Source: a virus
Taxonomy: Duplodnaviria > Caudoviricetes
Direction: 5' to 3' (one strand)
IMG/VR virus record: IMGVR_UViG_3300036982_000927
Coordinates: 1 to 64,000 of that record
DNA length: 64,000 nt
In this document: positions 1-64,000 of the stretch, piece after piece
Numbering within the stretch: the first letter of the stretch is position 1
Layout: every line of letters begins with the position of its first letter
The notes under the pieces: model-generated
Seen by the model: only the letters and a program-made list of their open reading frames with translations
Told to the model about the DNA's origin: nothing
Database searches by the model: none
Made by a program: the position numbers and the translations under genes

Positions 1-129
1 TTTCACGGAAAGCGATGCGAGGGCTTCTAGGGTGCCGCCCCGTTTTTCTAAGTCTAGCGAACCGGCCTACATTGGGGAGGCGTTCGGGTGTGATGAAAAA
101 CCTCTCCTGCCGGACCTTCGGGGGTCGCA

Positions 130-1674
130 ATGACCTTCGACGACTCCCCGGCGCTGACGCCCGCCCTGCCCCCGCACTTGGAACGAGTGCTTCGGGATTA
201 TCAGGTGCCTGCTGCGCGACATTTGTTCGGGCTGGCACAGTGCGGGATCAACACCGTGCAACTCTCCGATACGGGCACCGGAAAAACCTACGTGGCTTGC
301 GCGGTCGCTTTTGCGTTGAACCGTCCTACGCTCGTGGTGGTCCCGAAGGTTGCCATCACGTCCTGGCAGCGGGCTTGCGAGGCGTTCGGGGACAAGCTCA
401 GCATCATTGGCTATGAGGCGCTACGCACCGGGCGCTCGCCTTATGGCTGGTGGGACAACACCCCGCCGTCCGGATTCTCCTTGAGGCGCTACCTGTATTG
501 CGCCGCCTGCCATCGGGAAGTTGACCTGGCTCCTGGCAAGTTTGTTTCTTGCTACTGCCGGCACGACGGCATTCACTGTGTCGAAACGAAAAAGCGCGCC
601 TGGAACTATGGCCAGTTTCACTTTGCTCCGCAGGTGCGCAGTGTGATCTTCGACGAAGTGCATCGGTGCGGGGCAATGGACTCGCTGAACGCCGACATGC
701 TTTTTGCGATATACCGGCAAAATTTGCTCTTTCACGGCATGAGCGCCACTCTGGCGGCGGACCCGCTCAAACTACGTGCCCTCGGTTTGCTCCTGGGGCT
801 TCACAAGGGCGACGATTTCTTCGCCTGGGCCTCCCGCTACGGTGCCCGGCGCGATCCTCGCTTCAGAGGGTGGAAGTGGCTTGTAGGCGCGGAACGGCAG
901 GCCGAGGTCATGGCCGACATTCGCACCCGCCTTATACCCGGGCGAGGCGTGCGGCTCTCGTGCGAGGACATTCCCGGGTTTCCCGAGCGCGACATCACAG
1001 CGGAACTTTATGATCTGGACGATGGCGGGGTGATTGACCGGCTGTATGTCGAAATGGAAGACGCCCTGGCCGCGCTGGAAAAGGTCAAGGAGGGTGACAA
1101 GGCACCGGACCTGGCGCTGACAATCCTCCTGCGGGCGGCGCAGAAGATCGAGCTTCTCAAGGTGCCTCTGGCGGTGGAGTTGACGCAGGACAGCCTGGAG
1201 CGCGGCGAAAGCGTGGCCATCTTCATCAACTTCAAACAGACGATGGCGGAGTTACGCAAGCGGCTCAAATGCGATTGCTTCATTGACGGCTCCCCGGAGG
1301 GGGTGCGATACCGGCAGAGCAATATTGACGCTTTTCAGGCGAACCAGTGTCCCGTCATTCTGGTGAATAGTCAGGCCGGCGGGGTGTGCGTTTCGCTGCA
1401 CGACCTGTGGGGCGGGCACCCGCGCACCGGTTACGTGATGCCCTGCTTTTCCGCTACCGCTTTGAAACAAGACTTCGGGCGGTTACACCGTGACGGCGGC
1501 AAGACCAAGTGCCACTACCGCGTGCTGCTGGCGGCGGGCACCGTCGAAGTGAAGATGCACCGGGCGCTTCAAGGGAAGCTGAACAACCTCGACGCGCTAA
1601 ATGATGCTGACCTTTGTCCGGGAAACCTAACACTTGCCCGGGTAAGTGCCTCTGGACTATTTAACCGGGGCTAA
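130..1674 (+). CDS. Superfamily 2 (SNF2/DEAD-like) helicase
   Basis: Walker A SDTGTGKT, DEVH motif II, SAT motif III, QDFGRLHR motif VI; Cys-rich insert between motifs I and II. Confidence 0.9.
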   Translation: MTFDDSPALTPALPPHLERVLRDYQVPAARHLFGLAQCGINTVQLSDTGTGKTYVACAVAFALNRPTLVVVPKVAITSWQRACEAFGDKLSIIGYEALRTGRSPYGWWDNTPPSGFSLRRYLYCAACHREVDLAPGKFVSCYCRHDGIHCVETKKRAWNYGQFHFAPQVRSVIFDEVHRCGAMDSLNADMLFAIYRQNLLFHGMSATLAADPLKLRALGLLLGLHKGDDFFAWASRYGARRDPRFRGWKWLVGAERQAEVMADIRTRLIPGRGVRLSCEDIPGFPERDITAELYDLDDGGVIDRLYVEMEDALAALEKVKEGDKAPDLALTILLRAAQKIELLKVPLAVELTQDSLERGESVAIFINFKQTMAELRKRLKCDCFIDGSPEGVRYRQSNIDAFQANQCPVILVNSQAGGVCVSLHDLWGGHPRTGYVMPCFSATALKQDFGRLHRDGGKTKCHYRVLLAAGTVEVKMHRALQGKLNNLDALNDADLCPGNLTLARVSASGLFNRG

Positions 1675-1690
1675 TGAGAAAGACTAATAT

Positions 1691-1882
1691 ATGCCAGTAA
1701 CAACCAGAAAGACCAAGGGCGGCTACACCAACTCCACGCCAAACGGGGTGAAGGGCCGCAACATGACGAAGACCAACGCGAAGCGCCAGCGGAATCTGAT
1801 CAACGCTGTGGAAAATTCGGACTGGAGGCCGACCGGAAAGCCGGCGGAAGACCTGAAGCGTCGCGTCATGCGAAATCCGTAA
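1691..1882 (+). CDS. Small basic hypothetical protein
   Basis: 63 aa ORF filling the gap after the helicase on the coding strand; T at -1 like most starts here. Confidence 0.6.
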   Translation: MPVTTRKTKGGYTNSTPNGVKGRNMTKTNAKRQRNLINAVENSDWRPTGKPAEDLKRRVMRNP

Positions 1883-1886
1883 GGGT

Positions 1887-1936
1887 GTTTAAACGCACCC
1901 GATTGTCTTTGACTCTCCGTGAACCCGTGATACTTT
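1887..1936 (+). promoter_or_regulatory. GTTTAAAC palindrome followed by a sigma70-like promoter
   Basis: GTTTAAAC 1887-1894 inside a GGGTG...CACCC inverted repeat; TTGACT 1909-1914, 16 nt spacer, TG-a-TACTTT 1931-1936. Confidence 0.45.
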
Positions 1937-1945
1937 GCTGAGAAA

Positions 1946-2131
1946 ATGAACCTGCCACCTTACAACGCCGCTTTCGAGAATGGCCGTGAAGACTACTGCG
2001 ACGACATTCCTCGCGACCACTGCCCCTACGATCGGTCTGAACCGGATAAGCGCGACCAATGGTTGAGCGGCTGGGACGCGGGCCGGAGGCAAGATCGGCG
2101 GCGCAACACCGATAGGCCCACCCATGACTGA
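1946..2131 (+). CDS. Ribosome modulation factor (Rmf/CrpP)-like small protein
   Basis: G-x9-10-CPY-x6-8-R-x-QWLxGW pattern (GREDYCDDIPRDHCPYDRSEPDKRDQWLSGW) resembles Rmf (GYQAGIAGRSKEMCPYQTLNQRSQWLGGW). Confidence 0.6.
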   Translation: MNLPPYNAAFENGREDYCDDIPRDHCPYDRSEPDKRDQWLSGWDAGRRQDRRRNTDRPTHD

Positions 2132-2477
2132 ACGCCAAGCCAAGGCCGCCGCAAAGAAACTGGCTCGCCGGCTGAACACCCATTTTGGGGTGAAGTCTTT
2201 CGAGCCAAGCTGGCGGGATAACCTGGGCTGGTATTTCACCGCCGGGACTAAACACATTCACGTGTTTGGCAATCCTGGTTTATGGCGCTGCCTGATTGGT
2301 GAGGGACGCTTCGGGATTAGCGGGCTGACCGGTTCTGGCAAGACGCCGCACGCGGCGGTGATGGACGTCCTGGAAAAGGTCCGCCGGTTTGCCCAATACC
2401 ATCATATTATTTTTTGCGGAGCCTGTGATCAAATCAACTTAAACGACTATGACGAAAAACGAAACGCCAAACGCTGA
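2124..2477 (+). CDS. Hypothetical protein
   Basis: 117 aa ORF overlapping both neighbours in the operon. Confidence 0.65.
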   Translation: MTERQAKAAAKKLARRLNTHFGVKSFEPSWRDNLGWYFTAGTKHIHVFGNPGLWRCLIGEGRFGISGLTGSGKTPHAAVMDVLEKVRRFAQYHHIIFCGACDQINLNDYDEKRNAKR

Positions 2478-3750
2478 ACGAGTTCACCACCCCTTCAGCC
2501 CCTCGAAACTGCAATTTCTCGAAGCGTGCCCCTGCTATGAGAGCCGGAGCAGCACCAACGAGCGCGCCATCGCCGGAACGCTTGCGCATGGCGTCACCGA
2601 AACCCACGAAGACGACTACCGGTTGAGCGATGATGACGCCGCCGCCGCCGCCGAGTGCATGGACTTTTACGAACGCGAAGCGAACATCGTGCGTGAAGCG
2701 CGGGAACGGGCGATCATTGAATCCGCGCACAGGGCTTTTGGAGACCATGAGCCAACACAGGACGAATGGGACGCGACTTTTGCGGCTCACGCCCTAACCG
2801 CTCCGCCAGTCATTGAGTTGACGGAGACTTACCTCCCCGTGGATGATTGTTGGCTCACGCTGCCCGACGGCAAGAAGTTTGAAGGCACCACCGCCGGCTA
2901 CGTGGACCGGGCGATCATTGATCACACCGGACTGCGTGCGATTATGTTCGACTGGAAGTTTGGCGCCTGGCCGGTTGAGGGCGCCGACAACAATCTGCAA
3001 GGCATCGCCTACAGCCTGGGCCTTTTCCGGCTTTACCCGACGCTGCAAGAAATCAAGTTCTACTTCAAGCAGCCCGCCCTCAACTCGATTTCTTCCGCCA
3101 TGTTCACCCGGGCGCAGGTGTCCATGCTCTACTGCCGGGTGCAGTGCGTCGTGGCCCGGGCGGCGGAAGCTCGAAATTCCAAGACGTTCAATGACGCGAA
3201 CCCGATGGTTCCTGTTTGTAACTTTTGCTCGAACATCGGGCGCTGTCCGAAGGTCATGGCGATTGCATGCAACATCGCGCACAAATTTTCTCCGCTGCAA
3301 GTTCCGGAAAACATCACCCCGACCTTCGCCGACAAACCCGAGAATACTGCCGTTGGTCTGAACCTCTCCGCCGTGATGAAGGTTTGGGCCGAGGCTTACC
3401 GGGAGTGTGTTACCGCACGGGTGATCCGCCGTGAAGCAGTTGTGCCTCCTGGGTTCACCCTGGCTACCCGGGCGCCGCGCGAAGTGGCCGATTCGGCCAA
3501 GGCGCACGCGGTTTGCTTGCACTTTATGACGGAGGCCGAATACAACGCGCTGTGCGAATTGCCCGGCTTCGGCGCGCTGGAAAAGGTTATTTCATCGAAC
3601 GCCCCGCGCGGCCAGAAGACCGCCAAAATTGACGAGTTCAAAAAAGCGCTTGCTGATTCTGGCGCTGTCGTCGTTGGGCAATCTTACGCTTTCTTGCGGG
3701 CCGCGCCTACCGCTCACAAGGAAAAAACCATCGAAGGCGACACTGAATAA
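2449..3750 (+). CDS. PD-(D/E)XK exonuclease, DUF2800/Cas4-like
   Basis: N-terminal HHPFSPSK...CP, GTLAH, GYVD, DWKFG, Q...Y, and C-terminal CNFC...CP metal cluster. Confidence 0.8.
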   Translation: MTKNETPNAERVHHPFSPSKLQFLEACPCYESRSSTNERAIAGTLAHGVTETHEDDYRLSDDDAAAAAECMDFYEREANIVREARERAIIESAHRAFGDHEPTQDEWDATFAAHALTAPPVIELTETYLPVDDCWLTLPDGKKFEGTTAGYVDRAIIDHTGLRAIMFDWKFGAWPVEGADNNLQGIAYSLGLFRLYPTLQEIKFYFKQPALNSISSAMFTRAQVSMLYCRVQCVVARAAEARNSKTFNDANPMVPVCNFCSNIGRCPKVMAIACNIAHKFSPLQVPENITPTFADKPENTAVGLNLSAVMKVWAEAYRECVTARVIRREAVVPPGFTLATRAPREVADSAKAHAVCLHFMTEAEYNALCELPGFGALEKVISSNAPRGQKTAKIDEFKKALADSGAVVVGQSYAFLRAAPTAHKEKTIEGDTE

Positions 3751-3772
3751 CTACCAAGAGAATACTGAGATT

Positions 3773-4702
3773 ATGGCTGAAATTACGTTTAGCAAGAATG
3801 GGGAAGGCGTCATTGACGTTGCTTCCGAAACTGTGAAACCCACCGCGCCCGTCAACGAGGTTACCTCCGGTGGCAAGGTGTATGAGAACGCTGCCGCGCT
3901 CGCCAAAACGACGGAGCCGGAAGCCAAGCCGCCGGTTGTCTATGGGCCGCCGGCTAAGATTCAGTCGGGTTCACTCGCTCCGAGTGGCATCGTCCTGGGG
4001 GACCGGCTGCCGGATTTCAAAGACATCATTCTGCCGCGCCTGAATCTCGTGCAGGGCGTCGGGCTGCTCAAGGACCAGTTTCCCGTTGGCGCGATTGTGT
4101 TCGGTCAAAACACGGTTCTGTTCACGCCTCCGGTGGTGAACCCGAAGACCGGCAACATGGAACGCGCAGCGTTACCTCCGGTCAACATCACCATTCTTGG
4201 CTTCCGCCCCACGCGGTTTGTCGAAAAACTCGTCGGCGGCGCTCGCGGGATGATCTGCAACACCGAAGACGAAGTGCGCGCCGCTGGCGGCACGCTCAGC
4301 TACAAGGAAGCCGAATCGAAGCGGGCTTCCGGCATGAAACTGTTTCAGGAAATGGCGGAAGCGCTAGTGGCGGTTCGGCGCCCGGAAGTCTGCGGCGATG
4401 ACGACACCATGTTCGTTTACCCGGTTGAAGAAAACGGGGTTACCAACAAGTATGCCCTGGCTCTGTGGTCCATGAAAGGATCGGCCTACACCGCCGCCGC
4501 CAAGCGGGTTTTCTTCACGGGCCGCGCGGTGGGCTGCCTCCGGGGCGGCTACCCGACCTACAACTTTGACTTCACGGCTCGCTTTGAGACGTGGGTCAAT
4601 GGCAATAGTGCCTGGGTGCCTGTCTGCGTTCCCTGCAAGAAGTCCACGGACGGGTTCCTGGAATTCGCCCGCGCGATTCTGAATCCGCCGGTTGCGGAAT
4701 AA
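3773..4702 (+). CDS. Putative ssDNA-binding/annealing protein
   Basis: DIILPRLNLVQ motif typical of phage SSB-like proteins; sits between the nuclease and the polymerase region; start moved to ATG 3773. Confidence 0.5.
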   Translation: MAEITFSKNGEGVIDVASETVKPTAPVNEVTSGGKVYENAAALAKTTEPEAKPPVVYGPPAKIQSGSLAPSGIVLGDRLPDFKDIILPRLNLVQGVGLLKDQFPVGAIVFGQNTVLFTPPVVNPKTGNMERAALPPVNITILGFRPTRFVEKLVGGARGMICNTEDEVRAAGGTLSYKEAESKRASGMKLFQEMAEALVAVRRPEVCGDDDTMFVYPVEENGVTNKYALALWSMKGSAYTAAAKRVFFTGRAVGCLRGGYPTYNFDFTARFETWVNGNSAWVPVCVPCKKSTDGFLEFARAILNPPVAE

Positions 4703-4754
4703 CCGTTTTCCACCGAGTCCCCGAACCCGGGAATGGACGCCCGGGGCCTATCCT

Positions 4755-5690
4755 ATGAAACACGACGCGAAAATTTACCTCGCCGGCCACACCGGTTTAG
4801 TTGGCTCCGCGCTTCTTCGCGCCCTCGCCAAAGGGAACTTTAAAAATGTGATCACTCGCTCTCACGATGAACTGGACCTGCGCCGGCAGTATGACGTGTG
4901 GTCGTTTTTTCAACGAGAGCAACCCGAGTATGTTTTTCTGGCGGCGGCGCGAGTCGGAGGCATCGTTGCCAACGACGAATTTCCGGCGGACTTCATCACC
5001 GACAACTTACAGATTCAGACGAATGTAATCAGCGCGGCGTCTCGCTGGCACACCAGAAAACTTTTGTTCCTGGGAAGCTCGTGCATCTACCCCCGGAACT
5101 GTCCGCAGCCGATCCGCGAGGAATACCTGATGACCGGGCCGCTCGAACCGACCAATTCCGCTTACGCGGTGGCGAAGATTGCTGGCATCGAAATGTGCCG
5201 CGCTTACCGGAAGCAATACGGATTTGACGCCATCGCTGTCATGCCAACGAATCTTTACGGCCCAAACGACAACTACGACCCCGAGGGCTCCCACGTGATT
5301 CCCGGGCTGATTCGCCGCTTCCATGAAGCGAAGATCACCGGCGCGCCGTCGGTCACCTGCTGGGGCACGGGCTTCGTGCGGCGTGAATTTCTTTTCTCGG
5401 ATGACCTGGCGCAGGCGTGCCGGACTTTGATGCACTCTTACAGCGGACACGACCTGATCAACATCGGGTCTGGCGAAGACCTTGCCATTAATTTGCTGGC
5501 GGACCTGATCCGTCGGACCGTCGGGTATGAGGGGGAGGTTCGATGGGATTGCAGTAAACCGGATGGCACTCCAAGAAAACTGCTCGATTCATCGCGCCTT
5601 CGGAACGTCACCGGTTGGCGGCCACTGGTGGGCTTAGAGCAGGGGCTGGGCATAGCCTACAAAGATTTTCTCGGTCGTAATAACGCTTGA
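4755..5690 (+). CDS. fcl: GDP-L-fucose synthase (GDP-4-keto-6-deoxymannose epimerase/reductase)
   Basis: GHTGLVGS Rossmann motif, AAARVGGI, LGSSCIYP, YAVAK (YxxxK), PTNLYGPNDNY, SHVIPGLI, KPDGTPRKLLD; start moved to ATG 4755. Confidence 0.95.
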   Translation: MKHDAKIYLAGHTGLVGSALLRALAKGNFKNVITRSHDELDLRRQYDVWSFFQREQPEYVFLAAARVGGIVANDEFPADFITDNLQIQTNVISAASRWHTRKLLFLGSSCIYPRNCPQPIREEYLMTGPLEPTNSAYAVAKIAGIEMCRAYRKQYGFDAIAVMPTNLYGPNDNYDPEGSHVIPGLIRRFHEAKITGAPSVTCWGTGFVRREFLFSDDLAQACRTLMHSYSGHDLINIGSGEDLAINLLADLIRRTVGYEGEVRWDCSKPDGTPRKLLDSSRLRNVTGWRPLVGLEQGLGIAYKDFLGRNNA

Positions 5691-5721
5691 TAGTAGCGTT
5701 TCTACTACCTCGTTTACACGG

Positions 5722-5749
5722 TTGCATTCTGTCCCGACTGTGGTAGAGT
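5722..5749 (+). promoter_or_regulatory. Sigma70-type leaderless promoter
   Basis: TTGCAT-16-TAGAGT with extended TG; ATG 5 nt downstream; GTTTACAC just upstream. Confidence 0.6.
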
Positions 5750-5754
5750 TGGAC

Positions 5755-6018
5755 ATGTTAAAAACAAACGTTCATTTGACTGAAGTTGAAACCCGGACTT
5801 CAACCATGCGTATGTGGCGCGTCGAAGTTGAAGGGGTGATCGTCGGCTTCATTGAGAAATACACGGATACCCGCACCGAACAGAATCCTTACAAGGCGTT
5901 CCTCGGCGTGGGGGCGAACAACCAATACCTCGACGCGGTTTACCCCGTCAGCCATCGCGCTAGCCACCTGGCGGCGGCTCGGGAAGCGGCGGTTGAGTTG
6001 ATTCTCGCGAACCGGTAA
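5755..6018 (+). CDS. Hypothetical protein
   Basis: ORF directly behind a leaderless promoter. Confidence 0.65.
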   Translation: MLKTNVHLTEVETRTSTMRMWRVEVEGVIVGFIEKYTDTRTEQNPYKAFLGVGANNQYLDAVYPVSHRASHLAAAREAAVELILANR

Positions 6019-6028
6019 CAGGCCGGAC

Positions 6029-6057
6029 TTGACTTTTCGGCAACCTTAACATACACT
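6029..6057 (+). promoter_or_regulatory. Sigma70-type leaderless promoter
   Basis: TTGACT-17-TACACT; ATG 5 nt downstream. Confidence 0.75.
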
Positions 6058-6062
6058 ACCCC

Positions 6063-6347
6063 ATGATCAAACTTTACTTAGTTTTAAGCGTCAACGAGTG
6101 CCAGCAACTTTTGGACGCCGCGCGGGAAAGCTCCAGAGAAGCGGACGGTCCCGTTAATCGTAGTCATTGCGTCGTCCTGGACCTGGACGCGAACCCGGAA
6201 ATCGTTTCCGATGACGGTCGCATGCAAATCATAAGTTCGTCTTTCCTCCGTGAAGTCCGCAAGATTGAAGAGGAAAACTCCGAGCGATACCGCAGTTCTT
6301 TGGACCTTCCGAAACAGGAAACGGAATTGGATTACAGCGGTGTCTAA
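6063..6347 (+). CDS. Hypothetical protein
   Basis: 94 aa ORF behind a leaderless promoter. Confidence 0.65.
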   Translation: MIKLYLVLSVNECQQLLDAARESSREADGPVNRSHCVVLDLDANPEIVSDDGRMQIISSSFLREVRKIEEENSERYRSSLDLPKQETELDYSGV

Positions 6348-6352
6348 TCACC

Positions 6353-6368
6353 CCGGCCTTCGGGCCGG
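6353..6368 (+). terminator. CCGGCC-TTCG-GGCCGG hairpin (terminator or processing signal)
   Basis: Perfect 6 bp stem with cUUCGg loop right after a stop codon; the U-tract is weak. Confidence 0.4.
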
Positions 6369-6387
6369 CTATCTATGAAAAAGAACT

Positions 6388-7281
6388 ATGAAAAAGAAAC
6401 CAGCAACCAAACCACGAAATCTCTTTGATGATGATGGCCCTTCAACTTTTACAGCTGGCGCTGGCGCTGGTGATGCTGACCTTGGTGCTTCTCCTGCGAA
6501 GGCAAGAAAAACGAAACGTGCAAAGCCGGCGAAGGCGGCACGCAAGGTGGCACCCGCCGCTGTTCCCAAACCACTGGAATTGACCCCGCCGGCCAAGCCA
6601 GACGCCCTCGCCCCCGCCGTGGAAAAGAAACCGGCGGTAAAAATGGCCGAGTTTCAACATATGGATCGGGAAACCTGGCTCTGCCACGCGGTCGCGGCGA
6701 TGACCCCGCGCTTCCTGACCCAAAATTACACGGTGCCCGTTCTGCGGGTGTCGTGCGGATGGCCATCTGTGCGGCCCCTCTCGGAAAAGAAGCGCGCCCT
6801 GGCGGAGTGCTGGCGAGCCGAGGCGGCGACTGATGGCATCGCGCAGATTTTCGTGAGCCCGTTTCTCGCTAACGGTTCTGAGGTAATCGCCGCGCTCGTT
6901 CACGAAGTCGTTCATTCGGTGGTTGGCCATGACGCGAAGCACGGAAAGCTTTTCAAAAAGTGCGCGCTGGCGGTTGGCCTGGACGGCAAGATGACTGCGA
7001 CAATCGCTGGCCCTGAACTGCTCGCCGCGATTGGGGGCTGGATGAAAGACCTGGGCGCCTACCCTCACGCGCGACTGGATCAACTCAAACGCCCGACGAA
7101 AAAGCAGGGAACCCGGATGATCAAAATGGAGTGCGAAAAGTGTGGCTACGTGGCTCGGACCACCCGCAAGTGGTTGGAAGAAGTTGGTGCCCCGCTCTGC
7201 GCATGCAACAAGCAGCCGATGAAGTTCGAGTTGCCGGCGGAAGACGGCAAGGAAGAGGGAGGCGAAGATGAAGTTGAATAA
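6388..7281 (+). CDS. SprT-like zinc metalloprotease with C-terminal Zn ribbon
   Basis: LVHEVVH (HExxH), H-x-K-x-F, CEKCGY...CAC; Lys/Ala/Pro-rich N-terminus. Confidence 0.75.
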   Translation: MKKKPATKPRNLFDDDGPSTFTAGAGAGDADLGASPAKARKTKRAKPAKAARKVAPAAVPKPLELTPPAKPDALAPAVEKKPAVKMAEFQHMDRETWLCHAVAAMTPRFLTQNYTVPVLRVSCGWPSVRPLSEKKRALAECWRAEAATDGIAQIFVSPFLANGSEVIAALVHEVVHSVVGHDAKHGKLFKKCALAVGLDGKMTATIAGPELLAAIGGWMKDLGAYPHARLDQLKRPTKKQGTRMIKMECEKCGYVARTTRKWLEEVGAPLCACNKQPMKFELPAEDGKEEGGEDEVE

Positions 7282-7576
7282 GGCGGCTGTGCGGCGATAC
7301 GCTCTCTTGTGTAGCCAATGCCTGCGAGCGGGGAAGTTCACTCGCGTTGGTGAGGCTTTTCTTCAGTCGGTCGAAACGGATGTAGAGTCCGCCATTCGGC
7401 ACCTGTCCGGCGCGCCGCCCGAGCGGATGCCAATTCTTGAGCCCGGCGAGACGTTTACCAACTGGGCCGAGATCGAGCCGGCGTTGAAGGAGAAAATGGA
7501 GTTGCTGGTGCGTTCGTTGATCGTGAGAAAAGTCCTGCGACACCCTTCTCTTGGGGTCACCCTTCAAGAACCGTGA
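7268..7576 (+). CDS. Hypothetical protein
   Basis: 102 aa ORF overlapping the upstream gene. Confidence 0.6.
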   Translation: MKLNKAAVRRYALLCSQCLRAGKFTRVGEAFLQSVETDVESAIRHLSGAPPERMPILEPGETFTNWAEIEPALKEKMELLVRSLIVRKVLRHPSLGVTLQEP

Positions 7577-7638
7577 CGTGTAAACGGCTCCGATTTCACT
7601 GGCGCAAGGACGGCGCCAGGGCTATACTCCCGTCAGAT

Positions 7639-7848
7639 ATGTTCAATCAACCCGAACCCGACCCGAATTTTTACGACCGGCACGCGCTGGTTTTTCTTTT
7701 CGAGTGCCCGATGTGTAAACTCGAATCGGAACACGTAGCAGAAGTCCTGGCGCTCGCCAACCGAATCGCCGACCTTGAGGCGCAGCTAGCGGCGGCCCGA
7801 GACGAGGCCATTTTAAAGACAGTCCCTCACGGCTGTCTTCAGCTTTGA
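7639..7848 (+). CDS. Small hypothetical protein (CxxC plus coiled coil)
   Basis: ECPMC motif followed by a heptad-like segment; start uncertain (7573 GTG or 7639 ATG). Confidence 0.5.
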   Translation: MFNQPEPDPNFYDRHALVFLFECPMCKLESEHVAEVLALANRIADLEAQLAAARDEAILKTVPHGCLQL

Positions 7849-7867
7849 GGTATCTTAACAAGAACTT

Positions 7868-9835
7868 ATGAACCCAATTAGTTTGGACACGGAAACATTT
7901 TTCTCGACAAAACTCAAATACTCGGTGCGCTCGACGCTCCCCGAGACCTACGTCAAGTCGCCGCTGTTCGAGTGCTATCTGGTGAGTGCCTGCGACGGGC
8001 GCACGGCCTGGGCCGGCTCTCCGGCGGACTTCAATTGGGCGGCTCTTGAGGGCCAGGTCTTGGTGAGTCACAACGCAAAATTCGATCAAGCGGTGATTGA
8101 GGAAATGCAGGAGCGCGGGCAGATTCCTAAGTTCACCCCGAAGGAGTGGCACTGTTCCGCCGCAATGTCGTCCTGGCGTTGCAACCGCCGGTCGCTCTCC
8201 CAAGCGTCGGAATACCTGCTCGGCGAAAAAATGTCGAAGGAAGTTCGGGAGGACAGCAACGGGCGCCATTGGAAGGATTACCTGTCCTCCGAGCGGGAAG
8301 CAATGCTGAAGTATGCCCGCCAGGATGCTGTGACCACCTGGCGGCTTTGGGACAAGATTTCGCCTGAGTGGCCCCAGTGGGAACGCGATCTGTCGGCGCA
8401 AACGATTCGGCAGGGGCAGCGTGGCGTGCAGATTGACACCGACCTGCTCAACGACTACCTAGTGCAGACGCACGAAATGAAGTTGGCCACGGAAAGGCTT
8501 TTACCTTGGCTGGAAGACAAATGGGACGACGAAGACGAATTCAACCAGAAGCCGACTTCGACCAAGTGCATCGCCGAACAATGCCGCCGCGTCGGCATCC
8601 CGTGCCCTCCGTTGAAGACTGAGGACGAAGAAGGCTTCATCGAGTGGGAAACAACCTACGGCGTCAGGCACCCTTGGATCGGCGCACTGTCGTCCTGGCG
8701 TTCCATCAATCGGCTGTTCAAAACGTTTGTTGCGGCGAAAGAGAACTTACGGCCTGATGGAACCATGCCCTTCGGTCTGAAATACTTTGGCGCTCACACG
8801 GGCCGTTGGTCCGGCGACGGAAAGATCAACTTGCAGAATCCGCGCAAACTTCCAGTCATGTGCGACGAGCGGGGTTTGATGGAAGTCAACGACGCCCGGG
8901 TGGCGGATGCCTTGAAGGAGCAAAAGGAAACCGGCAAGTTGCCGTCCTGGGTGCGCCACGTGATTGATTTTCGCCGGCTAATCATTCCTCGCCCGGGCAA
9001 GCGAATGATTGCTTGCGACCTGTCGCAGATTGAGCCGCGCGTGCTGAATTGGCTCGCCGGCAATCACGATCTGCTGCGTATGATCCAAGGGGGCATGGCG
9101 ATTTATGAAGCCCATGCCAGGGGGACAATGGGCTGGACTGGTGGCAAGTTGAAAGACGAAGACGCCGCTCAGTATGCCTTGGCCAAAGCTCGGTGTCTCG
9201 CTCTCGGTTATGGCGCCGGATGGGAGAAGTTCATAACAATGGCGAAGGCCCTCAGCGGCCTGGACATTGCCAAAGACGATCCCGAGTGGACGGTTGAACC
9301 TAATCCGGAATGTCCAGCGGGAGTGAGTGGCTACGGTGCTTATGCCCGCAAATGCGTTTCGGAGTTTCGTGCGCAAAATCCGAAGATCACTGAACTTTGG
9401 GCGCGCCTGGACTCCGGCCTTAAATCGTCGGTGGGCTACGACTACACCATAACATTGCCAAGCGGACGCAAGATGCGCTATGAACGAATCAGGGCGGAAA
9501 CTCGAATCGAGCCCGATCCGGAAACCAAAAAGCCACGCCGGAAGTTTGTGTTCACCGCTGACGTTGGCGGCAGGCGGTTTCCTTACTACGGTGGAAAATT
9601 AACTGAGAATGTGACGCAGGCGGTCGCGCGAGACATCTTTGCAACGCACCTTCTCGCCCTGGACAAGATGGAACGGGATTGCGTGCTGTTCTCAGTCCAC
9701 GACGAATCCGTCTGTGAAGTGTCCGATTCGATTTCCGTCAAAGATGTTGAGCACATTATGGGAACTTGTCCGGAATGGATTCACGGTTGCCCCGTGGGAG
9801 CGGAGGCAAAGGAAATTCCCTATTACTGTAAGTGA
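7868..9835 (+). CDS. polA: DNA polymerase family A with 3'-5' exonuclease
   Basis: ExoI LDTET, ExoII HNAKFD, ExoIII YARQD; motif A DLSQIEPR, motif B KARCLALGYG, motif C VHDE. Confidence 0.95.
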   Translation: MNPISLDTETFFSTKLKYSVRSTLPETYVKSPLFECYLVSACDGRTAWAGSPADFNWAALEGQVLVSHNAKFDQAVIEEMQERGQIPKFTPKEWHCSAAMSSWRCNRRSLSQASEYLLGEKMSKEVREDSNGRHWKDYLSSEREAMLKYARQDAVTTWRLWDKISPEWPQWERDLSAQTIRQGQRGVQIDTDLLNDYLVQTHEMKLATERLLPWLEDKWDDEDEFNQKPTSTKCIAEQCRRVGIPCPPLKTEDEEGFIEWETTYGVRHPWIGALSSWRSINRLFKTFVAAKENLRPDGTMPFGLKYFGAHTGRWSGDGKINLQNPRKLPVMCDERGLMEVNDARVADALKEQKETGKLPSWVRHVIDFRRLIIPRPGKRMIACDLSQIEPRVLNWLAGNHDLLRMIQGGMAIYEAHARGTMGWTGGKLKDEDAAQYALAKARCLALGYGAGWEKFITMAKALSGLDIAKDDPEWTVEPNPECPAGVSGYGAYARKCVSEFRAQNPKITELWARLDSGLKSSVGYDYTITLPSGRKMRYERIRAETRIEPDPETKKPRRKFVFTADVGGRRFPYYGGKLTENVTQAVARDIFATHLLALDKMERDCVLFSVHDESVCEVSDSISVKDVEHIMGTCPEWIHGCPVGAEAKEIPYYCK

Positions 9836-12030
9836 AACTGTTCTACGTCAACAATCTCACGGAGCAAACGGCGCACTGCGAAGTCGCTCCGTGGGACTTC
9901 AAGCAGACGGAAGAAATTCCGGCGCAGGTGCGCCAGGATAAGAAGGCCCGCCAGGATTTTTACCACAACACCAGCACGCACCACCAGTTCTATACTGGCT
10001 TCGAGGGGTGGAACCCGAACCAGCGTGTCAGCCAGAAAGACAATCCTCCGCGATTGCTGCACGCAATCTGCGTGGACTACGATACGGTTTTTTCGCAAGA
10101 GGCGGTGGATCGGGGCATCGAACGGATGGCAATAAAACCAACCTGGGTGGAAACATCCCTTGGCGGCGGATTGCACGCCGTCTGGCTGCTTTCCGAACCG
10201 CTGGCCGTTGGGGATTATGATTTCTCGGTTTTCCTAATGGGCCGAATGGTGAAATGGCTCGACCTGGGCCTGTTGCCTTGTTTGGACGAGCCGATGTTGA
10301 AAGACCCGGTTCGCCTGCTTTGTAACGGCGGCGCTTGGCGCAAAACGGGGGAACCAATTCCAGAAAACGCCGCCAGGGCCTTCTTCATGGAGTGCGGGCA
10401 ATCATACCATTACCGTCCGGCAAACCGGGTGAACATCCCACTGGCCGACGTGGAAAAGGAACTGCGCGCAAAATACCCTCGCCTTGAGTCCTGGGAAGGC
10501 GCCTTCGATTATGAGGCGATGGGGCCGAGTTTCTGGGTTGAAGGCTCCGTGTCCCCGCGTTCTGCTATCGTCAAAACGGAGGGCCTTTTCACTTTCGCGG
10601 CCCACGCGGCGAAGCCGTTCTACTCGTGGAAAGACCTCCTCGGGGCCGAATTCGTGGAAAAATACATGGTGGAAATCATGGGGTCCGCCACCAAAGGGGT
10701 TTACTTCGACGGCGTGAAGTTTTGGAAATACAATCCCGCGCTGTTCAAAATGTGCGACATAGACGCGGCGTCCCTTCAGCGAGACCTTCGCGTTGAAAAG
10801 AAACTGTCGGGGAAGCCGGACAACGATGGCACCGGATCACCCCTTGAGAAGGCCCTGAACTACATTCAAAACTACAACCGGGTGGACAGCGCGCTCCCGG
10901 TGTTGTTCCGTCCGGCGGGAGTGATTGAGCTTTGCGGCAACACGGTTTTGAACACCATTGTCCGCAGTCGGGTCATGCAGCCCGCCGCCGAGCCGGGAGT
11001 CTGGGGGCCGTCGGGTAACTTTCCCACCATTTCGATGGTGCTCGACAACATGTTTGATCCGAAGATTCAGTTGGGGCACTACCTGGCGTGGCACCGGGTC
11101 TTCTACAAGAGCGCCCTTGAGGGCCTGGGTTGCGCCGGCCAGGCGATCTTTATGTCCGGCGGCGCCGGCATCGGCAAGACCCTCAACAGCACGAAAATAG
11201 TGGGCGGAACCGTCGGCGGTTTTGCGGACGGTTCAAAGTATGTCACGGGGCAAGACAACTTCGGCGGCGAGTTGTTCGAGAAGCCACTGATTTGCATTGA
11301 CGATGAAGTCGTTTCTTCGAGCGACAATGTGAAGACCAAGATGGAAGCCATCCTGAAACAACTTGTCGCGAACGTCTTTCAGCGGGTTCACAACAAATTC
11401 CAGAAGGCCGGGGTGACCGAATACTACGGGCGCGCCATCTTCACCACCAACCTGGACCTGGTGGCGCTGCGCATGACCCCCACGTTGAGTGAGGGCATGA
11501 AGCAAAAGGTGAACCTCTACCGTTGCGCCATGAAGGCCGACCGTCCCGATCTGATTTTTCCGCCCGACCGCGAACTCGCCAGGATGATCGAGACGGAACT
11601 TCCTAGCTACTGCCGTTTTTTGCTTGATTACGAGATTCCTACAGAATACCTGGGCGACGCGCGTTTTACTATCAAGGCATACCATGACCCGTCCCTTCGC
11701 GAGCGTTCTTTCCAGAGCACTCGTGCGTCAACTTTCGCCGAGTTGCTTGTCGAACTTTTGGTTACCTTTTTCAAAGACCATCCGGAAGCCGTTTCCTATG
11801 TGGCGACGGCCACGCAGTTGACGAGAGAAATCCTGTCGAACCCTTTGAATCAAGAAATCTTGCGGACACTTAGGTCAGAACAGGTAAATCGTTACCTCGA
11901 ACAGTTACAACGGGACGGTCGTTTTTCTTGTCGGACAAAAGACGCTTGCTACGGCACTCGTCGTTGGGAGTTCGACCGGTTAAAAGACGAACCGATGCCC
12001 CCTCTTACAAATGGAACACGTTTCGATTAA
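9832..12030 (+). CDS. AEP primase fused to SF3/D5-like helicase
   Basis: VDYD and TSLGGGLHAVW primase motifs; GGAGIGKT Walker A, ICIDDE Walker B, TTN motif C. Confidence 0.85.
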   Translation: MKLFYVNNLTEQTAHCEVAPWDFKQTEEIPAQVRQDKKARQDFYHNTSTHHQFYTGFEGWNPNQRVSQKDNPPRLLHAICVDYDTVFSQEAVDRGIERMAIKPTWVETSLGGGLHAVWLLSEPLAVGDYDFSVFLMGRMVKWLDLGLLPCLDEPMLKDPVRLLCNGGAWRKTGEPIPENAARAFFMECGQSYHYRPANRVNIPLADVEKELRAKYPRLESWEGAFDYEAMGPSFWVEGSVSPRSAIVKTEGLFTFAAHAAKPFYSWKDLLGAEFVEKYMVEIMGSATKGVYFDGVKFWKYNPALFKMCDIDAASLQRDLRVEKKLSGKPDNDGTGSPLEKALNYIQNYNRVDSALPVLFRPAGVIELCGNTVLNTIVRSRVMQPAAEPGVWGPSGNFPTISMVLDNMFDPKIQLGHYLAWHRVFYKSALEGLGCAGQAIFMSGGAGIGKTLNSTKIVGGTVGGFADGSKYVTGQDNFGGELFEKPLICIDDEVVSSSDNVKTKMEAILKQLVANVFQRVHNKFQKAGVTEYYGRAIFTTNLDLVALRMTPTLSEGMKQKVNLYRCAMKADRPDLIFPPDRELARMIETELPSYCRFLLDYEIPTEYLGDARFTIKAYHDPSLRERSFQSTRASTFAELLVELLVTFFKDHPEAVSYVATATQLTREILSNPLNQEILRTLRSEQVNRYLEQLQRDGRFSCRTKDACYGTRRWEFDRLKDEPMPPLTNGTRFD

Positions 12031-12688
12031 CAAGCTCCTTGAGGGCTACCCCCGGGAAACCTTGTCCGAAGAGGACGAGGCTAAACTAACTCGCGTAATC
12101 GTTCAGTTCAAAGGCGGCGAAAAGCGCGCTGAAGCGCAGCAAAAGTTGGTCCTCGCCAGTCTGCGGGACGCCTTCTTTTACGCCAGAAAATGCGCTCGTG
12201 CCCGCTTGCCGGACGAAGAAATTGTCTCACTGTGCTACGCTGCACTGGTGCGCGCGGCGGCCCGAGTAAACCCCGGCAAGGGCCGTTTTTTCGCTTATGC
12301 GAAGCCCTACCTTCGCGGCGCCGTTTGTCGCGCCTGGCGTTCCCTCGACGTGGTGCGCAACGGTGGCAACGCCGAGTCCCTGGACACCAACCCAGACGCA
12401 GACGACGGCGATGAATACGACAACAACAAGGAACGGGTGGACCCCGTGGACCCGGAGTTCGGGCTCATTGACCTAACCGAAAAGTGGGCAATCGTGGAAC
12501 CGCTCCTTAAGAAGTTGTCCCCGTCAGAGCGCACCGTGTTGAACCTTCGATACCAACAGGGCCTCAATTTTCGCGAGATCGGCGACAAACTCAAGGTGAC
12601 AAGAAGCGCTACGCAGGGCACTCACGCCCGGGCGTTACGCAAGTTGCGTAATGCTCTCTTACGGCAACACAAGCTTTACGATTTGTGA
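12011..12688 (+). CDS. Sigma-70 family RNA polymerase sigma factor
   Basis: Region 2 ALVRAAARVNPGKGRFFAYAKPYLRG; region 4 HTH LSPSERTVLNLRY...FREIGDKLKVTRSATQGTHARALRKLR. Confidence 0.85.
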   Translation: MEHVSINKLLEGYPRETLSEEDEAKLTRVIVQFKGGEKRAEAQQKLVLASLRDAFFYARKCARARLPDEEIVSLCYAALVRAAARVNPGKGRFFAYAKPYLRGAVCRAWRSLDVVRNGGNAESLDTNPDADDGDEYDNNKERVDPVDPEFGLIDLTEKWAIVEPLLKKLSPSERTVLNLRYQQGLNFREIGDKLKVTRSATQGTHARALRKLRNALLRQHKLYDL

Positions 12689-13245
12689 AAAGGATTCTCG
12701 CGCTCGACCTAGGTTGCCACACCGGGGTTGCGCACACAGACGCCAAGGCTCCTGACGGGTTCGCGTGCTTCACGCTGGACCTGAACAAACTGGTGGACAT
12801 GAAGGCCGCCCGGGAGCGCCGGCTGGACCGCCGGGCTGACCCCCGAGTGCTTCGCTTCTTTGAGTGGTTGCAGGAGCGGATCGGCCTGTTCGACATTGTA
12901 GTCTGGGAGGACGTGCAATTTTCCGAGACGACGATGCAGACACAACTCTGGTCCAGTTTTCGCACGGCGGTCTGGCTGGCCTTCGGTGGACGCAATGACT
13001 GCTTTGTGGACTGCGTGCCCGTCGGCTCGCTGAAGAAGTTCGCCACCGGCAGTGGCGCCGCCGGCAAACCCGACATGGCCCGTGCGCTCATGCGGAGGTT
13101 TCCCGAACGATTCGCCATGCCGCCTAAAGGCGCGTGTAAAAGCATCGTTTTGTATGACCGATTCACTCAACTGGCGTTGACTGATGACGCAGTAGATGGT
13201 AGTTTCCTCTTGTTGTGGGCGCAAAATTACCTGAGCAAAATATGA
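12685..13245 (+). CDS. RuvC-like Holliday junction resolvase
   Basis: ILALDLG, VWED, LKKFATGSG.A.K, DDAVD. Confidence 0.8.
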   Translation: MKRILALDLGCHTGVAHTDAKAPDGFACFTLDLNKLVDMKAARERRLDRRADPRVLRFFEWLQERIGLFDIVVWEDVQFSETTMQTQLWSSFRTAVWLAFGGRNDCFVDCVPVGSLKKFATGSGAAGKPDMARALMRRFPERFAMPPKGACKSIVLYDRFTQLALTDDAVDGSFLLLWAQNYLSKI

Positions 13246-14000
13246 AACAGAAGCCCTCACAAATCTTGGCCCAACCGAAAGAGATCGCGACGCACAACCA
13301 AGTGGCAATTCTAATGGGCATCGTGGACGGGCTGTCGCATATTCTGCGCGCCCCCGCTTTCGACCCCGCCGGCAACCCGGTGGATCAAAAGCTTGACGGC
13401 GGAGTAAAGTGCTCGCTGGAAGGAACCTTGATCAAGACCCTGACGCAACTGGATTTCATTGTGGACGAGCGGGGCCGCTGGAACGTGAGCGAGCAGCTAA
13501 AGATAGAGAAGGCGGCCAGAGAGGCGGTTCAAGCCAACCGTAATTTTCTTCGAGCGCAAACCGCCGCCTCCGCCCACATTATTCGCCCTTGTGTGCGCCA
13601 TCAACCGTCGCTTGTCAAGATCACCGACGGAACCTATGCGGCAATTCTCGGCGACATGGAAGACATGGCTAATTGCATAATTGGTCAGGGCCGCAGTCCC
13701 GAGGAAGCCTTAAAGGCTTTCGATAAAATTTTTTCCGGACGCGTGCCAGAGCACGTGCGTAAGTGGGCCGGCACTCCAACACAACCAGAAAACGAAAAGA
13801 AACCGAATGAACAGCCGAACAAATTGGACCCCCGAATTAGTCAACCGCCTGCTGGAACTCCGCCGGGCGGGAAAGTCAGCGATTCAGATAGCCGAAAGCT
13901 TGTCCGTAGGCGTCTATACGGTCCAAAACAAACTCGCACGAATCGGAACCCCCGAAAGGCTGGCGGCGGCACTGACCCCGGAGCAGGCAGCCCAAACTGA
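13242..14000 (+). CDS. Hypothetical protein
   Basis: Long ORF starting at an ATGA overlap; its low-complexity tail overlaps the next gene by 194 nt. Confidence 0.65.
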   Translation: MKQKPSQILAQPKEIATHNQVAILMGIVDGLSHILRAPAFDPAGNPVDQKLDGGVKCSLEGTLIKTLTQLDFIVDERGRWNVSEQLKIEKAAREAVQANRNFLRAQTAASAHIIRPCVRHQPSLVKITDGTYAAILGDMEDMANCIIGQGRSPEEALKAFDKIFSGRVPEHVRKWAGTPTQPENEKKPNEQPNKLDPRISQPPAGTPPGGKVSDSDSRKLVRRRLYGPKQTRTNRNPRKAGGGTDPGAGSPN

Positions 14001-15075
14001 AGAGCCCAAGGACGCGGCGTTCTGGCGTTCCGAAGCTCAGCGGCTGGGCAAGGAGTTGTCCAAAGCGGAAGCCACAAAGACGGCCACTGAAATGCTGGTG
14101 GAAGAAGCCGCCAGGTTGGCCCCTACCTCTTACTCTCCGGCGCCTGCACTGCCTGAACACCCCCCGAAAGGAGCGGGCAGCCCCCAGTCGGCGGTCCTCA
14201 TGTTTTCCGATTGCCACGTGGGCCAAGTGGTCACCGGCGAGCAGACATTGGGGCTCGGGAACTACAATTTCGAGATTTTCCTTCGTCGGCTCGCGCGGTT
14301 GGAACATTCCGTTTTCAGCATCTTGCAGGACCACACCACAACGTCAGTTGACGAGATCGTCGTAGCGGCTCTAGGTGATTTCGTCCACGGGGCGTTAATT
14401 CATTCTGTCGAAGCCGGACAGGTGACTACGGTATTTGAACAGGTGTTTAGCGCCAGTCATGTCATTGCCCAGTTTCTTCGCAACTTAAGTCAACTGGCCC
14501 CGGTGCGCGTTCACGCCGCCGCAGGAAATCATGGGCGGTTTCAAAACCAACACCGTATGCCGGCCAACAATCGTTTTTCTAATTTCGATTCGTTTGTGCT
14601 GGCGCATATTCAGGCGTTGTTGCGGGATTGCCCCCGGGTCGTAGTAAATCTCGACAAACAGCCGTTTGCTCGTTTCGACGTGCAGGGTTTCAAATTTCTT
14701 ATGGGTCACGGCGACAACCTTCGGGGTGGAGACCGCAATCTCGGAATACCAAATCACGCCATTGGCCGCACTACTACCGTGCATTCGCAACTCGCGTTCC
14801 GTAGCGGCAACCCGCTTCCTCACTATTTTCTATTCGGCCACTTGCATAGACCAATTCAAATTCCGACGACGATGGGTTCCGTGTATATAAATGGCGGATT
14901 TCCGGGAATAGATGGGTTCGCGCTTATGGAAGCCTTCAACAGTTCATTTCCGTCGCAGCGATTCTTCCTTGTTCACCCTCGCTTCGGGGTCAGCGCGAGC
15001 TATGAGTTGCGCCTAGACTTGGGGGACGCGATTCCGCACCAATACACCCTGCCCGAAAATTTCTGTTGCAAGTAG
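13807..15075 (+). CDS. Calcineurin-like metallophosphoesterase with N-terminal GcrA-like HTH
   Basis: SDCHVG, GDFVHG, GNHGR, GHGD, GHLH motifs; N-terminal WTPELVNRLLELRRAGKSAIQIA. Confidence 0.85.
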   Translation: MNSRTNWTPELVNRLLELRRAGKSAIQIAESLSVGVYTVQNKLARIGTPERLAAALTPEQAAQTEEPKDAAFWRSEAQRLGKELSKAEATKTATEMLVEEAARLAPTSYSPAPALPEHPPKGAGSPQSAVLMFSDCHVGQVVTGEQTLGLGNYNFEIFLRRLARLEHSVFSILQDHTTTSVDEIVVAALGDFVHGALIHSVEAGQVTTVFEQVFSASHVIAQFLRNLSQLAPVRVHAAAGNHGRFQNQHRMPANNRFSNFDSFVLAHIQALLRDCPRVVVNLDKQPFARFDVQGFKFLMGHGDNLRGGDRNLGIPNHAIGRTTTVHSQLAFRSGNPLPHYFLFGHLHRPIQIPTTMGSVYINGGFPGIDGFALMEAFNSSFPSQRFFLVHPRFGVSASYELRLDLGDAIPHQYTLPENFCCK

Positions 15076-15107
15076 CATGGGCCGTCCATCAAAAAACGTC
15101 GCAGTCA

Positions 15108-15224
15108 ATGGACGGCGATCTGCTGAAGTGGCCCACCGTCCGGGAGGCCCGGGAATACGTGGACCGCTACCATCTTGACCAAGAGGGCGAAGTCCTGATA
15201 GTCGGTTTACATGATGACGACTGA
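15108..15224 (+). CDS. 38 aa hypothetical protein (MDGDLLKWPTVREAREYVDRYHL...)
   Basis: Short ORF read by hand in the gap before the RNA promoter. Confidence 0.35.
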   Translation: MDGDLLKWPTVREAREYVDRYHLDQEGEVLIVGLHDDD

Positions 15225-15241
15225 AACTTTCAAAGTCGGCC

Positions 15242-15269
15242 TTGACTTTTGACTGGACTGTGGCACCTT
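15242..15269 (+). promoter_or_regulatory. Promoter of the structured-RNA operon
   Basis: TTGACT-16-CACCTT with TG extension; predicted +1 coincides with G15276, the 5' end of the first RNA. Confidence 0.55.
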
Positions 15270-15275
15270 ACTTTT

Positions 15276-15381
15276 GCCAGGATGGGATTCCGATGGGGTT
15301 TTGCCCTGCTGTCTGACGCTGAACAAATAGGCGAGCGGTAGGTGCCCACCGGGGCGGGTTTAACTTCCGCCACTGGCACCA
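15276..15381 (+). ncRNA. tRNA-like RNA A (106 nt, bulged acceptor stem, long variable arm, 3' ACCA)
   Basis: GCCAG(GA)TG pairs with CACTGGC; T-arm GCGGG-TTTAACT-TCCGC; V-arm CGGT...ACCG; ends ACCA. Confidence 0.55.
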
Positions 15382-15388
15382 GATTTTT

Positions 15389-15464
15389 CGGGAAAGTCGT
15401 CTAATATCAAGACGCCCAAGAGACGTTTTGGGAAATGCGTGGTGAAAATCCCGCCGCCCGACCA
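15389..15464 (+). ncRNA. Degenerate tRNA-like RNA B (76 nt, 3' ACCA)
   Basis: D-arm CGTC/GACG, anticodon-like arm CCCAA/TTGGG with 8-nt loop, T-loop TGAAAAT, only 4 acceptor pairs. Confidence 0.55.
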
Positions 15465-15469
15465 GATTT

Positions 15470-15539
15470 CCGCGACACCTGCGGGCGACCTAGGCCAACG
15501 TGAAGTGGTGTGACCTGCGGGGCGAGAGCGCCCTGCACA
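15470..15539 (+). ncRNA. Structured RNA C of unknown class
   Basis: ACACC/GGTGT helix and a 9-bp TGCGGGGCG-AGAG-CGCCCTGCA hairpin, flanked by the same ATTT spacers as the neighbouring RNAs. Confidence 0.35.
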
Positions 15540-15545
15540 ATTTTT

Positions 15546-15622
15546 CGGGGTGTAATGTCAGCAGCCAGACGGCCCGGCCTGGAACCGGGAGGTCGTAGGT
15601 GCAAGTCCTACCACCCCGACCA
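15546..15622 (+). tRNA. tRNA-Pro(TGG), non-canonical
   Basis: 7 bp acceptor CGGGGTG/CACCCCG, anticodon arm CCCGG-ccTGGaa-CCGGG, T-arm GTAGG-TGCAAGT-CCTAC, encoded ACCA. Confidence 0.85.
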
Positions 15623-15625
15623 ATT

Positions 15626-15699
15626 TCGGCCCGGCGTGCCTTAACATAACAGCCGACCCGCCACCAACGGCGGACCTGGGTGGGAACCCCGGGGGCCGA
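15626..15699 (+). ncRNA. tRNA-like RNA E (74 nt cloverleaf, no CCA)
   Basis: Acceptor TCGGCCC/GGGCCGA, arm CCGCC-ACCAAC-GGCGG, T-arm CTGGG-TGGGAAC-CCCGG abutting the acceptor strand. Confidence 0.55.
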
Positions 15700-15717
15700 T
15701 TATCCTCAAAAAAGAAT

Positions 15718-15745
15718 TTGACGTTTAAACAACTTGTGCGACATT
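15718..15745 (+). promoter_or_regulatory. Repeated leaderless promoter, copy 1
   Basis: TTGACGTTTAAACAACTTGTGCGACATT, ATG 6 nt downstream. Confidence 0.8.
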
Positions 15746-15751
15746 AAGACC

Positions 15752-15940
15752 ATGAACAAAATCGAATTCATAAAGGCCCTTAAAAAGGTTGGTCCCGTGT
15801 TTGTATGGGTCAATCTCTATGGGGCCGACGGGGAGTATGTGCAGGCAAACAAAACGCATCTTCTCGAACTTGCAGAAAACTCGCCAGAGGATTCACGTTT
15901 TGAAGCGGTCTTGCGGGCTGGGGGCCTTCACATTAACTAA
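15752..15940 (+). CDS. Hypothetical protein (early-type)
   Basis: ATG directly after promoter copy 1. Confidence 0.7.
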   Translation: MNKIEFIKALKKVGPVFVWVNLYGADGEYVQANKTHLLELAENSPEDSRFEAVLRAGGLHIN

Positions 15941-15944
15941 AAAT

Positions 15945-15972
15945 TTGACGTTTAAACAACTTGTGCGACATT
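15945..15972 (+). promoter_or_regulatory. Repeated leaderless promoter, copy 2
   Basis: 28 nt identical to copy 1; ATG 6 nt downstream. Confidence 0.8.
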
Positions 15973-15978
15973 AAAGCC

Positions 15979-16776
15979 ATGAACACGAAATTCAAATTGG
16001 CGGATTGGGAAGACAACGGCATCAACGATAGTTACTTTTACGGCGTGTATTTTGATACCGCCGACGGGAAGTTGCACAAGGTCAGCCTGGGTGCGACCGC
16101 CTACGGGGGCGGTATCGGCTTTGACTCGGACTTTGTTGAACCCACGCCCGAAGTGCTCGAATTGGCCCGCCTGGAACTAGCCAAGAGCATCTTCGCCACT
16201 CTGCGCAAGGCTGAGGACTTCGACGTGCTGACGCCGGAGCCGCGCAACGTGAAAAAGGGCCGCACGTTCCGGTTGTTGGCCCCTCACACGTTTTACGTGA
16301 AGGAAGACGGCCCGTGCCCAAAGTGCGAGGGCACCGGCAAATGGACCAACCCCTATAGCGCCACCGACAAACGCCCGTGCTTTGCTTGTAAAGGCACTGG
16401 CGAGGTCGTCGGCAAGGGCGCTTTCAAGAAGGACGAGAACGGCAAGCGGGTCAAGGTTACCCTGCCGTCGGGAACCGTGCTCACGGCGCTTTTTGACCGA
16501 GTGAACTTCTTCGGAACGGAATACGCCCGGGGTTACAATCACCCAAGCCGATTTAACACCTCCGTCACGTTCAAACACGGTGACGCCCTGATTCGCGTGC
16601 CTCTCGAAAAGCTTCGCCAGGATTGCGAGCCTGCGAGCGATGAATACCTGCGCGACCGGGCCGATGAACTGAGTTACGGGCACCAATACGGCGCGCTGTT
16701 CGGCTGCAAGGCGTGGCTCAGCAACAACTGGGCGGCGAACCTCGCCAAGGCCATTGGAAAGGATTCCCGCCCATGA
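15979..16776 (+). CDS. Hypothetical protein with DnaJ-type zinc finger
   Basis: CPKCEGTG and CFACKGTG (two CxxCxGxG repeats). Confidence 0.75.
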   Translation: MNTKFKLADWEDNGINDSYFYGVYFDTADGKLHKVSLGATAYGGGIGFDSDFVEPTPEVLELARLELAKSIFATLRKAEDFDVLTPEPRNVKKGRTFRLLAPHTFYVKEDGPCPKCEGTGKWTNPYSATDKRPCFACKGTGEVVGKGAFKKDENGKRVKVTLPSGTVLTALFDRVNFFGTEYARGYNHPSRFNTSVTFKHGDALIRVPLEKLRQDCEPASDEYLRDRADELSYGHQYGALFGCKAWLSNNWAANLAKAIGKDSRP

Positions 16777-17000
16777 AAATCCGAACACCGTCAGACCGCC
16801 AGGAGTTCAACGTCGTCTGGCAGGGCCGGCACTATCGGCTAGCCAGCCTGCGGGAGCACGTCCGGGCTAAAGATTACCCGGCGGGCTCGCACTATTTACT
16901 TCTGTTCTGGATAGCCAGTCCCGTGCCACACTGGCCCCCAAGGGCGAAGTTTTTTTGTCCCCACACCCCGGACAAACAGACGCCACTACTTGACGTTTAA
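16773..17000 (+). CDS. Hypothetical protein
   Basis: ATGA overlap with the upstream stop. Confidence 0.5.
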   Translation: MKIRTPSDRQEFNVVWQGRHYRLASLREHVRAKDYPAGSHYLLLFWIASPVPHWPPRAKFFCPHTPDKQTPLLDV

Positions 17001-17017
17001 ACAATCTGTGCGATATT
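16990..17017 (+). promoter_or_regulatory. Repeated leaderless promoter, copy 3
   Basis: TTGACGTTTAAACAATCTGTGCGATATT, ATG 6 nt downstream. Confidence 0.8.
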
Positions 17018-17023
17018 AAAGCC

Positions 17024-17266
17024 ATGAACGAAGAACTCGCTAGAAAAATTGAAGAGGGGATGAAACCGCTGGAGTGTGTGGCCTCCGTTAGGCCCGGCTA
17101 CCTCCGCGTTTGGAACTGCTATTGTGGCTCCATCATGGGCGCCTACAACAAGAAACTTGACGCGGTGTGCGCCGCCCTCGGGTGCAAGTGGACTCGCGAA
17201 CGAACCTATGGCAACGGAATGATTCAGGCGTCTGACTGGGAAGATCGGGTCACCTTTAAAGCCTAA
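17024..17266 (+). CDS. Hypothetical protein
   Basis: ATG directly after promoter copy 3. Confidence 0.7.
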   Translation: MNEELARKIEEGMKPLECVASVRPGYLRVWNCYCGSIMGAYNKKLDAVCAALGCKWTRERTYGNGMIQASDWEDRVTFKA

Positions 17267-17271
17267 AGCTT

Positions 17272-17508
17272 ATGAAAGTAATCGTGAAATTCAAAAAGGG
17301 TTGGTGGCGGCTGGCTGACGTTCATGGCGATGGCTGGCTTCGGCTGGCTTCCAAGACCTTCGGCCCCATCCGTGGATCGGATGCCTGGGTGTCCTGTGGC
17401 TCCGCCGCAATGGCGGCCCGGCAGAACGGCTTCATTGTGGCCAACCAAGAGCAGGTCCGGGCAATCTGCGAATCGGGAATGACGGCGGAAGAGAAAGGAC
17501 AGATATGA
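17272..17508 (+). CDS. Hypothetical protein
   Basis: 78 aa, in operon. Confidence 0.6.
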   Translation: MKVIVKFKKGWWRLADVHGDGWLRLASKTFGPIRGSDAWVSCGSAAMAARQNGFIVANQEQVRAICESGMTAEEKGQI

Positions 17509-17786
17509 CTGGTATGCAAATTACACCTTGGCAGCCAAACCCGTTCCACAAACCCACGGAAAAGCCAAAACAGACGTTGTCGCCGTGCATGGAAGCGACT
17601 CGAAAAGACTTGGCGTCCCTCGGAAAAATTTTGATTTTCACCCCGATAATCCTTCTAGGACTTTCGGCATGTCTCGGGGTGGGGGTAGCCGTAGTGGGAT
17701 TGGCAGCCTCCTTTTTTGCTCACCCGATCTCTTGGATCGAGTTGCTCCTTGCTATTCTCGTTCTAAAATCCTTCGGTAAACGCTAA
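17505..17786 (+). CDS. Small membrane protein
   Basis: Two hydrophobic segments (ILIFTPIILLGLSACLGVGVAVVGLAASFF; WIELLLAILVL); last + strand gene. Confidence 0.65.
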   Translation: MTGMQITPWQPNPFHKPTEKPKQTLSPCMEATRKDLASLGKILIFTPIILLGLSACLGVGVAVVGLAASFFAHPISWIELLLAILVLKSFGKR

Positions 17787-17792
17787 CGGACT

Positions 17793-18488
17793 TCACAAAA
17801 CTGGCTTCAGTATTTGGTTGAGCAAACGACCTGCCCCGGGCTTCGGTCCACTCGTAGGACTACCCGGCTGCATGTTTTTCATGCGCGCTTGCTGAGCCCG
17901 CATGTCTTTCTCAGCGGAGGGCGGCGGGGCGGAAACGGGACTGGCCGACTGCGGCGGGTTAGGGGTGCCCATCTTGAAGCCCCCGGGCACCTTTCGGCCT
18001 TCCTGCAAGGCGGGGTGATCCTTCGCGCCCTTGCCTGAAATCGCCGCGTTCACCTGATCGAACGGCGGCGCAATCTGCGTGAGTTGCCCGGCCTGATCGG
18101 CGGACTGAATCTCTTCCGGGCTGACGTAGAAACGGTTGAACAGGACCGCCGTGTCGCCGGCTAGCGAACGATATCGGCCCATGCCGGCGGATTCAAGGGC
18201 CGGCAAATTCTGCTGGATTATCTTGGCTTCCGGCTTCTTTTGGAACGTCTCCAAGGGGGCCGAAAGGGCCGCCGGCTGCCCGGCAAGCAGCCCCATCATG
18301 GCGGGAATCTTCAGCAGGTCATCCGATAGCGCGGGGGCCTCTCCGGCTTCGCCTGGGGCAGCCTGGGCTGACGGCAGGGCTTCCTTGAGCGCCTGGGCGT
18401 CTTCCGGCGCGGCAGCGGCTTGGGGGTTTATCGGTTGCACCGCGACGGGCGCGGCGTTCGGTTGGACTAAATCAGATGCAAGTGCCAT
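17793..18488 (-). CDS. Pro/Ala-rich hypothetical protein, probably virion-associated
   Basis: Last gene of the structural operon; start moved to ATG 18488. Confidence 0.7.
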   Translation of the reverse strand: MALASDLVQPNAAPVAVQPINPQAAAAPEDAQALKEALPSAQAAPGEAGEAPALSDDLLKIPAMMGLLAGQPAALSAPLETFQKKPEAKIIQQNLPALESAGMGRYRSLAGDTAVLFNRFYVSPEEIQSADQAGQLTQIAPPFDQVNAAISGKGAKDHPALQEGRKVPGGFKMGTPNPPQSASPVSAPPPSAEKDMRAQQARMKNMQPGSPTSGPKPGAGRLLNQILKPVL

Positions 18489-18519
18489 ACGGGAAAAGTG
18501 CCGGCTTTGCGAAGACTTG

Positions 18520-18699
18520 TCAGTCTTTTTTGGCGGCCCTCGGCTCGACCATTCCCCGGCCTTCGAGAACGGCCATGTGGTCCCGGAATTCTTGCCACCA
18601 CTTCGTCCCCCCGATCTGGGGTTCCACGGCGAGCTTGGCCTGTTTGACAATCTCGGCCTGTTCAGCCGGCGTAAACGAAAGTTCAGATTTCTGGTTCAT
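18520..18699 (-). CDS. 59 aa hypothetical protein (MNQKSELSFTPAEQAEIVKQAKL...)
   Basis: Read by hand; fills the gap between the giant gene and the next gene. Confidence 0.6.
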   Translation of the reverse strand: MNQKSELSFTPAEQAEIVKQAKLAVEPQIGGTKWWQEFRDHMAVLEGRGMVEPRAAKKD

Positions 18700-18712
18700 A
18701 TTTCGATCAAAT

Positions 18713-21700
18713 CTACTTCATCGGGCGCGGTTTGACAAGGTCCAAAAAGTCCATTTCTTCTTGAGCGGCCTTTCCGGCTTTCTTCTCGACCTTCCGGGTT
18801 TCCTTGGCGGCCTTCTGCCCGTGCTGGTATTTCTGTTCGAGTTGTGGCATCCGATCCATTTCCTTCCGGTAGTCCCCCAGGTCAAGCCGGCCCCAGCCCT
18901 CCTTCGCCCAATTCATCTTCTCGGCGAACCACGCGGCGCCTTGCAAGTCATCGGCCTTCATATCCATTTTTTTTGCGGCAGCCTCGAAAACTTTCTGCGC
19001 AAAAGCAAAATCCACGTCTCGCACGCCACCTTGGTTCTTGGGAAGAATCCGCCAATGGTCTTCAAAGCCTTCATAACCCATCCGACGCATCATTCGATCC
19101 GCCCAGAGGTCAATTGTGGCCCCGTGCGAAATGCCCAGCAGGTTTTCGACGAAATTCCGAGTCTTCGGCCCGGCGTTCTGATCAAGCCAACGACGGGTGA
19201 ACACTTGCAGCAACGCATCCGAGTGTTGCCCATACAGTTTCTCGTTCAGTTGTCTTGGCTTGAGCTTGTAGCGGGTAACCCACTCGGCCAGGAAGGTAGC
19301 GGACGACGGGTTTTGCACCCGGGCGGTTCTTGGGTCAAGCTTGCCGGCTTTGCGTTGTGTTTCTAGCCAGTCGGACCACGATCCGTCAACCACCTTCGCA
19401 AATCCTTCGTCATACTTCTTGATGATCTTGTCGAAGCGTCCGTCCTGCCAGGAGCGGAGGGCCTCATAGGCGTATTGAAAATTCTGTTGAGGGTCCGTCT
19501 GCGGCGAGGTTGCCGCGAGTAACTCCGCGAACTCCTGCGACCACTTGCCCAGGGCCTTTTTCAGCCGGGGAGCGAAACCGCTATACCACGTCGCGCCGTC
19601 TTTGAAGGCTTGCAAGTCCCGGAGGGGTTCGAGGTATTTCACCATCCGGTTGGCAAACAGTTCAACCGCCTTTTCTTCGGACCCGCCGGCCTGCTTGTAA
19701 AGCGGCGATTCGGTAATGTCGGACGTGATCACCTGCTCCTTGCGACGAACGGTCCCGTCTTCCCCGACCACACGCACCCGGCGAACTACCTTGGCTTCCG
19801 GAAAGTGCTGCTCCAATTCAGTGTTGGTCATCACCGCCAGTTTACGGGGCTCGTAAGGCTTGAAGGCGCCAACGCCTTCCATGACCTGCTGCTCAGCGAC
19901 CGCGCCGCGACCGTATTCCTTTTTGATTTCGTCAACGTCAACCGGCCTGCCCTCCGAAAGTAGGTCCAGGGTTTCCAGGGCCTCTTGCAACGCATCAATC
20001 CGAGTTTTGCCCGAGCCGCCGGTTTTCACTTCGCCATTTCCATTGGGGTCTTTGAGGGCTTTCTCCCAATCCCAAATCGAAATCTGGTCGTTGTCCTTGG
20101 CAAACGCCATCGTGTTTTTCCGGTAGTCCTTGGGAACGACCGCGTTCACGTCCACACTCACCATGTCTTTGCCGGTCTTGTCATCCTTGAAGGCAAAAAG
20201 TCCGGCGGCGACGTTGGGTTCGTTGAGCAACTCTCCCATCGCCCCCAGGGCCGAGCGAACCGCATCAATCGAAACGTCCTTCCGGGGAAGGTTCACGCTC
20301 ACTAGCGAAACCAAATCCACCTTCGGATTCTCGGGAGCGAAAAGGGTTCCGTCGGTGTTGAAAGTCTGTCCACCGGATTTGCCGGCGCGAATCTTGGCCA
20401 CTTCTTCATCGAAAACCGGATCGGAAAAAGGTTCATCTTTCTTGGACACTTGCGCCTGCATGCCCTCGGTGATGAACGGAAGATGCTGTAGTTTTTCGCC
20501 TGCCGTGTAGTCCAGCATCCGGACCCGGTCACTCTTGACTTCCTTAGTCGCGCTGTCGTTTAACAAACTGATTTCGATAAAGTCAATAGCATCCGCGTTT
20601 GCGTCCACAAAATCGGTGACGGAGTTCTTGAGGGTCTTCTTCCAATCCCGGTCCCGCGCTTCGACGGTGAGCACACCGCCGTTCTGCGAGTAATTGATCC
20701 GGGCGAATCCCTTCTTCAACGCGCCCTCGCGCACACCTGCCTCTTCGCTGCCGGCAAACTCCGGAACCCGAAGCCCATATTTCTCCGCCACGTCTTTGTT
20801 CTCAGACAGCCACTGATGGTGCCAGGCGCCGCCCAGTTGAACAGGGGTTCCGTTGGGAAGTATCCAAGCTTTCTTGAGCCCGGAGCGGTCAAACTTTTTG
20901 TCCATCACGAACGGATTGCCGACTACCGGGGCGCGTTTGGCCTTCGCCTTCCGAAACGCCTCGTCTTCCCGCCGTTTCCACTGCGCTTCGAGTTGCGCCA
21001 TCGTCTTGCCCGGCGGCTGGAACTGTTCTCCCTCGCCCCGAGTTTCTTCGGCCTTCTGAACTTGCGCCTGCACGCCTTCGCCTTCGCCCTCGCCCTCGCT
21101 AAGCAAAGGTTCTCCAAAAGCGGGTCTATTAGTCTTCCCGTTGTAAGGTTCTTTTCTTCCCGCGAAAGCTAACTCTTTAATTGTGGCTTTCTGGGCTTTG
21201 GTATAATCGGACGTAGCCCCGGGTGACACATAGAAGACCTTTGACAGAAGATCATCATTCGCACCCCTAGCAAAAGTGTTATCAACTGTGTGGGCTCCAA
21301 TTCCATATTCGGACGCGGCTATCCTAACAAGCTCTTCGTGCATCATCCATCGCGGTCCCTTAATCAATTTTCCGTCGGGGGCCACAAGAAAACTCACCGG
21401 AATTGGGTGCGCTCGCTGTTGATCCCATCGAGATTCCATCGCGGCCATTTTTTGTTTCTCGCTTAGCTTTTTCCAATCTTCATAAGAGTATTCTTCATCC
21501 GTTTTCGGAAATTTTTTTCGAGGCTGCCCTTGCACGCCCTCGCCCTGAGCGCCTTCAAGCGGGCCTCTGTAGTTCGGATCGTAGTGCTTCCGAATGAACT
21601 CTGCTGACCCACCGCCTTCCGCCGCTTCAATAGCTTCTCGGAAAAACTGGCCCTTAGCCGCCATCGGCATCGCGTCCTCAAGATTGCCGGCCTTGACCGC

Positions 21701-24700
21701 CGCCGAAAATTTGTCAGACCACTCTTGCCGGTATTGCTTCAACTCGGCCAGCCCTTCGGGCGTGGTCGTGGCCGCGCCAAGGTCATAGGCCGCGCCGGTG
21801 AGTCCACCGACATACTTGCCTTGGTATGTATCCATTTCGGCGCGCCACTCATCCGGCTTACCGGCCAGGTCGTTGTAGTCTTTTGCGGTCTGGAATTGTG
21901 CTTCGGGAAGAATCTCATTTTCAACCCCAACGAAGCCCGCCGAACGTTCGGCTCGCATTTTCCGAAGGTAACCTTTGGCCTCTTCCGCCGTGGTTGGTCC
22001 CGTTGCTGAACTTTCCAAATACGTCTTGCCTTTGCCGAACACCGTTTCGCGAATCGAAATAGGGTGCTCCGAAACTACGGTTCCGGTCAGTTTGGTAACG
22101 CCGTCTCCTTGCAACTGCGTTGCCATTTCCCGATAAAGGGCTTCGCCAAATCCTTGGTTTCGGTAGTTCGCGTTGACTAAAACCTCCGCAACATGCGCGA
22201 TTTCTGGGTTTAACCTGCCTTGACTGGTAGAGATTAACCCAACTTGATTTCCATCGGTGTCTTGAACTTTGATGCGGCGATTTCCGGGGCCGCCTTCCCC
22301 AACAAACCGGAAACCTTTTTGTTCCATCGCCTGACCCCTTTTGGTTTTGGCTCCCGCAGCGGCGCCCTCAATTGCTTCAGGACGTGCTTCATCAGGTTTG
22401 GCAATCCGTGGCCAGAGTTCCGTCATGTCGTCAATTGGCATCGCCGCGTCGGCTTCCCGGCCCACTTGAAACTGCAACGTTTCCGGCCTCTGATCCAGCA
22501 TCTTGCTGGCGAGCCCATACACGTCGCCCGCGAAGACGCGGTGGACCTCCGGGTTGGTGTGGAAGGATTTCTCCAGCACGTTCTCGTCGAAGTCTCCTTC
22601 ATTGGCCGTTGTGATCTTCTTCCCCAACTCGGCATCTTTGTAGAGGGCCAGGTTGTAGATGTTCGCGTGACTGATTATGTCCTTGTTGCGCTTCAGAAAA
22701 TCGAGAGTGCGCCCATAGGTTGCCGCCGTCTCGCCGGGCAGTCCAATGATCACGTTTGGAATTAATGTAATGCCCGCCTCGCGCAGCCGTTCGACCGCCC
22801 GGTCCATGAGGGACGTTGTCGCTGGCTTGTGCATCGCGTGAAGAATCGGATCGTTGTAAGATTCAATCCCAAGTTCCACAAACTGAATGCCGGACTTCTT
22901 CAACCACTCCGGCGAGAAGCGCAACATTTGGCTGGCCGTCGTCTGAACAATGAACCCCTTGAAGTCTGGGTTAATCGCGGTGATGCGGTCCTTGATCTCA
23001 GCGAGTGACTCATAGTTGCTCGCCTGGCCGAATGTCTTATCGTTTAGGTAAACCAACTTCGCGCCGAGCCTGCCGATTTCGTCGGCCTGCTGTTCGACTA
23101 CCTTAGCGGGGGTCACGTCCAGCGTCTTAGGAACCGTGCAGAAAGCGCATTTGTGTTTGCAGCCCTGGCTCATGGTGAGCCGGGGGATCACGTCGGAGCC
23201 TTGGAAGTGCCGGTAGTCCACGCCGGCCTCGTGAGCAACTCCGGCGCTCTTGGCCCAGTCTTCCATCGTGCCGTGCCAGGTCGCGTTTTTCAGGTCGTCG
23301 AAGGTTCCCTTTTCCACGTAGCCGCCAAGGTCGAACCTCTGCTCCGGATTGGCCGCGACCAAGTCGCGAATCAAACCCTTGTTCACGTCGAGAGCGGAAA
23401 AAGCCACGCGGTCATATCCGGCGTCCTTGATGAACTGCTTGGCGCTGGCCATATCCCGGACCACATACAGGTCCGCATTCTTCATAAAGCGCGAAGCGAA
23501 TCCGACCCATTGCGGAATTTCCCAGAAGTCGGCCAGCCTCGCGTAACCCGTGCGGGCGCCCGAGTAGAGCTTGTCGTAGTAGGTTGCGTCGCCGCCCTTC
23601 GGCACGTTCGCGTTGATCAAGTCGGAGGAAAGTTGCACCAGCAATGTGCGGCCCTTGTTATCCGGCTGCGCGTCGTTCGCCGCGTCCGCCGAGCGGCGGA
23701 CCCAACGATTTTCGTCTGGGCTTGCCCGCACCGCACGGTTATACGTCGGATGAGGAGCAGTGATGGCACCGCCCTGAATCTTGGTCCGATCCAACTCGGG
23801 CCGTTCGGCTTCCCGCGCCACCTGGGCCTGCCCACCAGTTTCCCGCAAACTACTACGGGCTTGCGCTCCTTCGGTCACTCCCGCCTCCTCTTCGAGAACG
23901 ACGGGAATGCTTTCTTTTCCGGCGATTCTATACGCAGAAAGGCGATGCAGCCCATCTTTTACTTTACCATCTTTAGAAATCGTAACGGGAGGCAACTCCT
24001 TCCCCCCTTGTATCGTCTTGACCATCGCATTAACCCGCGCTTCGTCTAGCGGAACCTTCCCCGCTTCAAATAGATCAATAATGGATTGTGGGTTGGCCGT
24101 ATTGACAGGCACTAATTCCTTTTCCGTTTGGATTTCCGATAACAGTTTGTATTTCTTTTTTGGTGCCTGGAACTGTCCCCGTAGTGACTGCATGAACGGA
24201 GCGCCCCCTTCGAGTAGCTCGCCTTCCGGAACCGCCGACACCCTGGCGACGCGCATCCCGGCATCCTCGGCCCGCCTCCATGCGCCGGCCATGTCTTCGG
24301 CGACAATCTCCCGGCGTTCCGTCAGTCCGCCCTTCGTCCCTTCGACGTTCCATTTGCGCGGTTGTCCTTGAATTTTGAACTCCCCCACGTGCTCGGTTCG
24401 CCCAACATCTCCCTCCGCCGCCGCCGCCGCGAGTTGCGCGTCCAACGTTTTGGATTCTCGCCTTTGAACCAAGGTTTGTTTTCCTTCCTCGATCACCTTC
24501 TGAACAACTTCTTTCTGGCCACGAACCCGACTAAGGTAGGCGTCAGCGACAATTCGCGCATCCCGGATGGTATCCGGGTTGTTGCGCTTGATGTATTCCC
24601 CGACGGCAATGGCCGTGTCATTCCAAATGTCCATCGCACGCTGATTCTTGTTGACGTAGGCTTCGTTGTAGAGCCACTCGCCGGCTTCATCCGGAGTCTT

Positions 24701-27700
24701 ACCTTCAAACTCTTTGAACCGACTCCTCCAGAGACCCGTCTTTGATTCCGCGAGCATTTCTTGGCTGAGCCGCTCTTCGGCATTGATGGTTCTTGTGGCA
24801 ACCTCTCTTTCGGCCTGGCCGAGGCCCTTGTAAAATTTTTCGAGTTCTCGCTCTTTGGTTCCAAGTCCGGTAGTCGTCCATTCCATGTTCTTGACAACCT
24901 CCTCCATGCGCTTCGTCATGCCCGCCGCGTCAGCTTCCGGGCCAACGACTCCCTTTTCATACATCACCCGGCGCTGATTGCGCATTTCGAGGAGACGAGC
25001 GGCACGATAGTATGGAACTAGCTCCGCGTCCTTCCGATACTTTTCGATAACCTGCGCTTCAGAATTATCGCCGTAATACTCCCGCATCTTCTTGTCGAAG
25101 GAGGGCTCTTTACGGAGTTGCTCGATGCGCTGGCGTCCATACTCCGCGCCCTCTTCGCCCTGAGCCCGGCTTAGCTCAACAAGGTTCTTATTAGGGGTGT
25201 CTGAATCAAGAATTCCGGCGGTCTCAACGTAGTCAGACCAAACTCCCTCCATGTATCTATTGAGCTTTTCAGTCGTGTCAAACCGTAAAGGGGGACTGAT
25301 GAAGTCCGGAATGGTAAACCTTCCGCTGTCATGCTCCGCCTTGATGATTGAAATAAGTTCGATCCATGAAGACATATCCGTCCCCGTGAGGGCGATGTCA
25401 CCGAGTTGCAAATACCCCTGCTTCTCTAAGCGATCGGGTCCAGTCACCTGTTCGCTTTTGGTCCGGAGAGCTTCGCTGACCCTGGGTCCGCCCTTTCTGG
25501 CCAACCAAAGACGGAACCTCTCCCAGAGATTAAGCATCATCGGCTTTTCATAGGCCGGTTGGAATTGAAACTTGCCCGTGTCCCTCGGCTGAAAACCGGC
25601 CTGAAGTGTCAACGTGTTTGCCCCAAAGCGTTCAAGTTCGGGGGCCACGGTCGCGTCGAGAATTTCGCGCGCATTGAGCCGCTGCTGAACTTCGATCAAC
25701 TTTGGCGCCGGAACTCCGGCGGAGGCGGCAATGGCGTCAACCTTCGCGCGGAAGGGGTTGACTTCCTGCACCGGCAGGCCGGCGACGCCCTGGCGCTCGG
25801 CGACTTTTCCCTCAAACGTGCGGGGAACTACCAAGGGGGTTACCCGACCTTCGTCTGGCGCCGTAGCTTCCGCCACTTGCTGGCCGGCGATGTTTAAGGG
25901 AAGCTGGCCTTGCCCCTGGCGCGCCTGGACAGTAGGCTTGCCTTCTACGCCTGGCAAACGGTTCGCGAAAAGGTAATTGACCACGTCCGCGCGTTCCTGC
26001 GGGAGCCCCGCAAGGCCACCTTTGCGTTCTGGCTGGGTGAAGCCAGCGGCTTTCGTTTCCGCCGGCACGACGATCTCGCGCCCACTGCCAGTTCCACCGG
26101 CAAGTTGGTTCTGCACGAACGTCCGAACATCGTTGGCAATATCAAAGTCGGCGGGAACGAGTTTGGCCGTCGCTCCCGGCATGGCCGCTTCAACCTTTGC
26201 AATCCAGTCCATCATTCGCGTGTGATTCGCGTTGAAGTTGTTCGGGCTCCAGCCGACATACTGCGGGCCGCTAGCCTCCGTGGTCACAACCTTGATGGGA
26301 AAAAAGTCTTTGGTCATGGCCTGCCGATCCGTCGGCAAGGCGCCGCGCGCGACCTCGATCTCGGCCCGGCGTTCTGGCCGCATGATGGACGGATCGCCGC
26401 CGGGCAGTCCCTTGGCCGACAAGTAATCCAGTCGGACGCCCTGGCCACTTTCAATCGCCCCATTGAGAGCGCGCATGGCCGCCGCGCGCTGCGAATCGGC
26501 GACTTCCGGGTGCCTGTCCGCCCAATCCTCAGCCTGCTGGGCAGGGGTAGCGGCTGGCGCTCTGGCACTGATCACCGGCTTCTCCCCGGCAGCCCGGGGA
26601 ACTACAACGGCGCCCGCTTCGCGGCCTTGCTCGACTGTGCGTTTAAACGTCTCAAAACTCAGCGGGGCACCCTGATACTCGGACACGCGGCCAAGCAGGG
26701 GCTCAGCGCCAATCGTCTGCATCATATTGGCGACTGCCCACGCAAGCTTGCCTACCAGGTCCGTGCGTTTGAGCGACGGCCCTAGGTTTTTCAAGGCGGT
26801 GTCAAAATTCTCGGCGGCCCTCTCGCGCGCCATGTATCGGTCCCCGGCTTCGTTCGCGATGCGCTCAGCTTCCGCCGGTTCGGCGACGATCTCCCGCCAA
26901 TTGCCTCCGCGCGTCCGCATCTCTTCACGGGTAGCCCCGATTTCGGCTTTTACCTCGGGGGCAATCGTTCCGTCCGCCTCCGTGTTCTCTTTGACCATCC
27001 GGTCAAAAGCATCCATTTCTCCCCAGCCAGAACTTTCAGCGAGAGTCGTCCTCCAATTGCTCACCAACGCGCGAAAAGTTTCCGGTGACAACGCCCCCGC
27101 CTCTACGGCTGGATGCAAATACTGGGCCGTGTAACGCTGACCAAGTTGTTCCCAATTATCCGCATAGGCCGCCTTGACCTGCTCGTCAACCGCGCGCATG
27201 GCGGGCTCACCCATCACCGCTTCGATCGCGTGCCGCATTTCGTGCGGTGCGGCGCCGATCTCAGTTGCGATGACTACAGGCCGCTCCACCCCCGCCGCGT
27301 CCTTGAAGTTGCCCTTGAAAAAGCCCGCTTGCTGAGCCGCTGTCGGATCGTTGAATCCGAGTTTTGCGAGTTCCGCCCCGAGTTGCTCCCGAGGGACAAA
27401 GAAAAACTCGGTTCCAATCTTGCTCGCCATCGCGCGAAGACCGTTTAGCCGGACCTGTTCCGCCGGAGCGAGTGCGGGGGCCGCCGCTTGCATCGCAGCT
27501 TCCAGCCCCTTGAATTTTCCGGTCAACGGAGGCGGCGGGACTTGCTCCCAGGCGCGGTTGTGGACGATCTGCCCACTGGTGATTGCCCGCGCGGTGTTGA
27601 AGGCCCCGTGGCCAAGCCCGAAAATTAAACCAAAGGCGCCGGCTTGTTGCGTTTCCGCCGGAGTTGTGGACGTGCCAGCGGCCAGGCCGATGTCGAAAGC

Positions 27701-28987
27701 GGCGCCGGTCGCGCCCGCAACGGCTACACGCGGGGCCGATCTCAAAACGTCCTCAATCGCCTGCGAAGCGGCTGAGCGGATGCCCTCCGCACCCAATTGG
27801 GCGCCAACCTTCTGCGCTTCGACTCCGCCCTTCTCAATAGCCTGGCCTATTTTGCGCAAAGTTCCCCCGGCAATGCGCCCGGCAGCCATTCCACCAACCG
27901 CCCCACCGACACCGCCAAGCGACGCCCCTTTGACGACGCTAGCTACCGTCGCGGCGGGCGGCCCAACTGTTTTGACTACCTTACCGGCAACTTCAACACC
28001 TTTCCCAAGTGCCGGAAGCACTTCTCTAGCGCCACTTACCAACTCCGCCCCAACCTTTTCGGCGGCTCCCCCGACTACTTTGGGAATCACTGACGGAATT
28101 GCCGCTTGTGCGCCGTGAATCACCTTTGGAAAAAGCATCCAAGTAAGCGGGTCAACTGCACCATACTCGCCAACGACCTTGGGACGCACGGGTTTGCCGG
28201 CGGCCTCAAGTTCTTTCTGAGTCTCCGAGCTAATAGCGTTCAAAAGACCGCCTTTGCCCTTGGAAGCGTCCTCAACCTGGCGCTGCATGGAAATCCGCTC
28301 CCACAATCGGCGGTCCTGGCCCTCGGGAGTGTCTTCCCCAGGCTCTTTAACCCCGACCGCGCGCCCGATCTTGCCGGCAACCGTCACGGCGCCCTTCTCT
28401 AAACCGAAAATCGAGGACTCCATGCCGGACGCAACTTCAATGTGCTTCCGTTTTTCCTCAAGAATGGCCTCGGCGAGCCGTCGATTCGCCTTTTCATCGC
28501 CGAAAAGAGCCAGGGCTGCATCAATAGTGCCCCGGGCAAACCGTTCCGGCACCCCCTGGATGCGCTTCTCGCCATAGATGGCCTGTGACGGACCTTCGGG
28601 AAGTCCCGTGGTCGCTTCGGCGGCCACTCGGAGCGCGCCTTTGCTAACGTCTTTAAGCGTGCGACCTATGGCGGGCAGCAACGCGGGCATATCCTCCCAT
28701 TTCCAACCACGCTTTTCGAGAATCGCGTTGGCCTTGGCGGCCTTTTCGCGAGTGTCGGCATCACCCCACAAATCTTCGCGCTGACCAAACTCGGTTGCGG
28801 GGTCAAACGGAGGCGCGTCGCCCCCCTTTGTCTTGATGCTGAATTCCGCCAACTCCTCAGCGGTAAGGTCTTTGAAGGGGTTGCCCTGAGGCTGCTCCGG
28901 AACCGCCGGTTGGGCGGGACTTGCGGCGAGCTTTTGAGTAAACTCCGCCTGCTCTTCGGGCGTCAGTAAAGTATTGATGTCGGCCAT
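18713..28987 (-). CDS. Giant (~3424 aa) polyvalent internal virion/ejection protein with HExxH peptidase, ParB-like, cobalamin radical SAM, GNAT and HhH-like modules
   Basis: HEMRH ~27235; DGLHRL ~23945; CKHKCAFC ~23150; YRNQGFGEALY ~22150; LAATSPQ...GPKTRNF...TIDLW 19000-19520; follows the ejection-protein genes. Confidence 0.85.
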   Translation of the reverse strand: MADINTLLTPEEQAEFTQKLAASPAQPAVPEQPQGNPFKDLTAEELAEFSIKTKGGDAPPFDPATEFGQREDLWGDADTREKAAKANAILEKRGWKWEDMPALLPAIGRTLKDVSKGALRVAAEATTGLPEGPSQAIYGEKRIQGVPERFARGTIDAALALFGDEKANRRLAEAILEEKRKHIEVASGMESSIFGLEKGAVTVAGKIGRAVGVKEPGEDTPEGQDRRLWERISMQRQVEDASKGKGGLLNAISSETQKELEAAGKPVRPKVVGEYGAVDPLTWMLFPKVIHGAQAAIPSVIPKVVGGAAEKVGAELVSGAREVLPALGKGVEVAGKVVKTVGPPAATVASVVKGASLGGVGGAVGGMAAGRIAGGTLRKIGQAIEKGGVEAQKVGAQLGAEGIRSAASQAIEDVLRSAPRVAVAGATGAAFDIGLAAGTSTTPAETQQAGAFGLIFGLGHGAFNTARAITSGQIVHNRAWEQVPPPPLTGKFKGLEAAMQAAAPALAPAEQVRLNGLRAMASKIGTEFFFVPREQLGAELAKLGFNDPTAAQQAGFFKGNFKDAAGVERPVVIATEIGAAPHEMRHAIEAVMGEPAMRAVDEQVKAAYADNWEQLGQRYTAQYLHPAVEAGALSPETFRALVSNWRTTLAESSGWGEMDAFDRMVKENTEADGTIAPEVKAEIGATREEMRTRGGNWREIVAEPAEAERIANEAGDRYMARERAAENFDTALKNLGPSLKRTDLVGKLAWAVANMMQTIGAEPLLGRVSEYQGAPLSFETFKRTVEQGREAGAVVVPRAAGEKPVISARAPAATPAQQAEDWADRHPEVADSQRAAAMRALNGAIESGQGVRLDYLSAKGLPGGDPSIMRPERRAEIEVARGALPTDRQAMTKDFFPIKVVTTEASGPQYVGWSPNNFNANHTRMMDWIAKVEAAMPGATAKLVPADFDIANDVRTFVQNQLAGGTGSGREIVVPAETKAAGFTQPERKGGLAGLPQERADVVNYLFANRLPGVEGKPTVQARQGQGQLPLNIAGQQVAEATAPDEGRVTPLVVPRTFEGKVAERQGVAGLPVQEVNPFRAKVDAIAASAGVPAPKLIEVQQRLNAREILDATVAPELERFGANTLTLQAGFQPRDTGKFQFQPAYEKPMMLNLWERFRLWLARKGGPRVSEALRTKSEQVTGPDRLEKQGYLQLGDIALTGTDMSSWIELISIIKAEHDSGRFTIPDFISPPLRFDTTEKLNRYMEGVWSDYVETAGILDSDTPNKNLVELSRAQGEEGAEYGRQRIEQLRKEPSFDKKMREYYGDNSEAQVIEKYRKDAELVPYYRAARLLEMRNQRRVMYEKGVVGPEADAAGMTKRMEEVVKNMEWTTTGLGTKERELEKFYKGLGQAEREVATRTINAEERLSQEMLAESKTGLWRSRFKEFEGKTPDEAGEWLYNEAYVNKNQRAMDIWNDTAIAVGEYIKRNNPDTIRDARIVADAYLSRVRGQKEVVQKVIEEGKQTLVQRRESKTLDAQLAAAAAEGDVGRTEHVGEFKIQGQPRKWNVEGTKGGLTERREIVAEDMAGAWRRAEDAGMRVARVSAVPEGELLEGGAPFMQSLRGQFQAPKKKYKLLSEIQTEKELVPVNTANPQSIIDLFEAGKVPLDEARVNAMVKTIQGGKELPPVTISKDGKVKDGLHRLSAYRIAGKESIPVVLEEEAGVTEGAQARSSLRETGGQAQVAREAERPELDRTKIQGGAITAPHPTYNRAVRASPDENRWVRRSADAANDAQPDNKGRTLLVQLSSDLINANVPKGGDATYYDKLYSGARTGYARLADFWEIPQWVGFASRFMKNADLYVVRDMASAKQFIKDAGYDRVAFSALDVNKGLIRDLVAANPEQRFDLGGYVEKGTFDDLKNATWHGTMEDWAKSAGVAHEAGVDYRHFQGSDVIPRLTMSQGCKHKCAFCTVPKTLDVTPAKVVEQQADEIGRLGAKLVYLNDKTFGQASNYESLAEIKDRITAINPDFKGFIVQTTASQMLRFSPEWLKKSGIQFVELGIESYNDPILHAMHKPATTSLMDRAVERLREAGITLIPNVIIGLPGETAATYGRTLDFLKRNKDIISHANIYNLALYKDAELGKKITTANEGDFDENVLEKSFHTNPEVHRVFAGDVYGLASKMLDQRPETLQFQVGREADAAMPIDDMTELWPRIAKPDEARPEAIEGAAAGAKTKRGQAMEQKGFRFVGEGGPGNRRIKVQDTDGNQVGLISTSQGRLNPEIAHVAEVLVNANYRNQGFGEALYREMATQLQGDGVTKLTGTVVSEHPISIRETVFGKGKTYLESSATGPTTAEEAKGYLRKMRAERSAGFVGVENEILPEAQFQTAKDYNDLAGKPDEWRAEMDTYQGKYVGGLTGAAYDLGAATTTPEGLAELKQYRQEWSDKFSAAVKAGNLEDAMPMAAKGQFFREAIEAAEGGGSAEFIRKHYDPNYRGPLEGAQGEGVQGQPRKKFPKTDEEYSYEDWKKLSEKQKMAAMESRWDQQRAHPIPVSFLVAPDGKLIKGPRWMMHEELVRIAASEYGIGAHTVDNTFARGANDDLLSKVFYVSPGATSDYTKAQKATIKELAFAGRKEPYNGKTNRPAFGEPLLSEGEGEGEGVQAQVQKAEETRGEGEQFQPPGKTMAQLEAQWKRREDEAFRKAKAKRAPVVGNPFVMDKKFDRSGLKKAWILPNGTPVQLGGAWHHQWLSENKDVAEKYGLRVPEFAGSEEAGVREGALKKGFARINYSQNGGVLTVEARDRDWKKTLKNSVTDFVDANADAIDFIEISLLNDSATKEVKSDRVRMLDYTAGEKLQHLPFITEGMQAQVSKKDEPFSDPVFDEEVAKIRAGKSGGQTFNTDGTLFAPENPKVDLVSLVSVNLPRKDVSIDAVRSALGAMGELLNEPNVAAGLFAFKDDKTGKDMVSVDVNAVVPKDYRKNTMAFAKDNDQISIWDWEKALKDPNGNGEVKTGGSGKTRIDALQEALETLDLLSEGRPVDVDEIKKEYGRGAVAEQQVMEGVGAFKPYEPRKLAVMTNTELEQHFPEAKVVRRVRVVGEDGTVRRKEQVITSDITESPLYKQAGGSEEKAVELFANRMVKYLEPLRDLQAFKDGATWYSGFAPRLKKALGKWSQEFAELLAATSPQTDPQQNFQYAYEALRSWQDGRFDKIIKKYDEGFAKVVDGSWSDWLETQRKAGKLDPRTARVQNPSSATFLAEWVTRYKLKPRQLNEKLYGQHSDALLQVFTRRWLDQNAGPKTRNFVENLLGISHGATIDLWADRMMRRMGYEGFEDHWRILPKNQGGVRDVDFAFAQKVFEAAAKKMDMKADDLQGAAWFAEKMNWAKEGWGRLDLGDYRKEMDRMPQLEQKYQHGQKAAKETRKVEKKAGKAAQEEMDFLDLVKPRPMK

Positions 28988-29030
28988 ACGCAAAGCTAGT
29001 GCGGCTAGCCGGCCTTTCTGTCGAGATTGT

Positions 29031-30395
29031 TTAACCTCGGGGAGGTTGAAATCGGCCCACCGGTTTGGCGCCCTGTTGAACCCTCACAGGACGATTGTTT
29101 TGGTCATACGTCACGATTTTTCCGTTGTCCAGGGTGAGCGTGTGAAAGGCCGTCCCGCCGGTGGGGGTGCCACTCGTCGGAAGATTCATTACAGCACCCT
29201 TGGAAGAGTAAATATCCCGCACCCGCTGTTTGATTTCCGGGCTGATATTCCCTGCGGTAGCTGAGAGCGCAACCGCTTCCTCAATCTTCTTTCGAGAATC
29301 CGTCTTTGCTGCTTGCACTAACAGACTATCCCCGGGCTGAGTAAAAAACGCCCGTTCATACCAACTTTTTTCCTGATTAGAAATCGCCGCTCCCGATTCA
29401 AGACGCAAAAGACCCTGTGACCATAAACTGGCCGCCGTATCAAACATCTGTCGGTCCTCCGGCTTGAAAACATTGGGCAGGTTTGCGGTAACGTAATTCC
29501 AAGCTGATCCGGCATCAAACCCATTTCGGGCCAGCCCCTCGAAAATCGCGTCCGCTTCCTGAAAACGAGCGATAGCGTTCAACCCGCGCTGCTGAACTTC
29601 GGTTGGCGCTCTAACCTCCCCGCCAGCTTCCGTATTGAGCACCAGAAATCCTTCCGGAGTTCTTTGACCCACCGGACCCCCGGAAGATGCCCTCGGTTGC
29701 ACTATTCCCGTCGTCACGGAAGCCGCCGCTGGGCTCTGGACGTTAGGTTGCACCGCTCCCGTAACCGCAGGAATCACGGTTCCCGGCTTGGCCGCCTTCC
29801 ACTCCGCAAAAGTCTTGGTAACGGGAGACAAAGGCATTTCCGGTTTAATGTCTCCCGTATATTTGTTGACGTAGCTTTGAACAAGCTGTCCGTTTTGCGT
29901 TATCTTGGTTGGCTCCCAGCCCGCATAAAGCTCAACCTCGCGTTTTTTGGCCTGATTGAAAGCCTGAATTTCAGAAAGCTGCGCAACGATCTTGGCCATG
30001 TCGGGAACCTGCCCACCACCGAGCGGGTCTTCAATCGTTGGCAACGGAAGCCCGGCGGCGGTATAGGTAGCCAAGTAAAGTGGCCCGCTCGCCCCCATCT
30101 TGGACGCGGCGTAATCTTGCTGAAGCCGGGCCTTTTGCACGACTCCCATAAGGGCCGCATTTTGCTGTTCCTGAGCCGCCTTCTGCTGCTGCGCCTTGTT
30201 GACTTCGATGGCGGCCTTATCCTCGGTGCGTTGCCGCTCACTGTTCCGCTGCACAACGTCCGCAGCCGTGACGTAGCCACTGCGAAAAGCCTCGCTCATT
30301 GCCGACACTGCATTGGGAGTGACTACCGCCTCCGGTTTTCCGATTAGTTCGGAAACGGAAGGTTGAATGATTGCTCCACGTGTTCCCAGACCCAA
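29031..30395 (-). CDS. Putative internal virion (ejection) protein
   Basis: Ala/Gln-rich helical composition and position; TTG start 7 nt after GGGGGA. Confidence 0.6.
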   Translation of the reverse strand: MGLGTRGAIIQPSVSELIGKPEAVVTPNAVSAMSEAFRSGYVTAADVVQRNSERQRTEDKAAIEVNKAQQQKAAQEQQNAALMGVVQKARLQQDYAASKMGASGPLYLATYTAAGLPLPTIEDPLGGGQVPDMAKIVAQLSEIQAFNQAKKREVELYAGWEPTKITQNGQLVQSYVNKYTGDIKPEMPLSPVTKTFAEWKAAKPGTVIPAVTGAVQPNVQSPAAASVTTGIVQPRASSGGPVGQRTPEGFLVLNTEAGGEVRAPTEVQQRGLNAIARFQEADAIFEGLARNGFDAGSAWNYVTANLPNVFKPEDRQMFDTAASLWSQGLLRLESGAAISNQEKSWYERAFFTQPGDSLLVQAAKTDSRKKIEEAVALSATAGNISPEIKQRVRDIYSSKGAVMNLPTSGTPTGGTAFHTLTLDNGKIVTYDQNNRPVRVQQGAKPVGRFQPPRG

Positions 30396-30399
30396 TTTT

Positions 30400-31056
30400 C
30401 TATCCCCCAATCGGCTGCATCGAGCAACCCTTCGCCAAATTTTCAGCCGCCAGCAAGGGCTGAAGATTTGAGTAGTGAAAACAAAGCTTTTGCTGATCCA
30501 AATCGAGTAAATCGAAAGACGCTACCGGACGAATGTGGTCAATGTGCCACACTGATCCGGCATTCTCCCAAGACATTCCGCCTCTAAACATTCCCTCAAG
30601 ATGCGCCTTTAACTCGGGCAAAGAACATCCAACCAACTCCAGACTCTTACAATTCTTTTTCGTTCCCTGGAAGGTGAACGCGGTGTGTAACCTGCCCCGG
30701 AGTGTGTGTTGTAACCGATAAATCGGGTCCGACATTTTAACAACGTGGTATGCCTTGCGAGTAACGTTACGTCGAGGGCAGTTTGCCTTGCCATACTCTC
30801 GCCCGTATTTCCGCCAGCGGTCCCGCTGTTTTGCGTAACTTCTTTTTTTTGTCGCCCTATGCTTATCGGGGTTCTCCGCTTTGTCTTTACGAAGTTTTTC
30901 GTAAAGCCTCTCTCGATTGACTAGAAAATAACGGGCACTATAGAGCTTTGCGCACTCCTTGCATTGGTGTTCTCTGTAAGGAATCCCTTTGCGCCCCTTA
31001 TGAAGACGAAAACTCAACTCGTCCCACTCAACTCCGCATTTGGCGCAAACCGGCAT
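30400..31056 (-). mobile_element. HNH homing endonuclease 1
   Basis: N-terminal CAKC...CKEC; WHIDHIRP...CFHYSNLQPL...EN.AKG. Confidence 0.85.
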
Positions 31057-31097
31057 AAAAAATCAATAGATAGACGTGGTTCCTAAGCCCCTATGTT

Positions 31098-31979
31098 TTA
31101 GTAAATTGGGGTTGAAGTCCAGCCACTCACGCCGGACGCCTTGATGCCCCGCTGTTGAGTTGCGCTGGACGCTTCAGTTTGTTGCCGAAGCATTTCGATT
31201 TTCTTGTCCTGTTTTTCCTGCGAGCTTCCGGTATAAAAACTAAAAGGCGCCTCGCCCATTGCCTGCCGTTGTCGAACCGCTTCGTCAAGATTTCGCTGCG
31301 CTTGCTGAGCCTCCGAAATCTGCGCGCGTTGAGTGTCTATCATGCGGGATACCGCGCCAGATTGCTGGACATTGGCCCCCATTTCTCTGCCACTCAAAAT
31401 CCGGCTTCCATAGGACACACTGGCGCCCGGCTGAACGACGGCGCCCCGCAAAGCCTCCGCGTAATTCGAGTTCGACTCCGCCGCTCCAAAAAGCCGGTTG
31501 AGCATTTCGTTGTAAGCCGCACGCCGCAAACCTTGGTTTTCGTTCAGATTCGTGAGTTCATTCAGAATTGCCGCTGGAGCGTCAGAAGTCCGAAAAGCGG
31601 ATACCTGAGCCGCTGTTTCACGAATTCCCCGCAGGGGGCTGGTCAAACTTCCGACCTTGGATTCCAGCGCCGGGTCCTTGGTCGCGCCACCAACCCGTGT
31701 AAGCTGGTCCGCAGTCACCGGGTTTTGCGATACGTAATTCAGCCAACCGATGGCAGACATTCCAGACTGTTTCGGATTTCCACTGGCAACCACCGCGTCC
31801 TTCTGCTGCTGGGTCATCGCTGTTTTGACTTCATCGGGCGCGGTAGCCGCAACGTTGGCCTCAACACCCTTTGAAGCAAGCCCCGGATCATTCAAAACCC
31901 TCCCGACAATCTCAGGAGAACTGAGCGCCGCCTTCGGGGAAAGAGTGCTGGAAGTCCAGCCAGAACCTAGGTTTAGCAT
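31098..31979 (-). CDS. Putative internal virion protein
   Basis: Ala/Ser/Gln-rich, located in the ejection-protein cluster. Confidence 0.55.
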   Translation of the reverse strand: MLNLGSGWTSSTLSPKAALSSPEIVGRVLNDPGLASKGVEANVAATAPDEVKTAMTQQQKDAVVASGNPKQSGMSAIGWLNYVSQNPVTADQLTRVGGATKDPALESKVGSLTSPLRGIRETAAQVSAFRTSDAPAAILNELTNLNENQGLRRAAYNEMLNRLFGAAESNSNYAEALRGAVVQPGASVSYGSRILSGREMGANVQQSGAVSRMIDTQRAQISEAQQAQRNLDEAVRQRQAMGEAPFSFYTGSSQEKQDKKIEMLRQQTEASSATQQRGIKASGVSGWTSTPIY

Positions 31980-31980
31980 A

Positions 31981-32970
31981 TCAATACCCCATGAAAGCCG
32001 CGTAATCGGAAGCGTTACTCGCAGTCAAGGCCGTTGAACCTGCACCACTACTACTTCCAAAAAGTCCACTCCACGTTTTGGCCGTGCTGGGAAGTGCGCT
32101 GCTTCCATACTTGGTCGCTCCACCAATACCCTGGCTCCACGCCTGCGCTTGGCCCATCGCACCCTTAGCCGCCGCATCTGCCGACGCCTGCGCGAGTTGG
32201 TTTGTGGCTCCCACACGGGCCATCCAAATATTGGCGATACTTTCGCCGGACATCCCGGCCTCGGGAATCTCCGCCGCTCCCACAGCCATAGTTCCCTGCG
32301 CGGCGGCCAGGTTTTGAAGCTGGTTGCCCTGAAGCGCGGGGAAAAGAGATTGCAGCAGCGAAGCCCGGTTCTGTTCCAGAGCCGAGGCGGCCTGGGTCAT
32401 AGCAAGCGCCTTGCCCTGCCGCTCCGTCTTGAGGGCCAGCGCGCGCTCGCCGATCATTTCGCGACTGATATTGCCGCCGATGCCCTTGGTCGTCGCCGCG
32501 CCGCTCACCGCGCCAGAACGCTCAAAGCCGGCCTTCACCAACTCGGCCTGCACGTCCGGCGGGAGCGAGGCCCCCGCGTTCAGTTCATCAAGCGCGCTGT
32601 CAATGAGCCGCTGCTTCATCTGACTGGCTACATCGCCGCCGGCCAGCGCCTCCTGCGCCGCCTGCTCAGCTACCGCTTCGCTGGTGCCCGCGCCGAGTTC
32701 GCTAACGCCCTCCAGCATCTTCTGCTCTGCCACGTAGCGGGCTTTGAGCAGGTCTGGGTCCGTGATGCCCTGTAAGGCAAGACGGCTCTTGGCCCGGTCA
32801 ATGTCCGCCGCTAGCGCCTGCGCGTTGATTTTCCCAGGTTCAAGCTCGCTGTAAACAAAATTCCGCTGCTTTTCCAGCGCGTCAATCTGCATTTGCGCCG
32901 CAGCTTTAACCGCATCCGCCTGTGTCTTTGCGGCATACATCTGCCCGGCCATTCCAAAGATTTCCCCGAT
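31981..32970 (-). CDS. Putative DNA pilot/ejection protein
   Basis: Very Ala/Gly/Gln-rich helical protein; start is either ATC 32970 (after AAGGAG) or ATG 32952. Confidence 0.6.
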   Translation of the reverse strand: MGEIFGMAGQMYAAKTQADAVKAAAQMQIDALEKQRNFVYSELEPGKINAQALAADIDRAKSRLALQGITDPDLLKARYVAEQKMLEGVSELGAGTSEAVAEQAAQEALAGGDVASQMKQRLIDSALDELNAGASLPPDVQAELVKAGFERSGAVSGAATTKGIGGNISREMIGERALALKTERQGKALAMTQAASALEQNRASLLQSLFPALQGNQLQNLAAAQGTMAVGAAEIPEAGMSGESIANIWMARVGATNQLAQASADAAAKGAMGQAQAWSQGIGGATKYGSSALPSTAKTWSGLFGSSSGAGSTALTASNASDYAAFMGY

Positions 32971-32974
32971 TTTT

Positions 32975-33649
32975 TTACTTCTCCTTACGCAGGTATAACG
33001 AACCCTTCTGCCGATTTTCAACCCTCAAAAGGGGCTGAAGGTTCGAGAAATGAAAACAGACCCGGACTTGGTTCGGATCACTGAGACCAAAACTGGCGCA
33101 CGGTCGAATGTGATCAACCTCCCAATGCGTTCCCCAATTTTCCCAAGTCATACCGTCCCGAAATTGATTCTCAAGATGCTTTACCAGTTCTTCGGAGGAA
33201 CACCCAAGAAGTTCTCGCGTCTTTGCGGGCTTCCCGTGACTATGCAAAGCGTGCCACATGCGCTTTCGCGCCGCCACCACCATTTGGTAGGCCGGATCAA
33301 ACTCATGTGCAGACCGAAAAGCTTGCATATTACGGCGGGCAACCGCGCGACCCTCGGGCGTCGCAATTCGGGCCAGAATTTTGTCCCGATTTTCCCAATA
33401 TGCATCTACTGCTTTCGCCGAAAGCTTCTCACAATTCTGCTGGTAATACTCGCGACGATACGCCGCATAGCCGTCCCCCATTTCCGACCGGCGGGCGGCT
33501 TCCTTACCCCGAAGCAACTCGCGATTCTCCGCCTTGTATTCTGCATCCCGGGCCTTTTCGCAAGCACGACACCAGCTTCGCGGGTGCCCCTTCCGAAGGC
33601 GGAACTCCGAAACGTCTTTTTCAACCTTGCATTTTGTGCAAATCTTCAT
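32975..33649 (-). mobile_element. HNH homing endonuclease 2 (paralog of HNH 1)
   Basis: CTKC...CRAC; WEVDHIRPCASF...CFHFSNLQPL...EN.QKG. Confidence 0.85.
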
Positions 33650-33654
33650 TCCAC

Positions 33655-33683
33655 ATTGTAGCACAAGCGATTGCATTACACAA
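33655..33683 (-). promoter_or_regulatory. Leaderless promoter of HNH 2
   Basis: TTGTGT-17-TACAAT with TG extension; ATG 5 nt downstream. Confidence 0.6.
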
Positions 33684-34131
33684 GGTCTTTCCTAAACGCC
33701 TCCGCGTGCGGAACGTAACCCAACCGCCGGTAGAGCCGGCGCATTGCCTCCGGTCGCACGAACTGCGACGAGCCCACGATGATTTGCTTGCACCCATGCG
33801 CCTTGGCATCCTGCTCGAACGCAGCCAAAAGGTCCATCGCGCATGCGTAGCGCCGATACCCCGGCACTTCGAGCCAAAAGTATTCGAGCGCCTGCTCAAC
33901 ACCGGTGATCATGCACGGCACGAAAAGGCCAAGCAGCAGCCCGCGCGCTCTCGCACCAGAGTAGTCCACGTAAGTCACCCCGGCGCCGCCACGACACACA
34001 GCCAGCCATCGCTGCGCCAAGAATTCCGGGCGCGCGGGAGCATAAAAGGTCCACTCCTTCCGGCACTGTTCGAGCACCTGTTGGATGGCCTTAATGACCC
34101 GATCCGAATCTTGGACGCACTCCACGCTCAT
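33676..34131 (-). CDS. GNAT-like acetyltransferase
   Basis: EYFWLEVPGYRRY...LLAAFEQDAKAHGCKQI...LYRRLGY pattern. Confidence 0.65.
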   Translation of the reverse strand: MSVECVQDSDRVIKAIQQVLEQCRKEWTFYAPARPEFLAQRWLAVCRGGAGVTYVDYSGARARGLLLGLFVPCMITGVEQALEYFWLEVPGYRRYACAMDLLAAFEQDAKAHGCKQIIVGSSQFVRPEAMRRLYRRLGYVPHAEAFRKDLV

Positions 34132-34132
34132 T

Positions 34133-34993
34133 CTAAAGTTTCTCCAAAGTCCAAAAAGCAATCGTCGGAGGGTAGGGCACAGCGGACGCAATCGCCACGT
34201 CACTGGACGGCGGATGAACGTGCGTGTCCATGCTCACTTCATCGGTTTCGCCCCAAGTCTCGCGGGCCTTGCGCGTAGCCAGACCAGCGTCAACCACGAG
34301 GGTAGTTGTGCCCCCAGAACCAGCGGCATCCTGAACAGCCTGCGACAAAGTCCGACCACGCCAGGATTGAATGTTGTTACCAAGAACCTGCCAGCCCGGG
34401 TTTCGGATCAACGCCTCGGCGAGTGTCTGCCAGGTGACTTGCTTAATGTCCCCAGGGCATCCGTCAACCGTGCGCCACATTCCGCGTTCCCACCAAATGA
34501 AAACCGAAATATCGGTGTCATAAAACTGCTGGTAGGGCATTGGGCCAGCAGGCCGGCTAGCCGTCGGACCACTCAAAACGAGATCATTAAAAACAACCCA
34601 AGCCGTTCCGTTGAACATATACCACGCAATCGGAGTGCCATACGTGGGGTTGTTGATCGAGTAATCGGCGGTAGTTCGCAGCCACACCGGCGGCGAACCG
34701 ATTGCCGGAGTGCTGAATCCAATGTGATACCAAGTCGTGGCCGAGTCGGTAATGTCCTGGGGGACGTAACGTTTCACAGCGTCGTCCCAAACATACCACT
34801 TGCTGCCGTCCTTCAACCACGGTCCGACGTTTGACGTGGGCTCGGTGTCGCCAACGTAAATGAAGTTCGTCCCGCTGGGCGAAACGACTTGCATCCGGCG
34901 CACCATTTCGGCGCCAAGTTGGGCCGGCGTGCCCTCGAACGTCGCCGGCAACTGGGCCATCTGGATCAACAGGTTTGTTCGATTCATTGCCAT
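34133..34993 (-). CDS. Putative tail protein
   Basis: Trp-rich beta-type sequence within the tail cluster. Confidence 0.5.
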   Translation of the reverse strand: MAMNRTNLLIQMAQLPATFEGTPAQLGAEMVRRMQVVSPSGTNFIYVGDTEPTSNVGPWLKDGSKWYVWDDAVKRYVPQDITDSATTWYHIGFSTPAIGSPPVWLRTTADYSINNPTYGTPIAWYMFNGTAWVVFNDLVLSGPTASRPAGPMPYQQFYDTDISVFIWWERGMWRTVDGCPGDIKQVTWQTLAEALIRNPGWQVLGNNIQSWRGRTLSQAVQDAAGSGGTTTLVVDAGLATRKARETWGETDEVSMDTHVHPPSSDVAIASAVPYPPTIAFWTLEKL

Positions 34994-35035
34994 ACCCTAA
35001 AAGTGCCTTTCGTAACCCGATTTGTCCGCTAAAAA

Positions 35036-36544
35036 CTACACGTGTTCAAGCTGGATGCACGGCAAATCCGCGCCAAACAAGTAAGTTTGATCCGGATTCA
35101 TCCATTTCCGCCCGCCCATAATCAGGTTGTAGGCGTATCGAGGCCAAACGAGGTAGGTTCCCAGAGGAGTGGTTCCCCTCAACTTTACTCCCGTCCACCA
35201 CATGAAGTCAGCGTTCCAATTGGTGTCCTGGCAATAGATGGTCAAAATCCAGGCCGGGGTAAGATGCAGCACGTCGTTTACGTCCACATACTGAGCACTC
35301 CATTCGACTTGAATATTGCTGTTGTCAACTTCGTAACCGTTTAGGTTTAGGTTAATGTCTGTTGGAACTGCCATGCACCCGTCTGGATTCATAATCCATC
35401 CCAACGCCCATGAAACAGAACAGGCGAAAATCCCGTTCCATTCATTTCCAGGGCGCGTCGAAAAAGCGTAGGTGTTCGGCCCCCAAAACCCTGGGTGAAT
35501 TGCAGGCGGGGCCGTGAGATTTGCTTTGACGTGGTTCAAATTACGAACCTTAACTTGAGTGATCGCGGGAGTAGTGTCGCGGTATATTCTCGCTCTCAAA
35601 ACGAGATTACTCGAAATAGTTGAAGAGTTCGCCCCGTCGAATCGGCAACTCCCGCAGTGCTGAGAAGGGTCATAGTAGGGGTCCACTGGATCAAAGGAAC
35701 CAAGTTGTCCATTTACCCATGAAATATTACGCAAGTTGATTCCGATGCCGTAAGTCTCGCCAGCAGCCAACGCTGTTTCCAGAAAGAAAAAGGATTCTAT
35801 GCCCAACAAGGCTTGTATCGTAGCCTGATTGTAACCAATGAAGGAACAGACCGCCATCCGCATACCCCGTTCCGCATTATTACGAAAAGACTGAAGCCCG
35901 AAACCGCTGTAAATTAGACTTCCATCATTGGCTTTCCAATCTCCACTAACGTAATCAATATCAATATCCCATCCATCACCATCCGGCCACGGATCGGGAA
36001 TGTTCACAACGTTGACGGTATAAGGATCGTCAAAATCCAAATGCGCAGAAGGGGCGGGAATGTTAAGGGTATAGAAAGTCTCCTCCACCCCAAAACTCGT
36101 TGGCGGCGGGCCTAGCTCTTCCCACGGAAGCACAGCGCACGGGTCCACGGGTGGCGGTGGCGGCGCGAAGCTATAAGTGACAAAATCACTGTAATCCGTC
36201 TCCCCCTCGTTAGTGATTGCGGTAACCCGAAAAGTTCCTTCGGGAAACCCCAAAATAATGTCGGTATTCTCGGTGCATTCCGCTACCACCGTATAAGCGC
36301 CATAGGGGTCGAGTTCATCAACCGCCTTATAAATTGAATAGCAAAGCGCCCCAGGATAGGAATCCCAAGTCAAATGAACTCCTGAGAGAACTCCCTCAAT
36401 GACCAACCCCGTTACCCGACCTAGCCGAAAAGGTTCGAGCATGATCACCGGTTCCGCCGTGGATGAAAAAACCCACTCACACGTGGGCGAAGAAAAATAA
36501 TGGATCGGAAGCCGCCGCAAACCCACATAGTCAAACACGTTCAT
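35036..36544 (-). CDS. Putative tail/receptor-binding protein
   Basis: Beta-rich, FN3-like N-terminal segment, lower GC than flanks; start moved to ATG 36544. Confidence 0.5.
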   Translation of the reverse strand: MNVFDYVGLRRLPIHYFSSPTCEWVFSSTAEPVIMLEPFRLGRVTGLVIEGVLSGVHLTWDSYPGALCYSIYKAVDELDPYGAYTVVAECTENTDIILGFPEGTFRVTAITNEGETDYSDFVTYSFAPPPPPVDPCAVLPWEELGPPPTSFGVEETFYTLNIPAPSAHLDFDDPYTVNVVNIPDPWPDGDGWDIDIDYVSGDWKANDGSLIYSGFGLQSFRNNAERGMRMAVCSFIGYNQATIQALLGIESFFFLETALAAGETYGIGINLRNISWVNGQLGSFDPVDPYYDPSQHCGSCRFDGANSSTISSNLVLRARIYRDTTPAITQVKVRNLNHVKANLTAPPAIHPGFWGPNTYAFSTRPGNEWNGIFACSVSWALGWIMNPDGCMAVPTDINLNLNGYEVDNSNIQVEWSAQYVDVNDVLHLTPAWILTIYCQDTNWNADFMWWTGVKLRGTTPLGTYLVWPRYAYNLIMGGRKWMNPDQTYLFGADLPCIQLEHV

Positions 36545-36548
36545 ATGG

Positions 36549-38549
36549 TTAAAGAGTTTCTCCAACGCTTAGCACCGGAGGAAGAGACCAACTCAACTGA
36601 TTCTCCGCCGTGCGAACGGCCACTCGGAGCGCGACCCGATCCGCCACCGCTTGTGAAATTACACTCTCGGCGTAGCCGACTCCAACGACCGACTGGCCTT
36701 CTTGATCCACCGTGGTTGTCTGGTTCGAGGTATATCGTTCGATGGCGTGCTGTAGCACCCCAAGTTGGACCTCCGTAAGGTCCCCCGCGTGCGCGCCCGC
36801 GCCATCAAAGCGCACCGCATTGAATCCAGTTTCGTCCTGGCATGCCTCTCCGTTGCCTGACAGGTCTTCCTTCTCCGGGGCGGCCCACGTGCGAATCCAG
36901 CGAATCGTCGCCGGCCCGTGACCAACTATCGCAAGCTGGAAGCTTTCATCCACGTTTTCTTGCTTATCGCTCTCCGCTGGGCACGATCCCGTTTCGGTGT
37001 CATCCACCAACCGGCGCGCATCCTCGGTGCGAACCCGACGGGATTGCGACTTATAAGTCACGATATCCGTGCTAAGCCGAATCGGAACCCCATACGTCAA
37101 GCCACCACGAGTCACGTGAAACCGCTTTGAAAGAAGCTTCTTGTAGGCCCCCCGAAGCCCGCCCGCGTAGAATACGCCCAGGTCGAAGTCTTCGTCGAGA
37201 GCGAGCAAAGCAAGATCGGCGTAACAGAACCTACAATCCGCGCCGGGAAGCTTATTTTGCGCCGGAGACGTGAGCCCAAAATAGCCGCGTGTTTCGACAA
37301 ACCAAGTGATCGGACACCCGTTGTCCAGCCGGTCTGGAGTGAACGCCTCCCAAAGCCGATTTTTATCGTCTTCGTCGGTGGACACGTAGTAAATTCTTTC
37401 GGAGCCAGCAATGTCACCGTAAACCCATTCCACAGGCCGAGTGCCAGTCCAGAAACCAGACCACGACGGACCCGAGTCGTCGGAAATTGTTTCAAAGCTC
37501 GCGTTATTGTAAACCCAAGTATGAGAATTAAACGTGTCCTCAAAAGGCACGCTCATAAGAAGAAACTGCCCGAACGCGCCCCCGGCTACCAGACTAAGGT
37601 CCGCTGAAAGTTGAATCTTACTCCAGTGCATTTCGTGATCGCGAATCGGCATTCGCGACTTATTCGTCGCCTGCACGGCTTGGTCCAAAAAGGTCTGCCC
37701 ACTCTGCGAGAACCAACTAAGTTGGCCGTAATGGCTGATAACCGATCGCTGAGACGTGCAGCCAACCGAGAAAATCTCCCGCTGCATATCGGTGGTAGTC
37801 GTCCACTGCGACCGCTCGCGAATGTTCGCCTGCACAAGCGACCCGTTCGTGCCGGTAAAAACCATCAACTGCGGCGCTTCGAGTCCGGGCGTCTTCGCTA
37901 GAGCAGTCACTTCACCGGAAAAAACGAAAGCCCCCACTCCGCCAAGATAAAGCTGTTCGCGGAAGGAAACTGGATTGGCAATGTCAGAAGCAAACACGTA
38001 TGGGCCGCGCGAAACCCAGAGGCGGTCGCCGACCCAACACATGGACTTCCCGACAGGCATCTCAAAAGGCAAGTCCCGAAGATGCCCTGAGTTGCTACCG
38101 TCATACCACGCTGGCGCAGTGTCGCCGTCTTGAATGAACATCATCCGGCGCGGGTCTTGCACGATGATTGCCGAAGTAAGTTCCGTGGTTTCCCGATAGG
38201 CTGATTGCTCCGCGAGACACCAATAAACCTGCTTGGCCACGGGATTCATGTGAACGTTAGTCAACATGCGCCAGTTCTTGAATGGATAGTCCGCCACGTA
38301 AACGTGCCCTTCGATGACGATCACCATTTGCTCCAGGCCGAGAAGTGGCCGGAAGATGGCGGCTCCCTGGAGATTCCCATCCGGAAGTTCGACAATGCAG
38401 CGGTAGCCGGGACGACACGAAATCATGCCGCCGACATTCACGACGTTGCACGCATTCCAGTAGTAACCCACCGGAAGTTGCCCGGGATCGCAGTCGCTTT
38501 TGCAACCCCGAAACCAGGTTCCGTCGTGGTCCAGTGTAAGTTCAGGCAC
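36549..38549 (-). CDS. Putative tail nozzle (tubular protein B / P22 gp10-like)
   Basis: ~665 aa beta-propeller-like sequence downstream of a tubular-A-sized gene; GTG start overlaps the EndoVII stop. Confidence 0.55.
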   Translation of the reverse strand: MPELTLDHDGTWFRGCKSDCDPGQLPVGYYWNACNVVNVGGMISCRPGYRCIVELPDGNLQGAAIFRPLLGLEQMVIVIEGHVYVADYPFKNWRMLTNVHMNPVAKQVYWCLAEQSAYRETTELTSAIIVQDPRRMMFIQDGDTAPAWYDGSNSGHLRDLPFEMPVGKSMCWVGDRLWVSRGPYVFASDIANPVSFREQLYLGGVGAFVFSGEVTALAKTPGLEAPQLMVFTGTNGSLVQANIRERSQWTTTTDMQREIFSVGCTSQRSVISHYGQLSWFSQSGQTFLDQAVQATNKSRMPIRDHEMHWSKIQLSADLSLVAGGAFGQFLLMSVPFEDTFNSHTWVYNNASFETISDDSGPSWSGFWTGTRPVEWVYGDIAGSERIYYVSTDEDDKNRLWEAFTPDRLDNGCPITWFVETRGYFGLTSPAQNKLPGADCRFCYADLALLALDEDFDLGVFYAGGLRGAYKKLLSKRFHVTRGGLTYGVPIRLSTDIVTYKSQSRRVRTEDARRLVDDTETGSCPAESDKQENVDESFQLAIVGHGPATIRWIRTWAAPEKEDLSGNGEACQDETGFNAVRFDGAGAHAGDLTEVQLGVLQHAIERYTSNQTTTVDQEGQSVVGVGYAESVISQAVADRVALRVAVRTAENQLSWSLPPVLSVGETL

Positions 38550-39033
38550 GGTGCTTCTCCAAATAGTTAGCAGCTTTAATAGCCACATCTGAGCGGTCGT
38601 GAAGATACCCAAGGGCAAGATTACAACACTGGCAAAGTAACCCCCGAATTTTTCCAGAAGTATGGCAATGATCTACAAAAGGACGCCCCATGAATTTACC
38701 ACAAACGCCACACCTTCCATTTTGGTTGGCGAACATAGAATCAAAATCTTTTATAGAAAGTCCATACGTCTGTTTCAAATGATCCGACCGCCGCCTTTCA
38801 GGACTTAACTTTCTCCGACGATCTCTACGATAGACCGGATGCTTGCCTTCCCAATCAGAAGCATTCCGCGCAGCACACTGTTTGCACCAAGACGATTTTC
38901 CAAGACTCATTCTTTTGTCCTCAAAAAATTCGTCCCACACCTTGGTTTGACCACACTTCGTGCAGCGTTTCGTGCCTGTCGCCTGAAGCAGGCAATTTGC
39001 AAAAAATAAAGTCAGTTGTTGGCTAAGTTCCAT
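38542..39033 (-). mobile_element. Endonuclease VII-like homing endonuclease
   Basis: CTKC...CKQC; YGLS...CGVCGK...VDHCH...IRGLLCQCCNLALG. Confidence 0.9.
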
Positions 39034-39036
39034 ATT

Positions 39037-39999
39037 TTAGCGAATGTCTTCGTCGCCCTTATCGCGCAACGAGTTCATATCAACGACTTGGATCGGGTGG
39101 AAAGTCGGAGGCTCGCTCGCGTCCTGAGCTTCCAATTCGAGCCTGGCGGCGTCCGCTTCATACGCGTGCGCGAGCCCCAGGTCAACATCGTGGTAATATT
39201 TCACGGCGCGCATCGCGTTGAGAAAAGCCAGCCGGCTTTTCAACGTGACCCGATCATACCGGCTTGTAAGCAGCGGAGTCGTGCGCCGGTAGGCGATGCG
39301 AACCCAACTGCACGAGCACCCAAGTTTGATGCGCCGGTATTGAGGAAGTGTCTCGTCAGGCTCATACACCCCGAGAACTATTCCCCCCGTGGGGCCTCCG
39401 GCGTCAATGGTCGAAAGGCGAACTGGACCATCCGTTTCGTCCTTTTGAACACCTATGATTCGCGCGACAACTGGCGCGCCAGCGTCAGGGATCGCGTAGC
39501 CGTAGATCGTCGGGACTTGGTAACCGTCAAGCCACACACCGCCGACCTGGCGACGGAGTTTGTTTCCCGCCGTGTCAAAGCCATAAACAATCAGGGCCTT
39601 TCCGTTGTCGGAGGAAGTCGAGACATACCCCACCAACTTGTGGCCTTCCGTCAGGTCGCGATACGTGCTATGCCATCCGCCCTGATCCTGCCAGGTCCAG
39701 TTACACGCACAAGTGCAATCACCCGGGCCATTCAGGTGGAAGTTGAAAAGTGAACTGAGCCCGAGCGTTGGCTTTCCGCCGATATTCACGGCGAGCACCG
39801 TTTCGACTTCGCGCGGAAGCGTAACACACGAGCCCCCGCTGGTGCAAATATCAAGCCAGCCTTTCCAACCTTCAAACTCAGCCTTGTTGGCAATGAGGGT
39901 GACGGCGTCACTCATTGCCCGAAACAACGCGATGTCGGAGCAAGACCCAACGATCTTTTTGCTCTCGTCCCAAACGTCTTCAACTCGAAACATGATCAA
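39037..39999 (-). CDS. Putative head-tail adaptor (tail tubular protein A-like)
   Basis: Size and position; helical termini with an inserted beta domain. Confidence 0.45.
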   Translation of the reverse strand: MIMFRVEDVWDESKKIVGSCSDIALFRAMSDAVTLIANKAEFEGWKGWLDICTSGGSCVTLPREVETVLAVNIGGKPTLGLSSLFNFHLNGPGDCTCACNWTWQDQGGWHSTYRDLTEGHKLVGYVSTSSDNGKALIVYGFDTAGNKLRRQVGGVWLDGYQVPTIYGYAIPDAGAPVVARIIGVQKDETDGPVRLSTIDAGGPTGGIVLGVYEPDETLPQYRRIKLGCSCSWVRIAYRRTTPLLTSRYDRVTLKSRLAFLNAMRAVKYYHDVDLGLAHAYEADAARLELEAQDASEPPTFHPIQVVDMNSLRDKGDEDIR

Positions 40000-40328
40000 C
40001 CTTCGTCTTCCTGCGCCTTCTCGCGCCCAGCCCGAAGGCCATCCAGGGCTTCCTCGGTCTGTTTAGAAGCACTCTTTTTCGGCTCGCTTCCCTCGACACT
40101 CACAATTTCCAGAACGTCCACCGTGCAGGAATAATGCTCGTCGCCGTTCCGCCCTTCGCTCTCAGAACTTCCAGACTTGCGAAAACGAATGGTCATCACT
40201 CCACTCTTCGGCAGGTCCAGGGGTTCTTTACCTTCGTAGTGAAACGACGGGTAGTAAGGTTCCGTCCTGTTGATTTCGGCGGGGCCAAATTCAGGCCCCG
40301 GTTTGCCAAGGTCAAGGTTCATTTTCAT
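39996..40328 (-). CDS. Hypothetical protein
   Basis: 110 aa in the structural operon; preceded by a T11 run. Confidence 0.6.
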   Translation of the reverse strand: MKMNLDLGKPGPEFGPAEINRTEPYYPSFHYEGKEPLDLPKSGVMTIRFRKSGSSESEGRNGDEHYSCTVDVLEIVSVEGSEPKKSASKQTEEALDGLRAGREKAQEDEG

Positions 40329-40352
40329 AGTCAAAAAAAAAAACAAGTGCCA

Positions 40353-41027
40353 TCAGAACACCGATACGTCAAGCCGGTCAACGCACCAATCGGCAGTTGA
40401 GCCGCTCCAGTAGATGTTTGCCGCCGTGAAATAACCGTTAACGCTCTCGTCGCAGGCCACGGCGCCACTGTGAAAATAGTAGCCGGCTGGCTGAAGTCCA
40501 TTAAGTGTTCGCGCGTATTTCATGCGGTCCTCAAAAGTTGCCACCGCCAACGAGTTCGCCCCAGTTGGCACTGTATCATTCATCACAACTTCAACGGTGT
40601 AATTAGGACTTCCCCTCACAATGTCCACAAAATACCCCGACACGTGGTTCAGCACCCCCTCGTCGGCAATGTCATACCCAGAGGCGCCGCCCCCACCCGT
40701 GAGCGTAACCCCTACTTTCTTGTAATAAGCGATGGTTCCGGAAGCATATCCTCCGGACCCGTTATAGGTCCAGGTGGCCGTGCTATACGCACCGATCCAG
40801 TGATCGGTTGTGGCGTCTCCTAGAATGTTGGTGGTCCCTTTACAAATGCCCATGCCCCACGTGGGCGTTGTCGCGGTGGCCGCTCCGGACAGAGCGACAA
40901 GCGCCCCAACCCGAATTCGGCTCCAGTTGGCGGTTCCATTTGGTAGTGTAATTAGCCGCGCGCACTTTGCCGCGTCAAGTAGCCCCCAAAGGCGCCCCTG
41001 CAAAGATTCAATTTCGTGAACGCTCAT
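40353..41027 (-). CDS. Putative tail fibre/appendage protein
   Basis: Gly/Thr/Trp-rich beta sequence; ATGA overlap start. Confidence 0.5.
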   Translation of the reverse strand: MSVHEIESLQGRLWGLLDAAKCARLITLPNGTANWSRIRVGALVALSGAATATTPTWGMGICKGTTNILGDATTDHWIGAYSTATWTYNGSGGYASGTIAYYKKVGVTLTGGGGASGYDIADEGVLNHVSGYFVDIVRGSPNYTVEVVMNDTVPTGANSLAVATFEDRMKYARTLNGLQPAGYYFHSGAVACDESVNGYFTAANIYWSGSTADWCVDRLDVSVF

Positions 41028-41890
41028 CGAGCCACCCAATCCCCATCCCAGTAAGAGCCCCCCGCCAGACTGTCAAGATCATTGCCATCCGCATAACTTT
41101 CAAAATCGTCCGTCGGCCCGGGACCGTAAGGAAGCGCGCCCGTAAGAGCCACGGCATAGCGAGCCGAAAGCCATTGCATCATGGCGCTACAATTCTCGGC
41201 GCTCACGGCATCGTCATACCAAATAAGCTCCGCGAAGTCCATGCTTGTATAACCACTGCCCCCAATGTTTCCACCAATAGCCAGCCCGCCCATAGTGTTT
41301 GTTCCCGGATTTGCCAGCGCCAACAAAGTCGAAGAGTTCACCGCATACTTTGAAGACGCCCCATCAAAGATTACACAGGCCAAAATTGGAGCGCCCGCGC
41401 CCGGGTAGCAGGCTCCAAAAGGAACATCGGCTCCGCCGTTAACCATGACTGCCAGTCTTCCATAGGTATCCCGCTCAAAAAACCACTGACACAAAACGCT
41501 TCCCGTGCAAATAGACGTATTATAAGAACTGGTTGCCATCCTGGCTACAAAAAAAAGCGTCTGCGGTTGTGCCTGGGCCGCCCCGGCCACTAGCATTATG
41601 TCCGTAGAAGCAAACCGAATTATCGCCCGGCCATTCCATTCTCCGTCTTCCCACGTAGGACGTTGACCCGCCGATTTCGCCACGAGGTTCATTCCGGCAC
41701 CACCCTGATCGTCCCAGAAATTCACGTCCGTTCCGTCCACCACAATCACATTTCCCGCCGCATCCCGGACCCCGGTTTCTGCTTCCATCCAGGTGTAAAG
41801 ATTCGGAATGTCCGTCGGATCGGCGATTACCACCGCCGCCGAGGACGCGAGAAAAGCCTGATCGAAAAAACTTAAGCCAATTCCGGGCAT
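41024..41890 (-). CDS. ConA-like (LamG) lectin-domain appendage protein
   Basis: PNL..W..A..GV...W.DQ.G.G.NL...RPT...GRAIIRF...ELIWYD pattern; paralog of 58298-59008. Confidence 0.6.
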   Translation of the reverse strand: MPGIGLSFFDQAFLASSAAVVIADPTDIPNLYTWMEAETGVRDAAGNVIVVDGTDVNFWDDQGGAGMNLVAKSAGQRPTWEDGEWNGRAIIRFASTDIMLVAGAAQAQPQTLFFVARMATSSYNTSICTGSVLCQWFFERDTYGRLAVMVNGGADVPFGACYPGAGAPILACVIFDGASSKYAVNSSTLLALANPGTNTMGGLAIGGNIGGSGYTSMDFAELIWYDDAVSAENCSAMMQWLSARYAVALTGALPYGPGPTDDFESYADGNDLDSLAGGSYWDGDWVAR

Positions 41891-41891
41891 A

Positions 41892-42512
41892 TTATGTCTC
41901 CGCTGCCCAGACCGCAACTACGCCAGTTTCGTTCGCGTCAAACGCTGTGAGCGAAAGGACCGCAATCTTGTTTGCCGCGAGTGTCGTGGGCTTAGCACCA
42001 ACAAATTTCCAGTTGGCGTTGAATGTCACGTTTCGGATCGAACCGTCACAGACAACCCGAACCACAACAGAACGTCCCGCCGCGCGGTTAGAACTGTCGG
42101 TAAAGTCAATGTCGCCTGTCAACGTGCAGGTCTTGTAATCGTCCCCCGTGAAATCCACCGTAACCGAGGCGGCATAGTTCAAAACTGAATGAGTCGGGGA
42201 CCACGCTGGCCCCGCCGCGCCGTTGGTGCCGTTGGTGCCGTTGGTGCCGTTGGTGCCGTTGGTGCCGTTGGCGCCGTTGGCGCCGTTGGCGCCGGCAGCG
42301 CCGGCAGCGCCGGCAGCGCCGGTGGCACCGATGGCGCCGGTGGCGCCGGTGGCGCCGGTAGCGCCGGCTGGACCTGTAGGACCAACTGCCCCAACAATGG
42401 CGGGATCAACCCGCCAAATCTGCGTGATCGCACCAACTGGAATACTCACTGGAACGTAACTTCCAGCGGGAATTATCGCACCGCCGAAAATGGGCTTTTG
42501 ACTAAGTTTCAT
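41892..42512 (-). CDS. Collagen-like tail fibre protein
   Basis: About 20 consecutive G-X-Y triplets. Confidence 0.75.
   Translation of the reverse strand: MKLSQKPIFGGAIIPAGSYVPVSIPVGAITQIWRVDPAIVGAVGPTGPAGATGATGATGAIGATGAAGAAGAAGANGANGANGTNGTNGTNGTNGTNGAAGPAWSPTHSVLNYAASVTVDFTGDDYKTCTLTGDIDFTDSSNRAAGRSVVVRVVCDGSIRNVTFNANWKFVGAKPTTLAANKIAVLSLTAFDANETGVVAVWAAET
42219..42366. repeat. 9-nt tandem repeats encoding the collagen triplets
   Basis: GCCGTTGGT x5, GCCGTTGGC x3, GCCGGCAGC x3, then GCCGGTGGC variants. Confidence 0.95.
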
Positions 42513-42712
42513 TCTAGAATTATTCCGTCTCCGTTGCCCTCTTGAATCAACCCACCATCTTCATCCTGCCACAAGTCAGTTGAAGGATTGCTCGTAATCA
42601 ACGTGAAGACCGGGGCATCGGGACCGACCTTCGCGGAAACGTTTTGACACGTGGCGGCGAGAAGACCCTCTTCGTCGCGCACTACTGGGTAGAATTGTCC
42701 AAACTCAGCCAT
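42509..42712 (-). CDS. Small acidic structural protein
   Basis: 67 aa, overlaps both neighbours; LxQEDGGxIxxE-like C-terminus. Confidence 0.6.
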   Translation of the reverse strand: MAEFGQFYPVVRDEEGLLAATCQNVSAKVGPDAPVFTLITSNPSTDLWQDEDGGLIQEGNGDGIILE

Positions 42713-43767
42713 TAGTTTTCAAGTTTGACCGCTACAATTTGCGCTCCGGTAGCCACGATGTAAGCGCGGTTAGACACCCCACCGTTCAAGTCCGCAATCA
42801 AACCAATGGTAGTCCCGCTCACAAGCGGAGAATAGCGAATGCAAATTGTCACATTTTCAATCCGATTTGCATTCATCCCAGAAACTCGCCGACCAGAACC
42901 CGGAAGGTCTCCAACGGTATTCAGATCGCGAAGCCTCAAATTGACCACGTCGCTAATAGCCACTGACGGGTCCGGGAGAACTTCAATCGTTGCTGTAATC
43001 AGCCAGGTGCCACTGCTAAGCGTGACTTCTGGCGTCGAACTTACGAAAATAACTTGCTGCGGAAGAGCCTGAACATGAAAGTCTGTTCCCGCATCCGCAT
43101 AGTAGAACTCATTCTCAGCCGTGTAAGATGACCCGGGAGAACCCTGCGGACCAGGAGCCCCCGCTGGGCCTTGCAACCCCACGATACTCTGGCCTGGCGG
43201 CCCGGAAGGCACAACCAACTTGCCAGCGGTAATCGTGGCCGGCGCGCTGCCTAGCGGCTCAATCAACGTCAGCCACACGTTACCACTAGGGTCCGTAGCA
43301 GTGACTAGGTAATACCCCGATGATCCGATGAACACATACAGGCCAACAAGAATTGACGGATTGTAACTGGTGAGCACCTGCACATACGGACTGGCCAACG
43401 TCGGCTGCGTAAAACTTGCCAGCGTGACTGTGAAGGCGTTCTTGCCAGGATCGCCATCTTCACCCGGATCACCCTGTGGTCCGGTAGCTCCGATGATACC
43501 GTCGTTGAACAGCCGAAGAAAATAGCAAGCAAGCCCCTCACCTTCGATCCTCGGATTGTTGGGCAGCCCAACTTCAAGATTACAAGGAAGCGTCCACGAA
43601 ACCTGACCATTCACCTCGGTCTTCGTCACCGAACCGAAAAAGTGAATCGTAAAATTCTCGATCTGCGACGGAATTGTTTCACAAGTCGCGCTATTAATCG
43701 CGCTCGCCCCGCACGGATTCCCGCACGTCGAAGTAATTGTCCCATCATTGCAATATCCGCAACTCAT
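42712..43767 (-). CDS. Collagen-repeat-containing fibre/spike protein
   Basis: Two short G-X-Y tracts (GATGPQGDPGEDGDPG; GLQGPAGAPGPQGSPG); Cys-rich N-terminus. Confidence 0.65.
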   Translation of the reverse strand: MSCGYCNDGTITSTCGNPCGASAINSATCETIPSQIENFTIHFFGSVTKTEVNGQVSWTLPCNLEVGLPNNPRIEGEGLACYFLRLFNDGIIGATGPQGDPGEDGDPGKNAFTVTLASFTQPTLASPYVQVLTSYNPSILVGLYVFIGSSGYYLVTATDPSGNVWLTLIEPLGSAPATITAGKLVVPSGPPGQSIVGLQGPAGAPGPQGSPGSSYTAENEFYYADAGTDFHVQALPQQVIFVSSTPEVTLSSGTWLITATIEVLPDPSVAISDVVNLRLRDLNTVGDLPGSGRRVSGMNANRIENVTICIRYSPLVSGTTIGLIADLNGGVSNRAYIVATGAQIVAVKLEN

Positions 43768-43768
43768 A

Positions 43769-44536
43769 TCATTCCCCTTTCCGAGTGAGTTCTTTCACAA
43801 CCGCCTGCACGTCCTGATCCTGATTGATTTGCTGATGTGTCCGAAAAAGCGACTGCACCCGCGCGAGCAGCGCTGGGTCCGCAACTTCCTTCGCCACAGC
43901 TTTCTTGAATTCCTCCCCGCCTTTGAGAAGTTGCGTTACCGCCTTCTTCGCAAACGCTCCGCCGGCCTGCACGGCGTTTAAACCGAGCGCCAAGGGCGGA
44001 TTCGTGGTGGCATAGACCTTCAACGCCGTCCAAACCAGGCCGGCAATCACCAACCCAACAAAACCGAGCACGAGCACAGCCCCAAGCCAGACGAAATAGG
44101 GCACTTTGAAAAGGCCGGTATCCTCAATCTTCTTGCCTTCGAGCGAATCGTTCCGCTCCTTGAAATCCGCAATCTTGGAGTCAAGTTTCGCCATCGCGTG
44201 GCGAAGTTTGTCGGCAACCGAAGCGCCGGAAGCCGGCTTGGAAGGGCTGCCAAGGGAGTCCGACACCGCGCCGCTGAGCGTCAGGGCGTCCCCGGCGGGC
44301 GCCAGGACGTTGGTGGATACATTCTCGGCCCGGGCGGCGTCAAGCGCTGCCTTGGCACGCTGCTCAGCCAGCGCAGCGGCCTGCCGTTGCGTCTCCCGAT
44401 AGGTTTCCGACGGTTCTGGGAACGCCTTCACCTCTTTCTGAAAAAGTTCGACTGGTTTGGGCATCAAACTCGAACAGCCCGTCCCGAACACCGCCAGGGC
44501 GCACGTCAGCGCCAAAATCATCTTACGCATACGCAT
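43769..44536 (-). CDS. Lipoprotein with C-terminal transmembrane helix (candidate unimolecular spanin)
   Basis: Signal peptide ending FGTG-C-SS, coiled-coil middle, TM segment YFVWLGAVLVLGFVGLVIAGLVW; follows the holin candidate. Confidence 0.55.
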   Translation of the reverse strand: MRMRKMILALTCALAVFGTGCSSLMPKPVELFQKEVKAFPEPSETYRETQRQAAALAEQRAKAALDAARAENVSTNVLAPAGDALTLSGAVSDSLGSPSKPASGASVADKLRHAMAKLDSKIADFKERNDSLEGKKIEDTGLFKVPYFVWLGAVLVLGFVGLVIAGLVWTALKVYATTNPPLALGLNAVQAGGAFAKKAVTQLLKGGEEFKKAVAKEVADPALLARVQSLFRTHQQINQDQDVQAVVKELTRKGE

Positions 44537-44563
44537 AGCAAGTCCTCCAATGAATCCAGACCG

Positions 44564-44824
44564 TCAAGTCAAAACTTGCGAAGAGTTCTCTCCCGCCGTC
44601 TTTGCTTTTCGGACGTATTTTCTAGGCACCCGGACAGCCTTGGCTTTACGATAGACGTAAAAAACTGTTGCGACGGCAACCGCAACCTGCCCGAGTAAAA
44701 GCAACGCCTTCAACGCTGGCTCCAGGCCCTCAAGAAAACTGATCAAACTGGCCGAAGCCAGGTTCGCTGACGCCAGAAAACCGACGCCGTGATCCACCGA
44801 CGGATTGAACAAATGTCGTATCAT
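44564..44824 (-). CDS. Putative holin
   Basis: 86 aa, two hydrophobic helices, highly basic C-terminal tail. Confidence 0.55.
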   Translation of the reverse strand: MIRHLFNPSVDHGVGFLASANLASASLISFLEGLEPALKALLLLGQVAVAVATVFYVYRKAKAVRVPRKYVRKAKTAGENSSQVLT

Positions 44825-44831
44825 ACTCTTT

Positions 44832-44867
44832 AGAAGAAAGGACCGGCGAACTTTCGCCCGCCGGTCC
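44832..44867 (-). terminator. Rho-independent terminator after the capsid gene
   Basis: GGACCGGCG...CGCCGGTCC stem followed by TTTCTTCT. Confidence 0.8.
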
Positions 44868-44913
44868 AGTTGTCCCACCTTGCGAACCGGGAAGGTTCGC
44901 TACCCCGAAAACC

Positions 44914-46239
44914 TTACTGGCGCTCGTGCTCCTGCTCGTGCCCGACCACTCCTTCGCTTTCGTCTTCGCAGACGCCAACGTCAGTGTAGCTGTCCGTGCC
45001 GGTGTAAACCAGCGAAGACGTGTCTTCGCAGTCCACGAGGCCCAGGTCAGCCTTGCACCGCTTGTAGAGGATCGGGACAATATGCTGCGGGCGCAGCGGC
45101 TTGTAGGCGCGCGTGATCTGGTATTTGTGCCAGCCGTAATCGCCCCACTGATTGCAGGTGTTGTCAATGACGTAGTGCCATTCCATTTCGCCCATGTGAA
45201 GCTGAGGCGCGAATTTGAAACTGCCTTCGCCGACATACCGCTCGGGCACCAGGCGCTCGAAAGAACCCTCGGCAATCAAGATTCCGACTTCGTAGTCCGC
45301 ATTCAGCCACGACGGATTGGGCTTCGCATAAGCGGTGCCCTTGACGAGATTCTGCACGATGGTAACCGGGTCAACGAGGGCGAGCGTGCCGTTCGCGTTG
45401 AAGCCAGTAGCGCGCAACGGGCGCTGGTCAATACCGAAAGCGATGCCACGGTAAGCCGGGCTCGTCTCGAAACCGTAAGCCGTGAGCATGGTCTTGCCCA
45501 TGTCATAACCACCCTGAGTAAGGGCGACGGCGACGTTGTTCACGCCGACTTCGCTGCGGAAATATTCGACCTGATCCGTTCCACCGATGAAGCGGAAATG
45601 AGGCATGCCCTTGTCAGAGCTATACCATTCAGCGAACAGAACTTCGCGCATGTATCGGGCGATGTAGTGCAGTGCCTTAAAGGTCATCGGACCAGTAGGC
45701 AGCAACCCGCCGGCAAACAGCACCCCGAGGTCAGTCTCGGAGCCGCCCGCAAACAGCGAGTCGAAATCGTAGTTCGCATTCGCGGTAAACTTGGAAGCGC
45801 TCCGCAGGTAAAGCTGGGCACGCACGTCAGCGTTCACATACTGCGTAATGAGCTTCTTCAAGCTGTCCTCGGCCATCGTGTAGCTGCCCTTGAAGGCGGA
45901 GTAGCCTTTCTTAACGCAAATATTCGGACCACGGTTCCGGAAACTTTCCAGGCGAGTCTCGAATTCAATGGTGTCCGTCAGGTCTTGATGGCCCAGGTAA
46001 CCGCACAGGTCCGTGTCACACACGAACGTCGGAATGGCGAGTGAATCGCCGGGGGCCGCCTGCATCTGCACGACGGAACGAATGGCATCGGAAGTTCCGG
46101 ACGGGAAGGTTCCGCCGCCAATCACATTGAGGTAAGGGGAATTCGCAGCCAACGCCTTAGCGATGCTGCCCACAAGTCGGCTGGTGTCCTGCGAAGCAAT
46201 GTTCGAGATTTCCAGCGGAGTATCACAAGTATAAGCCAT
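44914..46239 (-). CDS. Major capsid protein
   Basis: 441 aa, strongly biased codons, follows portal and scaffold, has its own upstream -35 element and a downstream terminator. Confidence 0.75.
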   Translation of the reverse strand: MAYTCDTPLEISNIASQDTSRLVGSIAKALAANSPYLNVIGGGTFPSGTSDAIRSVVQMQAAPGDSLAIPTFVCDTDLCGYLGHQDLTDTIEFETRLESFRNRGPNICVKKGYSAFKGSYTMAEDSLKKLITQYVNADVRAQLYLRSASKFTANANYDFDSLFAGGSETDLGVLFAGGLLPTGPMTFKALHYIARYMREVLFAEWYSSDKGMPHFRFIGGTDQVEYFRSEVGVNNVAVALTQGGYDMGKTMLTAYGFETSPAYRGIAFGIDQRPLRATGFNANGTLALVDPVTIVQNLVKGTAYAKPNPSWLNADYEVGILIAEGSFERLVPERYVGEGSFKFAPQLHMGEMEWHYVIDNTCNQWGDYGWHKYQITRAYKPLRPQHIVPILYKRCKADLGLVDCEDTSSLVYTGTDSYTDVGVCEDESEGVVGHEQEHERQ

Positions 46240-46413
46240 GTGAGTTTCTTTCTACCCGTGCTTTCGGCACAGGATTCATGTTTCTGGTTTAATCTCAACC
46301 GCCACATTAGCGGAAGCACTGCGGACAAACAGCGACTAGTCCTGCCAGGGTGAGCCAACCCCGACGGAGATTTAGGCTCACGAACCCAGTGCAGACTTTC
46401 GGGAAAATGTCAA
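46240..46413 (-). promoter_or_regulatory. Capsid-gene promoter (-35 TTGACA at 46408-46413) and ~145 nt structured 5' leader
   Basis: Hairpins GTGAGCC/GGCTCAC, CCGC/GCGG, CCTGTGC-CGAAA-GCACGGG; no clear -10. Confidence 0.4.
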
Positions 46414-47207
46414 GCAAAATGTAACAACCGCCTCCGAGCCTCTTTAAACAGCGAATCGTCTTTGACCCCGTGCAGGAAGGCAATTCCAGACCAGAACAAC
46501 CGATTGATTTCTGCTTCGGGCATGGTTTGCGCATTCCAATAAGAAAGAAGCCCGGGAAGCTGCGCCCATCCCCACTGCCGAAACTGCGGAGCCAGCCAAA
46601 AGTCCCAACCGGCAGAAGACGCGGCACTCACGATATCCTTTGCAATCCATCGCAGAAACTTCAAATCCGTTGAAAACATCGCATTTCCATTGATATGCTC
46701 CCCGGGAGCCCTCAATAAGGCCCCGGCGACATAGATAGGTTGCACGGTCTGTATGGCGCCCCATTCCCGACAGAAATGTTGCAACCAATCAGGACGCATT
46801 GGGACGCAGTCCGCTTCAAAAGTGAATACCGCCTTGTAATGCTGAAGTTTCTTCATCGTGATCATGTCATAAATCCACGACATGGTCCCAAACCAAAGTT
46901 CGTTGCAACCGTGCGGCCAACCGACGCCACGCCGCCGGCAAGTCGTTGTCCATACGTTGAACTTCCGCGATACGTATTTCACCGCATCGTTGTCCTGGGG
47001 GCAATCGAAGCGGGCCGCAAACAAAAAGTCAGCGTGATCGTTCATACCGGGAGAAAGGTCAGCGATGAACCGGGCCAACTGCATCGCTTGTTCCTTGTCC
47101 CCTTCCCAAAACTGAAGCACAAGTAGAATCTTGGGACTGCTTTTTGTTTTTAAGATCGGTGCCTTAGCACTGGAAGCCCCCCGATAGTTGCTGACTAAAC
47201 GACCCAT
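46410..47207 (-). CDS. Glycosyltransferase-like protein (GT-A fold)
   Basis: FTFEADCVP (DxD-like), HINGNAMF, WDFWL, HGVKDDS. Confidence 0.55.
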   Translation of the reverse strand: MGRLVSNYRGASSAKAPILKTKSSPKILLVLQFWEGDKEQAMQLARFIADLSPGMNDHADFLFAARFDCPQDNDAVKYVSRKFNVWTTTCRRRGVGWPHGCNELWFGTMSWIYDMITMKKLQHYKAVFTFEADCVPMRPDWLQHFCREWGAIQTVQPIYVAGALLRAPGEHINGNAMFSTDLKFLRWIAKDIVSAASSAGWDFWLAPQFRQWGWAQLPGLLSYWNAQTMPEAEINRLFWSGIAFLHGVKDDSLFKEARRRLLHFA

Positions 47208-47208
47208 A

Positions 47209-48117
47209 TTACTTCCGCCTCGTGTTACGAGGTCCATAAACACACGAGCCGATATGACCGCATACAAGCCCCATGTCCACAAAAGGTTGGTGCCCGGCAT
47301 CCTTGGCGCGAGTGCAAAACTGAACGTCCTCGCCCATGCCCAATGAAGAGTTGGCGTGAGCATCAGAAGAAGCCTTCTCCAGCATTTCTAAAGCCTTAAA
47401 AGCCTTTTCACCAGTCATCGGACCTTCGGAAAGCATCTTCCTTGCCCTGTCAATCCAATCCATTGCCGTATGCTCGCTGGTAGAAAACCACTGGCCACCC
47501 CGGCCCCCATTACGGGCCAGGCGAGGGAATTTCTTTTCGAGGTCGAGGTAAACAGAACGATGAACTAACATACAGCCCGTCCCGACCCACTTCGTTGGCT
47601 TGATCAAATTCATCGGCGCCTTGCGGGCAAACTCCGCCTCAGCGGGAATGTTGGCACCCTCGGCATACATAGGCCGCCCCAATTCATGCCGGCCAAAATA
47701 AAGAGCGCCCACCAAAGTCTTTCCATGCGAAAGCAACCGGTCGAGCGCATTCAGCCCAGCAAACTCTGGGGGTAGATTAAATCGCGTGTGCGCATTGAAC
47801 CACTTCGCGTCACCAAAGGGCACGATCATGTCGTCGTCAATCGTCAACATCCATTCCAAGTCGGTTCCGAGAAAAAGATTCGCGCAAGTGTTGCGAGTGT
47901 GGGCCACGAAGGCGTCCCCGTAGTTGAGCAACCGGCCACAACGCCGACGGTCGAAAAGTCCCATCACGGAAAACGCGGTAACCGGGTTGGTGTGTTTCTG
48001 CCACGGCATCGTGAGCATGACCTTCTTAGTCCCCACCGTGACAGTCTGAAAAACCGGAGAAACTACTCCAGGGCCTTCGTCCCGATCACTCTCCGACTCT
48101 AAAACTTCAATAATCAT
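47209..48117 (-). CDS. Glycosyltransferase family 2-like protein
   Basis: RNTCA...WMLTIDDDM, WVGTGCML, GEDVQFC..A..AG...FVD...CGHIG. Confidence 0.75.
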   Translation of the reverse strand: MIIEVLESESDRDEGPGVVSPVFQTVTVGTKKVMLTMPWQKHTNPVTAFSVMGLFDRRRCGRLLNYGDAFVAHTRNTCANLFLGTDLEWMLTIDDDMIVPFGDAKWFNAHTRFNLPPEFAGLNALDRLLSHGKTLVGALYFGRHELGRPMYAEGANIPAEAEFARKAPMNLIKPTKWVGTGCMLVHRSVYLDLEKKFPRLARNGGRGGQWFSTSEHTAMDWIDRARKMLSEGPMTGEKAFKALEMLEKASSDAHANSSLGMGEDVQFCTRAKDAGHQPFVDMGLVCGHIGSCVYGPRNTRRK

Positions 48118-49478
48118 TGAGCGTCGGCCCGTTGGCGTTCCGCAATAATCCGGTCGCGGATCGCGTCCAGAGAATCAGCAGCCCGCGCGCTGAAAATGTC
48201 CTTGCTCATTTTTAGTTCCGTCTTGGCGGGCGACGCCCCGGATTCTTCCAATCGTGTGATGGAAGCCCCCGTAAATTTTTCGAGTTTGACCCGGAGTTTT
48301 TCATTCTCTTGGGACAACGCCTTCTCTTTCGCCTTAAGAGCGTCGTGCCGGTCCTGCAAGTAAAAAAGTTGAGCCATACCGGCCAGCATGACCCCGCGCA
48401 TTTCCGGCGAGTCGTCCGCCAGAGCGTTCGTCAATTGCTGATTCATATCCGCGACAAACTTGTTGTGCCCCGCCACCGCCGCCTTGTCCGCATCCGTCGC
48501 CTTGGCGTCCGAAGTCTTCGTTTTCATCCAATCCAACTTAGCCAAAATCGAATCGAGTTCCCTCTTCGTCGCGGTGTTGTGGCCCGTGCGATTTTCTTCA
48601 AACTGTTTCTGACGTTCCGCAATATACCCGGACACGTTTTTCTTGGCCTCTTCTTGCGCCTGGGCCTTGTTGAACTTCTGAAGTTCAATGTCCGCCAGGC
48701 GGCCCTCGATCAACCGCTGCGCAGTTGGGTCTTGCATGACCTCAAACAGTTTGGCCATCTGCACGTTTTCCGGGCCGTTGTATTTCTTGATCTGCGTAAT
48801 CACGTCTTCCGTGATGTTCGGATTCTTACGCATCTGCGCGTAGATGAACTCATGTGACTGGCTGATAGTCGTGTCGAAACTCTTAAACTTCGGGTCTGCC
48901 TCAATGTCGAATTTGGCCCGAAACTCCCGGAGTTCTTTCAACTCCGCAAGTGTTTCCGCAGGCACTGGACTCTGAAGCTTGGCGTCACGATCCGCAATAT
49001 CCTTTTGCAACTGCTCGATGCGCTTATCGCGCTCCGAGATTTCCTGAGTCGCACGGGCCTTGATCTGCCCAAACGCTTCAGCGGATTTCGGACGGGCTCC
49101 CGGAGGAAGTTGCACGTCACGAAAAATGTCGTCGGGCTTGACCCCAGTATCACCCTTGGCAGCGTCATCGGGTTTCGCGGCGGCGTCGGGTTTCACGGCG
49201 GCGTCTGGCTTCGGAACTACAACTGGTTTCGCCTTCCCTTCGTCCGGCTTAGGCGTTCCGTCTCCTGTGGTGTCCTCCTCGGCCTTCTTTTCGGCGGCGT
49301 CACGCAACTTGTCAAGCGCACTGGCTCCACTGTCAAAAAGCGGATCATCGTGGCCCGCCGTGCTGTGCCCGGAAATATCCTGGCTCTCCAACTTGGCCTT
49401 TACTTCGGCGTTGTTGGCGGCTATGTCCTGCGGAGCTACGTCGCCGCTTTCGGGTTTCTTGTTCAAATCATCTGCCAT
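48114..49478 (-). CDS. Putative capsid scaffolding protein
   Basis: Acidic low-complexity N-terminus, long coiled coils, lies between portal and capsid. Confidence 0.6.
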   Translation of the reverse strand: MADDLNKKPESGDVAPQDIAANNAEVKAKLESQDISGHSTAGHDDPLFDSGASALDKLRDAAEKKAEEDTTGDGTPKPDEGKAKPVVVPKPDAAVKPDAAAKPDDAAKGDTGVKPDDIFRDVQLPPGARPKSAEAFGQIKARATQEISERDKRIEQLQKDIADRDAKLQSPVPAETLAELKELREFRAKFDIEADPKFKSFDTTISQSHEFIYAQMRKNPNITEDVITQIKKYNGPENVQMAKLFEVMQDPTAQRLIEGRLADIELQKFNKAQAQEEAKKNVSGYIAERQKQFEENRTGHNTATKRELDSILAKLDWMKTKTSDAKATDADKAAVAGHNKFVADMNQQLTNALADDSPEMRGVMLAGMAQLFYLQDRHDALKAKEKALSQENEKLRVKLEKFTGASITRLEESGASPAKTELKMSKDIFSARAADSLDAIRDRIIAERQRADAQ

Positions 49479-49480
49479 AA

Positions 49481-49786
49481 TCAGGGTGTGGGTTTTGTGG
49501 GGTTGTCGTTCCAAGCCGAATCATCGTCCAACGGAGGGTAAGACGCCGGCTGTGATTTGATCTCTGGTGCGGGAAAAGCCAGGAGCAAAAGCGCCTGGGC
49601 CGCCTCGGACCAGCCACGAGACTCCCCGCAGCGGATCAAAATTTCGTTGGTGGGTCCGCCCGCGAGCAGCGGGGGCGTGGCTTCAAGCCATTTTTCGACC
49701 AAACGCAATCCCGCACGAGTTTTTAAAAACGTGCGAAACGCGATTGTATCTTCAGAATCCCACTCAGGGATGCCTTTATCATTCAT
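49481..49786 (-). CDS. Hypothetical protein
   Basis: 101 aa immediately downstream of the portal gene. Confidence 0.65.
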   Translation of the reverse strand: MNDKGIPEWDSEDTIAFRTFLKTRAGLRLVEKWLEATPPLLAGGPTNEILIRCGESRGWSEAAQALLLLAFPAPEIKSQPASYPPLDDDSAWNDNPTKPTP

Positions 49787-49806
49787 CGGGGTATAGGTGG
49801 TTTTTT

Positions 49807-51978
49807 TTACGCGGGAACTCCAGGCTGGGCTACCGGTGGTTGGGCGGCCCCGCCCTGTTGCGCGAGTCCCTGCATTATCTGCATCTGTTGATCGTCTTCT
49901 GCATCGAGTTGCTGTGACTGGGCGGCCAACTGCTGCGCCTGCGCGTCCACTTCTTTCAATTTGGCCAGCACCGGGCCGGCTTTCTTAATAACACCCGCCA
50001 CTTCCGCCAGGGCTTCTTTGGGAGCGCCCTGTTGCTCCGCTAAAGTGTAGTGCTCGGTCAAGTGAGCAATCACCGACTCAAAAACTGCGGTGTTGGATTG
50101 GCCCTGCATGACCGCCTGGGCGACTTGCTGCGCCACCGGCATCAAAACTTTCATGTGAATTACGTGCCCGTCACGCGGAGAAACCGGAACCGCCTGCGCC
50201 TGCAAGATCAACGCGAGTTCCATCTGTTGCAACCGCAACTGTTCTGCCTCCTGCGTCGGATCATTCTCGGGAAGAAGCACTCGCTTGGCAAAACTGGCGT
50301 CAAGCCGGGCGGTAATGTCTTCCTTTTCGAGTTGAAGTTGATTGTAAAGAGGATTGCCCCGCTTTTCCGCCGCTACCGCAACCACCTGTTGCCGCTGCAT
50401 TGGCGTCAGGTCGCGAACCGTTCCCGCCACCGGCTGTTTAGCCAGTTCGTCTAGCTCTTCGCGGGTCATAATATCCAGCATTATCTTCTGAAAGGCTTTG
50501 GCATCTTCATCCTTCACGTCCGGGTTGCAAATCCGGCGTTGCATGAGCCCGACCATGTCGGTGAACTGCTCCAAAAAACGAGTGATCTTGGAGTCCTTGA
50601 CTTCCTCTTCCCGAGAAGCGTATAGGTTGACCTCCGCCGCCGTGGTGCGCTCCCCGCCAAACTGCTTTGGCGACACACTGCCAACCAACTGGTCCACGAG
50701 CATCTGAAAATAGGCGTCGAGTTTCAGAAACGGTTCAATGTTGCCATCAACGCGCTGCTCCAGCACGGTCCAGCCGGAGGGCACGATGACCGTGGAGCCC
50801 ACCACACTCATTTTGAATTTGTGGATTTGCCGAATGTCCCCCTGCACCAGGGTCTTGCCCGACAAGATCGCACGGTCCACAACTTCGTTGCGCGTTCGAT
50901 CCTGCATGCCCGCCAGTTCATAAATCTCCCGACCGATACCTTTGGACCCGTGCATCGTCCCATTACCTTTTTGGAACGAGAAGAAAGCCGCGCAGTCGTC
51001 CATCGTGTCGAACCGGTCATCGCGGGCGAAAATAATGTTCAGTTCTGTTCCCGCCAACCGGTAATGGCTGACCTTGCCGGTAACTTCGCGAACGAAAAGC
51101 GAATAGCACTGGATGCTATTGGCCCCGCCTTGGTAACTAGTGCCGACATTCAGTTCCCGCTCCGCGTTTTGATACCAAGTCTCCGTCGTTCCGCCCACCG
51201 AAAGCATTTCCTTGATTTGTGACGGGCAGGCGTTGTTGATCGCCGCGATGGTGTTGGGAACTTCCCAGCCCGCCCCCTTCGCGATCTCAGGTTCGCGGAT
51301 GTATTCGTAAAGTTCATGCGGAAGATAAACTTCTCGAAGCACAATCACCTGGGCCGACCCGACCGTCTGTTTCACTCCGTCGGTGATGAACGATTCGTCG
51401 TGGTTGAAATGCTTCGGCATCCAACGATACTCGTCCAGACACGCTACAATCGAGTGCCCGAACAACGAGTTGTTCATCGCAATGTCCTCTACCAAGGTCC
51501 GCCAGCCTTTGCGGTCGCGGATTACCTTCGTGAGGCCGGCGCGAAAGCGCTCCGTCTTCTCGGCGGAGTTCTGCCACTTGTCGGAAAGCGCCGAGTTGGT
51601 CAAGTATTTGAGCCCATGCACCGCCTCGCTGAAGCGAGGATATGCTTTCTCAATCATCATGGGCAGCGGTTTCGTCGTGAAGTTCTGCCGCCAACCAAGT
51701 CCCTCGCGTTCCAGGGCGGCCTGCTCATACGGGCGCTCCGCGTTGTATTTCGCCATGATGCGAGACGCCACAATGTTGCGAGAGCGGTTGTTCTGGACCA
51801 CTTCAAGAACAATCTCCTTCGCCTGCTTGGGGTCTTTCACCGCGCGCCGCGTCGGCTTTCCAGAAGCGTCAATCTGTGGACTGGAAACTATTCCCTTCTG
51901 GTCGTCCTCAAGTTGTGACGCCGGCTTGACCTCCGACAAATCCGTCGGAAAACTCTCGCGATTGAAATCATCTGCCAT
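49807..51978 (-). CDS. Portal protein
   Basis: ~720 aa, ERTTAAEV motif, Gln-rich helical C-terminal barrel, downstream of TerL. Confidence 0.75.
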   Translation of the reverse strand: MADDFNRESFPTDLSEVKPASQLEDDQKGIVSSPQIDASGKPTRRAVKDPKQAKEIVLEVVQNNRSRNIVASRIMAKYNAERPYEQAALEREGLGWRQNFTTKPLPMMIEKAYPRFSEAVHGLKYLTNSALSDKWQNSAEKTERFRAGLTKVIRDRKGWRTLVEDIAMNNSLFGHSIVACLDEYRWMPKHFNHDESFITDGVKQTVGSAQVIVLREVYLPHELYEYIREPEIAKGAGWEVPNTIAAINNACPSQIKEMLSVGGTTETWYQNAERELNVGTSYQGGANSIQCYSLFVREVTGKVSHYRLAGTELNIIFARDDRFDTMDDCAAFFSFQKGNGTMHGSKGIGREIYELAGMQDRTRNEVVDRAILSGKTLVQGDIRQIHKFKMSVVGSTVIVPSGWTVLEQRVDGNIEPFLKLDAYFQMLVDQLVGSVSPKQFGGERTTAAEVNLYASREEEVKDSKITRFLEQFTDMVGLMQRRICNPDVKDEDAKAFQKIMLDIMTREELDELAKQPVAGTVRDLTPMQRQQVVAVAAEKRGNPLYNQLQLEKEDITARLDASFAKRVLLPENDPTQEAEQLRLQQMELALILQAQAVPVSPRDGHVIHMKVLMPVAQQVAQAVMQGQSNTAVFESVIAHLTEHYTLAEQQGAPKEALAEVAGVIKKAGPVLAKLKEVDAQAQQLAAQSQQLDAEDDQQMQIMQGLAQQGGAAQPPVAQPGVPA

Positions 51979-51982
51979 ACGC

Positions 51983-52273
51983 TTACCAAGTCCCTCCATC
52001 CGCTTTTTTCGTCAACTTCTTTTTGCGCCACACCGCCGGCCAGCGGCCCACGGGACACTTCTCGGTGGCAATCCAGGTCTTGGCAATGATAAAACAGCCG
52101 CACTTGTCGCACTGTTCGCCGTCGGGGGCAAGATGCGGACAATTGAAGCACTCGTCAGTCCGGTATTCCTGCTCGTCCAAAGTCGCTAGGACGCGATACC
52201 CGCGAAGACGAGCCCAGGCCGCCCGGCACACCGCCGCGATGGACCGGGGAAACATGCTGAAACGCAAAATCAT
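51983..52273 (-). CDS. Cys-rich small protein (DUF6171-like)
   Basis: R...CFNCP...CDKCGC...K......CP.G.W. Confidence 0.65.
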   Translation of the reverse strand: MILRFSMFPRSIAAVCRAAWARLRGYRVLATLDEQEYRTDECFNCPHLAPDGEQCDKCGCFIIAKTWIATEKCPVGRWPAVWRKKKLTKKADGGTW

Positions 52274-52854
52274 ACGCCCGTTTTTCGCCAACAGTTTCCC
52301 GGGAGGGCCTCATTAGTGACCCGAACCTCATCGAGAAAAACCGCTGTGGGAAGGTCAACGCCCAACTCTTCACAGGCGCCAAGCCGCTGGTCCATTGCCG
52401 TGATCCGCTGATTGCCCACAACTTTCAGCCGCAGTTCCCGAATCGCCTGCTTGCAGGTGGCACACCCACCAGGAAGTTGTTTTCCACGTGGACAAACAGC
52501 GCAGATATTGGCCCGGGTTCTCGCGGTCGCGTCGTCCACAAAACCAAGCGGACGCGCTTCCCGTATTCGCACAAAAGTTGTAAGCCAGGTCAATACTCGT
52601 CCTTTCAGGGTTGACGGCCTCGGAGCAGGGACAACCTGATTGGCCTCTTTACAAATCCCCGGATTTCTGGCGCACGCTTGGGAAGCCACCTCTGTCACCA
52701 CGTCACCAACCACTCGGCCCGAGTTTAGCCGATACTGAGCCACCTTGCGCGCCACCCCACCCCACGACTTGCCGCGAAACACCGTCCCGTCAGAGTCCCG
52801 AAACACATACCCGCCGCTACCGGACGGGTAAACATTTACATTCACACGAAACAT
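52270..52854 (-). CDS. Cys-rich hypothetical protein
   Basis: R...CAVCP...CATC...C...CW pattern similar to its neighbour. Confidence 0.65.
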   Translation of the reverse strand: MFRVNVNVYPSGSGGYVFRDSDGTVFRGKSWGGVARKVAQYRLNSGRVVGDVVTEVASQACARNPGICKEANQVVPAPRPSTLKGRVLTWLTTFVRIREARPLGFVDDATARTRANICAVCPRGKQLPGGCATCKQAIRELRLKVVGNQRITAMDQRLGACEELGVDLPTAVFLDEVRVTNEALPGNCWRKTGV

Positions 52855-52867
52855 TAAAAGTCTCCTT

Positions 52868-54769
52868 TCATAAGATTGAGTCATCTAAAGAATCAACATG
52901 GTTGGAAGGATCAATCCTCACCAAACCCCCGTCATACCAGCCATCGTCGGCTTCGTCGGGGTCCACTATCTCGCCCTTCATGGACAAAGGAACCCCCAAC
53001 ACCATGCGCGCGACATATACCAACAAAGTGAGCGAATCCGCTTCATCTGGCGAGGGAAATCCACGCGACATATAATCACGTTTGGACTCTACCCGAGACC
53101 GGGCGTTTTGAATTCGGAACTTTCGCTGCGTAAGCTGCTGCGAAAGATTTGTCAAATCCAATTCTGGACTCAACAACAAATACCCAAATTCCGCCCACGC
53201 ACGAAGACCAAACCACAACTCGCTCCACATGCGTTCATACTGTTCTTTGCAGGTCTTCGTGTCCTCCTGCATGAGTTTTCCCCCGGTGCATCCCTCCGAG
53301 TAGTTCACGTCATGAACTGCGGCGGACCACATATGCTTCATCATGTCCGCCACGCCAGCACCGTGCCCCGTTCGATCCACGGCAACGCTCTCAGGGCGAA
53401 CCCCCGCCCGTTTGAAAAAAGTAATCAGCGACTCGGCCACCGCCATTGTCTCCCCCTTGGGCAAGACAAACTGGTGGTCCGCTTGCAAGGCATACCGAGG
53501 AGCCACCTGGCCGCGCGCATCCTTGAACATGATCGTTTGACCTTTTGGATACTCCAACGACGGTATCAACTTCATGCCCGTGGCTTTCCCAAATTTTCCA
53601 AGGGTAGGCACGGTGCCCGCGCCTCCTTCTAACGCCAAGTCGGAGCTTCCAATCGGGGCCGGAGGTTCATACCAAATGAAGGTGCCCCTCATCTTGCCAA
53701 GCATCCCCGGAGGAATAACCGTCAATTCGACGCCCTGCAAAGGGTAGGCCCCCCGACCCATCGTGACGTAGCCAGCGCTCTGTTTTCCGCCGCTATTCCT
53801 GGCGATTGCTTCTAGGCCCGCGCGGGTCTGAATTCCAGGGTAAATCACCTTGCCCGCCTTTACGTTCTCCGACTGTTCGCCGTCTAACCGGAGCACGTCC
53901 CACCCGCGTTTTGACTTCCAGCGATAGTGCGTCTCTAAATCAAACTTCTCCCATCCAAAATCAGGCTCCGCCCGCTTGCCTACTTCATCGTGTTGGTTCG
54001 TCGGATTGTAAGCACCAAACACCTTGAAGCCTCCGTCCCGACCGGTTTCCCCGTCCGTATTCGCCAAGACGTTGTCAATATCCTTCCACAAACCAGCCGG
54101 AACATTCTCGATCTCGTCAATGAATATCATCATCCGGGAAAGAGAACCAAAAAGGGGATGTGCCTCGGGGCGCGGCATCCGTTTGGTGCCTTGCAACCGG
54201 CCCGCCTTTTTCACTCGCCCCACGGGAATCACCACGCCCTTGATCGAACCGAGTTGATCCCTCCGTGACCGCCCGATAAACAGTTCCCCCACCTGGCCGG
54301 GCTGCGGCAGGCTGGCCTTATCGTGTAGCGATACTAAGTGCGAGAACAGGTTTTTTTCCAAATGGTCCTCGCTGGGGCCGACCACATTGACTGAGGTATA
54401 TTCTGGATCGCGCACCCATTCAAGGTAAAGCCTCACCCCCATTGAGTAAGACTTGGTGACGCTGGCGCCGCCCATCAACAGCCCAGTAGAAGTCGAGTCA
54501 AACAACGCCCAAATGTCCTTGGTGAACTGCGGTTCCGCCGTGAACTGATTCGGCTTCCACAACACCGCCGCCGCCTGCGGCATCCGATCTGAGTTGAGCA
54601 GAAAATGCAACCAGTTGGTGAGCGGCGGCAACGTCAACGCCGGATCGTCTGAATCAACCTTCAGATCAATGCGGCACAAATCACACACGCACTGCGCGGC
54701 CTCGCGCCGCTTTTCAGCGTGCAGCAAGGGCACCACCTGGCGGGTAATATCGGCTGCCGCGTCCCGCAT
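52868..54769 (-). CDS. Terminase large subunit
   Basis: GGASVTKS Walker A-like, IFIDE Walker B, RNase H residues SSDLA, VDRTG.G.GV.D, SPDEADSL. Confidence 0.85.
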   Translation of the reverse strand: MRDAAADITRQVVPLLHAEKRREAAQCVCDLCRIDLKVDSDDPALTLPPLTNWLHFLLNSDRMPQAAAVLWKPNQFTAEPQFTKDIWALFDSTSTGLLMGGASVTKSYSMGVRLYLEWVRDPEYTSVNVVGPSEDHLEKNLFSHLVSLHDKASLPQPGQVGELFIGRSRRDQLGSIKGVVIPVGRVKKAGRLQGTKRMPRPEAHPLFGSLSRMMIFIDEIENVPAGLWKDIDNVLANTDGETGRDGGFKVFGAYNPTNQHDEVGKRAEPDFGWEKFDLETHYRWKSKRGWDVLRLDGEQSENVKAGKVIYPGIQTRAGLEAIARNSGGKQSAGYVTMGRGAYPLQGVELTVIPPGMLGKMRGTFIWYEPPAPIGSSDLALEGGAGTVPTLGKFGKATGMKLIPSLEYPKGQTIMFKDARGQVAPRYALQADHQFVLPKGETMAVAESLITFFKRAGVRPESVAVDRTGHGAGVADMMKHMWSAAVHDVNYSEGCTGGKLMQEDTKTCKEQYERMWSELWFGLRAWAEFGYLLLSPELDLTNLSQQLTQRKFRIQNARSRVESKRDYMSRGFPSPDEADSLTLLVYVARMVLGVPLSMKGEIVDPDEADDGWYDGGLVRIDPSNHVDSLDDSIL

Positions 54770-55410
54770 TACAGAGGGCGCCCACACTTTTGGATCGCTT
54801 CAACTTTCGATGCGTAGCCGGCGCCCACGGTGCGACTATGCGAAAAATGAGTCAGCGGAAATCGCTTCCAATCAAATTCGCCAAATTCTCGGGCCACTGC
54901 TTGGTCTGTGTCGCCCAAATCAAGCCCGGTTTGAAGTCGGTTCTGCATTATAAGCATGTCGCTGATGTGATTCTTTTCGGCCTGACAGTCCGCCGGCCAC
55001 TTAGGCACCGGCCCGTATTCCATGATCAAGTCAATCGCGCGAGTGCCCCCGGGAGCAAGCCACGCAATACAGGGCACGTAAGCCTGCTCGGGAATCTCGA
55101 ACGGCAGCGCGCGTATCTGAGGGAAAAAGGCAAAGTTGATCGTGTCCGTATCACACAGCCAACCCCCGCCGGCCCCGTGCAGCGCCAGCCACCGATGGTA
55201 GCAGGCATCTTCATAGGTGCGGTTGTTTGCCGTCGGGTAAGTCGTGATGCGGTCATTAAACTCGTTGAACCGGGGATGCCGTTTGGCATCCTCCAAACCA
55301 AGAATACGCGGTTCCCAGCCGCGACGCCTCCAGGACAGTTCCCAGAGTTGAAGCAGTTCGTCGGGTCGAGGCATGCCGGGAACTGGGGCGTAATACGTGT
55401 TTATAATCAT
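54769..55410 (-). CDS. Glycosyltransferase-like protein (DxD)
   Basis: W..SW...GW.P, CYHRWLA...GGGWLCDTD. Confidence 0.65.
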   Translation of the reverse strand: MIINTYYAPVPGMPRPDELLQLWELSWRRRGWEPRILGLEDAKRHPRFNEFNDRITTYPTANNRTYEDACYHRWLALHGAGGGWLCDTDTINFAFFPQIRALPFEIPEQAYVPCIAWLAPGGTRAIDLIMEYGPVPKWPADCQAEKNHISDMLIMQNRLQTGLDLGDTDQAVAREFGEFDWKRFPLTHFSHSRTVGAGYASKVEAIQKCGRPL

Positions 55411-55419
55411 AGGACAACC

Positions 55420-55495
55420 TGGGCGCGGGGGCTGGACTCGAACCAGCGACCTTCGCGTTATGAGCGCGACGCGCTACCAACTGCGCCACCCCGCG
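55420..55495 (-). tRNA. tRNA with CAT anticodon (fMet-like body, identity ambiguous)
   Basis: Canonical cloverleaf CGCGGGG/CCCCGCG, ctCATaa loop, GGTTCGAGTCC T-arm, encoded CCA. Confidence 0.9.
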
Positions 55496-55502
55496 TTAAG
55501 CT

Positions 55503-55568
55503 GCGCGGCCCGGGTTTCCGGGAACTCTTTGCCTTTGTATCGGCTTGCCGCTGCTTGGGCTACCGCGC
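55503..55568 (-). ncRNA. Degenerate tRNA-like element upstream of tRNA-CAT
   Basis: GCGCGGT/GCCGCGC closing stem, GCC/GGC arms, CCGG-AAAC-CCGG arm; no CCA. Confidence 0.4.
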
Positions 55569-55611
55569 GCTTTCTCAAACACAGTGTTTCACCGCACGTT
55601 GAAAGACCACC

Positions 55612-55648
55612 AAAAAATGAAAGCCGGCGGGGTTGTTACCACGCCGGC
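55612..55648 (-). terminator. Rho-independent terminator after the resolvase
   Basis: GCCGGCG...CGCCGGC followed by TTTCATTTTTT. Confidence 0.8.
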
Positions 55649-55684
55649 AAAGCAAACAATAAAAGTCGTTTAAACGCTGTTCGG

Positions 55685-56386
55685 TTAGTTCGGGCGCATG
55701 GCAGCCTCCTTTCCGCCCCGGGCGTTCCCAAGCACCAACCCCACGGCGTTGAAGGTCCAGGGCTTTCCGTTCCGTTTAGAAAATCCTTCGTCGTTCAGCA
55801 CGTCTGCCATCTGACGAAGGGTCATTGTTCCGCGCAGGCTAAGCATGAGGTCAAGCACCGGACCTTCGCCGGCCAGCGTGCCGTAAGACACGTTGCCCCC
55901 GCACCAACCCTTCGCGGCCTTCACGCGCTCTCGGGCGACACGAAGCTTGCGAACGAGGTTGGATTTCTCCCATTCGGCCAATGCGCCAATCACCTGCCGG
56001 ATCAATTTGCGCGTAGGGTCCTTGTCCCCGCCCACCAGGTCCACGAGGCCCTGATCCGTCGCAAAAAGTTTGATCTGACGCTTCGCCAATTCGCGAATCA
56101 GAACCTCCTGCACCATCAGGTCGCGGGCCAGCCGATCGAGGCGCTCAATCACCACGAACTGAATCCGGCGATCCGCGTTGCCATCAATGTATTCGAGCAG
56201 CCTTGCGAATTCCGGGCGGTCCAGGCCGTCTATCGTGCCCGACACGGCCTCAGAAAACATGGTATCCAACACGAGTTCAGAATTCGCCGACACAAAGGCC
56301 AAGATGGCGTTGCGCTGGCGTTCCGGCCCGTCGCCGTCAAGCTGACCCGTGCTGGAAACCCGAATGTAGCCAAGGGTATTGTTCAC
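55685..56386 (-). CDS. Small serine recombinase (resolvase) with C-terminal recombinase DNA-binding segment
   Basis: GYIRVSSTGQ (catalytic Ser), VSG, RPEF, ERLDRLAR, LRQMADVLNDEG...GKPW; GTG start inferred from promoter position. Confidence 0.9.
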   Translation of the reverse strand: MNNTLGYIRVSSTGQLDGDGPERQRNAILAFVSANSELVLDTMFSEAVSGTIDGLDRPEFARLLEYIDGNADRRIQFVVIERLDRLARDLMVQEVLIRELAKRQIKLFATDQGLVDLVGGDKDPTRKLIRQVIGALAEWEKSNLVRKLRVARERVKAAKGWCGGNVSYGTLAGEGPVLDLMLSLRGTMTLRQMADVLNDEGFSKRNGKPWTFNAVGLVLGNARGGKEAAMRPN

Positions 56387-56392
56387 ACCCAT

Positions 56393-56435
56393 AAACTAGC
56401 ACAGCCCCGCGTCGGCGTCAACCAACGGGGGCTGT
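56393..56435 (-). promoter_or_regulatory. Resolvase promoter inside an inverted repeat
   Basis: TTGACG-17-TAGTTT; the -35 hexamer is the loop of a 14-bp inverted repeat (56401-56435). Confidence 0.65.
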
Positions 56436-56459
56436 TTAAAGGACTCCTAATCCGCAGGA

Positions 56460-57104
56460 TTACGGGTAATCGAGAGGGATGCCCGGCACACTCCCAATGT
56501 CCCACGGGGCTTCCTCATTCGAGTAGGTCCACAAAGACAACGGAGCGCCGGAAACATCACAAAAGCGCATCCGGTAGCTAACACTGTTCAAAGGGGTGAC
56601 CGGAAGCACGTTCTGTCCCTGATGCGGAGAGCCATCAATAGGGCAGTAAAACCGCTGACCCGTGCCGCTCGGCATCCGGCCCCCGATGGAGCGGATGCAA
56701 ATCTCAACTTCAATTTGGGTAGCACCGGCGGGCTGCTGAGCCCACGTATTCACGTCAAGATGCAGCCGCCAATCCAGAAAGGCCCCATCATAGTTCGTCG
56801 CGTAGAACAAACTCCAGAAACAAGTCGGTCCCACGTGGGTTGTGCCCAGCAAGGTAAACATGGCGATCATGATCTCATAGGCAGGCCGCGCCTGGAGTTT
56901 CTCCATCGTTGGGTAATATGCGCTGTGCTGGTCAAGCCCGGAGCGCAGCCAGATCGCCTGAAGGACCGGGAGAAGGTTTTCGTAAATTCCCTGATCGCCC
57001 AGCATGCAGCGTTCATTCACCGGCTGTCCCGCGTGCCATTTCATAGCCGCCGTGTAGAAGTTCTGAAGAACAGTAACGTCGTTTAAATAGTCAAGTAAGT
57101 TCAT
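56460..57104 (-). CDS. Hypothetical protein
   Basis: 214 aa ORF in the accessory block. Confidence 0.7.
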   Translation of the reverse strand: MNLLDYLNDVTVLQNFYTAAMKWHAGQPVNERCMLGDQGIYENLLPVLQAIWLRSGLDQHSAYYPTMEKLQARPAYEIMIAMFTLLGTTHVGPTCFWSLFYATNYDGAFLDWRLHLDVNTWAQQPAGATQIEVEICIRSIGGRMPSGTGQRFYCPIDGSPHQGQNVLPVTPLNSVSYRMRFCDVSGAPLSLWTYSNEEAPWDIGSVPGIPLDYP

Positions 57105-57134
57105 AAGTTTTGTTGTTGTGGCCTGTTGGCCGAG

Positions 57135-58292
57135 TTAATCCTGCACTAAAAGTAAAATCGCCTCCGTATCTATACGATTGGCTACCGGCGCCGCGCCAGG
57201 GATCACGGCAATTTTACATTTTGCTCGGGCGGGGAGTTGACGATAGACCAGGTCTTGCGTCGCGTTTTGTCCAGAGGACAAGAGCATGTTCGACTTTACC
57301 AAATACCGGAAGTTCAAACCGTTGCAAAAAGACACCGTAGTAGCACGAAGTCGGGCATCCATCGTAGTCCCCACTGAGTATGCCGACCATCCCATAAGGT
57401 AAGCCTTGTAGTTGTCAGGCACCATAAACCGCGCCGAGCGAGAGCGATTGCTGTTTGTGTTGATTCGTTCGTGAACTACGCCAGTCCCCGTAACCCGTAA
57501 GTCAACGTTTCCAGCGGCTCCCTCAAGCACGCCCCCCGTCACGGCTTCCATGCAATACACAAAAAGCATGCGTTCAGCAACGGTTATCGGGGTGACGCCG
57601 TTCAAGTCATAATCCACAAAAGCCAAGACATACGACGTGTTTAAATAGGAAATCCGAACACGGCGAAGCCCCGAGCCTAACACGGTGTCATTGGCACTAC
57701 TGGAAACCAGTTGGAGCGCTTCCACACCGGTCAACTCGGTAAACAAATCCAAAGACGTGCCGAGATACTCTCCCACGTCCTGTTGAACCGACGTGGAATT
57801 GAACCCCGCCCGCCGACCGTGCATCCGATAAATAAAAGCTGCCTTATTAGCGCCAGTCTCCCGATACAACCCCTCATGGGCTACCTCAAATTCAAAAGGA
57901 ACCGCCATTGAATTCAAATGGCCACAAACGGTGAAATCCAATCCGGCCACGCCCACCGTTCCGGTAACGCTCTGCGTTGCGGGAAAATTAGACACTGCCA
58001 CCGTCCCATTCACGGTCTGGTTCGCTGGAAAATTGATCACCGCTACCGCGCCGCTCACCGGTTGCGTCAGTGGCATGTTATCAACCAGAACATGTGGCTG
58101 CCCAACCACATTGACCGGCTGCGTGCCGTCGAAATCAATGGCCAGCGGCGTGTTAGTGACCGTCACATTGGATGCTGGAACTCCGGGAGAAACCGCCGCG
58201 CTGAGGTTTAGCCGACGCAAAATCTTCATCAGCAAACTGCGCTCGTTGTCGCGGTCAGCAACCTGAGTGGTATTAGGAATAATATTGGCCAT
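57135..58292 (-). CDS. Putative virion appendage/decoration protein
   Basis: Repeated V..FPA.Q.V.GTV segments; N-terminus shared with 59010-59642. Confidence 0.55.
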   Translation of the reverse strand: MANIIPNTTQVADRDNERSLLMKILRRLNLSAAVSPGVPASNVTVTNTPLAIDFDGTQPVNVVGQPHVLVDNMPLTQPVSGAVAVINFPANQTVNGTVAVSNFPATQSVTGTVGVAGLDFTVCGHLNSMAVPFEFEVAHEGLYRETGANKAAFIYRMHGRRAGFNSTSVQQDVGEYLGTSLDLFTELTGVEALQLVSSSANDTVLGSGLRRVRISYLNTSYVLAFVDYDLNGVTPITVAERMLFVYCMEAVTGGVLEGAAGNVDLRVTGTGVVHERINTNSNRSRSARFMVPDNYKAYLMGWSAYSVGTTMDARLRATTVSFCNGLNFRYLVKSNMLLSSGQNATQDLVYRQLPARAKCKIAVIPGAAPVANRIDTEAILLLVQD

Positions 58293-58297
58293 AATGG

Positions 58298-59008
58298 CTA
58301 CTGATTACCCATAAAGAGCGAATTGCCCGCCGTCCAACGCCGGGCTAGATAACGGCGAATCCGATCACGCTCCGCCCGCTGATGCGCTTCGGCGAAAAGA
58401 ATGGCTTCGCCCCATTCGATGTTCCCGGCATTTCCAGCGTTTCCCCGGGCGCCAAGAGTAAAGCCGCCAGGATTGGTCGCGCCAACGGCGGAAACCGGAT
58501 AATACCGGTCCGCATCAAGCGAACACTGATGCGCCGAATCAAACACCGCCGCGATAACGGAAGTGGTTCCCGGCAGAAGATCATAGGCATCCGAAACAGA
58601 AACATCCGTCCCCGCCGACATGGATAGCCGGTTCAGCGCTGTCATGTAAATTCCGCAGGAATTACTGGTGTTGCCATCGAAAATTCGGTCAAAGGCCGTC
58701 ACGGAAATGATCCGGTAAGCCATATAGACCGTGAGAGGTTGAACCTGCCCAGCAATCGCGACCTTCAATAAATCATTCGACCCGTCGAATACAATCACTG
58801 ACTTCCCATGAACCCCGGGAGTGCCAACCAACGTTGGCTGTGACGCGGCAACTGCCTGCGCCAGGTCATACCCATTTCCAGACCGGTCAGCTACCAAAGA
58901 CACTGCGCCCAGCGCGGAAGTCACCCCGAAATCAGAGGACCACCACGCAACCAGATTCGGCAGCCCCAAGGGGGACAACGGAGCGGGTTGTCGGTGAAGC
59001 GGAATCAT
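58298..59008 (-). CDS. ConA-like (LamG) lectin-domain protein
   Basis: PNLVAWW..D.GV...DRSGNG..L.Q....QPT...FDG.ND.L pattern. Confidence 0.65.
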   Translation of the reverse strand: MIPLHRQPAPLSPLGLPNLVAWWSSDFGVTSALGAVSLVADRSGNGYDLAQAVAASQPTLVGTPGVHGKSVIVFDGSNDLLKVAIAGQVQPLTVYMAYRIISVTAFDRIFDGNTSNSCGIYMTALNRLSMSAGTDVSVSDAYDLLPGTTSVIAAVFDSAHQCSLDADRYYPVSAVGATNPGGFTLGARGNAGNAGNIEWGEAILFAEAHQRAERDRIRRYLARRWTAGNSLFMGNQ

Positions 59009-59009
59009 G

Positions 59010-59642
59010 CTAACACTGATCTGCGGTCAGTTCGATGAAAAACTTCTCGGACGTGCCCGGCGTATAAACCTGCTTCGCGGTAAGCACCCCATAGAGGTCT
59101 TGAGTCCCGAGAGCGCAGGTGAACGCCAGGTTGATGTTCGTCACCAGGGAATCCGACGCATCACTGCCAGTTCCCTCGGTGCCCACGGCAAAGTCAACGT
59201 AGCCGACCGTCACGTCGCGGTAAACGTAGAGGTCTTGGAAGGCCGCGTTGTCCGGAATGAGATTGGGGGGAACATTGAACAGCCAAAGCCGAAAATGCGC
59301 CAGCGTAGTCGTGGGCGTGCTCTTAACCAGACGGGCGTTTGTGATGTAGCCCGTCCCATTAGCAATGCGCGCCAGATTACGGAAAATCAGAATAGTGCCG
59401 GCGGAGTCACTTACCACGTCAGATATGGCAAACTGATTAGAGTTGGCGGGACGCGCGAACTCCACCGCCGACTTCACCAGCGACCCATGCACGAGTTGAT
59501 TATCCGTTGGCTCCGTCTTTGACCGAAGTTCTGGAAGCAGCCCCGTGCTCGCGTCAGTGAGGCCCGTAAGAATCTTTGCCAGCAAACTGCGCTCATTGTC
59601 ACAGTCCGCCAGTTTCGTGTTATGAAGGATGATATCTGCCAT
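59010..59642 (-). CDS. Putative virion appendage/decoration protein
   Basis: Beta-rich; N-terminus shared with 57135-58292. Confidence 0.55.
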   Translation of the reverse strand: MADIILHNTKLADCDNERSLLAKILTGLTDASTGLLPELRSKTEPTDNQLVHGSLVKSAVEFARPANSNQFAISDVVSDSAGTILIFRNLARIANGTGYITNARLVKSTPTTTLAHFRLWLFNVPPNLIPDNAAFQDLYVYRDVTVGYVDFAVGTEGTGSDASDSLVTNINLAFTCALGTQDLYGVLTAKQVYTPGTSEKFFIELTADQC

Positions 59643-59675
59643 ACGCCGGGCAAGTGTTTGGCCGCCCCGCGAATG

Positions 59676-60356
59676 TCAACGGAAAAAGAAGTCCAGGTGA
59701 CCTTCCCGCGCGGCGGCGATAACGTCGCATACCGGGATAAAGAAGGCCGTGAGATATTGGGGGTGAACCCCGACCAAAACGCCGACAAAATACCCGCGTT
59801 CATCGAACACCCCGCCGCCGGAGCACCCCGGCATGGCGTGCAGCGTAGCGGCCTCCAGCGGATTCTTCCAGGGCCACTCACTGTCCGGCGCCTTGACTCC
59901 GTTTTGAATCATCCGACCTTCGGAATAGCCGCCCTTGATAAAGTCCCCAAGCATGTTGCCGACGTGGACAACCACCGTTCCGGGCGCCAGCCGGTTCGTG
60001 TTGCTGATGTGGCAATAACGCGGCCAGGTAGGAAACGCCTCCACTTCGAGAAAAGCAATGTCGCGCTCGCGGTTGACCGCCAACACTTTGACCGGAAACT
60101 CACGGCCTTGAATTTCCACTCTCAGGGTGATGGTCTCCCCGTCCAGAACGCAGTGCCCGGCGGTGATCACCACTACCCGGCTTCCGCAACGCCAAATGGT
60201 GCCCGACCCGGACCCGAGGCTGTTCGTTTGCAATTCCAAAATCCGAACCCAGGCCGTGACCGATTGAACGTAGCCGGCGCGACTGATAGGCGGCGAAGCC
60301 GGCGCCGGACGTGGAATGGCGGCAACCAACAGCGCGCCGGCTATCACCGAAGCCAA
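59676..60356 (-). CDS. Trypsin-like serine protease with hydrophobic N-terminus
   Basis: ITAGHCV (His), DIAFL (Asp), GCSGGGV (Ser); start codon uncertain. Confidence 0.8.
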   Translation of the reverse strand: MASVIAGALLVAAIPRPAPASPPISRAGYVQSVTAWVRILELQTNSLGSGSGTIWRCGSRVVVITAGHCVLDGETITLRVEIQGREFPVKVLAVNRERDIAFLEVEAFPTWPRYCHISNTNRLAPGTVVVHVGNMLGDFIKGGYSEGRMIQNGVKAPDSEWPWKNPLEAATLHAMPGCSGGGVFDERGYFVGVLVGVHPQYLTAFFIPVCDVIAAAREGHLDFFFR

Positions 60357-60386
60357 AAAAAACCAGTGCTCTCTTAAAAAGCGCGT

Positions 60387-61052
60387 TCATTCTCCGTTCC
60401 TCGCGCCTTTGGGTTGCGCATCATTGTCAAGGGTGACCTTGAAAAGCGCGCCGGAAGCGCAATGGAAAACCACCAGGCCCTCTGGGTTGTCATACCCGGG
60501 CATCGCCAGGCTGCCTTGCTTACGCAAACGGTCGAGGCAATCGTTTACGCAGGTGGTGCTGAAAACTCCCCGACTGAGCACCGGCACGACTTCACAACAG
60601 GCCGGCGGAGCGACGAACTCGGGCGGAACATAAGGCTCCGCGAGCGCTCCCCGCTGAGCCGCGCGCGCAAACTTCATATCTTCGGCTTCCTCCCACACAC
60701 TACGCGTCCAGAGGGAGACGTTAAAAAGACTGAAGTGCCGCTCGCCGTTCTTGCATCCATACCCCCGTTGAATGCCGCTGCCCCACCACTCGCCATAGTG
60801 CCGGCCCACGCCGAGCCCCAGCAACTCGTCCTTGTGCTCGGTGACCCAATGACAAAATCCGAAGTTGTCGCCTTCCTCCGTGAGCCACCGATTACGGCTG
60901 CCCGCCAGAATCACTCCGCTGGGAAGCACGGAAACACAAGCGTTAGTTCCGTCAATCTTTTCCGTGATGATGGTGTTCCGAAACAACCGGAATATCTTCG
61001 GGAAGGGCCTAAATTCGGCCAACTCTTTTTCTTTCGTGGGGTCCATGATCAT
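60387..61052 (-). CDS. RNA ligase (Rnl2-like adenylyltransferase core)
   Basis: EKIDGTN (motif I KxDG), YGEW, FSLFNV, EGLVV, FK. Confidence 0.8.
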   Translation of the reverse strand: MIMDPTKEKELAEFRPFPKIFRLFRNTIITEKIDGTNACVSVLPSGVILAGSRNRWLTEEGDNFGFCHWVTEHKDELLGLGVGRHYGEWWGSGIQRGYGCKNGERHFSLFNVSLWTRSVWEEAEDMKFARAAQRGALAEPYVPPEFVAPPACCEVVPVLSRGVFSTTCVNDCLDRLRKQGSLAMPGYDNPEGLVVFHCASGALFKVTLDNDAQPKGARNGE

Positions 61053-61231
61053 AATTTTTTCCAATCTTCACCATACTCTTTGTCAAGCGCCTCTAATGAG
61101 GCGTTTACACGACGAAGTTCACACGCGAACCGGCCAGCCAACTCCCGCAACCTCCGCTGGTCGCGGTTGCCCCCGCGCTTGACTTTGTCGTGTTCGCAAC
61201 AAAGCCAGGCCAGCGTCGGGTTGCCTTTCAC
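61049..61231 (-). CDS. Small hypothetical protein
   Basis: 60 aa, overlaps both neighbours. Confidence 0.5.
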   Translation of the reverse strand: MKGNPTLAWLCCEHDKVKRGGNRDQRRLRELAGRFACELRRVNASLEALDKEYGEDWKKL

Positions 61232-61437
61232 TTCAGGTCCACGGTAAGATCGTTATCGTCGGGATCGGCGAATCTGCCTTCGGTAGTATGGACGAGCAGC
61301 GGAGGCCGGGCCGACTTGAAGACGATCCGGCAGACCGCCAGGCCGCCGTTGCAAGGGGGCCGGGATTCGACGGATTGCACGTCGTTGGCGTCGAGGGTTA
61401 CCGTCTTCCAATCAGTAGTGTAGCAGGTCTTGGTCAT
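61228..61437 (-). CDS. Small hypothetical protein, tandem paralog B
   Basis: MTKTCYTTDWKT...TVDLK aligns with 61434-61649. Confidence 0.7.
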   Translation of the reverse strand: MTKTCYTTDWKTVTLDANDVQSVESRPPCNGGLAVCRIVFKSARPPLLVHTTEGRFADPDDNDLTVDLK

Positions 61438-61649
61438 AAGTAAGCCTTCAATTCAACCGTAATGTCTTCCTCCTTGCCGAGAAAAGCTTCCTTGGTGGTG
61501 TAAACGAACACGTGGGGCTTTCCCTCGCCGAAGATGATCTTGAGAATTGGAAGTCCCTCTTTGGTGACGCCCCGGTCGTGAACGCTTTTGACTTTCAGGG
61601 TATCCACGAGAGCGGTTTTCAAGTCAACGGTTGTGCAGATTTTGGTCAT
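61434..61649 (-). CDS. Small hypothetical protein, tandem paralog A
   Basis: MTKICTTVDLKT...TVELK. Confidence 0.7.
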   Translation of the reverse strand: MTKICTTVDLKTALVDTLKVKSVHDRGVTKEGLPILKIIFGEGKPHVFVYTTKEAFLGKEEDITVELKAYL

Positions 61650-61661
61650 AAGTCGCAAAGG

Positions 61662-61712
61662 AAAGTGCCACCATTTCAAGTTTCCGCAAGGATGATTCGG
61701 CTGTGTTTAAAC
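61662..61712 (-). promoter_or_regulatory. Promoter with upstream GTTTAAAC
   Basis: TTGCGG-16-CACTTT with TGg extension; GTTTAAAC at 61705-61712. Confidence 0.45.
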
Positions 61713-62366
61713 GAACGTTTTGAAAGGTTCGTTGCTCCCAATCGTCGCGAGGCTCCCGTGGTTGTCGTGAAACCCGAAACTCTGCTTCGCAGACCACCCC
61801 GGGTAGTCTTCCAGCGCCAGGTCAATGCTCCACCGCAGGGCAAGCGGGACCGAGGCAAACCGGCAGCCGGCCCGCTTGAAGTCGCGAAAATGGTTGTGGC
61901 CAATGTGCCAGTCCTCCGTAACGTCCCCCACCAGGGGAATTCGCTGGCAGGTTTGCAGCAGCTTTCTCGATCGCAGGCAGAACCCGCCCGAGCCCACCCG
62001 GCCAACGCCGCCGGTGAGGCCCACCGGAAAAGGGGCGCCTACATAGTCATATTTGAGGAATTCATCGGTCCAGTGTTCGGGGTGCTGCGCAAACCCATCA
62101 GCATGGATGGTGACGGCGAAGTCCGTGGTAATAAGGTCCGCTAATTTCTCATAGACGAACCGGTTATACCGCCAGTAATCTCTGGACTCGAAAACTTCAT
62201 CGTGAAGCCAGTCAACTTCGTCCGGCAGTGCCTCGGGCTTCGACCCGGAGATCAAGAGTTGCCGGACGGGGAACGGGAAGCACGCGGCGGATTCGCTGAG
62301 CCGTTTCAAGTGTTCGCCGATTCGACTGAACGTCGTTGCTACCAGCGTTATGGTGGGATTGCTCAC
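61707..62366 (-). CDS. DUF5672-like (glycosyltransferase-like) protein
   Basis: HADGF...W..EFL.YDYVGAP...VGSGGFCLRSRKLL...ED; GTG start after GAGGAG. Confidence 0.7.
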   Translation of the reverse strand: MSNPTITLVATTFSRIGEHLKRLSESAACFPFPVRQLLISGSKPEALPDEVDWLHDEVFESRDYWRYNRFVYEKLADLITTDFAVTIHADGFAQHPEHWTDEFLKYDYVGAPFPVGLTGGVGRVGSGGFCLRSRKLLQTCQRIPLVGDVTEDWHIGHNHFRDFKRAGCRFASVPLALRWSIDLALEDYPGWSAKQSFGFHDNHGSLATIGSNEPFKTFV

Positions 62367-62457
62367 GCCGACAAAGTGCTCCTCGCGGCGCCTTCTGGCA
62401 AGCCCGCTTCCGATGCGTTTACACGCTGGCCCCTTTGACCAGGTTGTCCTTCGCCCA

Positions 62458-62498
62458 AACATAACACAAATGCCAGGATTGTCAAACCGTGTTTAAAC
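62458..62498 (-). promoter_or_regulatory. Promoter with upstream GTTTAAAC
   Basis: TTGACA-16-TATGTT with TG extension; GTTTAAAC at 62491-62498. Confidence 0.6.
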
Positions 62499-62806
62499 AG
62501 TAACATAAGTCCTTCGATGTCAGGCACTTAGGTCACGAGAGTCTGGCTAAGCGGCTCTCCCCCCGCGCCGGCCCCCCGTGCCGGGGGTGGCGGTGCCGGC
62601 CTGGCGCCGGCCTGGCTTTAACGTCAATGCCGATGCGGCGGGCCGCAGGGCCGCCAGCACGACCTGGCGGCGGGCCGGGCGGTCCAAGCCCTGTCAGCCA
62701 TGCTAAAGCACCGCTGCCTGTCTTTAACGATATCGCTTATCTTCAACGCTCACGTTATAAAGTTCCCTTGCGCGTTCGCGAGCGCCCGACCTCGATCTCG
62801 CTTACA

Positions 62807-63181
62807 CTACCTGGCCACACAAAGTAGCGGCAAATAATGCCGAGTATTCAAGTGAGGCAAATCGCGATTAGTAAGCAATCCTGTTGGTAGAAAGAAAAGC
62901 ATCCACTGTTTCTCTTTCAAATTCAACTCTGCAAGCGGATACTCTCCGAGCACACGTATTCCCACTCGTGCGCCACGAAACAGAACGCGTTTAATCCAAG
63001 CAGTCTTCTTTGGATTCCCAGTGCTTCGAGGATGATCTGCTTCTGCTAAATGCCCTGCCAAACGAGTTGCCGGAAGTCCCTTGGTTTGCCCAACATAGTA
63101 AACCGCTTCGGGGGCGTCCGAGGAAACGAGCGCATAAACGGTCCCAGTAGTTGGAGCGTCAAAATAGATGATCGGTCCCAT
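62807..63181 (-). mobile_element. GIY-YIG endonuclease
   Basis: VYALV...YYVGQT...RLAGH...E.QW...L.N. Confidence 0.8.
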
Positions 63182-63190
63182 AAACAATCG

Positions 63191-63862
63191 TCAGTGGTCA
63201 TCGTCATTGTTTGGGTCTTCTGCCTCCACTGTATCCTTTGCGACCTTCGCTGTCAACTCCTGGCCGTGGGCGATCTGGGCATCAAACAAAAGCGACCGAG
63301 GAGACTTTGAAGCACCTACCTTTGCCATTGCTTCCGCGATCTTCGCGTGCATATCACACACTGCCACCGAACTCCCATCAATTTCCTTGCGCCTCACGCG
63401 CTCTTGTCCGGAATCGCCAAGGGCCGCATATAGCATGCTGTGGCACTTCTCCATAGCTGAAGCTAAATCAGCAATCGAGCGCGTGCTCGTGCGAACGAGG
63501 ACGGGCGCGCCTTCCTTGTTCTTGTAGGCGCCGGTCGTGGTGAGTTGATCCCTAAACTCCTGCTCACTTAAATCAGTGAACACCCTTATAGCCCGTTCGA
63601 CAACGAGCCGCATCCTATGACATTGCACGTAGCAAATGGCGCGATTGATTCCGCGCTCCAAGTCACCGGGTTTGCCGCTGTTCTTGAGTTCGATGATCCC
63701 TTTCAATTTCTCAGTCCAGCCCTCATCCTCCACGACGCGCAGCACGGCGACGGGCGAAACGTTGAGGGCGTGGGCCGTCTTCACGACGTCACCGCAAAAC
63801 GTCGCATAGAGAAGGAAGGCGTTTTCCCGATCTATCGGGGGGCTATTGGGTAGGAGTTCCAT
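63191..63862 (-). CDS. Putative terminase small subunit
   Basis: N-terminal HTH (TAHALNVSPVAVLR...EGW), helical oligomerisation segment, acidic tail; first gene of the late arm. Confidence 0.55.
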   Translation of the reverse strand: MELLPNSPPIDRENAFLLYATFCGDVVKTAHALNVSPVAVLRVVEDEGWTEKLKGIIELKNSGKPGDLERGINRAICYVQCHRMRLVVERAIRVFTDLSEQEFRDQLTTTGAYKNKEGAPVLVRTSTRSIADLASAMEKCHSMLYAALGDSGQERVRRKEIDGSSVAVCDMHAKIAEAMAKVGASKSPRSLLFDAQIAHGQELTAKVAKDTVEAEDPNNDDDH

Positions 63863-64000
63863 GAATTTTCCAGTAGGCAATCCGGTTCTTGGTCCGAAGC
63901 TCACGGCGCGCCTGCGCTTGCAGGGCCTTGACCTTGGGCGGCGCACTCCTGAAAAGGATGGCGTCAACCGCTTTCGAGGGAGCCGGGGTTTTAATGTAGT

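Follow-up and report, generated by a model that had tools for sequence, protein, structure and literature searches.

Tandem tRNA-derived and tRNA-like small RNA units in an uncultured phage

The array and its surroundings

The window that we analyzed is a 64-kb stretch of a 74.1-kb phage genome from IMG/VR that is rated as 100% complete. In this uncultured phage, five small RNA units lie on the plus strand in a gene-free stretch (15276–15699; Table 1). One of the units is a remodeled tRNA-Pro, three are tRNA look-alikes that are unable to read codons, and one is a plain hairpin RNA. Neither the gene map nor the list of open reading frames has a credible ORF at 15225–15733.

Upstream of the array is a rightward replication module that encodes a helicase, a PD-(D/E)XK nuclease, a family A DNA polymerase, a DUF5906 primase-helicase, a sigma factor, a RuvC-like resolvase, and a metallophosphatase exonuclease (which ends at 15075). 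On its downstream side, the array is followed by small rightward ORFs, which have a repeated promoter of their own, and then by leftward genes that are headed by a 3426-aa virion protein. The array is an accessory module that occupies the variable junction between the phage's two transcription arms.

Table 1. Features of the array and its borders (positions in the 64-kb window).
Feature	Position	Strand	Description
Candidate promoter	15242–15275	+	-35 TTGACT at 15242–15247; TGTGG at 15259–15263; weak -10 CACCTT at 15264–15269; 6 nt to G15276
Unit 1	15276–15381	+	106 nt; tRNA "top half" with a 3' ACCA, plus a 63-nt rod
Unit 2	15388–15464	+	77 nt; cloverleaf-shaped, ends in ACCA
Unit 3	15470–15539	+	70 nt; loosely structured 5' part and 9-bp GC hairpin (15516–15537), then a U run
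Unit 4	15546–15622	+	77 nt; Rfam RF00005, 46.8 bits; tRNA-Pro(UGG), CCA encoded
Unit 5	15626–15699	+	74 nt; cloverleaf, no encoded CCA
Promoter of the next gene, which is leaderless	15718–15745	+	Repeated at 15945–15972; outside the RNA array

A first-pass annotation of this DNA had described five folded units of 106, 76, 70, 77, and 74 nt. Reading the sequence directly gave the same sizes except for unit 2, which has 77 nt. Direct reading also bore out three other features from that annotation: the U-rich spacers of the type (G/A)AUUU between units, the ACCA 3' ends of units 1, 2, and 4, and the T-loops that begin with U-G in units 2, 4, and 5. Every tRNA-shaped unit has U at position -1, and three have RCCA 3' ends.

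The same annotation had proposed a promoter with its +1 at G15276. A consensus scan makes no call at this site, and the -10 hexamer matches at 2 of 6 positions. On the other hand, the layout (TTGNNN, 11 nt, TGTGG, a hexamer, 6 nt, and G) is the same in the promoters of the RNA islands of three relatives (L005, L006, and L049). Given this layout, a transcription start at G15276 seems plausible. In another relative, L064, the copy of this promoter has a substitution within the -35.

As the first-pass annotation had suggested, only one of the units is recognizable as a tRNA: Rfam calls unit 4 alone (the gathering score for RF00005 is 29 bits). Even in a relaxed search of 701 nt with E ≤ 10, units 1, 2, 3, and 5 had no match to RF00005. 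ARAGORN with default settings called 0/5 units, so that it missed unit 4 too. ARAGORN's calls with relaxed thresholds or with introns were out of register with the units and were rejected. We judged weak Rfam matches to group II intron D1-D4 (E = 0.37) and to the enterovirus cloverleaf (E = 6.4) to be due to chance. When we compared the whole stretch to 50,697 phage records with blastn, we found matches to tRNA-Pro genes only. The RNA families of unit 1 and unit 5, as well as further modules in the relatives, are absent from Rfam 15.

Four of the units had been credited with the geometry of an acceptor stem and T-arm. A strict pattern for this (a 7-bp acceptor stem, a 5-bp T-stem, and a 7-nt U...A loop) has about 8 other occurrences in 128 kb (both strands). 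Units 4 and 5 are two adjacent matches to this pattern within a 160-nt non-coding stretch, which is unlikely to arise by chance. Units 1 and 2 fit the geometry less well, as they require a mismatch layer or a bulge.

Structures and affinities of the five units

Unit 4 is about 80% identical to canonical tRNA-Pro(UGG) genes from T5-like Vibrio phages. It shares with them the acceptor stem (including C1:G72), A73, the D-stem, the UGG anticodon, A37, the variable loop, and the T-stem. In a four-sequence alignment of these tRNA-Pro that includes unit 4, RNAalifold identified three compensated pairs. Unit 4 descends from a lineage of phage tRNA-Pro(UGG), and it has several derived states. The anticodon loop has 7 nt, but U33 is replaced by C, and there are new bases at positions 32 and 38. 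U55 is replaced by G (the T-loop is UGCAAGU). The D-loop is 2 nt shorter than in the tRNA-Pro of the Vibrio phages and has lost G18G19.

The identity set of bacterial prolyl-tRNA synthetase (ProRS) comprises G72 (in C1:G72), A73, G35, G36, A37, and G15-C48 (PMC9976931). By position in the Rfam alignment, unit 4 has all of these determinants. Unit 4 may be a working, remodeled tRNA-Pro rather than a decoy, and C33 and the missing elbow may cripple its decoding. CCA is the rarest proline codon in the phage (13%), so a role for unit 4 in codon supply is not obviously needed, and compensation is a weak explanation.

Unit 2 is similar in sequence to unit 4 (z = 5.3; none of 500 shuffles scored as high), and aligning them shows the resemblance at both ends (5' and 3') and in the sequence of the D-arm. 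It is a diverged duplicate (a paralog) of unit 4. Its acceptor stem is of the C1:G72/A73 type but has only 4–5 pairs, with three inner mismatches. Its D-arm has 5 bp and lacks GG, its T-stem has a bulged U, and its T-loop is UGAAAAU. The anticodon arm can be drawn with 7 bp and a 4-nt loop or with 5 bp and an 8-nt loop, but not with a 7-nt loop. The fold of unit 2 is more stable than expected (z = -2.5), and in the minimum free energy (MFE) structure a terminal stem closes three hairpins, which was seen for just 2 of 1,000 dinucleotide shuffles. The T and anticodon stems of unit 2 are unlike those of unit 4 in sequence, yet they still pair, which points to compensatory change after a tandem duplication. 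This is suggestive of selection on the helices of unit 2.

Unit 5 has a perfect 7-bp acceptor stem, a 5-bp T-stem, and a T-loop of UGGGAAC, which together fit the strict minihelix pattern. Its anticodon-like stem has 5 bp and a 6-nt loop, and its D-stem has 3 bp and a large loop that lacks GG. Its fold has z = -2.0, and its MFE structure is also a terminal stem that closes three hairpins (0 of 1,000 dinucleotide shuffles). The similarity of unit 5 to unit 4 is not significant. Units 2, 4, and 5 all have the rare C1:G72 and A73 at the acceptor end.

In unit 1, the predicted fold includes an acceptor/T-arm minihelix with 12 layers (5 bp, a G.A layer, and 6 bp), a 9-nt linker that contains GG, and a T-loop of UUUAACU. 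Instead of the D and anticodon arms, it has an irregular rod of 63 nt (15290–15352). The terminal stem closes this long rod and the T-arm; at least two branches were closed in 18 of 1,000 shuffles. The rod ends in a 9-nt loop instead of a 7-nt loop of the anticodon type. Units 1, 2, and 5 all lack an anticodon loop of 7 nt.

We considered two known kinds of RNA as candidates for unit 1. First, allo-tRNAs and tRNA-Sec have 8/4, 9/3, or 8/5 bp in the acceptor/T-stem, a 7-nt anticodon loop, and a long variable arm, and they match the Rfam tRNA clan. Unit 1 instead has 5+1+6 layers, a single 63-nt arm that is supported by covariation, no loop of the anticodon type, and no match to the Rfam tRNA clan. 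Second, a tmRNA has a tRNA-like domain with G3:U70 and a tag ORF and is called by ARAGORN or Rfam. For unit 1, ARAGORN's tmRNA mode was negative, Rfam gave no match, and the third acceptor pair is C-G instead of G3:U70. We also dropped a reading of the apical loop of unit 1 as a mini-ORF: the RNA lacks the identity for AlaRS and is too small.

Unit 3 is not a tRNA mimic. Fold prediction gives no acceptor stem or T-arm, and the fold is no better than those of shuffles (z = -1.15). There is a terminator-like site at its hairpin.

The canonical elbow of tRNA (G18G19 with U55/C56) is absent from units 2, 4, and 5. Across this phage group's islands, a D-loop or linker that contains GG is accompanied by U at T-loop position 2; this is the case for unit 1 (the copies from the window, L064, and L006) and for a unit of L005 (7288–7363). 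G takes this place in the units without GG, namely units 2, 4, and 5, the variant of unit 1 in L005, and a long unit in L059. The only exception is a long unit in L061, but this pattern comes from a few units that are not independent of each other. U54 and A58 are constant in all of the tRNA-shaped units of these islands, so the T-loop fold is probably retained while the contacts with the D-loop have been dropped. The elbow is clamped by RNase P, T-box leaders, the ribosomal L1 stalk, and CCA-adding enzymes (PMC4919913).

Conservation in related phages

Homologs of the exonuclease and of a 271-aa protein that is encoded downstream led to four informative loci. The comparisons of the units rest on three independent relatives (L005, L006, and L064), with one or two for each unit. 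For units 2 and 3, the sole homolog is the L064 copy, which is 100% identical.

In L005, which is identical in L052–L058 (seven samples), a 171-nt block that corresponds to units 4 and 5 is 91.8% identical to the window, while the flanking genes are 66–76% identical. Homologs of unit 1 are found in L006 (1103–1207) and L064 (2298–2403), and L005 contains a structural variant of it (7371–7474). The L006 copy of unit 1 is 87.5% identical and its flanks are 67–73% identical. In both L005 and L006, the RNA units are more conserved than the adjacent genes by 15–25 percentage points.

L064 is a mosaic, with 100% identity to the window at 15384–18575 and divergence leftward of this, both inside unit 1 and upstream. 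L064 also carries an insertion of an endonuclease VII gene. In L005, L061, and L059, tRNA-like units flank larger structured RNAs that are not tRNAs, and the blocks that are shared among the relatives have their boundaries at the spacers. The island is missing from 41 more distantly related IMG/VR phages that we found via the exonuclease gene, from L003/L004, L048, and L050, and from five complete genomes of the group, which have 0–1 tRNA each. Pattern scans of IMG/VR did not find any further homologs; a metagenome scan gave one match (L051), which lies inside a coding region and was attributed to chance. Overall, the island is accessory and modular.

To score selection, we compared the substitutions in the relatives to the structure that was predicted from the window's copy. 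In units 1, 4, and 5, there are 23 substitutions relative to the L006 or L005 copies, and none of them breaks a pair; four are double compensations. Unit 1 differs from the L006 copy by 14 substitutions, with double changes at 18/74, 19/73, and 32/65. If the substitutions are placed at random, as many pairs are kept with P ~ 1e-4. In L064, unit 1 has one further change that preserves a pair, and the closing pair of the T-stem is changed to a non-standard pair. In the three-sequence alignment of unit 1, 96.9% of cells are paired, compared to 33–51% in controls with a slid register. Shuffling the alignment, which has only three sequences, did not give a significant result (63/500), so the argument for selection on unit 1 relies on the slid-register control and on the placement of the substitutions. 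The most conserved piece of unit 1 is the apical part of the rod, which is nearly invariant across the window, L064, and L006.

For unit 4, there are 5 substitutions in L005 and no broken pairs; the compensation is 51/65, one G-C pair became G-U, and P = 0.05. The L005 copy keeps all of the derived states (C33, a D-loop without GG, and G55). For unit 5, there are 4 substitutions in the L005 copy (7805–7878), again without broken pairs, and one U.G pair became C-G (P = 0.17).

Although the sample is small, this pattern of substitutions in units 1, 4, and 5 is the opposite of pseudogene decay. The first-pass annotation had suggested selected mimicry rather than decay, and it had named helix-breaking substitutions in homologous loci as the sign of pseudogenes. 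We found no such substitutions in unit 1 (L006) or in units 4 and 5 (L005), and for these three units, the conservation above that of the flanks and the maintenance of pairing favor selection. For unit 2 the evidence is suggestive, and for unit 3 the idea does not hold. Since modules are evidently exchanged, as seen from the mosaicism, some of the high identity may stem from recent transfer. Still, the units that can be compared across relatives have been kept intact, so they are probably working tRNA mimics, and we are confident that units 1, 4, and 5 function as structured RNAs.

Possible roles of the array

The closest known kinds of RNA are the stable RNAs of phage T4 such as rnaC and rnaD, phage tRNAs with variant anticodon loops, and tRNA mimics of the YrlA type. 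The species 1 and species 2 RNAs of T4 (rnaC and rnaD) and the stable RNAs from the tRNA region of T5 are small, from about the size of a tRNA to twice that. RNAs of the rnaC/rnaD type are encoded among phage tRNA genes, with which they are co-transcribed and matured, and their terminal helices are tRNA-like. To our knowledge, their function is still unknown after 50 years. The array resembles them only in its sequence context, with U at -1, RCCA ends, and U-rich spacers. In contrast to them, the array lacks sequence similarity (our blastn matches in phage records were to tRNA-Pro genes only), is mostly made up of mimics with just one tRNA, and has a systematically remodeled elbow.

Some phage tRNAs evade tRNases: C1 tRNAs of mycobacteriophages evade VapC, the tRNA-Lys of T5 evades AriB of PARIS, and the tRNA-Tyr of T5 evades PtuAB of retron Ec78 (PMC10264068, PMC11464382, PMC11555353). 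Like these tRNAs, unit 4 has an intact anticodon and intact identity elements, and its anticodon loop is altered on either side of the anticodon (at 32, 33, and 38). Unlike them, it lacks the canonical elbow (G18G19 and U55). In the neighbors of unit 4, the anticodon loop is gone completely, and a model of resistant replacement tRNAs does not extend that far.

YrlA Y RNAs consist of a module that mimics tRNA and a long helical stem, and some of them are RNase P substrates and acquire CCA; they also occur in phages (Chen et al. 2014, PMC4201824). Unit 1 similarly pairs a tRNA-mimicking module with a long helical stem. But the ends of YrlA RNAs lie on the long Ro-binding stem, whereas the ends of the RNAs in the array form the acceptor stem. 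We rejected the identification as a Y RNA or YrlA: there is no match in Rfam, and Ro60/TROVE (PF05731) is absent from the 74.1-kb genome, while control genomes were positive.

We give about equal weight for and against an explanation of the locus as a whole in terms of conflict over tRNAs, with an accessory set of small RNA genes that derive from tRNAs and share one orientation, in a phage of the lytic type. The array would be transcribed as one precursor and matured by the host's tRNA machinery. U at -1 and an RCCA tail favor RNase P, and U-rich spacers favor RNase E-type cleavage; maturation by RNase P would fit the -1 bases and 3' ends of the units, and cleavage of the RNase E type would fit the (G/A)AUUU spacers. 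In the whole 74.1-kb genome, we did not find a gene for a CCA-adding enzyme, RtcB, or Ro60. No aminoacyl-tRNA synthetase gene was found either, and 20 larger phage proteins had no tRNA-related Pfam domain.

Under this tRNA-conflict explanation, unit 4 would still be charged by ProRS, and its altered anticodon loop (C33) and elbow (no G18G19, and G55) would evade host factors that act on tRNA-Pro. Units 1, 2, and 5 would be stable mimics of the upper half of tRNA that do not decode and that occupy or titrate host tRNA-binding factors, most plausibly nucleases or modifiers that target tRNAs in defense. That the array specifically functions in the evasion of defenses or as a decoy is a tentative proposal, somewhat less likely than not. 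The first-pass annotation had suggested decoys or inhibitors for anticodon nucleases or for sensors of uncharged tRNA, or substrates for non-ribosomal chemistry, and this is one of several possible readings. Phage tRNAs with changes to the anticodon loop have been proposed or shown to evade PrrC, VapC, PARIS, and retron tRNases (PMC10264068, PMC11555353, PMC11464382), and a role in tRNA conflict would extend this published idea of tRNase-resistant phage tRNAs. If the mimics are decoys, they point to host factors that read the upper half of tRNA or the elbow.

We think it quite unlikely that the array is a coordinated set of mimics derived from tRNA-Pro that lack the elbow and have G55, with one that can be charged and others without an anticodon, all directed against a host immune or stress factor. 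If that were true, then the factor would read the elbow and T-loop or the acceptor end of tRNA-Pro, instead of the anticodon, and this would be a class of tRNA-directed defense and counter-defense that has not yet been described.

Why phages carry tRNAs and adjoining tRNA-like stable RNAs has been a question since T4, and tRNAs are now seen as a main battlefield between phages and their hosts. This locus offers a compact test case, with a unit 4 whose ProRS determinants are intact beside both paralogous and unrelated mimics that do not decode, some of which are conserved with compensatory changes.

The main rival to a role in tRNA conflict is that the tRNA-like halves act in cis, as scaffolds or punctuation, and recruit RNase P, RNase Z/E, and the CCA enzyme to release stable RNAs. 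We consider this unlikely but worth weighing. The active parts would then be payloads (unit 1's 63-nt rod and unit 3 here, and in relatives the RNAs X, Y, and Z) that are sRNAs or bind proteins and have no connection with tRNA biology. There are precedents: in plant mitochondria, degenerate tRNA-like folds known as t-elements retain the acceptor/T-arm half and serve as signals for RNase P and RNase Z (the tRNA punctuation model), and in artificial tRNA scaffolds, the tRNA-like fold stabilizes an expressed RNA. The units of the array also keep the acceptor/T-arm half. Unlike t-elements, the array has several complete cloverleaf-shaped units in tandem and no mRNA to process, in another biological setting. 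A scaffold would explain why the geometry of the acceptor stem and T-arm is constant while the lower halves vary, why conservation in unit 1 peaks in the apical rod, why module boundaries coincide with spacers, and why tRNA-like units in L005, L061, and L059 flank larger structured RNAs. If so, then these would be natural versions of the tRNA-scaffold trick. However, the four tRNA-shaped units of the window follow closely on one another, which leaves hardly any RNA to release. Units 2 and 5 lack a payload, yet unit 5 is conserved, and both maintain D-like and anticodon-like stems that a pure processing signal would not need.

Another possibility is that a former tRNA cluster, with duplicates of tRNA-Pro and other tRNAs, is eroding in a hypervariable region, and that recent horizontal exchange accounts for the conservation. 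Unit 2, with its three acceptor mismatches and its bulged T-stem, does look like a degraded duplicate of unit 4; units 2 and 3 lack a diverged homolog; the island is missing from the 41 IMG/VR relatives and from the five complete genomes of the group; and the mosaic structure indicates recent recombination. But decay is hard to reconcile with 23 substitutions that break no pairs and include four double compensations, or with RNAs that are 15–25 percentage points more conserved than the adjacent genes. Also, two phages have the same derived states in unit 4, and shuffles almost never yield the cloverleaf folds of units 2 and 5. We regard decay as improbable.

It is very improbable that the units are unconventional decoders, with the 6-nt and 8-nt loops reading codons in a non-standard way (frameshifting or recoding) and with unit 1 as an adaptor like an allo-tRNA or tRNA-Sec. 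Three units do end in ACCA, and one drawing of unit 2 has the 8-nt loop that is known from frameshift-suppressor tRNAs. However, units 1, 2, and 5 have no Rfam match to tRNA or tRNA-Sec even at E ≤ 10, the long arm of unit 1 ends in a 9-nt loop instead of a 7-nt loop, the gene map has long open frames in the standard code without a sign of recoding, and no genes for aminoacyl-tRNA synthetases or other tRNA enzymes were found in the phage.

Finally, short ORFs do overlap the array (15230–15379 and 15407–15604 on the minus strand and 15510–15644 on the plus strand), but the idea that this spacer holds small protein genes or chance structure is extremely improbable: these frames are not conserved in L005 or L006, only blocks the size of RNA units are shared, the substitutions follow the base pairs, and Rfam supports unit 4.

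The promoter of the leaderless gene that follows the array is present in two exact copies, compared to 0 expected.

Repeats and a recombination boundary at the array

Comparison of the window with L064:2117-5605, from a mosaic relative, revealed a sharp recombination boundary at window position 15384, which falls within the spacer that separates unit 1 of the RNA array from unit 2. To the right of this position, 3.2 kb is 100% identical to L064, and to the left, the identity is ~87-90%. L064 has an additional endonuclease VII gene to the left of the boundary (L064:1578-2066).

Units 2 and 4 are each preceded by an exact direct repeat, which comprises the spacer and the unit's first bases. This repeat fits an origin of unit 2 as a tandem duplicate of unit 4 (the remodelled tRNA-Pro(UGG)). 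Another exact repeat, a promoter-like motif that includes GTTTAAAC, lies downstream of the array. The -10 element of this motif is ~6 nt upstream of the ATG, a distance implying that the mRNAs are leaderless. The homologous genes in three related phages (L005, L059, and L061) are preceded by similar copies of the motif.

RNA islands of related phages

In three relatives (L005, L006, and L049), a well-formed promoter stands at the start of the island of small RNA genes (TTGCAA, 16 nt, TAGATT, with TG upstream), and downstream of this promoter is a conserved RNA of ~170-200 nt, RNA X. RNA X had no match in Rfam and is absent from the window. Another island RNA, RNA Y, has a long terminal helix that closes it and is 76% identical between two phages; we found nothing in Rfam for it at E ≤ 1.

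The relatives also encode a second family of tRNA mimics, each with an acceptor/T minihelix of 6+6 bp that ends in UCCA. Their D-like hairpin is small, whereas the arm resembling an anticodon arm is very long (fold z = -4.5 for the L061 member). The T-loop begins with U-G in L059 and is canonical in L061. Finally, L005 contains a tRNA with canonical acceptor, D (GG present), and T arms. Its anticodon loop is unreadable: ARAGORN called it as tRNA-??? with a 2-base anticodon, and the Rfam tRNA model did not report it.

Locations of the repeats and RNA features
Feature	Size or score	Location
Direct repeat, exact, before units 2 and 4	10 nt	window 15383-15392; 15540-15549
Promoter-like motif, two exact copies	28 nt	window 15718-15745; 15945-15972
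Single canonical tRNA of the phage (CAU)	69.7 bits	window 55420-55495 (-)
RNA islands of relatives		L005:7031-8030 (identical in L052-L058); L006:767-1523; L049:4370-4758
RNA Y	~230 nt	L005:7490-7715; L061:139-366; L059:2-77
Element Z, conserved	~75 nt	L005:7890-7965; L006:1433-1496; L061:488-582
Second tRNA-mimic family	109 nt each	L061:372-480; L059:82-190
tRNA with encoded CCA		L005:7288-7363

The canonical tRNA of the phage

The tRNA(CAU) looks initiator-derived. Compared with the E. coli initiator tRNA, however, it has a C1-G72 pair instead of the C1xA72 mismatch, the second of the three G-C pairs in its anticodon stem is reversed, and its discriminator is C.

Follow-up and report, generated by a model that had tools for sequence, protein, structure and literature searches.

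In phage polyvalent proteins, zincin domains have been proposed to process the chain, at a site that was left undefined (Iyer, Burroughs, Anand, de Souza and Aravind 2017; PMC5512222). Our literature search found no defined recognition site for polyvalent-protein processing; with the site undefined since 2017, the processing idea could therefore not be tested. Among viral polyproteins, the sites of picornavirus 3C and potyvirus NIa are glutamine-centred (e.g., ..FQ↓G/S), and we know of no NIa-type site that tolerates Pro after Gln. Viral polyproteins (3C, NIa; ASFV) and phiKZ-type systems depend on Cys or Ser proteases or on a separate prohead protease, and phiKZ-type prohead proteases use a short consensus to cleave many internal head proteins. 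MARTX toxins, which are secreted by bacteria and act on eukaryotic cells, are cut after Leu, in the unstructured stretches that link their effectors, by an inositol-phosphate-activated cysteine protease (PMC6315884). Pro-Pro endopeptidases (PPEPs) cut proline-containing motifs repeated in their substrates (MEROPS M34; PMC11460543, PMC10413326).

The giant phage protein described here resembles polyvalent proteins in being a chain of unrelated enzymatic modules with a zincin-like HExxH domain, and in having homologues with ART-PolyVal and histidine phosphatase domains. Unlike polyvalent proteins, its HExxH domain matches no Pfam family, including the polyvalent-protein peptidase model, and its N-terminal block (N-block) belongs to a family without a member in GenBank phages; in addition, a junction motif can here be defined family-wide, whereas the polyvalent-protein paper gave no site. 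On sequence grounds, the giant protein is a variant of the polyvalent-protein theme with a candidate processing site. It is non-homologous to MARTX toxins and is nevertheless similar to them in layout, as one chain combines shuffled modules, a built-in candidate protease and inter-module linkers that would serve as processing sites. As in viral polyproteins (3C, NIa; ASFV pp220/pp62) and phiKZ-type processing, nearly every junction carries a short motif that is semi-conserved and lineage-specific.

The giant gene and its genomic setting

The window (the whole stretch of 64,000 nucleotides that was analysed) belongs to a CheckV-complete virus record of 74.1 kb. The giant gene lies at the end of a minus-strand late block and occupies the same position in syntenic related contigs.

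18713..28987, minus strand: giant gene, 3424 aa counted from the ATG at 28987; start backed by the homologue consensus M-x6-LTPE

Read from a TTG at 28993, the ORF (P0001) covers 18713-28993 and 3426 aa. The preliminary description had let the gene begin with the ATG at 28987, and because the alignment with homologues fits there, this is taken as the true start; residue numbers given for P0001 therefore equal the true number + 2, the TTG lying two residues before the ATG. Radical SAM, GNAT and DUF7178 (Pfam) are combined in this single ORF. Its relatives, about 120 in number, are uncharacterised and metagenome-derived; a search of GenBank phages returned no N-block member and, for the radical SAM module, one weak match only.

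The conserved N-terminal block and its zincin-like domain

25595..28987, minus strand: conserved N-terminal block (aa 3-1133), in ~150 cluster representatives, always ending at ~aa 1137
26609..27613, minus strand: zincin-like domain (aa 461-795), AF2 pLDDT 88, pTM 0.81
27230..27244, minus strand: HEMRH (aa 584-588), near-invariant HExxH, candidate zinc site
26801..26824, minus strand: ERAAENFD (aa 724-731), with E724 or E728 as candidate third metal ligand from conservation and the model helix
25595..26560, minus strand: second domain of the N-block (aa 812-1133), partly a WYL/Sm-like barrel (VIA)

The HEMRH motif lies where it had been reported, near 27235. Across 57 sequences, H584 and H588 never vary and E585 is conserved at 90% or more, and HExxH or HExxGH is found in nearly all homologues, the latter form in six. 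An interchange of HExxH and HExxGH is known from the M49 DPP III zinc peptidases (PMC5805324, PMC9820243). Two homologues (P0008 and P0098) have HD in place of HE, and their retention of motif copies speaks against self-processing. E724, E728 and D731 also reach at least 90% conservation; they lie on a long helix (266-297 of the model), about 140 aa downstream of HExxH. The HExxH itself falls in model helix 142-154, behind strands 118-124 and 130-136. Two AF2 models were obtained (pLDDT 85.7 and 88). Model pLDDT drops sharply right where the first junction site (FQP, 25586-25594) begins.

In VIA comparisons of the isolated domain, the best structural matches were zincins of the anthrax lethal factor (LF)/PPEP type, with 146-170 aa aligned and Z scores of 4.7-5.7 that lie below the tool's noise guide of 7-8: the Certhrax N-domain (Z 5.7, rmsd 4.7, 170 aa), PPEP-3 (Z 4.9, rmsd 4.1, 159 aa), PPEP-2 (Z 4.8) and the anthrax LF catalytic domain (Z 4.7, rmsd 4.5, 154 aa). 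Six of the top seven matches were lethal factor-type folds, including two entries of the LF N-terminal domain, and collagenases, Wss1 and PprI ranked lower. Unlike in LF and the PPEPs, a helical segment of ~100 aa separates HExxH from the candidate Glu ligand, there is no sequence similarity, and the motif at the junctions is Q-F-x-P, not the P-P of the PPEPs. Foldseek against PDB gave nothing at E<=0.001 for either model, Pfam assigned no peptidase family to the HExxH domain (E<=1 for segments), and neither phmmer nor profile searches of PDB matched the N-block. Thus, of the peptidase that the preliminary description had ascribed to the protein, the conserved HExxH on a modelled helix stands, while sequence matches in Pfam and PDB are lacking and the fold matches stay at Z 4.7-5.7.

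The second N-block domain matched PafBC (6sj9_B, Z 9.5) and BrxR and CapW (Z 8.2-8.8), with about 90 aa aligned. The syntenic orthologues of minimal size (1213-1273 aa) retain the HExxH together with just one site and one cargo module; the main function of the domain may therefore be a different one.

Cargo modules

24371..25558, minus strand: module aa 1146-1541, no homologue among about 190 family proteins
23831..24166, minus strand: module aa 1610-1721 with a DGLHR motif
22475..23821, minus strand: radical SAM module (aa 1725-2173), Pfam PF04055, E 3e-14, 21 homologous blocks
21899..22465, minus strand: GNAT module (aa 2177-2365), Pfam PF00583, E 4.8e-5
21533..21889, minus strand: module aa 2369-2487, widespread, sole cargo module of the minimal orthologues
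20459..21016, minus strand: module aa 2660-2845 with a conserved WHH signature, previously termed the LPDG-H module, 81 homologous blocks
18716..19855, minus strand: conserved C-terminal block with DUF7178, Pfam PF23802, phrog_3842

The module at aa 1610-1721 had been labelled ParB-like, a designation that we have dropped, as no Pfam match was obtained at E<=1. No PolyVal, LPD or MPTase-PolyVal Pfam domain was detected in P0001 (E<=0.1 for the whole protein, E<=1 for segments); homologues add ART-PolyVal, in P0004 and P0006 only, and His_Phos_1. BLAST blocks show that the modules are shuffled between family proteins. A search for a free-standing WHH module yielded one 104-aa fragment only.

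The junction motif in the giant protein

25586..25594, minus strand: FQP of the conserved TLTLxAGFQP, closing the N-block; first junction site
25559..25567, minus strand: QFQ (aa 1143), 145 homology-block termini within 25 aa
24362..24370, minus strand: QGQ (aa 1542), Q[FAG]Q copy
24167..24175, minus strand: QFQ (aa 1607), Q[FAG]Q copy
23822..23830, minus strand: QAQ (aa 1722), Q[FAG]Q copy
22466..22474, minus strand: QFQ (aa 2174), orthologous site retained behind the radical SAM module in homologues
21890..21898, minus strand: QFQ (aa 2366), Q[FAG]Q copy
21524..21532, minus strand: QGQ (aa 2488), Q[FAG]Q copy
21062..21070, minus strand: QAQ (aa 2642), Q[FAG]Q copy
21017..21025, minus strand: QFQ (aa 2657), Q[FAG]Q copy
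20450..20458, minus strand: QAQ (aa 2846), orthologous to GQFQP in homologues
19856..19867, minus strand: AFKP (aa 3043-3046), degenerate copy where the conserved C-terminal block begins
25904..25918, minus strand: QGQGQ (aa 1026-1030), loop inside the second N-block domain

The ten Q[FAG]Q copies of the preliminary description were all recovered at their places in the giant ORF, as was the extra QGQGQ that it had noted near 25910. Two related sites, AGFQP (25586-25594) and the degenerate AFKP (19856-19867), were absent from its list. Overall, P0001 contains 12 Q[FAG]Q against an expectation of 1.96, a number reached in 0/2000 shuffles; QFQ tops an unbiased 3-mer scan of the protein (5 vs 0.27), a result that by itself fails multiple-testing correction. 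As had been proposed, the copies are placed at module boundaries: 8/10 coincide with homology-block breakpoints, having at least five BLAST-block termini within 25 aa (random mean 4.3; P = 0.019), and the remaining two flank modules without homologues in the set. The radical SAM, GNAT and other modules are free of internal copies, again in agreement with the earlier observation, and the codons do vary between copies (CAG/CAA, TTC/TTT); the motif is thus conserved at the protein level. For the same reason, a recombination scar was rejected as its origin. The EGMQAQV of P0001 is the orthologue of GQFQP in homologues, and QAQ and QGQ are genuine variants. The first motif copies fall in a stretch with pLDDT below 50, and AF2 leaves them disordered and undocked from the HExxH cleft. 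QGQGQ (aa 1026) was rejected as a junction, being an intradomain loop with unbroken homologue coverage and a pLDDT of about 63-66 (model residues 571-590).

Q-F-x-P across the family

A check for enrichment in homologous giant proteins showed that the motif is family-wide in the form Q-F-x-P. The 124 homologues bearing the N-block, which are phylogenetically non-independent, contain 340 copies of QF.P vs 35.5 expected; in a set of 116 proteins, there were 317 vs 32.9 expected, with permuted-order controls at only 0.4-1.8x. P0096 alone has QFQP nine times (0.02 expected). The copies are spaced at a median of 165 aa (5th percentile 74) and lie in hydrophilic, charged linkers, in which 4-5 residues are kept and the flanks vary. 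BLAST-block termini are enriched 2.3x at <=20 aa from motif copies, and for 66% of motif sites vs 25% of random sites, 5% or more of the block termini of the protein fall within 20 aa. With variants, the motif is retained at orthologous junctions behind the radical SAM and WHH modules and persists at such junctions between proteins about 30-50% identical; modules unique to P0001 are bracketed by it as well. Taken together, the motif is a real module-junction delimiter, conserved at the protein level.

In addition, the motif appears to be tied to the HExxH-carrying N-terminal block. Giant proteins that share the radical SAM or C-terminal cargo and have no N-block (n=18) contain one copy altogether, and sister lineages with divergent HExxH blocks have F-S-P or F-M-P at the same junctions; as the family was gathered via the N-block, the co-occurrence is only partly independent. 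The residue x is uniform within a protein (identical pairs 0.448 vs 0.199 shuffled; 0/2000), a homogeneity that, like the lineage-specific variants, could reflect ancestry. Strict QF.P was not found in 19/124 N-block proteins, and the copy number of the strict motif correlates weakly with protein length (rho 0.21), because many copies are variants.

Two other candidates were rejected. The 3-mer TPE (523 vs 85) is spread throughout the proteins, followed by E/Q-A-A, and looks like a generic helix N-cap. The QFGP in hakegyQFGPrgefna belongs to a conserved module and is no linker copy.

Proteases and motif copies elsewhere in the phage genome

In the complete 74.1 kb genome, none of the Pfam families S78, S77, S49 and ClpP was matched; unlike in viral polyproteins and phiKZ-type systems, no protease of their kinds is detectable. 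Almost every structural gene of the phage is without a family match, and a divergent prohead protease could therefore be hidden.

48114-49514: coiled-coil scaffold-like protein, a separate gene

PDB sequence and profile searches with the scaffold-like protein were empty. In the other real ORFs of this genome and of loci L001-L004, Q[FAG]Q and QF.P are at chance level or absent; the real neighbour genes here and in three syntenic phages lack the motif. Thus, unlike in prohead-processed head proteins (T4 gp21/phiKZ gp175 type), the site motif is not shared by capsid, scaffold and other head proteins beyond chance.

Possible self-processing and alternative explanations

We tentatively propose, with a probability of roughly 0.4, that the junction motifs mark processing sites, at which the zincin-like domain of the protein itself cuts. 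The phage polyvalent protein would then be a polyprotein, with a conserved N-block of ~1130 aa that includes the zincin-like HExxH domain, followed by the aa 1146-1541 module, the DGLHR, radical SAM and GNAT modules, three more modules and the DUF7178 tail. The short hydrophilic linkers that part these modules, with Q-Phi-x-P (here relaxed to Q-[F/A/G]-Q-[P/V/A/T]), would be the proteolytic sites, and the built-in zincin-like domain that recognises them would be an active peptidase. The scissile bond may be Q↓Phe, as for thermolysin- or BoNT/B-type zincins, or x↓Pro, as for Pro-Pro endopeptidases. In line with its place at the end of the late block, the protein may be packaged and ejected, and cleavage might take place inside the capsid or after entry; if all sites were cut, up to about eleven pieces would result in this phage. 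No single textbook zincin subsite preference covers Gly or Ala in place of Phe together with a directly following Pro, which counts against the proposal.

Another protease might cut the junction motifs, be it an unrecognised maturation protease of the phage, a different portion of the giant protein or a host enzyme; the HExxH domain would then have some other role, for example in attacking a host or cell-wall target. We consider this improbable. The weak zincin assignment (Z 4.7-5.7, with nothing significant in Foldseek) is in keeping with such an enzyme, as are the HD variants that keep the motif, the minimal orthologues with HExxH and one site and the many structural genes without a family match, and phiKZ-type prohead proteases would provide the precedent. 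On the other hand, the genome matches none of the prohead protease families searched, the separate scaffold-like protein suggests protease-free assembly, and the capsid, scaffold, portal and neighbour proteins, here and in syntenic phages, have the motif at chance level or not at all. Moreover, the motif follows the N-block rather than the cargo, and variants that differ among related phages are harder to explain with a conserved host enzyme.

It also seems rather unlikely, if less so, that the motif stays uncleaved in a chain that acts as one, serving as a repeated docking handle in the linkers (for the capsid interior, portal or ejection channel), a host-factor site or a hinge. A single copy per junction and domain-sized spacing fit a delimiter better, as a targeting signal needs one copy; unrelated and recently gained modules all lie between copies, the other virion genes have the motif at chance level or lack it, and no partner is identifiable. 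Nevertheless, a lone Phe with Pro in such charged, disordered linkers would likewise be typical of a docking motif, AF2 shows no docking in the HExxH cleft, and the zincin-bearing N4 virion RNA polymerase and ArdC/TraC1 travel unprocessed (PMC5512222). Finally, the motif might be a passive relic, a linker copied with duplicated or recombined modules and now functionless. The modules are clearly shuffled between proteins and linker duplication could yield the within-protein homogeneity; however, codons differ among copies, DNA-level identity does not reach into the flanks, just 4-5 residues are preserved between free flanks, and the motif is kept at orthologous junctions of about 30-50% identical proteins and brackets modules of independent origin, all of which makes a relic highly improbable.

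Under self-processing by the zincin-like domain, a broader and somewhat more speculative possibility is that, in a large uncultured group of ~65-75 kb phages, an LF/PPEP-like zincin reads a co-evolving, lineage-specific Q-Phi-x-P code (QFQP, QFSP, QFAP, QFKP, FMP, FSP and others) for virion cargo. Any module between two delimiters would be released automatically, thus permitting the free swapping of effector modules. If true, polyvalent proteins would have their first defined cleavage code, and phages a modular effector delivery analogous to MARTX. Should it be confirmed, it would account for the delivery of about ten enzymes from one gene as infection begins, a radical SAM enzyme and an acetyltransferase among them, and for the free shuffling of cargo modules, and it might be a source of a sequence-specific protease with lineage-specific variants. 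A candidate site conserved family-wide and candidate catalytic residues are now defined for polyvalent-protein processing, and the HD variants, the minimal orthologues and the giant proteins without both N-block and motif represent natural controls.

Genomic context of the giant gene

The 74.1 kb virus record containing the window has a CheckV completeness of 100%. Its first 30 bases recur approximately 178 bp before the end (from 73923), which suggests that the assembly is circularly permuted or terminally redundant; the IMG/VR label is linear. The plus strand encodes a sigma factor, exonucleases, a helicase and DNA polymerase A, followed by a long minus-strand block whose structural genes match almost no Pfam or PHROG family. 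This late/structural block also contains, immediately upstream of the giant gene, two endonuclease VII/HNH-like genes on the minus strand (30400-31056 and 32975-33676; phrog_1035, E 5e-11 and 2e-18), which may represent homing endonucleases. In a related phage, an IS605 OrfB/TnpB (Cas12f-like) gene was inserted among the late genes (L004:3261-4493).

The features of the giant protein, P0001, are as follows; residue numbers equal the true number plus 2, and the homologue consensus M-x6-LTPE supports the ATG at 28987, the start originally proposed.

18713-28993, minus strand: giant ORF P0001, 3426 aa counted from TTG
25595-26560 (aa 812-1133): second domain of the conserved N-terminal block
25586-25594: conserved TLTLxAGFQP, end of the N-terminal block, additional motif site
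aa 1941-2100: radical SAM (Pfam match)
aa 2246-2312: GNAT (Pfam match)
19856-19867: AFKP, degenerate copy ahead of the C-terminal block, additional motif site
aa 3273-3357: DUF7178 (Pfam match)

For the module named ParB-like in the preliminary description, the basis is a DGLHR motif only.

A Q-F-x-P motif at module junctions

The ten Q[FAG]Q copies described previously, an extra QGQGQ and the HEMRH motif were all found at the positions reported. Q[FAG]Q occurs 12 times in P0001 against 1.96 expected, a count reached in none of 2000 shuffles. As had been stated, the copies differ in their codons, and an origin as a DNA repeat or recombination scar was therefore rejected. QFQ was the top 3-mer of P0001 in an unbiased scan and fails multiple testing on this protein alone; the decisive statistics are those from its relatives.

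A word-based search yielded 13 giant homologues, and phmmer, run exhaustively with residues 1-1146 as the query, yielded 158 cluster representatives, most of them 2000-3400 aa long, in which the N-terminal block (N-block, aa 3-1133) always ended at query position ~1137. The relatives sharing this block are all metagenomic, with none found in GenBank phages. Across 126 pooled proteins, FQP (295 versus 34.9 expected) and QFQ (162 versus 25.9) were the only strongly enriched 3-mers present several times per protein, and the family logo reads A-Q-F-Q-P-K, then acidic residues. Proteins poor in FQP carry QFSP, QFAP, QFKP, QFMP, QFEP or QFLP in its place; thus, the core is Q-F-x-P. The enrichment suggested as a check on homologous giants was observed for this core, with 317 copies in 116 proteins where 32.9 would be expected (controls with permuted order, 0.4-1.8-fold); like the other family statistics, these counts are phylogenetically non-independent. 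The copies have a median spacing of 165 aa and hydrophilic flanks, and residue x is far more uniform within than between proteins (0.448 versus 0.199; 0/2000 shuffles). TPE, which is also enriched 6-fold across the family (523 versus 85), is followed by E/Q-A-A and occurs at aa 11, 222 and 2411 of P0001; it resembles a helix N-capping box and was rejected as a signal.

In BLAST alignments of P0001 with its homologues, block boundaries cluster at 1143, 1722, 2174, 2366, 2488, 2642/2657 and 2846. Eight of the ten copies have at least five block termini within 25 aa (random mean 4.3, P = 0.019), and the other two flank modules without a homologue in the compared set. Family-wide, the 20 aa on either side of a motif copy show a 2.3-fold excess of block termini, in line with the proposed location at domain boundaries. 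Orthologous junctions retain the motif: the one that follows the radical SAM module reads QFQP, QFAP, KFQAP, QMQP or QAQP, and at the one behind the 'WHH' module LPFITEGM-QAQV of P0001 is aligned to LPFITEGEVRG-QFQP of a homologue, so that QAQ and QGQ were rightly counted as variants.

Linkage of the motif to the N-block

Forty-nine giant proteins were gathered with the cargo half of P0001 (aa 1725-3426) and sorted by an HMM of aa 441-1134. Proteins bearing the N-block (n = 124) contained 340 QF.P against 35.5 expected. Of the proteins lacking it (n = 23), the ones that do contain copies resemble 5'-truncated fragments, one starting inside the N-block and the rest lying on 7.7-10 kb contigs; the 18 truly different giants with radical SAM or DUF7178 cargo contained one copy in total. 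No repeated linker motif was found in other radical SAM-bearing giants (P0013/14, P0171-P0188), and the motif was absent from neighbouring genes of this genome and three syntenic contigs. In two sister lineages, whose HExxH blocks are divergent (LHEIFHP, GHETGHL), the same junctions lack the leading Gln and read F-S-P (P0167, P0168 and P0169) or F-M-P (P0174, P0175 and P0164).

Two syntenic phages encode minimal orthologues (L003:8001-11642 and L004:8001-11822; 1213 and 1273 aa) that consist of the N-block, AGFQP and one module of ~120 aa (P0001 aa 2369-2487), and both lack the DUF7178 tail. Cargo therefore ranges from one to more than ten modules.

Structure of the N-block

The N-block, with its HExxH motif, has no sequence match in Pfam or PDB. 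HExxH lies at residue 520-750 in nearly all homologues. In 57 aligned sequences, H584 and H588 are invariant, and E585, E724, E728 and D731 are conserved in at least 90%, the last three within RE[LR]AAENFD. Six homologues have HExxGH instead and two have HD; HExxH/HExxGH interchange is known inside the M49 DPP III zinc peptidases (PMC5805324, PMC9820243).

AlphaFold models (aa 441-1160, pLDDT 85.7; aa 441-830, pLDDT 88, pTM 0.81) contain two domains, the first spanning aa 461-795 and the second aa 812-1134, with HExxH on a helix that follows two paired strands. From aa 1135, precisely at the first motif copies, model confidence drops to less than 50. Foldseek returned no significant match for either model. 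With VIA-align, the isolated HExxH domain retrieved lethal factor-type folds in six of the seven best places (Certhrax N-domain, Z 5.7; LF N-domain, 5.0 and 4.7; PPEP-3, 4.9 across 159 aa; PPEP-2, 4.8; LF catalytic domain, 4.7), and collagenases, Wss1 and PprI ranked lower; as these Z values lie under the noise guide of the tool, assignment of a zincin-type (lethal factor-like) fold is suggestive rather than established. The second domain partly resembles WYL/Sm-like barrels over ~90 aa (PafBC, Z 9.5; BrxR, CapW and DriD, Z 7-9). Barrels of this type sense ligands or nucleic acids in defence regulators.

Possible processing of the giant protein

The pattern of P0001 is that of a polyprotein: a lineage-specific short motif in a disordered linker occupies every junction, regardless of the modules separated. 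The zincin-like domain is the sole conserved candidate within the same chain for reading the motif, and we assign a probability of about 0.4 to the self-processing proposed earlier, in which this domain would cut the putative junction sites. Counted against it are the AF2 model, which leaves the motif undocked in the HExxH cleft, the HD variants that retain motif copies, the minimal syntenic orthologues (1213-1273 aa) that keep HExxH with one site and one module, and the weak fold evidence. The same junctions might serve, uncleaved, for docking or as hinges, which we regard as somewhat less probable than self-processing; a functionless relic seems very improbable.

Cleavage by another protease is considered unlikely. 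No prohead protease was Pfam-detectable in the complete 74.1 kb record, and a separate gene encodes a coiled-coil scaffold-like protein, although this is weak negative evidence because the phage is so divergent. The scaffold-like protein (48114-49514, minus strand, 466 aa), whose gene is flanked by those presumed to encode portal and capsid, is highly charged; it contains a stretch rich in Pro, Ala and Lys, its C-terminal half is coiled-coil, and it carries no protease signature.

Processing of polyvalent proteins by zincin domains was proposed in 2017 (PMC5512222), and the Q-F-x-P sites together with the zincin-like domain give this proposal a concrete form. The proposed logic parallels that of MARTX toxins (PMC6315884). 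Ahead of the zincin-like domain, a long Gly/Ala/Val-rich, weakly amphipathic stretch (aa 300-470, approximately 28400-27600) recalls the membrane-inserting or glycine-zipper segments seen in phage ejection proteins.
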